Positions 1 through 27,253 of a DNA stretch of 27,253 nt are shown in pieces. Where the stretch lies: NCBI GenBank assembly GCA_022866885.1, contig JALHWS010000093.1:1-27253 (forward strand). Reading direction: 5' to 3'. Below the pieces are notes generated by a model, which saw nothing but the letters and a program-made list of their open reading frames with translations, was not told the DNA's origin and did no database searches. Numbering within the stretch: position 1 is the first letter of the stretch; the number at the start of each line of letters is the position of its first letter. The stretch is from Candidatus Microgenomates bacterium. GTDB lineage: Bacteria > Patescibacteriota > Microgenomatia > 2-02-FULL-39-11. Made by a program: the position numbers and the translations under genes.

Positions 1-526
1 AACAGGCTTCTATCAAAGTGACAATACCGGCAATGACAAAACACCAACTGGCAAAGCGGTGGGTTCTGTTCCAGTTATCTTCACTGGCTAATGTCCAGGG
101 CACTTTTATACCGAGAAAATAATTCTGTCTGATTTTGGACAGGTAATTACCGAAAAGGATAAATAATGACCCTATGCCGATGAACATAAACGGCATCATT
201 GGAACCTCAGGATTTAAGGAGAGATAAAAAATAATAAACTGGAGATAGGCAAAAAAACCTATCATTACGGTTTGGATAATTTCCCATTCCTTCTTAAACA
301 GGCGGTATTTTCCCTTTTTCGGGTCAAATGAAGGAACGATTTGGAAAGCGGCAAACATAACGGCGGTCAAAACAGGCAATATCCAAACGGCAATATTTTT
401 CGGCATATAATTATCCACTTCGCCCATGATGTTCCAATGCATGGGAATTACCTTCGGCAGTTGAGGTAATAAAACAATACCGGCAAGAAACATGAGTGAA
501 ATAATGAGGATATTTATTTTTTTCAT
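1..526 (-). CDS. SdpI-family immunity membrane protein (DUF1648 + SdpI), 3' end outside window
   Basis: Hand-translated, not in the ORF track. ATG at 526: MKKINILIISLMFLAGIVLLPQLPKVIPMHWNIMGEVDNY...GNYLSKIRQNYFLGIKVPWTLASEDNWNRTHRFASW. The PMHW...G and N..lGi+.PWTL..e..W..tHr motifs are characteristic of SdpI. It lies directly downstream of an SdpR-like gene. Confidence 0.88.
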   Translation of the reverse strand, partial: MKKINILIISLMFLAGIVLLPQLPKVIPMHWNIMGEVDNYMPKNIAVWILPVLTAVMFAAFQIVPSFDPKKGKYRLFKKEWEIIQTVMIGFFAYLQFIIFYLSLNPEVPMMPFMFIGIGSLFILFGNYLSKIRQNYFLGIKVPWTLASEDNWNRTHRFASWCFVIAGIVTLIEAC

Positions 527-532
527 ATGCTT

Positions 533-790
533 TTACCTCCCGAAAATATTTATAAAAGTCTTCAGGACTTCCTCAAAAACCGAAGTGTTAAGGGAATAGT
601 GGATAAATTGACCCTCCCTCTGGGCAATTACCAAATTGGCCCGTTTCAGGATATCCAGGTGGTGTGACAGAGTTGCGCCGGAAAAACGAAAATATTTTCG
701 GATTTCGTTAACCGTCATATCCCTTTTTTTCAATATTTCCAATATTTTCCTGCGGTTTTGGTCTGCTAATGCTTTAAAAAGTGTATCCAT
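533..790 (-). CDS. sdpR: ArsR-family autorepressor, SdpR-like
   Basis: 85 aa, FKALADQNRRKILEILK...SHHLDILKRANLVIAQREGQFIHYSLNTSV; closely resembles Bacillus SdpR and sits upstream of an sdpI-like gene. Confidence 0.85.
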   Translation of the reverse strand: MDTLFKALADQNRRKILEILKKRDMTVNEIRKYFRFSGATLSHHLDILKRANLVIAQREGQFIHYSLNTSVFEEVLKTFINIFGR

Positions 791-801
791 AAATAATTAG
801 A

Positions 802-823
802 TATTTAGACAATTATCTAAATA
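802..823. promoter_or_regulatory. Candidate SdpR operator (inverted repeat)
   Basis: TATTTAGA-caatta-TCTAAATA, a 22-bp palindrome with one mismatch, overlapping the -10 box and predicted start site of the sdpR promoter. Confidence 0.7.
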
Positions 824-849
824 ATAGAGGATACCATCCCATTTGTCAA
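821..849 (-). promoter_or_regulatory. Sigma70-type promoter for sdpR-sdpI
   Basis: Minus strand: TTGACA (849-844), 17-nt spacer, TATTAT (826-821). Confidence 0.75.
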
Positions 850-868
850 GACAAGGTTTAAGTGGAAT

Positions 869-2017
869 TTAGTCTCCGTTGTTAGTTCCTGCAGGAAGCA
901 TTTCAAGACCTTTGATGTCAGACAGAGCTTTCCCCATGATGCTTTGAAGATCACCGTGCATTCCCATAGTATTGTCGATTACCCGCCGGATATTGGTTTC
1001 CTGTTTTGCCCATTTGGAGGAAAACCAGCGTTTTTCTTTTTCCAGATCTTCCTGCATGGCCGAAAAAGCCTCAATAATTGCCTCGACCCGTTGCCGGAAA
1101 CCGGTACCGGAAAGATAATTGTACAAAACAGCCATTTTTTCCTGCCGGCCGACATTGGTCAATTTGACGGCCGCTACTTCGATAAGACTCATCCGCAGAG
1201 CGCTGGCTAAACCGACAATCGATTTAAAATCACCGATCCAAACTCCCTTTTGCAGACCGAAATTATTCACCCCTTCCGGCAAGACTTGAGAAATGATAAC
1301 CGCAATTTCCGCCTTCAATTGTCTTTGGTCTTCCTTCAGTTTGACAACCCAATCACCGGCCCAGAATCTAGTCCTTTTGGATTCCCAAACAATCGTGCCG
1401 CAGACGCGGCCGGCACTGTTTTTCACTGTCTGTAAAACATCCGCTCCCCTGGTGCCTTTGGCAACCGGCTTAATCTCGTCGTATGGAAACTCCCGCCGCA
1501 GCGTATTTTCCAGCTCCAGTTCCAAGACCTCACCCTGAAGTTGCTGTGATCCCTGCTCCAGTTTCCTTTTGTATTCCTTAACCATTTCCAGGGCGTCGCT
1601 AAGCTTCTTGTCTTTCTCCAGAATTTTTAACTTGTACTCTTCTTCCGCCCGCTTCTTTTCTTCAAGCCGGATTTTCTCCTGTTCTTCAGCTAATTTTTTC
1701 TCCAGTTCCAGTCTCCCCTTCTCGTTTTCATTTTTTAGCTGTCTGATCAATTTATTTACTTCCAGCAACTGTTCCTGCAAAGTTTTATTTTGTTTTCTCA
1801 ATTCTTCTGTTTCGTTACTTTTGTCTTTGAGCAGTAACTCCATTTCCGATTTTAGTTTAGCCCCCAATTCGCTGCGCAACGCTTCTTCCAGCTTGGCTTT
1901 TTCCTCGGCCAGTCTTTTCCGGTAAAAAATCTGGTATTTCTCCTGTATCTGGTGGGAAAGGGCTTCCGTCAGCGGAATAGTCTTACGGCAATAGGGACAA
2001 ACTATTTGATCATTCAT
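869..2017 (-). CDS. DUF2130 domain-containing coiled-coil protein
   Basis: 382 aa: N-terminal CPYC knuckle, long coiled coil, then QGEVLELELE...FP.D.I..V.KG..GAD..Q.V...G.I.WESK.T..W...W..KLK.DQR, typical of DUF2130. Confidence 0.85.
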   Translation of the reverse strand: MNDQIVCPYCRKTIPLTEALSHQIQEKYQIFYRKRLAEEKAKLEEALRSELGAKLKSEMELLLKDKSNETEELRKQNKTLQEQLLEVNKLIRQLKNENEKGRLELEKKLAEEQEKIRLEEKKRAEEEYKLKILEKDKKLSDALEMVKEYKRKLEQGSQQLQGEVLELELENTLRREFPYDEIKPVAKGTRGADVLQTVKNSAGRVCGTIVWESKRTRFWAGDWVVKLKEDQRQLKAEIAVIISQVLPEGVNNFGLQKGVWIGDFKSIVGLASALRMSLIEVAAVKLTNVGRQEKMAVLYNYLSGTGFRQRVEAIIEAFSAMQEDLEKEKRWFSSKWAKQETNIRRVIDNTMGMHGDLQSIMGKALSDIKGLEMLPAGTNNGD

Positions 2018-2023
2018 AAATGT

Positions 2024-2275
2024 TCACCAGTTGTGGAACAGTTTTTGGAACCAGCCGGAAACGGGTTTATCTTTCTGGGCGAAAAAATAACGGGAACGGC
2101 ATTTGGGACTGCAGAAACAGCAGGCGATTTTTCTTCTTTTGAGTTGCTTGCGGTAATAACTTTCCTGCTTCTTAAAGTGTTTATGACAATGGTTGCATTC
2201 AAAGATGAGGAATTTTATTTTATTGTGGTATTTGACCGGAAGATTGATACTGTCAACAAGGATCTGTTTTAACAT
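2024..2275 (-). CDS. Small Cys-rich, probably zinc-binding hypothetical protein
   Basis: 83 aa with CNHC...F...CCFCSPKC. It ends 6 nt upstream of the DUF2130 start, and a TAAGAT -10-like box (2287-2282) lies 6 nt before its ATG. Confidence 0.65.
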   Translation of the reverse strand: MLKQILVDSINLPVKYHNKIKFLIFECNHCHKHFKKQESYYRKQLKRRKIACCFCSPKCRSRYFFAQKDKPVSGWFQKLFHNW

Positions 2276-2350
2276 GAGGATATCTTAGCAAACCCGGTCA
2301 ACTGCTGTCCATGACTGACTTTTACCGCGCATTTGGCGTACAATCATGAT

Positions 2351-3448
2351 ATGAGCAGAAAAATTATTTTTCTCATCATAATTTCGCTTACTGCCATTGG
2401 ATTAATAATGACCGTTTTATTGCGGTCAAATAATTTTTCAGGCGAGTTGATCGTCCCCTTTTCTCAAAATATCATCACGATAAATCCTACAATTCCGCTC
2501 CAAAATGATTTGTATGAAATTCCTTCACTTTCTTTGGATAATATTTTCAAAAGCGATAAGAACTTCTCTTCTTATCCTCCGGAAAAAATTCGCGTTTTGA
2601 TCGCCACCGGCGATGTCATTCCTGCAAGAAGCGTTAATTACCAGGCCAATAGCCGCCGCGATTTCCGCTGGCCGTTTGAGAAAACAGCTGAAGTTTTAGA
2701 AAATGCTGATTTGACTTTGATCAATCTTGAGTCACCGCTTGTCCCCAATTGTCCGCTAACTAACTCGGGAATGATTTTTTGCGGAGATGCAAGAAACATA
2801 GAAGGTCTGACTTTTGCCGGCGTGGATGTGGCCAGTCTCGCCAACAATCATCTTGAAAATTATGGCGAAAAAGGCGTCACTAGCACGGTTAAAGTATTGG
2901 AAGAAACCGGTATTTTACCTGTTCTTGAAAATCAACCGCAGGTCAAAGATGTCCGGGGGCTTCGTTTTGGTTTTGCCGCCTTTCACGACCTGGTCCAGCC
3001 GCAGTTGGCAATCGAAAAAGAATACAGCGATAAAATCGCCTCCCAAGTGGCCGAGCTTAAAAAACAAAGCGATATGGTAATTGTTTCTTTTCACTGGAGC
3101 GCTGAATACACCAGTATTCCCTCCCAGAGACAAAGGGATTTGGCGCATTTGGCTGTGGATAACGGCGCGGATCTTATCATCGGCAACCATCCCCATTGGA
3201 TCCAGCCGGTTGAAATTTATCATGACAAGCTGATCGTTTATGCCCATGGTAATTTTGTTTTTGACCAGATGTGGTCGGAGAAAACCAAAGAAGGAGTTGT
3301 TGGAAAATATACTTTTTTGGATAACCGGCTGATTGATGCCGAATTTCTGCCGGTGAAAATTGTCTACTTCGGCCAACCGTATTTTCTGCAAGACTTCGCA
3401 AAAGAAAAAATCCTAAAAGAGATGAAAGAGGGATCATCGAAGCTATAA
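2351..3448 (+). CDS. CapA-family (PGA_cap) metallophosphoesterase with N-terminal membrane anchor
   Basis: Motifs GDV, NLE.P, LANNH..NYG, SFHWS.EY, GNHPHW.Q, GNFVFDQ. Start moved from the track's TTG 2333 to ATG 2351 because a TACAAT -10 box lies at 2339-2344. Confidence 0.88.
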   Translation: MSRKIIFLIIISLTAIGLIMTVLLRSNNFSGELIVPFSQNIITINPTIPLQNDLYEIPSLSLDNIFKSDKNFSSYPPEKIRVLIATGDVIPARSVNYQANSRRDFRWPFEKTAEVLENADLTLINLESPLVPNCPLTNSGMIFCGDARNIEGLTFAGVDVASLANNHLENYGEKGVTSTVKVLEETGILPVLENQPQVKDVRGLRFGFAAFHDLVQPQLAIEKEYSDKIASQVAELKKQSDMVIVSFHWSAEYTSIPSQRQRDLAHLAVDNGADLIIGNHPHWIQPVEIYHDKLIVYAHGNFVFDQMWSEKTKEGVVGKYTFLDNRLIDAEFLPVKIVYFGQPYFLQDFAKEKILKEMKEGSSKL

Positions 3449-3451
3449 AAC

Positions 3452-3479
3452 AAAACCCCTCCAAATATGGAGAGGTTTT
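3452..3479. terminator. Bidirectional intrinsic terminator-like hairpin
   Basis: AAAACC-C-CTCCA-AATA-TGGAG-A-GGTTTT between convergent genes, with an A-tract and a T-tract on the flanks. Confidence 0.6.
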
Positions 3480-3502
3480 ATTTATAAAATTCGAAGCTAA
3501 AT

Positions 3503-3643
3503 TTAGCCACCGATTTTGTACATTCCGGTTCCGCAAGTCGGACACTTCCCTTTCATTGCCGGTTTGCCGTTTTTCATCGTCACTTTAGTGGCGTTTGGAT
3601 CGTCTCTTTTGGCGCGGCACTTGACGCAATACATTTGTGTCAT
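3503..3643 (-). CDS. DUF5679-family small zinc-ribbon protein (46 aa)
   Basis: Hand-translated MTQMYCVKCRAKRDDPNATKVTMKNGKPAMKGKCPTCGTGMYKIGG*. It has two CxxC motifs and a strong SD (GGGGGTGA) upstream. It is below the ORF track's size cutoff. Confidence 0.85.
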   Translation of the reverse strand: MTQMYCVKCRAKRDDPNATKVTMKNGKPAMKGKCPTCGTGMYKIGG

Positions 3644-3665
3644 AAATTCTCGTCACCCCCTTTCA

Positions 3666-3703
3666 CCTCGCCGTAGTCCCGCCAAAGGCGGGACGCAGGC
3701 GGG
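3666..3703. repeat. Nested GC-rich palindromic element
   Basis: Perfect GTCCCGCC-AAA-GGCGGGAC hairpin (3676-3694) inside outer arms CTCGCC/GGCGGG. Confidence 0.7.
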
Positions 3704-3973
3704 TCAACCTCTATGTAGCACGAAATATAACACACCCTGGAAAATGACGGCTAAAAAAGTGAATATAGTAATTTTTATTAAGTCACGCTTGACGTAAGCA
3801 TATTCCGAAGCTGGATGGGAAATTTGAGGCTTTGTGACAATATCTGTATTCACGCTTAATTTATCGACTTGAGGCAAACTGACGGTGATCTGCGGCTGGG
3901 TATTTTGACTATTGACAAAATGATTGCGGTGGATCCGGGCTAAGATTTTTTGTCTTTTTGTCTTTCTTGGCAT
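3704..3973 (-). CDS. Small membrane-anchored hypothetical protein (basic N-terminus, C-terminal TM helix)
   Basis: MPRKTKRQK...YAYVKRDLIKITIFTFLAVIFQGVLYFVL. Start taken at ATG 3973; the track's extension to 4045 overlaps the divergent promoter. Confidence 0.7.
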   Translation of the reverse strand: MPRKTKRQKILARIHRNHFVNSQNTQPQITVSLPQVDKLSVNTDIVTKPQISHPASEYAYVKRDLIKITIFTFLAVIFQGVLYFVLHRG

Positions 3974-3994
3974 ATTTTCGGTGAGCTTAACATA

Positions 3995-4023
3995 TTGACA
4001 GGAAGTTGTAAAGTGAGTACAAT
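3995..4023 (+). promoter_or_regulatory. Sigma70-type promoter for the DUF4446...secF run
   Basis: TTGACA (3995-4000), 17-nt spacer, TACAAT (4018-4023). Confidence 0.75.
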
Positions 4024-4052
4024 CTCGAATACATAGTGTACTCATTTAATAC

Positions 4053-4535
4053 ATGGATCAACTGGCTAATTTACTTATCATAATTATTTTTGTCTGGTTG
4101 GGTATCATCAGCTTTTTTCTTTACAAAATATCGTTCCATTACAAACGGCTGATTGACGAAACAGGCAGAAGTAATTTACGGGAAATCCTGGACACGCTTT
4201 TGGAGTGGCTCGGTCAGAATGAAAAAGAGATTAAAGAGCTGAAAAAGTTCGTTGAAAAGTTAGCGCAAGACAGTGTATATTATGTACAAAAGGTAGGCAT
4301 CTTGCGTTTTAATCCTTTTTCCGATACGGGCGGTGACCAAAGTTTTGTTCTGGCAATCCTGGATGGAACTGATACCGGAATTGTGTTAACATCATTACAT
4401 ACCAGAGGAATCACCCGCTGGTATGCTAAAAATGTCAAGTCAGGCCAGGGAGTTGACCATGAGTTATCCAAAGAAGAACAGGAAGCCATAAAACGGGCTG
4501 TTCATTTAAAAGTAAAAGCGTTAAAATCAAAATAA
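4053..4535 (+). CDS. DUF4446-family protein
   Basis: N-terminal TM helix, coiled coil, then QKVGILRFNPFSDTGGDQSF..A.LD...G.V.TSLH.R...R.YAK.V..G.....LS.EE. Confidence 0.85.
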   Translation: MDQLANLLIIIIFVWLGIISFFLYKISFHYKRLIDETGRSNLREILDTLLEWLGQNEKEIKELKKFVEKLAQDSVYYVQKVGILRFNPFSDTGGDQSFVLAILDGTDTGIVLTSLHTRGITRWYAKNVKSGQGVDHELSKEEQEAIKRAVHLKVKALKSK

Positions 4536-4538
4536 AGC

Positions 4539-5717
4539 ATGCAAAAGCAAAAAATTGCCATCATCATTGCCGGGTTAGGTCTATATTTATTAACAACAGG
4601 CATCTCCTATGGATTTTTTAACCTAATAGGCGGGTATCAATCTGGAGGACTTTTGATTACCCCGGAAGTGAAAGTTTCCCCACAAGAAAAACCGAAGTAT
4701 AAAGTCGACCCGTCAGTCCCCCGGGACCAAGTTTGTCCCTTAAATGGAGTGAAATATACCAAGCAGGAAAAAGACATCTGGGATACGAGAAGGCCGCTGG
4801 CGGTGATGATGGAAAACAGCGATGAAGCCAGACCACAATCAGGTATATCGCGGGCGGACGTTGTTTATGAAGCCTTGGCGGAAGGTTGGATCACCCGGTT
4901 TATGGGTGTATACTTTTGCAATACCCCGATGGAAAATATCACTTTCGCCCCTGTCCGCTCAGCCAGAACATATTTTCTGGACTGGGTTTCCGAATATGAT
5001 GCTTTGTATAATCACGTGGGAGGAGCCGGCCGCTGTCCGGATGATACAGTTGACCAGAGGGCCAAAGCGCTTTGCCAGATAGACCAATATGGGATAAAAG
5101 ACCTTGACCAGTTTGGCATAAGCTATCCGGACTGTTATCGCAATCCCGACAGGCTTGATCATCCGGTCGCCACCGAACACACCATGGTCTGTTTCTCCGA
5201 CAATCTTTATAAAATCGCCGAAAAAAGGGAATGGACAAACGTCGATGAACGCGGGATTGCCTGGGATAAAAATTTCAAGGAGTGGCTATTTAAAGATGAT
5301 GCGGCCGAAGCGGATAGAGGAACTGTCAATAATGTAAAAATCGTTTTTGCCCAAGGTTATGAGAAGTATGACGCGCAGTGGGAATACGACAAGACAAATA
5401 ATAACTATAAGAGAAAGACCGGCGGAGTAGCCCATCTTGATCTGGAAACCAAAGAACAGCTAACCGTCAAAAATGTAATCGTCCAGCTTGTTAAACTAAC
5501 CGGACCGGTCGATGAACACGGACACATCCTTTATGGAACTATCGGCAGCGGTAAAGCCCTGATTTTCAGGGACGGTAAAGTCACCGTTGGCACTTGGGCT
5601 AAAAAGAGCCGGATTGGCCGGACAGTTTACTCTGATAATCTTGGTAAGGAAGTCCAGTTTGACCGGGGGGTCATCTGGATCGAGTTTATTCCCAGTGAAC
5701 AACAGGTTACCTATTAA
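4539..5717 (+). CDS. DUF3048-family (YerB-like) exported protein
   Basis: N-terminal TM/signal segment; RPLAVMMEN...ARPQSG...ADVVYE...EG.ITRF and PVRSARTYF motifs. Confidence 0.85.
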   Translation: MQKQKIAIIIAGLGLYLLTTGISYGFFNLIGGYQSGGLLITPEVKVSPQEKPKYKVDPSVPRDQVCPLNGVKYTKQEKDIWDTRRPLAVMMENSDEARPQSGISRADVVYEALAEGWITRFMGVYFCNTPMENITFAPVRSARTYFLDWVSEYDALYNHVGGAGRCPDDTVDQRAKALCQIDQYGIKDLDQFGISYPDCYRNPDRLDHPVATEHTMVCFSDNLYKIAEKREWTNVDERGIAWDKNFKEWLFKDDAAEADRGTVNNVKIVFAQGYEKYDAQWEYDKTNNNYKRKTGGVAHLDLETKEQLTVKNVIVQLVKLTGPVDEHGHILYGTIGSGKALIFRDGKVTVGTWAKKSRIGRTVYSDNLGKEVQFDRGVIWIEFIPSEQQVTY

Positions 5718-5741
5718 TAAATATTACCTGCCCGGAAAATT

Positions 5742-6317
5742 ATGCTAACAGATCTAATTATTTCGCGGGTCCGGGTAAAAATTTTACAGCTTTTTTTTCA
5801 ATCTCCGGGAAAAATCTTCCATGTTCGCGATATCGTCAGAAGGGTTGACGAGGAAATCAATGCCGTAAGGCGGGAACTGGCGCATTTGGAAAAAATCGGG
5901 GCGATGACGAAGGAAAGACGGGCAAATCGTCTTTTTTATGCCCTGCGGCGTGATTATCCTTTGTATTTTGACCTCCTTGAACTCATCGTGAAGACTTCCG
6001 GAATGGGAGGAGAAATCATCAAACATCGAAATAAATTGGGGAAGATAAAATTTGCCATGATTTCCGGAAAATTTGCCAGAGGTACGGCAAGAAGCGGGGG
6101 TGATGTGGATCTTTTGATTGTCGGCAAAGTAGTTTTGCCGGAACTGGGACAAATCGTCAGAGCCGAGGAAGTCCACCGGGAAAGAGAAATCAATTATACG
6201 GTCATGAGCGAAGAAGAATTTGAGTTCAGAAAAAGACGAAGAGACCCTTTCGTGTTGGAAATTCTTAGAGGCGCCCGGATTATGGTCATCGGTGACGAGG
6301 AAGAATTGGTACAATAA
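5742..6317 (+). CDS. Winged-HTH + minimal nucleotidyltransferase-like domain protein
   Basis: N-terminal wHTH (VRDIVRRVDEEINAVRRELAHLEKIG...ANRLFY); C-terminal ISGKFARG...GDVDLLIVG, a Pol-beta-like NTase motif. Confidence 0.8.
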   Translation: MLTDLIISRVRVKILQLFFQSPGKIFHVRDIVRRVDEEINAVRRELAHLEKIGAMTKERRANRLFYALRRDYPLYFDLLELIVKTSGMGGEIIKHRNKLGKIKFAMISGKFARGTARSGGDVDLLIVGKVVLPELGQIVRAEEVHREREINYTVMSEEEFEFRKRRRDPFVLEILRGARIMVIGDEEELVQ

Positions 6318-6323
6318 ATTTTT

Positions 6324-6530
6324 ATGTCACAAAAAATTGTCAGAATCGGCAGAAGCAGTCTAGCAGTCATTATTCCGGCTGATTTTATCCATGCGTTGGG
6401 CGTGAAAGCCGGCGAACGAGTAAGTGTCCAAACTCACCCGGATAACGGAAAAGTCTTAATCCAATTTTCCGGAGCCATCCAATTGGCTCTACCAACTTCC
6501 AAAAACTTAAAAAAATCCCATGCAAAATAA
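6324..6530 (+). CDS. AbrB/MazE/SpoVT-family DNA-binding protein
   Basis: KIVRIGRSSLAVIIPADFIHALGVKAGERV, a swapped-hairpin signature; overlaps the secD start by 11 nt. Confidence 0.8.
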   Translation: MSQKIVRIGRSSLAVIIPADFIHALGVKAGERVSVQTHPDNGKVLIQFSGAIQLALPTSKNLKKSHAK

Positions 6531-7848
6531 ACGTTTCCTGCTTTGGTTAATCGCCATCTTAACCGTCTTTTCGGCTATCATTGATTTGCCGAAGAATTTC
6601 CCTCTTAAATTTAATCTCGGCCCCTTAAAAGTTGACCGGATCATCAGTTCGCCTTCCATTAACATAAACCTTGGACCAATTTCTTTTAAGAAAGATCTGA
6701 ATACCCGGTACGGACTTGACCTTTCCGGAGGCACCCATCTGGTTTTGGAAGCGGAAATGACCGATATCGCCGCCGCAGACAGGGATAAAGCTTTTGCTTC
6801 TGCCAAAAGCGTCGTTGAACGAAGGATCAATCTTTATGGTTTGACGGAACCGGTTGTGCAACAGACAAAAACCGGTGGCAATTACCGGATTATTGTCGAA
6901 ATCCCCGGAGTCACCAATGTCAACCAGGCGATTGACTTGATAGGCCGCACCGCCCAGTTGGCTTTTTACGAAGAATCGACAGCTTCTGCTAAAGTGGCTA
7001 CCCCTTCGAGTTGGCTGGATATCTGGCCGGTGGCAACCCGTCTGACCGGTAAAAATTTGAAACGCTCGGAAGTCACTTTTGATCAAAAAACCGGCAAACC
7101 GCAGGTGGCTCTATCTTTTGATGAGGAAGGCGGAAAAATATTTGAAGAGGTAACCAGAAGAAATATCGGCAAGACGGTTGCTATTCTTCTTGATAAACAA
7201 CTATTATCGGCGCCTCAAGTAAGTGAACCGATTAGCGGCGGTCAAGCGGTCATCAACGGGTCATTCAGTATGGAAGAAGCCAAAAGACTCTCCATTTCCC
7301 TAAACGCCGGAGCGCTGCCGGTGCCTTTGAAAGTGGTGGAACAGCGGCGTATCGGAGCAACACTAGGGAGTGAGTCGGTAACGAAAAGTCTTATTGCCGG
7401 AGCTATCGGTTTGACGATTGTCGCACTTTTTATGATAGTCAATTACCAGATGATGGGTTTCATCGCCGATATGGCTTTGATAACTTATACTTTGCTTGTT
7501 TTTGCCATTTTTAAGCTTATGCCGGTTACCCTGACGCTGGCCGGAATCGCCGGATTTATCCTTTCAATCGGCATGGCGGTTGACGCCAATATCCTGATTT
7601 TTGAGCGGATGAAAGAGGAAATCAGGTGGGGAAAAGACCACTTGACTGCCATCAGGCTTGGTTTTGACCGGGCTTTCCCTTCAATCCGCGATTCCAATAT
7701 TTCCTCGCTTATCACCTGCAGTATTTTGTATTATTTCGGCAGCGGCATTATCCGGGGATTTGCCATCACTTTAGCAATCGGCATCATCGTTTCACTTTTC
7801 AGCGCGATTACTATCACGCGGACATTTTTAAAAATGGTTTACCGTTAA
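6520..7848 (+). CDS. secD: Protein translocase subunit SecD
   Basis: GLDLSGG, RINLYGLTEP, LNAGALPVPL, IGATLG, GMAVDANILIFERMKEE, GFA.TLAIG motifs. Confidence 0.97.
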   Translation: MQNKRFLLWLIAILTVFSAIIDLPKNFPLKFNLGPLKVDRIISSPSININLGPISFKKDLNTRYGLDLSGGTHLVLEAEMTDIAAADRDKAFASAKSVVERRINLYGLTEPVVQQTKTGGNYRIIVEIPGVTNVNQAIDLIGRTAQLAFYEESTASAKVATPSSWLDIWPVATRLTGKNLKRSEVTFDQKTGKPQVALSFDEEGGKIFEEVTRRNIGKTVAILLDKQLLSAPQVSEPISGGQAVINGSFSMEEAKRLSISLNAGALPVPLKVVEQRRIGATLGSESVTKSLIAGAIGLTIVALFMIVNYQMMGFIADMALITYTLLVFAIFKLMPVTLTLAGIAGFILSIGMAVDANILIFERMKEEIRWGKDHLTAIRLGFDRAFPSIRDSNISSLITCSILYYFGSGIIRGFAITLAIGIIVSLFSAITITRTFLKMVYR

Positions 7849-7852
7849 AAAT

Positions 7853-8788
7853 ATGATTGATATCATCGGCAAAAAATGGTTTTATTTTCTCTTTTCGGGA
7901 CTGATTATCATCCCCGGCCTAATTTCTTTGTGTCTTTGGGGTGTCCGGCCGTCAATTGATTTTACCGGCGGAACACTATACGAATTCAGGTTGCCGATTT
8001 CAACTACGGATAAGCAAAATCAGCCGCTTAATATCCAAAAAGAAGATGTAAAAAAAATTGTTGAGTCGCAGAAAATTGAAGTAGCTTCCGTGCAGGACTC
8101 CGGCGAAAAAACCTTTCTTTTACGGATGAAGCCGATTGACAAAGACCAACATGAAAAATTGCAAAAAGATTTACAGGATAAATTCGGGATGGTTAAGGAA
8201 CTCCGTTTTGAGACTGTCGGCCCGGCCGTCGGAGCGGAAACAACCATGAATGCCGTCAAGGCGGTCATCGTCGCCTCAATCGCCATCATCATCTATGTTT
8301 CTTTGGCCTTCCGTAAAATCCCTAAACCATATTCTTCCTGGAAATTCGGCGTCTGCGCAGTTGTTTCTTTGGTCCATGATGTCCTGGTTGTCCTGGGCTT
8401 ATTTTCCATCCTGGGGCATTTCGCAAAAGTGGAGATCGACTCGCTTTTCATCACCGGCCTTTTGACAATTATGGGTTTCACCGTTCACGATACAATCGTC
8501 GTCTTTGACAGAATCAGAGAAAATCTCAATAAAATGCCGGGAGCCGGTTTTACTCGGGTTGTCAATGAATCTATCCTTCAAACACTCGCCCGGTCGCTGT
8601 CCACATCATTAACCGTGCTATTGACTTTGCTAGCGCTTTTGCTTTTTGGCGGCGAAACGATCAAATGGTTTGTGGTCGCATTGCTTATCGGTATCACCTC
8701 AGGGACCTATTCGTCCATCTTCAACGCCGCCCCGCTTCTTGTCATCTGGAACGAAAAGACTCGACAAAAGTCGAGTCAACGTTCCTAG
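7853..8788 (+). CDS. secF: Protein translocase subunit SecF
   Basis: IDFTGGT, ETVGPAVG, HDVL, GFTVHDTIVVFDRIRE, TL.RSL.TS, GTYSSIF motifs; follows secD. Confidence 0.97.
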   Translation: MIDIIGKKWFYFLFSGLIIIPGLISLCLWGVRPSIDFTGGTLYEFRLPISTTDKQNQPLNIQKEDVKKIVESQKIEVASVQDSGEKTFLLRMKPIDKDQHEKLQKDLQDKFGMVKELRFETVGPAVGAETTMNAVKAVIVASIAIIIYVSLAFRKIPKPYSSWKFGVCAVVSLVHDVLVVLGLFSILGHFAKVEIDSLFITGLLTIMGFTVHDTIVVFDRIRENLNKMPGAGFTRVVNESILQTLARSLSTSLTVLLTLLALLLFGGETIKWFVVALLIGITSGTYSSIFNAAPLLVIWNEKTRQKSSQRS

Positions 8789-8827
8789 AACGTTAATCCG
8801 CCGATGGCGGATTTTACGTTCTGGGAG
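8782..8827. repeat. Long imperfect hairpin with AATCCGCC-GAT-GGCGGATT core, overlapping the secF stop
   Basis: Perfect 8-bp stem at 8795-8813 inside outer arms AGAACGT (8787-8793) / ACGTTCT (8816-8822). Confidence 0.7.
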
Positions 8828-8861
8828 GAATGGGGAAAGAAAAAGAAGAAATAATATTAGT

Positions 8862-9182
8862 ATGAAACTAAAGTTTTATGTCTATTGTCCCGACGACGAA
8901 AAGGTGATTACTGCTATCATCGACGCGGCGGCAAAAGAAGGTGCCGGAGTTTATGGAAATTACTCTCAAGTAGCCTTTATCACCAAAGGCAGAGGGAATT
9001 GGAAATCAGAAAAAGGCGCCAAACCGCATGAAGGAAAGGTTGGTAAAACGACTCGTTCCGATGTCTCCCGCATAGAAATGACATGTGACTCCAAAAAGGC
9101 AAAGAAGATAGAAAATTCTATTAAAAGAGTTCATCCTTGGGAGCAAGTCGATATTGAATTTGTCCGTTTAGAAGACATTTGA
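8862..9182 (+). CDS. Stand-alone YqfO/NIF3-insert (PII-like) domain protein
   Basis: 106 aa from ATG 8862: GAGVYGNYS...F...G.G.W....GAKP..G.VG...IEM......HPWE, matching the PII-like insert of YqfO/DUF34 proteins. Confidence 0.75.
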   Translation: MKLKFYVYCPDDEKVITAIIDAAAKEGAGVYGNYSQVAFITKGRGNWKSEKGAKPHEGKVGKTTRSDVSRIEMTCDSKKAKKIENSIKRVHPWEQVDIEFVRLEDI

Positions 9183-9234
9183 TTGAGGTGAATATACCCC
9201 TTTATTTATTTAAGCGAGAAAAGATATACTATAC

Positions 9235-9258
9235 TTGTTATTAAATTTGTTATTAAAT
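9235..9258 (+). repeat. 12-bp tandem direct repeat (TTGTTATTAAAT x2)
   Basis: Exact duplication immediately after a TATACT -10-like box and upstream of the zinc-ribbon gene. Confidence 0.6.
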
Positions 9259-9274
9259 TTTCCCAATTATTTTT

Positions 9275-9766
9275 ATGAATACACAAGATGAAGCAAAATC
9301 TGCGGATGTTTGCCCGAAATGCGGCGCAAAGTTAGGCGAAGTGGTGACTACCAAATCGGGTAAAAAATTACAACGCTGTTCGGCCGGATCATGGAACGAG
9401 GAAACGAAAAAAAATGAAGGTTGTCCTTTTGTCAAATGGCTGCCGTTTGAACCGGTCACTCTTGATGAAAAATGTCCCAAATGCGGCGCCCCGTTGATTA
9501 TGACAATGACCCGTTTTAATAAAAAGCTGAAAAAATGCTCGACCAATGTTTGGGACCCGCTAACCAAAAAAGCCAGCGGCTGCGACTATATGGAATGGGT
9601 TAAGGGAACGACTGAAGAATTGGATGAAGATTGTCCCAAATGCGGCAGTAAACTGGTCCTTTTCACTACCGCCGCCGGTAAAAGGATGAAAAAATGTTCA
9701 ACCAATAAATGGGACAAGGAAAGCAAAAGCGCCGTCGGGTGTGATTATATTGAGTTGTTAAATTAA
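9275..9766 (+). CDS. Stand-alone triple C4 zinc-ribbon protein (topoisomerase I C-terminal zinc-finger-like)
   Basis: Three repeats of CPKCG..L....T...K....CS...W........GC.(Y/F)... Confidence 0.8.
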   Translation: MNTQDEAKSADVCPKCGAKLGEVVTTKSGKKLQRCSAGSWNEETKKNEGCPFVKWLPFEPVTLDEKCPKCGAPLIMTMTRFNKKLKKCSTNVWDPLTKKASGCDYMEWVKGTTEELDEDCPKCGSKLVLFTTAAGKRMKKCSTNKWDKESKSAVGCDYIELLN

Positions 9767-11134
9767 GGTTTTACTTTCATTTTTCAAATCCTCAAGGCGT
9801 TTGAGAAGGGCTTCTTTTTCGTTTTTGATTTTGCCTTCAACGATATCGTTGAAAAGCATTTCCAAAACACTGCCGATTAATCGCCCGGGGCCGGTATTGT
9901 AGATTTTCATGACATCATAGCCGTCGACTTTAAGGTCGGTAACAGTAAAGGGTTGTTTTTGAACTTCTATTAATCTTTTTTTAAAAAGCTCCAGCCGCCA
10001 GGAAGTTTCCCGCGCCCCTCCGCCTAACCGGTCACCGGTTCGAAGATGGAGCATGTCAACGATATTTTCCGGACCGATGTTTCTGATAAAACGCCGAAGA
10101 GCCGAATCCGTCTGTCTTTCGTCCACGCTGAACTGGTGAAAACGTACGAGAAGAGTTAATCTTTCCCGGTCTTTTTTGGATAAATGGAGCCGATCGGCGA
10201 TTTTTCGCACGATTGAAGTACTGATGATTTCATGATTATAAAAAGTAATCACCCCGTCTGCTGTCACCCGATAGGTATCCGGTTTGCCAACGTCATGTAA
10301 CAGTGTGGCCAGTCTGACAATCGGGTCGTTTGAGGGACAATTTTTGAGAGACATAACCAGATGCGTCCCCACATCATAAAGATGATGTCTTTTGGGGCTT
10401 TTTTGTTGCACCTCGAAGCATTTTTCCAGTTCCGGAAGAATTATGGAAAGTAGTCCGCTGTTTCTAAGAAGCATGATCCCATCAGCCGGAAAAGCAGAGG
10501 AGAGAATTTTAAGCAGTTCATCCCTGATTCTTTCCGAGGAAACTGAGGTAATCAGTTGAGTATGTTTTGAAATAGCGTTGAAAGTCTCTTCTTCAATCAT
10601 GAATTTGAGTTCGGTGGCAAACCTGACTGCCCGCATCATCCGCAGGGCATCCTCCTGAAATCTTTCCTCAGCGCGACCAACGGAGCGGATTAATTTATTT
10701 TTCAGATCTTCCTGACCGTGGAAAAGATCAATAACTTTTCCTCCATCCAAAGCGATGGCGTTGATGGTAAAATCCCTGCGTTTAAGGTCTTCCTCCAAAG
10801 TTTTCCCCCAAACAATTTTATCCGGATGCCGGTGGTCAGTATAACCCGACTCGCTCCTGAAAGTGGTTATCTCATATATCACCGTCTCCTGTCTTCCGTC
10901 TTCTGTATTTAGTTCTGTCGGGATCCCAACCGTGCCGAATTTATTGTCATAAAAACTGTCGGGGAAAAGTTTGCGGATTTCTTCGGGCTTGGCATCGGTG
11001 GTGAAGTCCCAGTCATTGGTTTCCCGGTTAAGAAGCAGGTCACGGACACAGCCGCCGACGATATAGATCTGAAACCCTTGTTTTTTGAATTTTGCCAAAA
11101 TCTCTTTTACCTCTTTCGGGAGAGTGAATTTCAT
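9758..11134 (-). CDS. cca: CCA tRNA nucleotidyltransferase with HD domain
   Basis: VGGCVRDLLL, DWDFTT, EITTFR, EDLKRRDFTINAIA, RFQEDALRMMRAVRFA, SSERIRDEL, LLHDVGKP motifs. Confidence 0.93.
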   Translation of the reverse strand: MKFTLPKEVKEILAKFKKQGFQIYIVGGCVRDLLLNRETNDWDFTTDAKPEEIRKLFPDSFYDNKFGTVGIPTELNTEDGRQETVIYEITTFRSESGYTDHRHPDKIVWGKTLEEDLKRRDFTINAIALDGGKVIDLFHGQEDLKNKLIRSVGRAEERFQEDALRMMRAVRFATELKFMIEEETFNAISKHTQLITSVSSERIRDELLKILSSAFPADGIMLLRNSGLLSIILPELEKCFEVQQKSPKRHHLYDVGTHLVMSLKNCPSNDPIVRLATLLHDVGKPDTYRVTADGVITFYNHEIISTSIVRKIADRLHLSKKDRERLTLLVRFHQFSVDERQTDSALRRFIRNIGPENIVDMLHLRTGDRLGGGARETSWRLELFKKRLIEVQKQPFTVTDLKVDGYDVMKIYNTGPGRLIGSVLEMLFNDIVEGKIKNEKEALLKRLEDLKNESKTLI

Positions 11135-11155
11135 AGTAGTATCATAATACTAAAT
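11135..11155. promoter_or_regulatory. Bidirectional leaderless promoter core between cca and recJ
   Basis: 21-bp gap containing TAGTAT-CATA-ATACTA. Plus-strand CATAAT (11143-11148) is 7 nt before the recJ ATG; minus-strand TATGAT (11146-11141) is 6 nt before the cca ATG. Confidence 0.6.
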
Positions 11156-12781
11156 ATGCATCAGTGGCAAATACTACATAAAGAGAAAACTTCATCCGAG
11201 AAAGAAATATTGCCGATCATCCTTGCCAACCGTAAAATTACCGGTCAAAAGGAAATTACCGCTTTTTTGCATCCGGATCTGAAAGAGTTGACTATAGCCA
11301 ATTCTGGTTTGAAAAAAGAGGAACTGGCAAAAGCTGCCGAAAGGATAAAACAGGCTCTGAAAAATAAAGAGTCAATCGTCGTCTATACCGATTATGACGT
11401 TGACGGCGTCTGCGGCGGAGCTATTGTCTGGGAAACTTTGTATGAGTTGAAAGCCAATGTCATGCCTTATATCCCCCACCGATCTGGTGAAGGCTATGGC
11501 TTGTCAAAAAAAGGAATTGACCGGATTCAAAAAGAATTTAATCCCAAGCTCATAATAACCGTTGATCACGGTATTTCCGCCGAAGAGGAAATCAACTATG
11601 CCAAAACTCTCGGAATGGAAACGATTATTCTGGATCATCACTTGAAACCGGCCAAAATCCCGAATGTGGTGGCTTTGATCCACACCACCTCTCTTTGTTC
11701 GGGCGGGATTGCCTGGTTTTTCCGCCAATTTCTTTTGCAAAAAAACGACAATCTCGATCTGGCGGCTATGGCGACGGTGGCCGACCTGATGCCTCTGACG
11801 GGTTTGAACAGAGTAATTGTCAAATTCGGTCTGGAACAATTAAACAAAACAAAAAGGTTAGGGTTAAACGCGTTGATAAAAGAATCAGGAATGAAGAAAG
11901 GGGAAATCGGCGTTTTTGAGATCGGACACATTTTAGCTCCCCGGATAAATGCCATGGGCAGGCTTGAACATGCTCTCGACGCTTTAAGACTTATCTGTAC
12001 CAAAGATGAGTCAAGAGCCTTAGAACTTTCCAGAAAGTTAAGCCTGACTAACCGGACCAGGCAAGAAATGATGCAGCAGTCATCAGAACATGCTATCCGT
12101 TTGGTTTCAAAAGAAACAATCGGTAAATTATTGTTTGTCGTTCATGAAACTTACAATGAAGGAGTTATCGGCCTGATTGCCGGAAAACTGGTTGAAACTT
12201 ATTGGCGGCCGGCCATCGTAGTTTCCAAGGGCCCTGAATATTCCAAAGCCTCAGCCCGTTCAATCGCCGGGCTCAATATCGTTGAACTGATTAGGGAAGC
12301 TTCGGATCTTTTGGTCAATGTCGGCGGACACCCGATGGCGGCCGGATTTACGGTTGAGACAAAAAATCTGGAAAAATTAAGACAGAGACTAACCGATATC
12401 ACTGAAGCGAAATTGACGGAGGAAAAACTGGTCAGGGTGAAAAAAATAGATCTGGAACTGGATTTCCCACAGATAAATAAACAACTATTCAAACTGATCC
12501 AGCAAATATCACCTTTTGGCATCGGTAATCCGGAACCGGTTTTTGCCAGTCGTCAAGCGGATGTCATAAACGCCTCCCAGATCGGAAAAGACAAAAAGCA
12601 TTTGCGGCTTTATCTTCGGCAAGGTAATATTCTTTTATCCGCGATTGGTTTCGGGATGGGAGAAAATTTTTCGAAATTATCGTCTGATAAACCGGTTGAT
12701 ATCGCTTATACCATCGATTTGAACACCTGGAACGGAAAAGAGAAATTGCAATTGAAGCTGAAAGATATTAAAATTCTTTAA
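11156..12781 (+). CDS. recJ: Single-stranded DNA exonuclease RecJ
   Basis: DYDVDG, R..EGYGL, ITVDHG, LDHH, TVADLMPL, PRINAMGR, GGHPMAAG, PFGIGNPEP. Start set at ATG 11156 because the track's extension overlaps cca. Confidence 0.96.
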   Translation: MHQWQILHKEKTSSEKEILPIILANRKITGQKEITAFLHPDLKELTIANSGLKKEELAKAAERIKQALKNKESIVVYTDYDVDGVCGGAIVWETLYELKANVMPYIPHRSGEGYGLSKKGIDRIQKEFNPKLIITVDHGISAEEEINYAKTLGMETIILDHHLKPAKIPNVVALIHTTSLCSGGIAWFFRQFLLQKNDNLDLAAMATVADLMPLTGLNRVIVKFGLEQLNKTKRLGLNALIKESGMKKGEIGVFEIGHILAPRINAMGRLEHALDALRLICTKDESRALELSRKLSLTNRTRQEMMQQSSEHAIRLVSKETIGKLLFVVHETYNEGVIGLIAGKLVETYWRPAIVVSKGPEYSKASARSIAGLNIVELIREASDLLVNVGGHPMAAGFTVETKNLEKLRQRLTDITEAKLTEEKLVRVKKIDLELDFPQINKQLFKLIQQISPFGIGNPEPVFASRQADVINASQIGKDKKHLRLYLRQGNILLSAIGFGMGENFSKLSSDKPVDIAYTIDLNTWNGKEKLQLKLKDIKIL

Positions 12782-12782
12782 T

Positions 12783-14177
12783 ATGGACCGCTGTTTGATT
12801 ATTGAGACTCTAAATAATATCGGGAAAACTGTCAGCCTTGTCGGTTGGATCAATACTATCCGAAGTCACGGGAAAATCATTTTTATTGACCTGCGGGACA
12901 GAAGCGGTATAGTCCAAACTGTATATACCAAAGGAAAATTGGAGATATCCTGCGAAGACGTGGTCAAAATTACTGGTCTGGTGAAAAAAAGACCGGAAAA
13001 GATGATCAATCCCAAAATTACCACGGGAACGGTTGAAGTGGAAATCGAAAGCCTGGAAATACTGGGTAAAAGCCGGGAGCTGCCTTTCCCCATCGACACC
13101 GACGGGTATGACATCAACGAAGAAATCAGATTGAAATACCGTTATTTGGATCTTAGGAGATCGCGTCTGAATAAAAACATCCGCTTGCGTTCGGAAATGG
13201 TGCAAAAAGTCCGGGAATATCTTTTTAAACATGATTTTTTAGAAATTGAGACGCCGATTTTGACCAAATCAACTCCCGAAGGTTCAAGAGATTTCCTGGT
13301 CCCCTCCCGTTTGCAAAAAGGCAAGTTTTATGCTCTGCCGCAATCACCTCAACAGTATAAACAGCTTCTGATGGTAGCCGGTTTCGAACGTTATTTCCAG
13401 ATCGCCAGATGTATGCGCGATGAGGATCTACGCTCTGACCGTGGCTTTGAGCATACCCAAATTGATATAGAAATGAGCTTCCTAAACCGTGAAGAGGTGA
13501 TGCGGATTTTGGAAGGGATGATTACCGGTGTTTTTGAAGGCATGGGACAAAAAATCAAAGAAAAGCCTTTTCCGATTTATACTTTCCAGGAAGCGATGAA
13601 AAAATTCGGCTCCGATAAGTTTGACCTGCGAAGCGTTGAGGAAAAAAAGGCAGGCGTTAAAGCTTTTGCCTGGGTGATAGACTTTCCTTTTTTTGAAAAA
13701 GACAAAGAGGGCAAATGGACTTTTACCCATAATCCTTTTTCCAATCCCAAGCCGGAATTTATCGATGACTTATTAAATAAAAGGAATATTCCCAATATTC
13801 TGACTTCCCAATACGATTTGGTTTGTAACGGCGCGGAAGTCGGCGGTGGGAGTATCCGTTCAAACGATCCGAAAGTGTTGTCTTCCGTCTTTGAAGTAAT
13901 GGGTTACTCAAAGGGAGAAATTGAAAATCAATTCAGCCATATGTTGCAGGCCTTTACCTATGGAGCACCTCCTCACGGCGGCTGCGCTTTCGGGGTGGAA
14001 AGGCTGATGATGATATTGACGGGCGAACAATCTCTTCGTGAAGTAGTCGCTTTCCCCCAAACATCCGGCGGACAGACTTCAGTCATGGATGCCCCAAATA
14101 CTGTTTCTGAAAAACAATTAAGCGAATTGGGTTTACGGGTGCTTCCTTCTGGCAAATCCTTAACCCGAAATGGCTAA
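12783..14177 (+). CDS. aspS: Aspartyl-tRNA synthetase, short form lacking the GAD insertion domain
   Basis: OB-fold FIDLRDRSG, RLKYRYLDLR, EGSRDFLVP, ALPQSPQQYKQLLM, QIARCMRDED, YDLVCNG.EVGGGSIR, GAPPHGG; 464 aa. Confidence 0.96.
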   Translation: MDRCLIIETLNNIGKTVSLVGWINTIRSHGKIIFIDLRDRSGIVQTVYTKGKLEISCEDVVKITGLVKKRPEKMINPKITTGTVEVEIESLEILGKSRELPFPIDTDGYDINEEIRLKYRYLDLRRSRLNKNIRLRSEMVQKVREYLFKHDFLEIETPILTKSTPEGSRDFLVPSRLQKGKFYALPQSPQQYKQLLMVAGFERYFQIARCMRDEDLRSDRGFEHTQIDIEMSFLNREEVMRILEGMITGVFEGMGQKIKEKPFPIYTFQEAMKKFGSDKFDLRSVEEKKAGVKAFAWVIDFPFFEKDKEGKWTFTHNPFSNPKPEFIDDLLNKRNIPNILTSQYDLVCNGAEVGGGSIRSNDPKVLSSVFEVMGYSKGEIENQFSHMLQAFTYGAPPHGGCAFGVERLMMILTGEQSLREVVAFPQTSGGQTSVMDAPNTVSEKQLSELGLRVLPSGKSLTRNG

Positions 14178-15162
14178 AAAAGATTTTTTCACCAAATTAT
14201 TCGGCGGATTAAGCAAGATGTTCCGCAAGCACGGGCTCCGGATAGCCGGAGTATTTCTTTTGGCTTTTACTTTATCGCTTTTTCCCTCGCCCAATGTTTA
14301 TTTCCAAACCGTCAAAAAAACCGGCGGGATTTTTATCCCGAAAGAGATTCCCTTACCTTCCCCCCCTCCGTATCCGGTAAACCAAACCGGAAAACTTCCG
14401 CCCAGTTTGAGTGCCGCCGCCATTTTGATTAAAGACTTGGGCTCGGGAGTGGTTATTTACGCTAAAGATGAAAAAACGCGTTTTCCTTCCGCTTCAACAA
14501 CTAAAATAATCGCTTCTTTGGTGGCTTTGGATAATTACAAACTGGATGATGTCATTACCGTTAAAAAAGTAATCAATGAAGGGAAAACCATGGGTCTGGT
14601 ACAGGGAGAAAAACTGACGTTTGAGTCACTCCTGTACGGCTCATTAGTCCACTCTGCCAATGACGCCACTTATGTCCTGGCGGACAATTTTCCCGGCGGG
14701 ACAGATAAATTTGTGGAGAAAATGAACGAGAAGGTAAAAAGTCTTGGTCTGACCGAGACAAATTTTACCAATCCGGTCGGCTTTGATGATTCCAAACATT
14801 ATACGACCGCTTCCGATTTGGCCAAACAGGCAGAAGTTGCGTTGAGTAACAAGACTATTGCTAAAATTGTCGGTACCAAAGCGATCACCGTCTCTGACGT
14901 CAATTTCACTTACTTCCATGAGTTGAAGAATGTTAATGAACTTTTGGGCAGGGTGGCCGGAGTCTCCGGTGTCAAAACCGGTTTTACCGGAAACGCCGGC
15001 GAAGTACTAGTGTCGGAGGTGAAGAAAAACGGCCAGACAGTCCTTTTAGTAATCTTAAAAAGCGCCGACCGTTTCGGGGAAACCACCAAACTGATCGACT
15101 GGGTATTCGGGAATTTCGTCTGGGTGCCTTTTATGGAGATTATTCCAGCCAGTCAGAAGTAA
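14170..15162 (+). CDS. D-alanyl-D-alanine carboxypeptidase (peptidase S11)
   Basis: SxxK (ASTTK), SxN (SAN) and KTG motifs; NFTNPVGFD; N-terminal TM segment. Confidence 0.92.
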   Translation: MAKKDFFTKLFGGLSKMFRKHGLRIAGVFLLAFTLSLFPSPNVYFQTVKKTGGIFIPKEIPLPSPPPYPVNQTGKLPPSLSAAAILIKDLGSGVVIYAKDEKTRFPSASTTKIIASLVALDNYKLDDVITVKKVINEGKTMGLVQGEKLTFESLLYGSLVHSANDATYVLADNFPGGTDKFVEKMNEKVKSLGLTETNFTNPVGFDDSKHYTTASDLAKQAEVALSNKTIAKIVGTKAITVSDVNFTYFHELKNVNELLGRVAGVSGVKTGFTGNAGEVLVSEVKKNGQTVLLVILKSADRFGETTKLIDWVFGNFVWVPFMEIIPASQK

Positions 15163-16195
15163 TCGCGGGCAAATAAGCCACAAAATTATTATCTCCCTCA
15201 AAAACAAAAATCGGTTGCAAATACATCTGTGGATTTTCACTGTCGTAATAAGCCAAATAAATATTTCTGATAACGATGTTATCGCGGCTGTTTCCTCCAA
15301 AATTGACGACTGTTGCCTTTCCCCCAATTAATTCTTCCCAGGCGGAAGCGGCTGATATCAACGGATAGGTGCCGAAATCGTCAAAGGCGATTGGCCAAAA
15401 AGTGTAGAAAAGCTCAATCACCTGGATTTTCTTGCCCGGGGTGTAAAGCGCATAATTGTAACTTTTGGAAAATTCCGGCGGCAGGATTTTCCACCCGTCA
15501 AGGTCTTGGCTGAAAAAATTGACTCTAACGGTATTGGCGGCTGAAAGACTGGAAGCTTCCCTAAAAGTTTTCTCTGACGGCTCGTAAGTCAAAAGTTCTG
15601 TGGTAATTTTGCCTTTGGCGATACTTTCATCAAACAAACCATTACTTCTGATATAGTTTGAAACATCTTCAACCGGTTGTTCTTTGTTATTGATTTGTCC
15701 CTCGGTGAAAATTTCCGGAGTTTTTTGGTAGTCGTATTTCAGCTGGAAGTTCATATTGACGATATCCAAAGAAAGCGTCCGTTTGTCATCGCGGGGATCG
15801 GTGAAATAATACATGGTTGAGGAGACGGTATTGGGTTCTTTGGTAAAATCGATTTTTGAGGCAAATTTCAGCGCCCGGTCAGGTGAAAGAAGAGTCGGTA
15901 GTTTTTTGGGCATGGCGTAAACCCGGCCGGCATCGGTTGATTCCGGAGGTTTCCCTTCAATATTTTCCAGGGTAAATATCAATCCGGCTGACTGGGTGGC
16001 GCCGATGGAAAAAATAGGTTTTGGCAGTTTATTAAACTTCATATTCGGCGGCGGAAGTACTGGAGGATGAGTCATCTTCCAGTATTGCACGCCGAAGGAA
16101 ATCAGGACTTTTAGGACGAGATAACCAATAAAGGCATAAAGGAGATATAAGATGAATTTTCGAAAGCCGATGGACATCTCCGTCAGATTGGCCAT
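15140..16195 (-). CDS. Hypothetical membrane-anchored extracytoplasmic protein
   Basis: 351-aa ORF with one N-terminal TM helix, a proline-rich linker and C-terminal IYLAYYD...YLQPIFVFEG. It has an SD-like AAGAAGGA and a TATACT -10 box upstream. Confidence 0.75.
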   Translation of the reverse strand: MANLTEMSIGFRKFILYLLYAFIGYLVLKVLISFGVQYWKMTHPPVLPPPNMKFNKLPKPIFSIGATQSAGLIFTLENIEGKPPESTDAGRVYAMPKKLPTLLSPDRALKFASKIDFTKEPNTVSSTMYYFTDPRDDKRTLSLDIVNMNFQLKYDYQKTPEIFTEGQINNKEQPVEDVSNYIRSNGLFDESIAKGKITTELLTYEPSEKTFREASSLSAANTVRVNFFSQDLDGWKILPPEFSKSYNYALYTPGKKIQVIELFYTFWPIAFDDFGTYPLISAASAWEELIGGKATVVNFGGNSRDNIVIRNIYLAYYDSENPQMYLQPIFVFEGDNNFVAYLPAITSDWLE

Positions 16196-16215
16196 AAATA
16201 TATCCTTCTTAATTG

Positions 16216-16245
16216 AGTATAAGCCAGAATCTATGTTAGAATCAA
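16216..16245. promoter_or_regulatory. Overlapping divergent promoters (gltX and the 351-aa gene)
   Basis: Plus strand: extended -10 TGtTAGAAT (16234-16242), 7 nt before the gltX ATG. Minus strand: TTGATT (16245-16240), 18-nt spacer, TATACT (16221-16216). Confidence 0.6.
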
Positions 16246-16249
16246 CCTT

Positions 16250-17653
16250 ATGAATGAGGTTCGTGTCAGGATTGCCCCCTCACCCACAGGAGAAGATCTT
16301 CATATCGGTAATGTTTATACGGCACTTCTGAATTATATTTTCGCTAAAAAAAACAAAGGCAAGTTTATTGTCAGAATTGAGGACACCGACAGAACAAGAT
16401 TGGTTCCCGGAGCCGAGCAGCGGATACTGCAATCTTTGAAATGGTTCGGACTGGATAGCGATGAAGACCCTGACAAAGGCGGGCCGTATGCTCCTTACAG
16501 ACAATCCCAACGTTTGGATTTATACCGTCAATACGCGGAAAAATTAGTCGAAACGGGACATGCCTATTATAGTTTTTGTACGCCGGACAGACTGGATGAG
16601 ATGAGGAAAAAGCAGCAGGAGAAAAAAGAGCCGACTATTTATGACGGTTTATGCAAAAAAATTCCTAAAAACGAAGCGTTAGCCCGTTCAAAAAAGGAAA
16701 AATACGTCATCAGGTTAAATGTCCCGGATGTTGGGACTACCGAATTTACTGATTTAGTAAGGGGGAAAATATCTTTTGAAAACCGTTTGCTCGATGACCA
16801 GGTGCTTTTGAAATCAGACGGTTATCCTACTTACCATCTGGGAGTGGTGGTTGATGATTACCTCATGAAAATTTCCCATGTGATCCGGGCTGAAGAGTGG
16901 ATTTCATCAACGCCAAAGCACGTTCTGATATACCAGTATCTGGGTTGGCCTTTGCCTGTTTTTGCCCACGGTCCGATTTTGAGAAATCCCGACCGGAGCA
17001 AACTTTCCAAACGCAAAAATCCGGTTTGGGCTTCCTGGTATCGTAAACAGGGGTATCTACCGGAGGCAATCCTGAACTTTTTGGCTTTGATGGGTTGGTC
17101 TATGCCGGATGGCAGGGAAATTTTTTCACTCACAGAAATGGCGGAAAATTTCCGGTTGGAAGAAGTTAAACCGGCCGGTCCGACTTTCAATTTGGAAAAA
17201 CTGGATTGGTTAAATGGAGAATATATGAGAAAGATGTCAAAAGCGGCATTACAAACAAAAATTGTTGAATTTATCGGAGATAAATATTCGTCTGATCTGG
17301 TTGGAAAAACCATTCCGCTTGTTCAGGAAAGGATAAAAAAACTCTCGGATTATCTGCCTTTGGCCGGATTTTTCTTCAACAGTCCGAAAGATTATGAAAT
17401 TGATTTGTCCAAAAATCGCAGTTTATTATCCAATATCCATCAGAAGTTATCAGCGGTTAGCGATTGGAAAGCGGATTCCATCGGGAAATCGATGCAGGAT
17501 CTGGCACAAGAGTTGAAAATCCCTAACAGCAAATTTTTCATGATTCTTCGCGTCGCCGTCACCGGCAAAAAAATCTCTCCACCCTTAAACGAATCAATGG
17601 AAATACTAGGGAAAGACGAAACATTATCCCGCTTATCTCAAATTTCTAAATGA
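16250..17653 (+). CDS. gltX: Glutamyl-tRNA synthetase
   Basis: RVRIAPSPTGEDLHIG, RIEDTD, YRQSQR, PTYHLGVVVDD, HVIRAEEW, SKLSKR, LRVAVTG...SPPL motifs. Confidence 0.97.
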   Translation: MNEVRVRIAPSPTGEDLHIGNVYTALLNYIFAKKNKGKFIVRIEDTDRTRLVPGAEQRILQSLKWFGLDSDEDPDKGGPYAPYRQSQRLDLYRQYAEKLVETGHAYYSFCTPDRLDEMRKKQQEKKEPTIYDGLCKKIPKNEALARSKKEKYVIRLNVPDVGTTEFTDLVRGKISFENRLLDDQVLLKSDGYPTYHLGVVVDDYLMKISHVIRAEEWISSTPKHVLIYQYLGWPLPVFAHGPILRNPDRSKLSKRKNPVWASWYRKQGYLPEAILNFLALMGWSMPDGREIFSLTEMAENFRLEEVKPAGPTFNLEKLDWLNGEYMRKMSKAALQTKIVEFIGDKYSSDLVGKTIPLVQERIKKLSDYLPLAGFFFNSPKDYEIDLSKNRSLLSNIHQKLSAVSDWKADSIGKSMQDLAQELKIPNSKFFMILRVAVTGKKISPPLNESMEILGKDETLSRLSQISK

Positions 17654-18243
17654 AGCAGTTAGTTATTGCCACGAGAAATAAGGGGAAAATCAGGGAGATC
17701 CGAAAAATCCTATCCGATATTCCGGTTAAGATATTATCGCTTGATGATGTTGGCTTCCGAAGAGAATTAAAAGAAACCGGTAAAACTTACGAAGAGAATG
17801 CGCGGATAAAAGCAGAGACCGTTGGAAAAAAGACCGGACTTTTGACCCTGGGGGAAGACTCGGGATTGGAGATAGACGCCCTCGGCGGAAAACCCGGCCT
17901 TTATTCCGCCAGGCACCGCAAAGGAACTGACACTGACAAGCTAAATAAACTTCTCCGGGATTTGAAAGGCTTTCCAAAAGAGAAAAGAACCGCCAAATAT
18001 GTCGCGGTTGTTGCCGTTTACAATCCACAAAACAAAAAGACATATGTATTTAAGGGAGAAAGCCACGGTCAAATAACGGACAAACCCCAAGGAACAAACG
18101 GTTTCGGCTACGACCCGATTTTTTACAATTTTGATTTAGGAAAAACTAACGCTCAAGCTTTTGAGGAAGAAAAAAATAGAGTCAGCCATCGGGCAAGGGC
18201 ATTAGAAAAAGCAAAAAGAATGTTGTTTATATTGTCATCCTGA
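17650..18243 (+). CDS. rdgB: RdgB/HAM1 non-canonical purine NTP pyrophosphatase
   Basis: ATRNKGK, ETGKTYEENA..KA, EDSGL.IDALGG.PG.YSAR, GFGYDPIF, EKNRVSHRARA motifs. Confidence 0.95.
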   Translation: MKQLVIATRNKGKIREIRKILSDIPVKILSLDDVGFRRELKETGKTYEENARIKAETVGKKTGLLTLGEDSGLEIDALGGKPGLYSARHRKGTDTDKLNKLLRDLKGFPKEKRTAKYVAVVAVYNPQNKKTYVFKGESHGQITDKPQGTNGFGYDPIFYNFDLGKTNAQAFEEEKNRVSHRARALEKAKRMLFILSS

Positions 18244-18308
18244 ACTTGTTTCAGGATCTAAGCAGGATTTCGCTAAGGTTCAAGATGCCGAAACGAGTTC
18301 GGCATGAC
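18234..18308. repeat. GTCAT-tagged composite palindromic (REP/REPIN-like) element
   Basis: Two inverted 26-nt arms, GTCATCCTGAACTTGTTTCAGGATCT and AGATGCCGAAACGAGTTCGGCATGAC (21/26 identical), each with its own 8-bp hairpin, separated by 23 nt. Confidence 0.85.
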
Positions 18309-18321
18309 GTTGTAACCATTA

Positions 18322-19182
18322 TCATAAGACATCAAACCAGTGAGGATTGCTTTCGACTGTCAGATCCAAATATATTTTTTTGTTGGTGGCCGTTTCCAAT
18401 TCTTTTCTCGCTGCCATGCCGATTTCTTTAACCATCCGGCCGTTTTCACCGATAATCATTCTCCGGTAACGGTCGGAACTCGTGATAATCCGAGCTTTAA
18501 TATAAGTTGAATTGTTAGCTCTTTCCTTTATTTCATCAACTTCCGTCATTATTGTGTAAGGAAGTTCTTTCCTCAAGAAAAGAAAGGCTTTTTCGCGGAT
18601 GATTTCGGAAAGAAAAGTCTTACTGTCCATATTCAGCGCCGGTGTAGGACGGCCGGAGTTATCAACGATTTGTTCGCCTTCCGGCAGAAATTCAAAAATC
18701 GCGTCCAGCAAATAATTTAAGTTTGATTTGTATAGGGCGGAGATATAGACGGTTTTATTAAACTCTTCTTCGAGGAATTTATAATGGGGTAGAAAAGAAG
18801 GCTTCTTGATATCGGTTTTATTAATCGCCAGAATTTTCGGAGCATCCATTTTCCTGATAATTCCTAAAATCTTATTTTCCTCTATATCCCTTTCTCTGCT
18901 ATGGTCAACAATATAGACAATGACACTGACTCCTTCTTTCAAAGTCTTCTCGGCAATCGGATTGATCTTTTTGGAAACCGGGTCATTAACTTTACCGAAG
19001 ATTCCGGGGGTGTCGATAAAAATTATCTGTCCCCTCTCGTCTTCATAAACGGCTTGGATCGGAATACGGGTGGTTTGCGGTTTGGGTGAAGTGATGGAAA
19101 CTTTTTGACCCAAAAGGTTATTCAGCAAAGTTGACTTGCCGCTGTTGGGACGACCGATGAGTGCTACGTATCCGCTTTTCAT
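18322..19182 (-). CDS. era: GTPase Era
   Basis: GRPNSGKS, SPKPQTTR, DTPG and NKTD motifs; KH domain ELPY...IIGENG.MVKEIG..AR.ELE. Start at ATG 19182; alternative in-frame GTG 19224 and TTG 19221. Confidence 0.97.
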   Translation of the reverse strand: MKSGYVALIGRPNSGKSTLLNNLLGQKVSITSPKPQTTRIPIQAVYEDERGQIIFIDTPGIFGKVNDPVSKKINPIAEKTLKEGVSVIVYIVDHSRERDIEENKILGIIRKMDAPKILAINKTDIKKPSFLPHYKFLEEEFNKTVYISALYKSNLNYLLDAIFEFLPEGEQIVDNSGRPTPALNMDSKTFLSEIIREKAFLFLRKELPYTIMTEVDEIKERANNSTYIKARIITSSDRYRRMIIGENGRMVKEIGMAARKELETATNKKIYLDLTVESNPHWFDVL

Positions 19183-19209
19183 AATTTTGCCATTTTCTGC
19201 TCGTTTCTT

Positions 19210-19278
19210 GACCCCATACAACACTTACCTCCTCCCGAGGTCTACGTCCTCGCGTCGGAGGGGCGTGTATACGGGGTC
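19210..19278 (-). ncRNA. Candidate structured RNA / dispersed structured element, copy 1 (era leader)
   Basis: Minus strand: GACCCC GUAUACAC GCCC CUCC GACG CGAGG ACGUAGA CCUCG GGA GGAG GUAA GUGUUGUAU GGGGUC. It covaries with the copy at 22287-22354. Family not recognised. Confidence 0.55.
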
Positions 19279-19281
19279 TGC

Positions 19282-19310
19282 GGAGTTAGAAGCTTTCAGC
19301 TTCTAACTCC
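19282..19310. repeat. Perfect 13-bp hairpin
   Basis: GGAGTTAGAAGCT-TTC-AGCTTCTAACTCC, abutting a TTGACA box at 19311. Confidence 0.8.
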
Positions 19311-19340
19311 TTGACAAATTATACACTTCTGCTTTAGGAT
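19311..19340. promoter_or_regulatory. Divergent promoter region (era and the small membrane protein gene)
   Basis: Plus strand: TTGACA (19311-19316), 18-nt spacer, TAGGAT (19335-19340). Minus strand: TATAAT (19323-19318) with no clear -35. Confidence 0.55.
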
Positions 19341-19349
19341 ATGGGTAGT

Positions 19350-19592
19350 ATGAAAAAGTGGTGGGAGAAATTTTACAAAGAAAATAAAGCGATTGTCTGG
19401 GCGGCGGTTGTTGCAATCATTATCTCTTTAGGAGTCTTGATCAAAGCCAAAGACGAAGTGACCCGCTTTACCCTGATTATGCCGGTCTTCGCCGGCTTTA
19501 TCCTTTTTTCGATCCTGATGACTTCCGATGAAGAATTGGAAGAAGAGGAAAAAGAAGAAAAGAAATCCCCCAAAAAGCGGTCAAGAAAGTGA
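19350..19592 (+). CDS. Small two-TM membrane protein with acidic/basic tail
   Basis: MKKWWEKFY..., two hydrophobic helices, then EELEEEEKEEKKSPKKRSRK. ATG 19350 is preferred over 19341 because 19341 abuts the -10 box. Confidence 0.7.
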   Translation: MKKWWEKFYKENKAIVWAAVVAIIISLGVLIKAKDEVTRFTLIMPVFAGFILFSILMTSDEELEEEEKEEKKSPKKRSRK

Positions 19593-20846
19593 AATTTTAT
19601 CCACTCCCGTATACTGGCGTAAAATTTCCGGTACGGTCACGCTGCCGTCTTTGTTTTGGTAATTCTCCAAAATGGCAATCAGAATCCGGGGAGATGCCAC
19701 CGCGGTATTGTTTAACGAATGGGTAAATAAGATTTTCCCCTCTTTGGTTTTGTACCGGATATTCAGTCTCCTTGTCTGGAAATCGCCCATGAAAGAATTG
19801 GACATGGTTTCGCCATAAGCCTGCCTCCCCGGCATCCAGGTTTCGATATCGTATTTCTTCACCTGCGGTTCGCCCATATCACCTGTACACATCAGCATCA
19901 CTCTATAAGGAAGCTTCAGATCCTGCAGAATACTTTCGGCGTTCTGGAGTAATTCCTCATGGAGCTTTAAGGAATTTTCATAATCATTTGTGGTTATGAT
20001 CACCTGTTCGATCTTGTTAAACTGGTGCAGCCGGTAAAGGCCTTTGGTATCTTTGCCGTAACTGCCTGCTTCACTTCGGAAACAGGGAGAAAAAGCGACA
20101 AATTTTTTCGGCAGATCTTTTTCAGGTAAAACTTCACCGGAATAATAAGCGGTCACCGGCACTTCGGCTGTCCCTGCCAGATAAATATCGTCTTTTTCCA
20201 GGTGGTAAACCTCATCTCTTCCCCATGGCAGCTGTCCGTTTCCGATCAAAGAGAATTCCTTTACCAAAGACGGGGCAATCAAAGGAGTGTAACCTTTTTT
20301 AATCAGTTTCTGATAGGTATAAAAAAGGATAGCCAGTTCCATCACCGCCGCTTCGTTTTTCAAAAAATATGTCCGGAAACCGCCAACCTTCACTCCCCTT
20401 TCAAAATCCACGAGATCCAGTTTCTTGGCTAAAGCGAGATGGTCTTGTGGAGTGAAATCAAACTTCGGCAACTCTCCCCATTTCTTTATTTCGACATTCC
20501 CGCTGGCGTCTTTCCCCACCGGAACACTCTTATCCGGCACATTTGGCACCTGCAGCATCAGTTCTTTATATTCTTTCTCAATAATTCCCAACTCTTCTTC
20601 TAATGTCTTAATTTCATCTTTTAACTGTCTGCCTTCGTTTTTGGATTTGGGATTTTGTCCGCCAGCTGGCGGATTGAATTTTGAATTTTTATTTCTAATC
20701 GCTCTCTTCTCCTCAATCTCTCCAATCAGCTTCCGTCTCTTTTCATCCACTACAAGCAACCGATCCAGATCCACCTTCCGGTTTTTATCAGCCGCTGCTT
20801 TTTTTACTAATTCCTTATTTTCCCTGATGTATTTAATATCAAGCAT
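19581..20846 (-). CDS. serS: Seryl-tRNA synthetase
   Basis: MLDIKYIREN, coiled-coil arm, PNVPD.SVP.G, LAGTAEVP, FRSEAGSYGKDTKGLYRLHQF.K.EQ, KKYDIETWMP, E..SNS motifs. Confidence 0.97.
   Translation of the reverse strand: MLDIKYIRENKELVKKAAADKNRKVDLDRLLVVDEKRRKLIGEIEEKRAIRNKNSKFNPPAGGQNPKSKNEGRQLKDEIKTLEEELGIIEKEYKELMLQVPNVPDKSVPVGKDASGNVEIKKWGELPKFDFTPQDHLALAKKLDLVDFERGVKVGGFRTYFLKNEAAVMELAILFYTYQKLIKKGYTPLIAPSLVKEFSLIGNGQLPWGRDEVYHLEKDDIYLAGTAEVPVTAYYSGEVLPEKDLPKKFVAFSPCFRSEAGSYGKDTKGLYRLHQFNKIEQVIITTNDYENSLKLHEELLQNAESILQDLKLPYRVMLMCTGDMGEPQVKKYDIETWMPGRQAYGETMSNSFMGDFQTRRLNIRYKTKEGKILFTHSLNNTAVASPRILIAILENYQNKDGSVTVPEILRQYTGVDKISLS
20641..20687. repeat. Heptamer array interrupted by a perfect 16-bp palindrome, inside serS
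   Basis: TTGGATT TGGGATT TTG [TCCGCCAGCTGGCGGA, 20658-20673] TTGAATT TTGAATT; encodes NSKFNPPAGGQNPKSK on the minus strand. Confidence 0.8.
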
Positions 20847-20858
20847 ACAAACAAAAAA

Positions 20859-20886
20859 AGTCTAACATATAACTGATTCTTGTCAA
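20859..20886 (-). promoter_or_regulatory. Promoter for serS
   Basis: Minus strand: TTGACA (20886-20881), 16-nt spacer, extended -10 TGtTAGACT (hexamer 20864-20859). Confidence 0.55.
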
Positions 20887-20916
20887 GAGTAACCGTCCGT
20901 GAGCTTCCGAAGAAAA

Positions 20917-21003
20917 TGTCATTGCGATCCGCCGGCTGGCGGAGAAGCAATCCCGTCGGGATCGCCACGGGACGCACCGGCTAGTGCATCCCTCGCGATG
21001 ACA
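20917..21003. repeat. TGTCATTGCGA-type cruciform palindromic element
   Basis: TGTCATTGCGA-[TCCGCC GGCT GGCGGA]-GAAGCAATCCC-GTC-GGGATCGCCAC-[GGGACGCAC CGGCTA GTGCATCCC]-TCGCGATGACA. Confidence 0.85.
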
Positions 21004-21020
21004 GAGTTTTGTCAAGATCA

Positions 21021-21049
21021 TTGACAGCCTTATTTCCTTCTGTTACTCT
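21021..21049 (+). promoter_or_regulatory. Promoter for the subtilisin gene
   Basis: TTGACA (21021-21026), 17-nt spacer, extended -10 TGtTACTCT (hexamer 21044-21049). Confidence 0.65.
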
Positions 21050-21062
21050 TCATTTGCTACCT

Positions 21063-22247
21063 ATGAAATTTAGAGTTTATTATTTTCTCTTTCTTATTTT
21101 CTCTCTCTTTTTCCTTCTTCCCTCCCCAATCTTTGCCAAACCTTCTCAACCATTTGCTCCCGATAAAATTCTGGTGAAATTCAGGGAAAACACGCCGGAT
21201 GTTATCAAAGAAAAATTTCAGAAACAATTTGAAACAAAAATAAAAGACAAAATCAGCCGGCTTGATGTCGAGGTTATGCAAATATCACGGAAAAATCTGA
21301 CTGATCTGGTCAACCAATTCCTGCTCTTGCCTTTTATCGAATACGCCGAACCGGATTTTGTGGCAACAACAATGGATGTTCCCAATGACCCTTATTTTAA
21401 TCTTAATCTGCAATGGGGCATGCAAAAGGTGAAAGCGCCGGACGCCTGGAAAATCTCTACAAGTAACCCTGGAGTAAAAATTGCCATTCTGGATACCGGT
21501 ATCGACCGGGATCACGAAGATCTTTCTTCAAAAATCACTGATAATTGGAATTGCACTGACAGTCCTCTTGATGATGATTCATACGGCCATGGCACTCATG
21601 TCGCCGGTATTGCTGCGGCTGCGACTAACAATGGCACCGGTGTCGCCGGTTTAGGTTACAATGCGTCATTAATGAACGTTAAAGTTTTAGGCGATGACGG
21701 TTCAGGCTACTATTCGTGGATTGCCAATTGCATCACTTGGGCGGCTGACAATGGCGCTAAGGTTATCAACATGAGCCTGGGCGGTCCATCCAAATCAAAG
21801 ACTTTGGAAAATGCCGTTAATTACGCTTGGCAAAAAGGTGCCGTTATCGTGGCGGCGGCAGGTAATTCCGGCAACAGTTCGCCTACATACCCTGCTTATT
21901 ACACAAATGTCATTGCGGTGGCCGCCACCGACAGCAACGATAAAAAGGCTTCCTGGTCTTCCTACGGACGCTGGGTGGATGTGGCCGCTCCGGGAGTCGA
22001 TATTTACTCGACTTTCCCCAATCATCCTTATACTATTGGTAAAAAGTTGGGTTATGATTATGGTTCGGGCACTTCCATGGCCACCCCTCATGTCTCCGGC
22101 TTGGCCGCTTTGGTTTGGTCGAGTTCTTTTGGGACGAGTAATGCAAACGTGAGGAAAAGGATCGAGTCAAAAGCGGATAAAATCTCCGGCAGCATTATGT
22201 ATTGGACTTATGGCCGCATCAACGCCCTAAAAGCCGTTTCTCCTTAA
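21063..22247 (+). CDS. Secreted S8 subtilisin (thermitase-like) serine protease
   Basis: Signal peptide MKFRVYY...IFA, propeptide, catalytic triad ILDTG / HGTHVAG / SGTSMATPHV, oxyanion AAAGN. Start at ATG 21063; the track's start lies upstream of the promoter. Confidence 0.93.
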   Translation: MKFRVYYFLFLIFSLFFLLPSPIFAKPSQPFAPDKILVKFRENTPDVIKEKFQKQFETKIKDKISRLDVEVMQISRKNLTDLVNQFLLLPFIEYAEPDFVATTMDVPNDPYFNLNLQWGMQKVKAPDAWKISTSNPGVKIAILDTGIDRDHEDLSSKITDNWNCTDSPLDDDSYGHGTHVAGIAAAATNNGTGVAGLGYNASLMNVKVLGDDGSGYYSWIANCITWAADNGAKVINMSLGGPSKSKTLENAVNYAWQKGAVIVAAAGNSGNSSPTYPAYYTNVIAVAATDSNDKKASWSSYGRWVDVAAPGVDIYSTFPNHPYTIGKKLGYDYGSGTSMATPHVSGLAALVWSSSFGTSNANVRKRIESKADKISGSIMYWTYGRINALKAVSP

Positions 22248-22286
22248 GTCTGTTGTTCACTTAACCACTTATCAGCATCCAACGCG

Positions 22287-22354
22287 GTCCCAGTACAACG
22301 CTTACTTGCTCACATGGTTTACATCCATGCTTCGCAAGGGCGCGTATACGGGAC
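22287..22354 (-). ncRNA. Candidate structured RNA / dispersed structured element, copy 2 (3' of trxB)
   Basis: Minus strand: GUCCC GUAUACGC GCCC UUGC GAAG CAUGG AUGUAAA CCAUG UGA GCAA GUAA GCGUUGUACU GGGAC. Same architecture as 19210-19278. Confidence 0.55.
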
Positions 22355-22376
22355 TCGCTGCACGTTATTTATCAAA

Positions 22377-23327
22377 TCAATTCTTTAAACCATTCTCCTC
22401 CAACCAACGTGAGGCATCCAAAGCGGCCATGGCGCCGAAACCGGCGGAGGTAATGGCCTGTTTATAGCGGTAATCAGCCACGTCGCCGCCAACGAAAACT
22501 CCAGGAATATTGGTAGCCATCCGGTACTTAAGAAGACTTTTTTCATTCTTTACTTCTTTCCGGACGATATATCCTTTTTCATCCAAATCTAATCCTTTAA
22601 AAAGAGTGCTGTTTGGCTTATGTCCGATGGCCAAAAAGACGCCGTCTGTTTTAAACTCTTTTTCATTTCCGGTCTTTACGTCTTTTAACATTAATCCCGT
22701 CAATTTATCAGTTCCCAGATACTTCGTTATTGTTTTATTCCAGATCACCCTGATCTTCGGATTGGCAAAAATCTTCTCCTGCATCGCGCAGGATGCCCGG
22801 AACGAGTCTTTCCGGTGAATAATTGTTACCTTATTGGCTACATGGGAGAGAACTTCCGCTTCCTCCATGGCACTATCACCGCCGCCGATAACGACAACGT
22901 TTTTATTCCTGAAGAAAAAAGCGTCACAGGTGGCACAGGTGGAGATACCTTTCCCCCGGAGTGTCTTTTCCCCCGGCACGTTTAACCAAAGACTGTCAGC
23001 ACCGGTAGTGATAATGATTGATTTTCCCTGATAAGTTTTCCCGCCGGCAGTCGCTTTAAACGGTTGTTTGGAAAAATCAGTCGCGGTGAAATCGGTATTT
23101 ACTATATCTACTCCCAATCTTTCCGCCTGCTTTCTCATGTTTATCATGAGCTGCGGTCCCTGGATGCCTTCGGGGAAACCGGGGAAATTTTCAACCAAAG
23201 TGGTCAGCATCAGTTGTCCGCCCCATTTCGTCCCGGCAATAAGAAGTGTTTTATGTCCTGCTCGGACTGAGTAGATACCGGCAGTTAAACCGGAAGGACC
23301 GGAACCTAAAATAATAATATCATACAT
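22377..23327 (-). CDS. trxB: Thioredoxin-disulfide reductase
   Basis: GSGPSG, GGQLM.T..VENFPG, CATCD, VIGGGDSAMEEA, IHRK, TNIPGVFVGGDV.D..Y.QAITSAG motifs. Confidence 0.96.
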   Translation of the reverse strand: MYDIIILGSGPSGLTAGIYSVRAGHKTLLIAGTKWGGQLMLTTLVENFPGFPEGIQGPQLMINMRKQAERLGVDIVNTDFTATDFSKQPFKATAGGKTYQGKSIIITTGADSLWLNVPGEKTLRGKGISTCATCDAFFFRNKNVVVIGGGDSAMEEAEVLSHVANKVTIIHRKDSFRASCAMQEKIFANPKIRVIWNKTITKYLGTDKLTGLMLKDVKTGNEKEFKTDGVFLAIGHKPNSTLFKGLDLDEKGYIVRKEVKNEKSLLKYRMATNIPGVFVGGDVADYRYKQAITSAGFGAMAALDASRWLEENGLKN

Positions 23328-23339
23328 AAAAAAACAAAT

Positions 23340-23663
23340 TTATTGGATAACTTTCTTAATCTCCTCCACCAGTGTCTCCTTACTCTGCACTCCAATCATC
23401 TGCTTGACGACATTCCCCTTATGAAAAATCATCAGGGTCGGGATGCTCATTACCTGATATTTGGAGGCGGTGGCCGGATTATCATCGACATTCAACTTGA
23501 CGACCTTCACTTTTCCTTCATATTCCTTGGTAATTTCCTCCAAAACCGGCATTTGCATCTGGCATGGCCCGCACCAAACGGCCCAAAAGTCCACCAATAC
23601 CGGTATTGCCGATTTGGTTACTTCCTCATCAAAATTTTTATCAGTAAGAGTAACTTCTGACAT
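23340..23663 (-). CDS. trxA: Thioredoxin
   Basis: VDFWAVWCGPC, VMSIPTL motifs; SD AAGGAGG 7 nt upstream. Confidence 0.96.
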   Translation of the reverse strand: MSEVTLTDKNFDEEVTKSAIPVLVDFWAVWCGPCQMQMPVLEEITKEYEGKVKVVKLNVDDNPATASKYQVMSIPTLMIFHKGNVVKQMIGVQSKETLVEEIKKVIQ

Positions 23664-23670
23664 ATATGCG

Positions 23671-23715
23671 CCTCCTTCAGCTTAACCATTTTAACAAAAT
23701 AAACAAATCATGCAA
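23671..23715 (-). promoter_or_regulatory. trxA-trxB promoter and SD
   Basis: Minus strand: TTGCAT (23715-23710), 16-nt spacer, extended -10 TGtTAAAAT (hexamer 23693-23688); AAGGAGG at 23677-23671. Confidence 0.6.
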
Positions 23716-23719
23716 TAGA

Positions 23720-24268
23720 CTATTTTTCCGTTTTTTCTTCATTTTTCTCCCAGTAAATTTTCATGGATTTTGCGTGCAAAATATCCGCCAGCCCGATGTT
23801 TCTGGCATGCAAGCAATATTCACGAAACACTGCAATAACTAAACTCAAACCTAACGGAATTATAACCCACCTGCCTGAAAACCATTGATTCAAATCCCCA
23901 AATGCATAAGTGAGAAGATAGATTAAGAAAAAATGTTCGATGATATTTGGAAACCAAACCAGGTATTTGGTATCAGATTTTACCAAACTGACGACCTGGC
24001 CGACCAAACGGATAATAAATAATACTGCAATAACCGGAAAAAGCGGTTTATTTGCAAAGAAAAGAAATATCCAGAAATACCACCAGAGATCGAGTATTTT
24101 GTCATAAAGGTGATATTGTTGCCAGCGGAGTTTTGCCCGGTAAGCGATATACCCGTCGCAGATATCTAAAATAGTGCTTGTTATCGTAACGATTATCGGA
24201 TAAGCAAATATAAATATGGGGACGATAATTCTTAATCCGCCAAAAATCAACAGCACTATCCCCCACAT
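23720..24268 (-). CDS. Polytopic membrane protein with a CDP-alcohol phosphatidyltransferase-like motif
   Basis: 182 aa, several TM helices; D-IC-DG-YI-A...D-KIL-D resembles DxxDGxxAR...GxxxDxxxD, with the R and G positions altered. Confidence 0.55.
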   Translation of the reverse strand: MWGIVLLIFGGLRIIVPIFIFAYPIIVTITSTILDICDGYIAYRAKLRWQQYHLYDKILDLWWYFWIFLFFANKPLFPVIAVLFIIRLVGQVVSLVKSDTKYLVWFPNIIEHFFLIYLLTYAFGDLNQWFSGRWVIIPLGLSLVIAVFREYCLHARNIGLADILHAKSMKIYWEKNEEKTEK

Positions 24269-24314
24269 ATCTTTATAATAACAAGAATATTTTTATTTAT
24301 ATATATTTTACCAT

Positions 24315-24369
24315 TTGACGTTTGGATTTTGGATTTGTTATTATATCCCTATCCCCCCCTAGGGGATAG
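24315..24369 (+). promoter_or_regulatory. csoR-copA promoter with CsoR-type operator
   Basis: TTGACG (24315-24320), 18-nt spacer, extended -10 TGtTATTAT (hexamer 24339-24344), then CTATCCCC-cccta-GGGGATAG (24349-24369), a C/G-tract palindrome like known CsoR operators. Confidence 0.75.
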
Positions 24370-24386
24370 AAGGAGGCAGAAATATT

Positions 24387-24662
24387 ATGAATCAAACATC
24401 CAGCAAATCATCAGTCATTCCAAGGTTGAAAATTGTCGAAGGGCATATCAAAAAAGTGAGGGAAATGGCGGAGAATGGAGTCTATTGCATAGACATCCTC
24501 CATCAGACACAGGCTGTCGAATCAGCTCTGCGGGAAATAGATAACATTATCCTTGAGAATCATTTAAACACCTGCGTCGTCAATTCCATAAAAAGGGGCA
24601 AAGCAAAAGAGGCCATCGATGAGATTATGACTGTCTTTAAAAAAACGAAAAAATCAAAATGA
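24387..24662 (+). CDS. csoR: Copper-sensing repressor CsoR family
   Basis: RLKIVEGHI...C.DIL.Q..AV.SAL......LENHLNTCV; Cys-His-Cys Cu(I) ligand pattern; adjacent to copA. Confidence 0.9.
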
Positions 24663-26920
24663 ACCATCAAAAATCAACCCAGCTGAAAACTATCACTTTC
24701 CCCATATCGGGCATGCACTGTGCGTCATGTGTGAAGTTAATCGAAAAATCACTCCAACACGTTGAGGGAGTCAGCGAAGCGTCAGTAAACCTCGCTTCCG
24801 AAAAGGCTACTGTCCGCTATGATGTTGATAAAACAAACCCTACCCTTTTGGCATCCGCTGTCTCACAGGCAGGCTATCAAGCGCTGATTGACAAAGATTT
24901 GAAAAATATTGATAGTCAGACGCTACAAAAACAAAAAGAACTCCGGATTCTCAGTCTCAAAGTCGCAATAAGCTTGTTGATTGCTGCTGTCTTGCTCTGG
25001 GGCAGTTTCCCGGTAATTTCCGACTTTGCCCCTCTTATTATCAGGAATTTCTGGCTGCAGTTTATTCTTGCCACCCCAATCCAATTCTGGGCCGGTTTTT
25101 CATTTTACCGGTCAGCCATCACCTCTCTCCGGCGTAAAACCGCCAATATGGACACATTGGTCGCGCTTGGTACCACCGTTGCCTATTTATATTCAATCTT
25201 CGTCACCATATTTCCAGATATCATAAGGAGACTGGGTGTGGAACCGATGCCCTATTTTGACACCTCCGTCACCATCATCGCCCTGATACTTTTGGGACAA
25301 TTCCTGGAAGCCAAGGCCAAAGCAAGGACTTCGGAGGCAATTCATAAACTCATCGGACTTCAGGCTAAAACAGCCAGAGTCATTCGGCACATCCAGAACA
25401 ATTTGGTAGAGACGGATATTCCCATAGAAGAAGTCATAATCGGAGATATTATCAGGATAAGACCGGGAGAAAAAATCCCTGTGGATGGCAAAATTACCGA
25501 CGGACAATCATCAGTTGACGAATCAATGATAAACGGAGAAAGCATGCCTGTTTTTAAAACCATGAATGATACGGTTATCGGAGGGACAATAAATAAGACC
25601 GGTACATTTACGTTCAAAGCCGACAAAATCGGCAAAGACACGATGCTCGCCCAAATTATCAGACTGGTTGAAGAGGCGCAAGGGTCGAAAGCTCCTATCC
25701 AAAGGCTGGCTGATATCATCTCTTCTTATTTCGTACCTGTTGTCATTATGCTGGCTATGGTAACTTTTATCATCTGGTATCTGTTTGGTCCGCAACCCGC
25801 TTTCTTATATGCCATATTAAACACGGTATCGGTCCTTATCATTGCCTGTCCCTGCGCTATGGGTCTGGCTACTCCCACCGCTATCATGGTGGGTACCGGC
25901 ATCGGCGCTACACACGGAATTTTGATAAAAGATGCCGAGAGTCTGGAAACAGCCCACAAAATAAACACCGTAATTTTTGACAAAACCGGCACTCTTACCC
26001 AAGGAAAACCTGTTGTCACTGATATTATTTCACCAGAACCTATTTTACAGCTTGCCGCTTCTTTGGAAAAAGGCTCCGAGCATCCGCTGGCTGAAGCGAT
26101 CGTAAAAAAGGCAGAAGAACAGGAGGTAAAATTTCTTCCCGTATCGGGATTTCACTCAATCACCGGTATGGGGGTTAGTGGGTCAGTGAACAATATGGAT
26201 ATGATATTAGGCAACAAAAAACTGATGGAAATAGAAAAAATTCCTCTTCAAGACTTCGACTATCATCTATCAGTACTTGAAGCTGAAGGAAAAACGGTAA
26301 TGATGCTCGCAGTCAAAAAACCCAAAGCTATAAATTTCAGCCTTGAAGGAATTATTGCCGTGGCCGATACAATCAAAGATTCAGCCATTGCAGGCATAAC
26401 AAAATTAAAAGAAATGGGAATAGAAGTAGTTATGATCACGGGTGACAACCAAAAAACAGCAGAGGCGATCGGGGAAAAACTAGGAATAGACAGGGTACTC
26501 TCGGAGGTTCTCCCCGATGATAAGAAAAATGAAGTCAGAAAAATACAAAAAGAAGGAAAGGTTGTTGCCATGGTTGGAGACGGGGTAAATGATGCGCCTG
26601 CTCTGGCCGCCTATGATGTCGGGATAGCCATGGGAACCGGTACGGATGTCGCCATAGAAGCTGCCAACATAACACTGATAAATAAAAACCTTACTTCCGT
26701 ATCCCGGGCCATCAGACTTTCCAAAAATACGATACGAACGATCAAGCTGAACCTTTTTTGGGCTTTTGCCTATAACATCATTCTTATCCCTGTGGCTATG
26801 GGAATACTTTATCCTTTCGCCAAAATCATGTTAAACCCGATCCTGGCGTCTCTGGCTATGGCTACAAGTTCTATCTCTGTTGTTTCGAATTCGTTACTTT
26901 TAAAAAGAAAAAAGATATGA
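24659..26920 (+). CDS. copA: Copper-translocating P1B-type ATPase
   Basis: [36 protein letters not shown] and MxxSS motifs. Confidence 0.95.
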
Positions 26921-27253
26921 ATCTCTGGACAATTTTTTTAACAGGACTTCTGACCGGCGGGCTTACCTGCCTGGCGGTTCAGGGAGGCTTATTGGCTACC
27001 ACCATCGCCCAGACAGGTCAACGGAAGACAATTTCTGTCCTGGCATTTCTGACAGCTAAACTGTTTGTTTATTCAATTTTGGGCTTCCTTCTTGGTTGGT
27101 TCGGCTCATTTTTCCAAATGTCTATTACCACCAGAGTCATTTTGCAGATTGCGGTCGGTATTTTTATGATCGGGACAGCTCTCAATTTCTTAGACGTTCA
27201 CCCTATTTTCCGTTATTTCCTTATCCAGCCACCGAAATTCCTCACCCGGCTGA
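26917..27253 (+). CDS. DsbD_2 / TauE-SafE-like membrane protein, 3' end outside window
   Basis: Hand-translated [26 protein letters not shown]...[17 protein letters not shown]...HPIFRYF. ATGA overlap with the copA stop; the G..GG..C...GG motif is typical of copA-linked DsbD_2 proteins. Confidence 0.75.

Follow-up and report, generated by a model that had tools for sequence, protein, structure and literature searches.

A structured palindromic repeat family confined to the Microgenomates, a probable non-autonomous insertion element often found beside displaced gene ends

Introduction

The described sequences closest to the repeat reported here are the REP and REPIN elements of proteobacteria, which are linked to RAYT transposases, and the Rickettsia palindromic elements (RPEs). 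REPs are short, protein-less, GC-rich imperfect palindromes that occur in many copies, lie mostly outside genes and fold in a strand-specific manner. RPEs are structured palindromic repeats found both between genes and in frame within genes whose reading frames they leave open. Bacteria of the candidate phyla radiation have tiny genomes and are usually described as poor in mobile DNA.

We analysed a 27,253-nt contig of a Microgenomates bacterium (the window), in which a first-pass annotation made from the sequence alone had picked out an unrecognised structured element in two copies. This element, here called E, belongs to an undescribed family of protein-less structured palindromic repeats of ~70 nt, confined to the class Microgenomates. 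All the REP properties listed above apply to E, and Y1_Tnp genes are common in its host class. E is twice as long as a REP, however, with three stems and conserved internal loops; its distribution is patchy whereas REPs are vertically stable; and no cognate RAYT flanked by E was seen in the source genome. REPINs are inverted doublets, whereas nearly all E copies are singlets, the exceptions being an abutting inverted pair (G039:C10) and a convergent pair 540 nt apart (L074). To our knowledge, gene-end duplications are not a feature of REPs. RPEs, which like E have no known mover, differ in host phylum and sequence family, and in-frame copies are a minority for E (3/109). We know of no description of polarity or displaced gene ends for RPEs.

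E lacks key features of REP-RAYT systems (a flanked RAYT, doublets), IS200/IS605 derivatives, retroelements, guide RNAs and Rfam families, and by analogy it appears to work most like REP and RPE elements. We think it probable that E is a non-autonomous DNA-level insertion or recombination element of the REP/RPE kind, and not a cis-regulatory RNA. In genomes this small, a gene-less structured repeat makes up a visible share of intergenic space, and E alters the leaders and trailers of essential genes and in some cases their coding sequence too.

Results

Two copies of a folded element in the window

Both copies lie on the minus strand where the first-pass annotation had placed them, with sequences exactly as it gave them. 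The source genome (G000; 1.28 Mb, 213 contigs) was compared with a same-genus relative (G001). The features at the two sites are as follows, the second site being treated further with the trxB gene below.

19210..19278, minus strand: element E copy 1 (covariance model 97.2 bits, E = 2e-24; family covariation); in order, P1, 3x3 loop GCC/UAA, P2, tandem G.A, one base pair, bulged G, P3, A.A, C-G, GUA triloop
CCCC (19276-19273) to GGGG (19215-19212), minus strand: conserved core of copy 1
19280..19281, minus strand: conserved GC dinucleotide, 2-3 nt 5' of P1 (flanks of 38 copies and junction listing)
19282..19310, minus strand: perfect 13-bp hairpin GGAGTTAGAAGCT-GAA-AGCTTCTAACTCC, directly 5' of copy 1
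19310..19315, minus strand: upstream GTCAAG, a direct repeat with 19207-19212 that encloses the hairpin and E
19207..19212, minus strand: downstream GTCAAG, beginning within the terminal GGGG of copy 1
19311-19316, plus strand: TTGACA -35-like box, whose reverse complement overlaps the upstream GTCAAG (divergent ORF start at 19341)
22287..22354, minus strand: element E copy 2 (88.7 bits), 22 nt past the trxB stop codon

A 20-nt degenerate core pattern matched only these two copies in the window, with 0 matches expected from shuffles. The first-pass annotation had claimed that the fold is strand-specific, and the energies bear this out: the minus strand of copy 1 folds at -41.8 kcal/mol (z = -5.96; 0/200 shuffles as good), and the plus strand at -33.6 kcal/mol (z = -2.5).

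The GC dinucleotide 5' of P1 is likely to be part of the 5' end of E; in the flanks of 38 copies and the junction listing, most copies carry (C)AGC, TGC or GGC at the same site. Where copy 1 has its 13-bp hairpin, the other AGACCCC-subfamily members also carry a hairpin, though its sequence differs. The flank repeated around copy 1 is only 6 nt (GTCAAG), enclosing the 29-nt hairpin and E, and is a short version of the flank duplication described below. The TTGACA box is a putative part of the promoter of the divergent ORF that starts at 19341. Copy 2 has an ortholog in G001 (locus L016).

A family confined to one class

A third copy was found upstream of an ilvD-like gene on another contig of the source genome, and a covariance model was seeded with this copy and the two in the window. 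The search for homologues that the first-pass annotation had proposed returned many copies in Microgenomates. The model found 13 copies in the 1.28 Mb of the source genome and at least one in 20 of 61 related genomes, all of them Microgenomates, with a maximum of 14 copies per genome and a patchy spread over families. In a phylum-wide sample searched with the same model, every match fell within Microgenomates, and 0 of 143 genomes from other classes carried E. All hosts identified by name, Levy-, Gottesman-, Roizman-, Woese- and Collierbacteria, belong to the Microgenomates. A wider contig search with the core pattern was loose and gave many GC-rich chance matches, from which the model filter left 34 true copies; some confirmed copies lie in generically labelled assemblies, including ones deposited as 'uncultured Gammaproteobacteria'. 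Seven core-pattern matches came from viral contigs, none of them confirmed by the covariance model. In total, 109 distinct copies were collected.

The first-pass annotation could not match the element to a known RNA family, and the Rfam check agrees. Rfam 15 gave no match for the window at the gathering score, only chance-level matches around both copies at E-values up to 10 (no ribozyme or riboswitch among them), and only tRNAs on 14 related loci. A description of the E family was absent from the literature searched.

A covarying fold on one strand

The compensated stem changes claimed from the two window copies are genuine, and they extend across the family. Among 37 distinct copies, 20 of the 25 base pairs show double-sided compensatory change, and paired cells reach 92.4%, as against 31-47% with slid partners. 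In 0 of 500 shuffles did any covariation measure attain its observed value.

The family alignment refines the three loops that had been proposed. From the outside inwards, the fold begins with a P1 of ~14 bp with a bulged U, followed by a 3x3 loop (GCY/UAA) and a P2 of 5 bp; the GCCC/GUAA internal loop of the first-pass annotation is thus real but smaller than described, its fourth C being paired with G. Past P2 lie a tandem G.A/A.G, one covarying pair and a bulged G, which together resolve the conserved GAnG/nGA loop, and then a P3 of 5 bp. The apex, seen earlier as a conserved AYGUARA terminal loop, consists of an A.A mismatch, a covarying Y-R pair (C-G or U-A) and a GUA triloop. In a few copies the tandem G.A/A.G is swapped for U-A pairs. 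REP hairpins have a conserved GTAG at their 5' foot; in E, CCCGTA is conserved within P1, where it is base-paired, and the base after GTA varies (GTAG, GTAT or GTAC).

Across 107 sequences the paired cells held 130 GU or UG and 37 AC or CA combinations. This excess of G-U over A-C indicates that the E-sense strand, as RNA or as single-stranded DNA, is the one that folds. The family offers a clean, well-covarying fold for structural and biochemical work.

Placement, in-frame copies and empty sites

Copies of E lie 5' of genes, 3' of genes, beside tRNAs (several copies abut tRNA genes) and inside ORFs, many of them within 4-50 nt of gene ends or ribosome-binding sites. The neighbours on the 5' side are housekeeping genes (TrxB, SufBD, MreB, TsaD, UvrA, Lon, GreA, HrcA and CvpA), the functions of neighbouring genes are unrelated, and no transposase or recombinase gene was found among the neighbours of E copies. 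In the 109-copy set, with heuristic ORF calls, E lay in sense orientation between co-oriented genes 25 times and in antisense orientation 24 times; the neighbours were divergent in 23 instances and convergent in 6. A sense-strand bias of 19:3 among the best 38 matches was gone when all 109 copies were included. The earlier statement that E is sense to the neighbouring gene is therefore correct for the two window copies but does not hold for the family.

The reverse complement of E is in frame within three ORFs, adding 24 codons to each:

L141:474-546: in-frame E copy in MurD
L142:6479-6550: in-frame E copy in a membrane glycosyltransferase
L203:601-671: in-frame E copy in RecG

Translated, these copies form a 24-residue insert with a common peptide core, ..ARSTSSP..G.S.GQ. 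RecG of G001 reads ..EYEISR[PTPVECSPFARSTSSPHGVASTGQ]ATRLIH.., whereas the same-genus G000 reads ..DYEIDKKYETRLIH..; the 24 extra residues are in G001, and G000 RecG gives a clean empty site for E. The converse occurs in the era leader, where copy 1 is absent from G001: the intergenic regions between era and the divergent ORF are identical in the two genomes up to TTGTCAAGGAGT and then unrelated up to the start codon. When window positions 19182-19420 are set beside G001:C20 (L059:3013-3376), each genome has its own hairpin set, of ~120 nt in G000 and ~185 nt in G001.

As read from the sequences, presence and absence at orthologous sites together with in-frame copies amount to insertion and loss at the DNA level. 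The placements and empty sites are hard to reconcile with a riboswitch, a ribozyme or a gene-specific leader. On another reading, E is primarily a functional RNA module, whether a hairpin with a protective or processing role or a site bound by a global RNA-binding protein, and it has spread and been kept for its action in transcripts. Such a role would suit the conserved non-Watson-Crick features (tandem G.A, bulged G, GUA triloop, 3x3 loop) with their covariation, the G-U excess on one strand, the many copies 4-50 nt from gene ends or ribosome-binding sites, and a CAATCCC subfamily in which a terminator and a conserved 60-nt module invariably precede E, itself just upstream of a ribosome-binding site or tRNA. 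However, half of the copies between co-oriented genes are antisense, some in-ORF copies are both antisense and in frame, the neighbouring genes have no common function, and the strand asymmetry is equally explained by G.T pairs in single-stranded DNA. We consider the RNA module unlikely as the main role of E, although E may act at the RNA level in addition, and the family serves as a caution that strong covariation is by itself no proof of a regulatory RNA.

Displaced gene ends beside E

The flanks provide further evidence for our preferred reading, a mobile or recombining DNA element. A flank duplication, in which sequence lying 2-56 nt upstream of E recurs immediately 3' of it, was present in 17 of the 68 copies examined first and in 23 of all 109, each scoring higher than the 99th percentile of cross-locus controls; in the other ~80% no such repeat was recognisable. 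The flank statistics are based on about 15-23 loci.

The arrangement is always polar. An intact gene terminus, X, lies on the 5' side of E (GC-NNN-CCCC), separated from it by a variable spacer, V. Where the gene is sense to E, X is its last codons with the stop; where the gene is antisense, X is its first codons. V ends in (C)AGC and carries the ribosome-binding site where the terminus is a gene start. On the other side, X' is a displaced copy of the last or first 6-27 codons, joined to the 3' GGGG of E with 1-3 G shared; it starts almost always at the 3' end of E. The island, V plus E only, measures 90-140 nt, and arrays aside there is no copy of X more than ~160 nt upstream of E that would point to a larger island. 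The identical core at the two junctions is 2 to 17 nt long, and the junctions fall in the most conserved motifs (GIDLGT, IIIGSG, ILGIE, IKGARE, AALD). At gene ends, the cases comprise trxB in G000, in G001 and in a further genome where the array runs X0-E-X1-E-X2, together with a SufBD-like gene and two more. The gene-start cases are mreB (twice), a DnaK-like gene, trxB, uvrA, tsaD and hrcA.

In 15 clean X/X' pairs, 65 codon differences were synonymous and 10 nonsynonymous, and nucleotide differences at codon positions 1/2/3 numbered 18/3/65 (P = 2e-21 for a constrained X and a neutrally drifting X'). The mreB changes include AGY/TCY serine switches. Since the differences are nearly all synonymous, X' must have been coding until shortly before its displacement. 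No identical X/X' pair, as expected of a fresh target-site duplication, was seen outside two tandem arrays (L210 and L094), and the repeats are thus unlike fresh target-site duplications. Each array holds two units of gene-end copy, spacer and E (G007:C21:10164-10377, which is L210, and L094:2361-2549, at an mreB start and a trxB end); the near-identical units of L210 suggest a recent local duplication. Two further ideas did not survive. Translation of X' through E is contradicted by a stop inside E at trxB and by a codon phase of X' relative to E that varies between loci, and a short duplicate of the sequence preceding X at the 5' edge of E was confined to the SufBD locus and is not general.

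A tRNA gene offers a similar picture. On contig C12 of G000 (L006:744-977, minus strand), two abutting E copies lie between a tRNA-Thr gene and a tRNA-like 3' end downstream of it. The sequence past the E pair, CCCGC-TCCAGAC-T-CCA, reads as the 3' end (T-stem, acceptor strand and CCA) of a different tRNA allele, and the layout appears to be the tRNA version of a displaced gene end.

Two known kinds of element leave comparable traces. In fungal mitochondria, homing-endonuclease ORFs inserted at the ends of atp6 and cob leave behind a duplicate of part of the C-terminal segment, in the same order as here: intact gene, selfish insert, partial C-terminal duplicate (PMC6279837). Those elements encode a GIY-YIG or LAGLIDADG nuclease, whereas E is ~70 nt long, encodes nothing and also occurs at gene starts and tRNA genes. 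Integrative elements that use tRNA genes or gene ends, and CIMEs, which derive from them but lack the integrase, likewise carry an end that keeps the gene intact and leave the displaced end as a direct repeat, and the E copy at tRNA-Thr has a CIME-like layout. With E, however, the island is only V plus E, and there is no integrase within several kb.

The trxB and SufBD loci

Copy 2 of the window lies in a layout of this kind, at the end of trxB:

22377..22426 (stop 22379-22377), minus strand: X, the functional trxB 3' end ..AALDASRWLEENGLKN, upstream copy of the flank duplication
22357..22376, minus strand: spacer V, tttgataaataacgtgcagc, from the trxB stop to E; identical in G001 and ending in the conserved AGC
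22244..22287, minus strand: X', the displaced trxB end abutting the 3' end of E; in frame from 22285, ALDADKWLSEQQT, then TAA 22246-22244

The frame of X' is open back only 8 codons into E, and X' is therefore no part of a long ORF. Relatives that lack E have trxB C-termini of the form ..AALDADKWL(S/M)E(N/Q).., which resemble the X' of G000 and not its functional X. Identity between the two genomes G000 and G001 is 93-98% over the final 150 nt of trxB with V and E, averages ~83% over the rest of the gene and is 63-73% for X'. On the reading preferred here, E marks places where resident gene ends gave way to ends from other lineages.

At the SufBD-like gene, 401 genomes of the class were searched for a repeated ..QEFT(D/N)-stop, with both copies inside 150 nt. 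This double-end pattern was present in six genomes from four families, and the reversed pattern in none. Between the two copies, three of the six cases have E, two have another short hairpin (TGCCCTGAAC..) and one has no hairpin. In G001 the spacer and the first 18 nt of E are kept, and in three other relatives the site is empty, a patchiness that fits repeated gain and loss. Members of the second hairpin family at SufBD are:

G003:C19:1750-1838 (L267): second hairpin, TGCCCTGAAC...GTTCAGGG
G370:C2:13060-13151 (L272): second hairpin, same family

The presence of this second family at the site means that the gene-end duplication is not specific to E. The same hairpin also lies directly 5' of E at L010 and L025. 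By eye, the spacers at trxB and SufBD held no locus-specific antisense stretch.

SufBD also supplies observations that count against an insertion model. The spacers look homologous across families and E has diverged, which suggests old vertical insertions, and X' is nevertheless undecayed, an intact coding sequence in 6/6 cases. The intact X' may reflect either fast turnover or a constraint on X' beyond the insertion model.

Candidate movers and guides

RAYT-like HUH/Y1 transposases are the only class of candidate mover common in these genomes. Y1 genes are present in 18/20 E-positive genomes, yet also in 25/41 E-negative ones. These genes, ~210-240 aa long and 30-40% identical, occur in 43/61 related genomes, with a maximum of 19 per genome of <1.8 Mb. 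RAYTs of proteobacteria are single-copy, unlike these multicopy Y1 genes. The source genome has two:

C157:11205-11834: Y1 gene of G000
C104:7135-7521: Y1 gene of G000

A model search with filters off found no E within ~1 kb of either gene, and neither has flanking hairpins. TnpB and reverse transcriptase were rejected as movers, neither being associated with E: the TnpB-type domain PF07282 was not detected in G000 or in 18/20 E-positive genomes, and the RVT_1 reverse transcriptase was detected in 1/20 E-positive genomes, which is not G000. In a small sample of eight copies on two long contigs of G039, the orientation of E followed no rule with respect to GC skew, both orientations occurring within arms of one sign; this does not fit the lagging-strand bias of IS200/IS605-type elements. 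On these contigs (C9 and C10), GC skew closely tracks local gene orientation, and its sign flips at about 100 kb on C9, possibly at an origin or terminus.

The near absence of TnpB bears on a reading in which E is the scaffold of a guide RNA akin to TnpB omega-RNA or Cas12 crRNA, with X' as the guide that aims a nuclease or recombinase at the unoccupied allele and the recoded X as the immunity of the carrier. That X' abuts the 3' end of E, that E-X-E-X arrays exist (L094, L210) and that X and X' differ almost only at silent positions are all as such a system would have it. We nevertheless find it very hard to credit: no strong TnpB/Cas12f-type domain is present in G000 or 18/20 E-positive genomes, X' sequences from different genomes in the MreB and SufBD sets, compared by hand, differ mainly at third codon positions, as coding sequence does, the first 13-17 nt are the same in X and X' of several pairs, which would target the carrier itself, and most copies (~80%) have no recognisable X' to act as a guide.

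A metabolite-binding riboswitch or self-cleaving ribozyme in the era leader, to which the compact conserved fold with its conserved loops and the 5'-leader positions of copy 1 and the ilvD copy might point, can be set aside with near certainty, given 13 copies per genome by unrelated genes, copies that are 3' of genes, antisense or inside ORFs, a same-genus era leader that lacks E, and no Rfam ribozyme or riboswitch match even at E = 10. Among the candidate readings of the first-pass annotation, the non-autonomous mobile element has held up; the ligand- or protein-binding RNA and the ribozyme have not, in view of the multiple copies, even orientation, in-ORF copies and flank duplications.

A possible route of spread

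Under the DNA-level reading that we prefer, a unit made of a replacement gene end (X), a spacer (V) and E would enter housekeeping genes near their ends through recombination with DNA of related lineages. The incoming X would keep the gene intact, and the resident end would be pushed aside as X'. On the simplest account, the X-V-E unit arrived recently at each locus, and gain and loss may then cycle as they do for homing elements. The hairpin would be conserved because only copies able to fold as a single strand propagate, the folded strand either being acted on by a structure-specific enzyme or providing a stable 3' DNA end.

We can envisage three mechanisms: an enzyme might cut at the foot of the hairpin; the hairpin might halt exonucleases on incoming single-stranded DNA, with homology-facilitated illegitimate joining to follow; or a small circle might integrate in the manner of Campbell. 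The precise 3' end, the variable 5' extent and the 1-3 shared G are compatible with all three. Integron attC sites offer a parallel, in that they are recognised by their fold, with bulged bases, an unpaired central loop and one active strand. By eye, however, E has no RYYYAAC/GTTRRRY boxes or cassette arrays, its copies are dispersed, and its junction lies at the outer end of the hairpin, whereas that of attC lies inside the R box.

A more specific proposal, which we put forward tentatively and hold to be possible rather than probable, is that E is the working part of a protein-less homing cassette (replacement end, spacer and hairpin) that, after DNA uptake, invades the ends of essential, conserved genes in related lineages through recombination. 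The hairpin would set the 3' end that is joined; homology between the carried gene end and its target would direct the cassette, and the same carried end would rescue the invaded gene. The targets would be trxB, mreB, the dnaK-like gene, uvrA, tsaD, hrcA, sufBD and tRNAs. Such a cassette may be one of a wider class in Patescibacteria, given the other hairpin families at the SufBD site. If the proposal is true, E would be a minimal selfish element whose choice of target is set by the host sequence it carries, a new route by which selfish DNA spreads with no encoded protein, and a practical marker of recent recombination in uncultured lineages.

The CAATCCC subfamily

One subfamily of E has a larger constant context. 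In its members, a hairpin resembling an intrinsic terminator, with a U-run, invariably lies ~60 nt 5' of E and is followed by a conserved stem, GAUGGCUGGUU-AACGA-variable hairpin-GAGUUU-ACCAGCCGAUC. The upstream module has no match in Rfam. The CAATCCC module as a whole measures ~135 nt, with 3-15 nt between its end and a ribosome-binding site or tRNA-His gene; it is found at the following loci.

L001, L007, L013, L015, L020, L027, L030, L036: CAATCCC loci
L074:3414-3480: a further CAATCCC locus

Follow-up and report, generated by a model that had tools for sequence, protein, structure and literature searches.

How does a perfect palindrome come to be translated within the only gene found for an essential enzyme? 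The question is raised by a draft genome (G000; 1.28 Mb, 42% GC) of an ultra-small Gottesmanbacteria (Patescibacteria/CPR) bacterium, from which we analysed a stretch of 27,253 nucleotides, here called the window. The sequencing runs that contain this stretch are sediment metagenomes. The gene serS, which encodes a seryl-tRNA synthetase (SerS) of 421 residues, lies on the minus strand at positions 19581–20846 and is the sole copy found in the genome. At 20658–20673 it contains a perfect 16-bp palindrome, TCCGCCAGCTGGCGGA (hereafter PAL), which is assigned to neither strand and consists of a 6-bp stem and a 4-nt centre. Its two 8-nt arms are perfectly complementary, and the folding energy of the corresponding RNA hairpin is −10.2 kcal/mol. 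The initial annotation had placed the feature at 20641–20687; an array with a palindrome does occupy that span, but the palindrome proper is limited to the shorter interval, the remainder being flanking heptamers.

These heptamers form an array on the minus strand (20641–20687) that is split by PAL and encodes NSKFN...QNPKSK at the tip of the tRNA-binding arm, with units reading AAATTCA, AAATCCC and AAATCCA in gene sense. PAL is bordered on both sides by a 3-nt direct repeat, TTG on the plus strand and CAA in gene sense, at 20655–20657 on the left and 20674–20676 on the right. When the palindrome and one TTG are taken out, the uninterrupted series TTGGATT TGGGATT TTGAATT TTGAATT is left, just as the initial annotation had described. 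A second copy, TCCGCCGGCTGGCGGA, likewise assigned to neither strand, lies in the intergenic region upstream of serS at 20928–20943 and agrees with the serS palindrome at 15 of 16 positions, again as reported. This copy forms the apex of a composite hairpin repeat of the GTCAT...ATGAC type that spans about 20917–21003 (boundaries approximate) between serS and a divergent S8 protease gene. One relative, with a SerS that is 95% identical, has an 83-nt spacer at this place that does not contain the composite repeat. Two matches to PAL in the window compare with 0.03 expected by chance.

SerS is full length with an open frame. Residues 1–416 align to the Thermus thermophilus enzyme (SerRS; 1SER), Pfam assigns PF02403 (Seryl_tRNA_N) to residues 1–104 and PF00587 (tRNA-synt_2b) to residues 217–396, and the homologues are named serine--tRNA ligase of Candidatus Gottesmanbacteria. 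Read on the minus strand, PAL encodes P59, P60, A61, G62 and G63 and also provides the third base of the N58 codon, giving the sequence RNKNSKFN-PPAGG-QNPKSKNEG with PPAGG at residues 59–63. AlphaFold2 modelling from 68 homologues (mean pLDDT 83.6, pTM 0.81) gives a helix at 27–56, a non-helical segment at 57–65 (FNPPAGGQN) and a second helix at 66–97. The model thereby places PPAGG in the turn that joins the two arm helices at the tip of the tRNA-binding arm, as had been expected of a structure model. In the alignment it stands opposite PKAPP (residues 59–63) of T. thermophilus SerRS, and 19 residues separate the conserved RN and G+xL motifs in this SerS versus 20 in T. thermophilus. The earlier view that PPAGG was added to the arm thus holds in so far as the tip carries this peptide, but the arm is no longer than that of a canonical SerRS. 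Judged from the aligned sequences, PAL and its array appear to constitute the arm tip rather than to extend the arm.

PAL is read through in frame, as had been claimed, but its arrival cannot have been a simple in-frame event. The palindrome and the 3-nt repeat together make 19 nt, which is not a multiple of three, so the length of the array must also have changed. Deletion of either 16 or 19 nt from the present serS leads to a stop at codon 69–70, and the gene therefore now depends on the retention of PAL. A parallel is found in miaA: measured against the empty five-unit array of G007, in a comparison between genera, the alleles with PAL show a net gain of 4 codons (12 nt), which equals 19 − 7 nt. 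We infer that the viable intragenic insertions are those coupled with a change in heptamer number. In an essential single-copy gene, a 19-nt insertion is a lethal intermediate unless the same event restores the frame, a point that weighs against insertion.

The arm tip is a hypervariable part of SerS: both its length and its sequence differ across the 120 closest homologues. In this set, the shortest tips have 13 residues between the conserved RN and G+xLK motifs, and many lineages carry low-complexity inserts at the tip that stem from heptamer arrays or other hairpins. The relative with the 95%-identical SerS keeps PAL with two changes in its centre, so that the peptide reads PPTGG, and has the same flanks, which identifies the same insertion event as in G000. 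In G018, a genome of the same genus with a SerS that is 88% identical, PAL is absent and the tip holds a different heptamer-array hairpin. The suggested search of close relatives for an empty site thus did yield an allele without PAL, but one with another repeat at the tip; no empty-site allele of the G000 serS copy was found at near-identical sequence, the nearest relative without PAL being the 88%-identical one. In G001, which belongs to another genus, serS contains the identical 16-mer, but with TCA flanks, and the nearest relatives of G001 are without it. Among the 120 homologues, PPAGG is confined to this lineage and G001 and is always encoded by the identical 16-mer. PPAGG specified by divergent, non-palindromic codons in relatives, the observation that the initial annotation had named as decisive against an insertion, was looked for in the same 120 sequences and none was found.

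PAL belongs to a dispersed family. The G000 genome contains 40 sites within one mismatch, versus none for the reversed control, and by the same measure other genomes of the family contain 78 (G018), 61 (G017), 45 (G001), 20 (G014) and 0–9 (the others). Of 301 genomes sampled from the class, 125 contain the exact 16-mer, in scattered bursts that reach 50 copies per genome (one genome of 0.5 Mb has 47), and many complete genomes have zero copies. The initial description of a micro-repeat therefore stands as regards a dispersed DNA repeat, and its range is phylum-wide rather than local. Variants in G000 carry 26 substitutions in the four central bases versus 13 in the 12 stem bases; with substitutions concentrated in the centre, the hairpin itself appears to matter. 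Two settings recur: the apex of larger GC-rich, REP-like hairpin repeats with GTCAT...ATGAC ends, and a solitary position within A-rich heptamer arrays with units of the form TCAAANN. PAL nested inside PAL was also observed. The commonest period-7 unit in G000 is AAAATTC, and 7 of the 40 G000 sites lie within 12 nt of a period-7 array, while such arrays cover 0.67% of the genome.

Many copies are translated. At least 14 other housekeeping genes of G000 have Pfam domains on both sides of PAL: those for NnrD, a GHMP kinase, an M24 peptidase, MiaA, an M50 protease, prolyl-tRNA synthetase (ProRS), an ATP-dependent DNA ligase, IscU, a PBP transpeptidase, MurT, a thioredoxin-reductase-like (TrxR-like) protein, a Mur ligase, ClpB and a Wzy/TPR protein. 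Of the 111 exact copies counted in four genomes, 41 are inside long open frames, and these are read as PPAGG in 20 cases, RQLAD in 12 and SASWR in 9 (chi-square about 4.7, not significant). In the set of copies defined by the 24-mer described below, which has some loci in common with the four-genome set, PPAGG accounts for 21 of 39 and the other two frames for 10 and 8 (chi-square about 7.5, p about 0.02). A strong dominance of PPAGG, as roughly 11 of 16 intragenic copies in G000 had suggested, was dropped as an interpretation in view of the non-significant four-genome counts. Translation of PAL follows whatever frame the host gene imposes, and any preference for the Pro/Gly frame is mild at most.

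Comparison of orthologous genes gives presence and absence of the repeat at the same loci. The M24 peptidase gene and nnrD carry PAL in G000 and only heptamer arrays in G018, while the copy in the DNA ligase gene is common to both genomes. In ProRS, one and the same loop holds PAL in G000 and in G017, from another genus, in different frames (PPPAGG versus IRQLAD), and the same is true of a loop in MiaA (IRQLAD versus NPPAGG). The two MiaA insertions differ in their flanks, which are CAA in G017 and TCA in G000, and are offset by 1 nt. Uninterrupted arrays occupy these loop positions in other genera, with (AAACTCA)x5 in G007 and (AAAGTCA)x4 in G014. The proposal that micro-repeats spread at the DNA level and contribute peptide to an essential enzyme is thus supported by a dispersed family, by in-frame copies and by presence or absence between orthologues, and gains further backing from ProRS and MiaA loops filled in a different frame in another genus.

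The 3-bp target duplication put forward for serS recurs at other copies of PAL. In four genomes, an exact 3-nt direct repeat (CAA or TCA) borders 14 of 31 AT-flanked exact copies versus 4 of 80 GC-flanked nested copies. The 24-mer TCAA-PAL-CAAA is present without mismatch in at least 120 loci of public genomes, many of them Patescibacteria; the matches listed include Gottesman-, Roizman-, Shapiro-, Levy-, Moran-, Nomura- and Wildermuthbacteria as well as many 'Patescibacteria group' records. Record titles naming other phyla were not trusted, and G018 itself bears such a title. We then asked what must be removed for the array to regain its period, using 81 sites on 80 of these at least 120 loci, in arrays of at least 15 different heptamer units. 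Removal of PAL with 3 nt restored the period-7 register in 52 of the 81 sites, and any other offset did so in 0–3. Because only this removal restores the register, and does so across at least 15 units, the data favour the insertion of a discrete unit, accompanied by a 3-nt duplication at TCAA, over plain copying of flanking array sequence. The data that fit 16 + 3 nt fit equally well an asymmetric element of 17 nt that enters in either orientation and duplicates 2 nt (CA), which would also account for flanks that read either TCA or CAA.

Several other explanations bear on the same observations. PAL may spread among arrays that share units by ectopic recombination, gene conversion or replication slippage, the 'duplication' then being a co-copied flank. 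Many copies do share longer AAATTCA-type flanks, one orthologous gene has PAL at different array positions in G000 and G018 in the same frame, and such processes could give in-frame products in a single step. We nevertheless consider this unlikely, in view of the same junction and the same 19-nt register restoration in at least 15 units (among them AAGTCAA, ATGTCAA, ATATCAA and AGCTCAA), with homology of at most 3–4 nt, and of the copies at the apex of unrelated GC-rich hairpin repeats. These apical copies, which are numerous, weigh equally against the idea that PAL is the excision footprint of a larger transposon, formed by two abutting 8-bp terminal inverted repeats and a target duplication. 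The arms do resemble minimal inverted termini with a 3-nt flanking duplication, but no pair of PAL half-sites (TCCGCCAG...CTGGCGGA) lying 30–5000 nt apart with matching 3-nt flanks was found in G000, and four of five PAL-rich genomes gave no match to DDE_Tnp_1 or rve; an origin of this kind is very improbable.

Selection could instead act on the repeat itself, either on the nucleic acid or on the peptide. If PAL were kept as a functional DNA or RNA, such as a protein-binding site, a structural hairpin or an uptake-type signal, with the intragenic copies under selection, one would understand why the 16-mer is exact across the class and, together with its junction, across the phylum, why its stems are far better conserved than its centre and why copies are both intergenic and intragenic. 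Copy numbers of 0 to 50 among related genomes, with none in many complete genomes, fit poorly with such a role, as do orthologous positions that are not conserved, the use of all three reading frames and the two centre changes in the copy of the relative with the 95%-identical SerS, and we judge it quite improbable. Least credible to us is that PPAGG is a protein-level turn motif selected at the SerS arm tip, its palindromic codons being incidental. Pro and Gly suit the tip of a helix-loop-helix, T. thermophilus has PKAPP at the same place, and PPAGG is the commonest frame of intragenic copies (21/39); yet the peptide is restricted to two lineages of the 120 SerS homologues with an identical 16-mer and nearest relatives that are without it, in other proteins this DNA yields IRQLAD or SASWR, and the SerS tip is hypervariable in both length and sequence.

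The reading that we favour is that PAL is a very small dispersed repeat of the Patescibacteria that was probably inserted at the SerS arm tip and is carried there as a tolerated passenger. PAL would insert after (T)CA(A) in a heptamer array, with duplication of CAA or TCA and a footprint of 19 nt. Heptamer arrays would offer such targets in frame within surface loops of housekeeping proteins, the SerS arm tip included. In the lineage of G000, PAL may have entered an AAATTCA array at the arm tip after the split from G018 and before the split from the relative with the 95%-identical SerS. The frame would have been restored by a change in array length, most simply by one heptamer fewer (net +12 nt). 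The product, read as FN-PPAGG-QN, would form a Pro/Gly turn that links the two arm helices and is probably neutral for SerS function. The word 'selfish', as used in the initial annotation, may suit such an element.

How PAL moves is a more tentative matter. The 19-nt footprint would fit a staggered cut that gives a 3-nt duplication, and would fit equally well an HUH-type single-strand insertion 3′ of CAA or TCA in which the element carries its own copy of the trinucleotide. Movement as a discrete unit would presumably call for an enzyme acting in trans. The two DDE families DDE_Tnp_1 and rve were not found in G000, G018, G103 and G151, all drafts. Matches to Y1_Tnp (HUH, PF01797) occur in 16 of 21 family genomes, with two in G000, and PF01797 is also present in all five PAL-rich genomes tested from other families. 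One possible candidate for the mobilising enzyme is the widespread group of Y1 HUH proteins of roughly 220 residues. The number of Y1_Tnp genes does not track that of PAL (no matches and 20 PAL sites in G014; 10 matches and one PAL site in G020), and neither PAL nor CCGCC-N3-5-GGCGG was found within 1.5 kb of the two Y1_Tnp genes of G000.

A bolder reading, possible but in our view doubtful, takes PAL to be in active transposition as a unit of 16 nt (19 nt if the duplication is counted). A conserved Patescibacterial enzyme would move it in trans, recognising both the hairpin and a TCAA target within heptamer arrays. Together with arrays that are prone to slippage and can restore the frame, PAL might then drive a continual, phylum-wide remodelling of the surface loops of essential proteins, the aminoacyl-tRNA synthetases among them. 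To our knowledge, a transposing unit of 16 nt would be the smallest mobile DNA.

Among known repeats, those that appear closest to PAL in size and in association with heptamer arrays are the short dispersed repeats of Nostoc. Elhai and colleagues are said to have described these in 2008 as SDR1–8 of Nostoc punctiforme and other heterocystous cyanobacteria, with lengths of 21–27 nt. Some reportedly form hairpins, and they are said to lie often in tandem heptanucleotide arrays or nested in other repeats; their mobility was reportedly inferred from a comparison of orthologous loci. PAL is likewise dispersed, below 30 nt and embedded in heptamer arrays or nested in other repeats, but it is shorter (16 nt) and a perfect palindrome, a distinction that rests on the description of the SDRs rather than on their sequences. 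It further differs in its measurable 3-nt duplication at TCAA, in its Patescibacterial hosts and in being frequently translated in housekeeping genes. The GC clusters of yeast mitochondrial DNA are mobile, GC-rich palindromic elements of roughly 30–50 bp with optional copies inside var1. They share with PAL the entry of short GC-rich palindromes into AT-rich DNA, in frame in a protein gene, but are organellar, are larger at roughly 30–50 bp and follow other target rules.

PAL falls outside three other known classes: it departs from the Rickettsia palindromic elements in size, from the REP/RAYT system in flanking and co-occurrence, and from MITEs in the matter of a parent element. It shares with MITEs terminal inverted repeats, a short target-site duplication, dispersal and a non-autonomous character, but MITEs typically measure 50–500 bp and derive from an identifiable insertion sequence, whereas PAL would consist of two abutting 8-bp repeats with nothing between them. 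Its assignment as a MITE was rejected, with no parent element with matching flanks in G000 and no DDE_Tnp_1 or rve in the four drafts named above. REPs are extragenic, occur as inverted doublets and flank their own RAYT (Y1 HUH) gene (PMC3116915). PAL resembles REPs and REPINs as a short GC-rich palindrome with tens of dispersed copies in a group of which most genomes have Y1_Tnp genes; in contrast to them, it is a single perfect palindrome and often intragenic. A REP/RAYT assignment was likewise rejected: a RAYT gene is present, but no PAL flanks it in G000 and PAL abundance does not follow RAYT. The Rickettsia palindromic elements, which the initial annotation had cited as precedent, are about 100–150 bp long, occur in Rickettsia alone and specify their own conserved peptide; they lie in frame within unrelated housekeeping genes, and the peptides they add are compatible with fold and function (PMC10969869). 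PAL is also palindromic and also sits in frame within unrelated housekeeping genes, in a genome that is likewise reduced, but with 16 bp it supplies 5–6 residues, whichever of the three frames is used, and its targets are heptamer arrays. On size and on the possession of its own peptide (PPAGG, RQLAD or SASWR here), it was rejected as a member of that class. Our literature search found no paper describing in-frame palindromic repeats or heptamer-array hairpins in CPR.

Should PAL truly move, the lower size limit of mobile DNA would fall, and this would call for an undescribed mechanism. Much of the variation in the length of CPR housekeeping proteins, including tRNA synthetase loops, may originate in repeat DNA and not in selection on the protein, and length variation of this origin would affect the alignment, annotation and phylogenomics of Patescibacteria. 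Repeated hits on the same loops of ProRS, MiaA and perhaps SerS may amount to a map of positions that tolerate arbitrary peptides. With 19 nt set beside plus or minus 7 nt, insertion and repeat slippage seem to interact in an unusual way that is open to test. A clean filled and empty pair, on contigs of one metagenome assembly, was also seen for a related GC hairpin of 21 nt that lies in a heptamer array of SerS.

Four housekeeping proteins, seryl-tRNA synthetase (SerS), ProRS, MiaA and NnrD, hold in-frame heptanucleotide arrays in the same surface loops, with units that differ by genus (L007, serS of the same-genus genome G018; L014, L015, L020, L054, and L073). These units include CAACAGT-like, CAGAGAA, AAAGTCA, and AAACTCA heptamers, as well as GTATCAG paired with its own inverse; one array unit found in these loops is similar to the cyanobacterial STRR3 heptamer. 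The arrays themselves form a hypervariable layer that underlies the 16-bp palindrome (PAL).

Housekeeping genes also read through far larger composite hairpin repeats in frame, as in miaA of G018 (L071), the DNA ligase gene of G017, from another genus (L058), and clpB (G000:C9:1340) and a Mur ligase gene (G000:C181:1522) in the genome of the window, G000. The G018 MiaA insert is ~43 aa (~130 nt) longer than the corresponding G000 loop, and the composite-hairpin insert in the G017 DNA ligase amounts to ~30 aa. In the C-terminal tail of GroEL, the palindrome is read as PPAGG immediately ahead of the Gly-Gly-Met end, exact in G018 (L080) and with one mismatch in G000 (G000:C20:435-450).

A composite GC-rich hairpin repeat with GTCAT...ATGAC ends and a PAL variant at one apex lies upstream of serS in the window (20917-21003). 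Comparison of the serS–protease spacers, which are too diverged to give the exact boundaries of the repeat, shows that it is absent from a relative with a 95% identical SerS, where the spacer is 83 nt vs ~216 nt in the window. On this comparison, the composite element appears to have been acquired recently.

Exact PAL copies adjoin the tRNA-His and tRNA-Lys genes of G018 (L134, G018:C33:1246-2122, and L121, G018:C14:3526-4534), lying inside ~61-nt tandem units that each comprise the first ~23 nt of the tRNA followed by the palindrome. This arrangement looks like gene-end duplication associated with the repeat. Several Patescibacteria metagenome-assembled genomes, G018 among them, are publicly titled 'uncultured Gammaproteobacteria' or 'Saccharibacteria' (L220 and L233, record CAYGXQ01), and the host range of the repeat is not to be inferred from such titles.

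At two loci of G001, which belongs to a different genus from G000, one palindrome sits inside another, or a second is partly duplicated around the first (TCCGC-PAL-TGGCGGA in L153 and TCCGCCA-PAL-GCGGA in L164), which suggests self-insertion or stem duplication. The window itself carries two more CCGCC-N3-GGCGG mini-hairpins, at 3679-3691 and 8798-8810, with AAA and GAT loops, respectively. With all four mini-hairpins counted, the window has 4 matches against 0.03 expected. The two additional ones may be relatives of the palindrome with a 3-nt loop.

Follow-up and report, generated by a model that had tools for sequence, protein, structure and literature searches.

The hairpin that follows trxB in the genome studied here raises the question of why a structured element should stand behind this gene and how it came to be there. 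The window, by which the whole analysed stretch of 27,253 nucleotides is meant, comes from a Candidatus Microgenomates bacterium with a 1.28-Mb genome that is 92% complete and whose homologues carry Gottesmanbacteria names. Within the window, trxB (22377-23327, minus strand; TIGR01292, 361 bits against a cut-off of 343) encodes a thioredoxin-disulfide reductase and is separated by 129 bp (22248-22376) from a convergent gene for a thermitase-like S8 protease (21063-22247, plus strand). An earlier note, made from the sequence alone, had placed the element at 22287-22354, 22 nt past the trxB stop, in the orientation of trxB, in the convergent gap and without a U-tract. Coordinates and scan agree with this description except at one edge, as the fold, the covariation, the score with the covariance model R1 and the boundary analysis define a hairpin proper of 67 nt (22288-22354, minus strand), while position 22287 belongs to the host target.

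Folded as RNA, the minus strand of the trxB-side copy reaches -33.5 kcal/mol (z -6.4) and none of 200 shuffled sequences is equally stable; folded as DNA, it has a z of -5.0. The R1 score is 80.5 bits. The outer part of the hairpin comprises a 5' RY-CCCG outer stem, a 3x3 internal loop (GCY/KAA) and a 3' GGGR end, and the inner part a 5-bp helix, a tandem GA/GA motif around one covarying pair, a bulged G and a 4-5-bp helix, capped in this copy by Y-GTA-R. A second copy in the window lies on the minus strand before era (19212-19277), and the two (19212-19275 and 22289-22352) are 75% identical without gaps. The trxB-side element has no terminator-like site with a T run, and a reading as an intrinsic terminator was rejected because there is no U tract at the element. 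Rfam, searched with the window at E<=1, contains no match to the hairpin; the sole match, a weak one to rnk_pseudo (3444-3533; 34.6 bits, gathering threshold 55), lies elsewhere in the window at a hairpin of terminator type that has a T run and does not belong to the family.

The hairpin belongs to a dispersed family. An iterated profile found 13 good copies in the window genome, where the earlier note knew of two and had rightly expected more, and none in the reversed-genome control; among these 13 copies, 17 of the 21 consensus pairs show two-sided compensatory changes. With the covariance model, copies were detected in 14 of 21 family genomes (0-13 each), together with 15 in another family of the class. 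A phylum-wide draw gave copies in 3 of 151 genomes, all of the same class. Pattern scans returned 95 genome stretches and more than 120 metagenome stretches, with named hosts that are almost all Microgenomates, and removal of duplicates left a working set of 188 distinct copies. Related copies in this set are not independent, so that the counts given below overstate significance and describe a pattern rather than exact probabilities. Viral contigs (two patterns) and collections of phages and plasmids yielded no copies. The literature searched, which consisted mostly of papers available without subscription, gave no description of the hairpin family or of the product structure set out below.

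Copy number, dispersal and the empty sites described below bear out the suggestion of the earlier note that the element is dispersed or mobile. They go with its rejection of an era-specific riboswitch: a riboswitch or other cis-regulatory RNA was set aside on account of unrelated neighbours in both orientations, along with the lack of an Rfam match at E<=1. When the copies were mapped by gene and strand, the 5'-side neighbour was mainly antisense (63 antisense and 25 sense in 88 cases) and the 3'-side neighbour showed no strand bias (70:54, or 70/124), which speaks against the other suggestion of that note, a general RNA processing or stability signal.

The earlier note had missed a second trxB 3' end, which occupies the 44 nt immediately 3' to the hairpin (22287 to 22244, minus strand) and comprises 13 codons, ALDADKWLSEQQT, and a stop codon. 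This stop overlaps that of the S8 protease gene in TTAA, so that the protease stop marks the original end of trxB. The stop overlap predicted for an empty site was found: relatives retrieved via the protease have a 314-aa trxB that overlaps the S8 gene by 4 bp. The displaced end is identical at 42 of 43 nt to the working trxB end of one such empty-site relative, L381, as against 20 of 43 for the working trxB end of its own genome. Removal in silico of 139 bp (22288-22426) restores a sequence that matches the empty site at 94 of 104 positions. From these two results, the displaced end is the original one and the present working end is the newcomer. The insertion thus comprises the incoming trxB 3' end, which forms the present working C-terminus (22377-22426), a 22-nt spacer that came in with the hairpin (22355-22376), and the hairpin at its 3' end. 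The hairpin lies 3' of trxB because DNA was inserted into the trxB 3' end; at this gene it is missing from the 19 other family genomes that have trxB and from the closest empty-site relatives. We regard the architecture of the insertion and the direction of replacement, as read here, as close to certain.

A congener, G001, carries the same cassette. Its trxB shares the foreign end, which is missing from both empty alleles, and its spacer, identical to that in the window, and hairpin together match at 93 of 95 positions, as against 74 of 121 four-fold sites in trxB. The base at which the cassette is joined is likewise the same, but the resident allele behind it is another one, as the G001 relic differs from that of the window genome; among TrxB C-termini, P0123 matches the relic of the window genome (G000) and P0122, a second empty allele, that of G001. 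In both filled genomes the hairpin 3' end meets resident trxB at G^CC (22287/22288, minus strand; trxB nt 901/902; GGGA^C), and the two sequences diverge beginning with the fourth base past it. What they share beyond the joint is too short for ordinary recombination, and the joint therefore either arose on two occasions at this one site or was cut anew there when the cassette was transferred. Two more distant lineages, L106 and L268, use this G^CC step of trxB as well.

The left end differs in kind. At a site 5-7 nt beyond the joint-equivalent base, both filled genomes have an Ala codon and both empty alleles a Cys codon. With the shared Ala codon lying past that base, the left end is a homologous crossover inside trxB. 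An informative-site scan against L381 and G001 places the crossover zone at 22427-22467, with the foreign tract reaching at least trxB nt 895 and the last clearly native site at nt 860. At tsaD, where the element occupies the antisense strand, the working start of the congener equals the relic of the window genome over 17 nt, and divergence reaches about 45 nt past the joint-equivalent base. These comparisons show a product in the order host gene body, foreign gene-end allele, spacer and hairpin^host's original end, with the host gene left intact. The right joint falls at one fixed bond (GGGR^Y), with the left boundary further inside the gene. Two further similarities lie at some distance from the cassette. 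The first 60 nt of trxB (23268-23327) agree at 58 of 60 positions between the window genome and G001, compared with 41 and 46 of 60 for the empty-site relatives, and within trxA (23428-23478) the window genome and G001 are identical at 50 of 50 positions, unlike both empty-site relatives. Recombination has thus left a second patch, some 0.9 kb away from the cassette and perhaps derived from the same donor DNA.

Displaced ends of this kind recur across the family. A diverged direct repeat of nearby upstream DNA begins at the 3' foot in 37 of 105 genome-derived and 23 of 73 held-out metagenome copies (60/178), compared with 1.2-1.4% in a control in which flanks from different loci were paired. 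Relic and working copy agree at the first base after GGGR, a base left out of match finding, in 53 of 60 cases; at R they agree in 33 of 60, and further 5' in 87 of 360. In the target, the joint is followed by a pyrimidine in 56 of 60 cases and preceded by a purine in 47 of 60 (GGGR^Y). Relics measure 13-61 nt with a median identity of 78% to the working copy, 4 of the 60 being identical. Recurrent targets are trxB (both ends), hrcA, uvrA, mutM, polA, ychF, mreB, tsaD, sufB, glycosyltransferase genes and tRNAs. The 41 coding relics (29 antisense starts and 12 sense ends) differ from their working copies at 191 third, 72 first and 32 second codon positions (191/295 third); 147 single changes are synonymous and 36 non-synonymous, where about 21% synonymous would be expected. 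Such a synonymous bias means that relic and working copy are two alleles that both once functioned, not the decayed halves of a duplication. A target-site duplication followed by neutral decay is ruled out by this bias and by the empty alleles. The target duplications that the earlier note thought relatives might reveal are therefore not of the classical identical kind, although the empty sites that it also envisaged do exist; comparison of relics with empty alleles indicates that the apparent duplication is the resident's own allele beside an incoming foreign one.

A promoter class adds 25 copies. A second GTCAAG, the complement of a -35 box, lies within 100 nt 5' of 26 of the 34 copies joined at ^TCAA, as against 6 of 148 others. 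With this class included, 84 of 178 copies have a relic and 94 of 178 have no detectable one. The era copy belongs here: it is joined at G^TCAAG, and a second GTCAAG lies about 35 nt to its 5' side (working -35 box at 19311). At the corresponding TGTCAAG site G001 carries a different and longer insert, for which reason the era -35 box is taken to be a hotspot. The era copy is separated from the working -35 box by a second hairpin (window 19280-19315; L347 7330-7520), and variable second hairpins accompany all promoter-class copies. Larger units also occur. In L133 (3820-5560), 1.7 kb of cargo separates the working ychF start from the hairpin and relic ychF start, and by eye it includes an HNH-like ORF and a gene for a 217-aa membrane protein; this contig, titled Clostridia, may be mis-binned, the element being otherwise specific to Microgenomates. 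Tandem units are found in L106 and L152.

Several features bear on whether DNA or RNA is the active form. One strand is preferred at the foot pairs, with T-G outnumbering C-A by 11 to 3 and G-T outnumbering A-C by 54 to 12. The inner helices contain 1001 Watson-Crick pairs out of 1022 and a single G-T, though the search patterns permitted T-G. The family cap is Y-GNA-R, closed in the main loop type by C-G in 87, T-A in 57, T-G in 5 and C-A in 0 copies, the middle base of the loop being partly fixed by the search patterns. The d(GNA) loops closed by C:G are very stable DNA triloops (PMC3201870). Among five carrier genomes, none has a reverse transcriptase over cut-off and all five have ComEC-family genes. 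The cap, the nearly wobble-free inner helices, the lack of a reverse transcriptase and the presence of ComEC point to folded single-stranded DNA, and in all likelihood the element acts at the DNA rather than the RNA level. Retro-elements such as group II intron derivatives and diversity-generating retroelements were rejected, given that the five carriers lack a reverse transcriptase and that the differences are third-position synonymous and not confined to adenines.

The reading favoured here is that a gene-less single-stranded-DNA hairpin probably spreads by one-ended homing. Donor DNA would be taken up in single-stranded form, with natural transformation as the likeliest route, and would pair by homology with a conserved gene end and displace the resident strand of the same polarity. 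The hairpin would then fold and be bound by a trans-acting enzyme, which would cleave the donor at GGGR^ and the strand that was displaced at R^Y and link the two, leaving the left end to be completed by ordinary recombination. We consider an enzyme-made joint combined with a homologous left end more likely than not. This course of events accounts for a target inside the homologous segment, for a gene that survives and for copies in both orientations. That the relics seen are short (13-61 nt) may reflect a bias, since longer direct repeats would be lost through recombination. The hairpin itself would be a selfish passenger, sometimes with cargo. A bolder proposal, put forward tentatively, is a hitherto undescribed class of mobile DNA with only one defined end, in which a cognate enzyme of the folded single-stranded hairpin joins it to a strand displaced by homologous pairing. 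Were it true, homing by such DNA could reach promoters, tRNAs and essential genes even in distant relatives and exchange the gene end for a foreign one, and kilobase cargo could be delivered to any site chosen by homology alone.

As to the enzyme, a HUH/Y1 tyrosine enzyme is a possible but rather doubtful first guess, with a structure-specific nuclease plus ligase, or a tyrosine recombinase, as alternatives. HUH Y1 enzymes have the cut-and-join chemistry proposed here (PMC6006769, PMC3479197). Y1 genes are present in 16 of 21 family genomes, namely 11 of 11 with at least three copies of the hairpin and 5 of 10 others; across these 21 genomes hairpin copy number correlates with Y1 gene number weakly and with confounding (rho 0.47). 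The two Y1 genes of the window genome (C157 11469-11801 and C104 7249-7521; L203, L224), for about 210-230 aa, each lie in their own inverted repeats, which are unrelated to the hairpin, and the C157 gene resembles the TIRYT consensus of PMC6006769. In an unfiltered scan, none of 29 Y1 loci, a limited sample, was flanked by the hairpin; in L100, one variant copy and a Y1 gene are about 800 bp apart. When the neighbours of copies from genomes and metagenomes were clustered, the groups consisted of conserved housekeeping genes, and no mobilising gene stood beside copies above chance. GIY-YIG genes stand within about 1 kb of a copy in 3 of 44 cases where about 1 is expected, and genes and copies both favour tRNA clusters. 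In one locus (L351 700-2200, the same DNA as L123), a GIY-YIG gene that is enclosed by a 5' fragment and a complete copy of tRNA-Cys lies 380 bp ahead of two hairpin copies; the locus also contains repeated 3' halves of the tRNA and a different family of palindromes. An inverted hairpin pair 540 bp apart in L103 was considered as a mobiliser unit and rejected, since it encloses an unrelated 139-aa ORF. No guide sequence beyond two foot pairs and no conserved guide tetranucleotide was detected.

Among the rival explanations, the order is excised circle, host-only repair and RNA route. An excised mini-circle, cut at the hairpin foot and at a donor R^Y step and carrying gene end, spacer and hairpin for re-integration in an empty allele, would yield the same order of parts and the same fixed joint, and IS608 circles or integron cassettes at attG sites offer precedents. 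The tandem units of L106 and L152 resemble cassette arrays, and the four relics identical to the upstream copy fit as well. For integron cassettes, excision from linear single-stranded DNA in the course of transformation (PMC12614218) and insertion at short GWT sites (bioRxiv 2022.09.11.507474) have been described. A precise circle would nonetheless need a second recombination, as the foreign tract overruns the joint-equivalent base by at least 7 nt in trxB and about 45 nt in tsaD. Further points against it are an AAC/GTT core in only 1 of 188 copies and the lack of an integron integrase over cut-off in the five carriers; we judge the circle unlikely. The route without a dedicated enzyme, in which a stable hairpin blocks 3' trimming of transforming DNA and host repair joins the end, accords with the failure to find a mobiliser, the restriction to one class (3/151 phylum-wide genomes) and the presence of ComEC. 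Fusions by homology-facilitated illegitimate recombination have microhomologies of several bases, whereas the joint here shares only 1-2 bases. The conserved unpaired motifs (GCY/KAA loop, tandem GA, bulged G), moreover, suggest recognition by a protein and not mere stability, and this route seems quite unlikely.

Explanations at the RNA level fare less well. A hairpin-ended transcript might be reverse-spliced or reverse-transcribed into the target and its cDNA resolved by homology; one strand folds better than the other, and retro-insertion typically leaves a 3' joint that is fixed and a 5' end that varies. Such a route is nevertheless very improbable in view of affected neighbours that are mainly antisense starts or promoters (29:12 among coding relics, 63:25 among neighbours), the lack of a reverse transcriptase over cut-off in five carriers, inner helices without G-U pairs and the absence of an Rfam match. 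That the hairpin is selected at transcript ends as an RNA processing or stability signal might be argued from the strong covariation, the sense orientation of the trxB copy and the near identity of spacer and hairpin in G001. This is most improbable, for the hairpin is missing at trxB in the 19 other family genomes and the closest empty-site relatives and occurs in either gene orientation, and the displaced allele and fixed joint would be left without account.

One-ended homing of a DNA hairpin, by contrast with any single known system, combines features of several. The element is a non-autonomous hairpin with an unusual and well-supported insertion product, and by analogy may be likened to a REP or an IS200/IS605 end combined with homology-facilitated integration. 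REPs, REPINs and BIMEs are gene-less, imperfect, intergenic hairpins with one active strand, mismatched bulges and a patchy copy number, and TnpA_REP, which is capable of strand transfer, cleaves single-stranded DNA on the 5' side of a pyrimidine (CT) (PMC3479197, PMC6006769). The likeness to REP/REPIN-RAYT systems lies in an imperfect palindrome with many intergenic copies (13 in the window genome, up to 15 in relatives). Unlike REPs, the present hairpin is longer and three-helical, numbers 13-15 copies at most per genome, and has a 5' GTAG/CGTC tag within 8 nt of the stem in only 3 of 188 copies; unlike in REP-RAYT systems, no Y1 gene among the 29 loci is flanked by it. Its joint is fixed at the foot, where TnpA_REP cuts CT on either side and at a distance, and replacement of host gene ends was not found described for REPs. 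In IS200/IS605 elements (IS608, ISDra2), a single-stranded hairpin positions the cut and the element 3' end is joined to the downstream flank of the target (PMC6006769). The family described here differs in having one hairpin instead of left and right ends and no transposase, in a target that is only R^Y(C) without a conserved tetranucleotide, and in its homology-made other end with a diverged duplication of the gene end.

Integron attC and attG sites share with the hairpin a folded strand with unpaired features, a place at the 3' end of the unit, a crossover near the foot and a short degenerate genomic target, and the integron system works on transforming DNA. The attC core (RYYYAAC...GTTRRRY, G^TT crossover) is, however, found in 1 of 188 copies, the foot here being RYCCCG...GGGR^Y; the target is R^Y and not the G^WT of attG, and the unit consists of the end of a host gene instead of a gene cassette. 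The integron integrase model TIGR02249 stayed below cut-off in all five carriers, which are 85-100% complete. A plus-strand ATCCAAC at about 22277-22283 was rejected as an attC motif, being the complement of relic codons and missing from other copies. Bacterial MITEs (Correia, RUP, BOX) are likewise short non-autonomous inserts near genes, but the present elements lack terminal inverted repeats with an identical duplication of fixed length. Integrative elements that target tRNA genes restore the target with a carried gene end; here, by contrast, there is no integrase, and the targets are dozens of unrelated genes, promoters and tRNAs. Homology-facilitated illegitimate recombination and the one-ended transposition of IS91/ISCR combine a homologous anchor with a non-homologous joint and leave a duplicated, diverged gene end. 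Unlike in those routes, one particular bond of a conserved hairpin is the place of the non-homologous joint here, and the element brings no transposase gene with it.

By what route repeats of this gene-less kind become dispersed in bacterial genomes has long been a question, even for REPs. The family points to an undescribed way for gene-less DNA to spread without breaking essential genes, and since insertion products, empty sites and the exact joint can be read from sequence, the reaction is directly testable. The element rewrites termini and promoters of conserved genes (trxB, tsaD, polA, uvrA, mutM, ychF, hrcA, tRNAs) with alleles of other lineages, which bears on CPR genome evolution. It is also a trap for RNA-motif screens, in which the hairpin would be called a structured RNA. 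If a cognate enzyme exists, homology-guided insertion of a single hairpin with the target gene kept could serve as a genome-writing tool.

Some observations concern the margins of the family. A subclass with a TCAAT 5' foot (L003 1110-1275, L006 790-950, L056, L060, L071, L074, L086, L094) directly follows a terminator-like T run and a second hairpin, often stands 5' of amino-acid biosynthesis genes (ilvD, trpE-like, hisG, cysK-like, argG) and shows no clear relic. In G001, the copy at the cvpA site (L370, near C3 37770) is truncated after 17 nt, where other DNA begins, and at sufB (L367 1374-1394) the hairpin, the relic and the last sufB codons are all missing, which indicates that copies are also lost by imprecise deletion. 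A variant with a CCGCCGAAG-type outer stem (L008 7521-7587, L009 1999-2067, L100 1501-1575) links the family to a more widely distributed GC-rich palindrome, and the L008 variant copy directly abuts the smpB stop. Short palindromes are also read in frame in housekeeping proteins, as in serS (20641-20687, PPAGG) and, as similar inserts, in other ORFs on contigs C59, C65 and C175.
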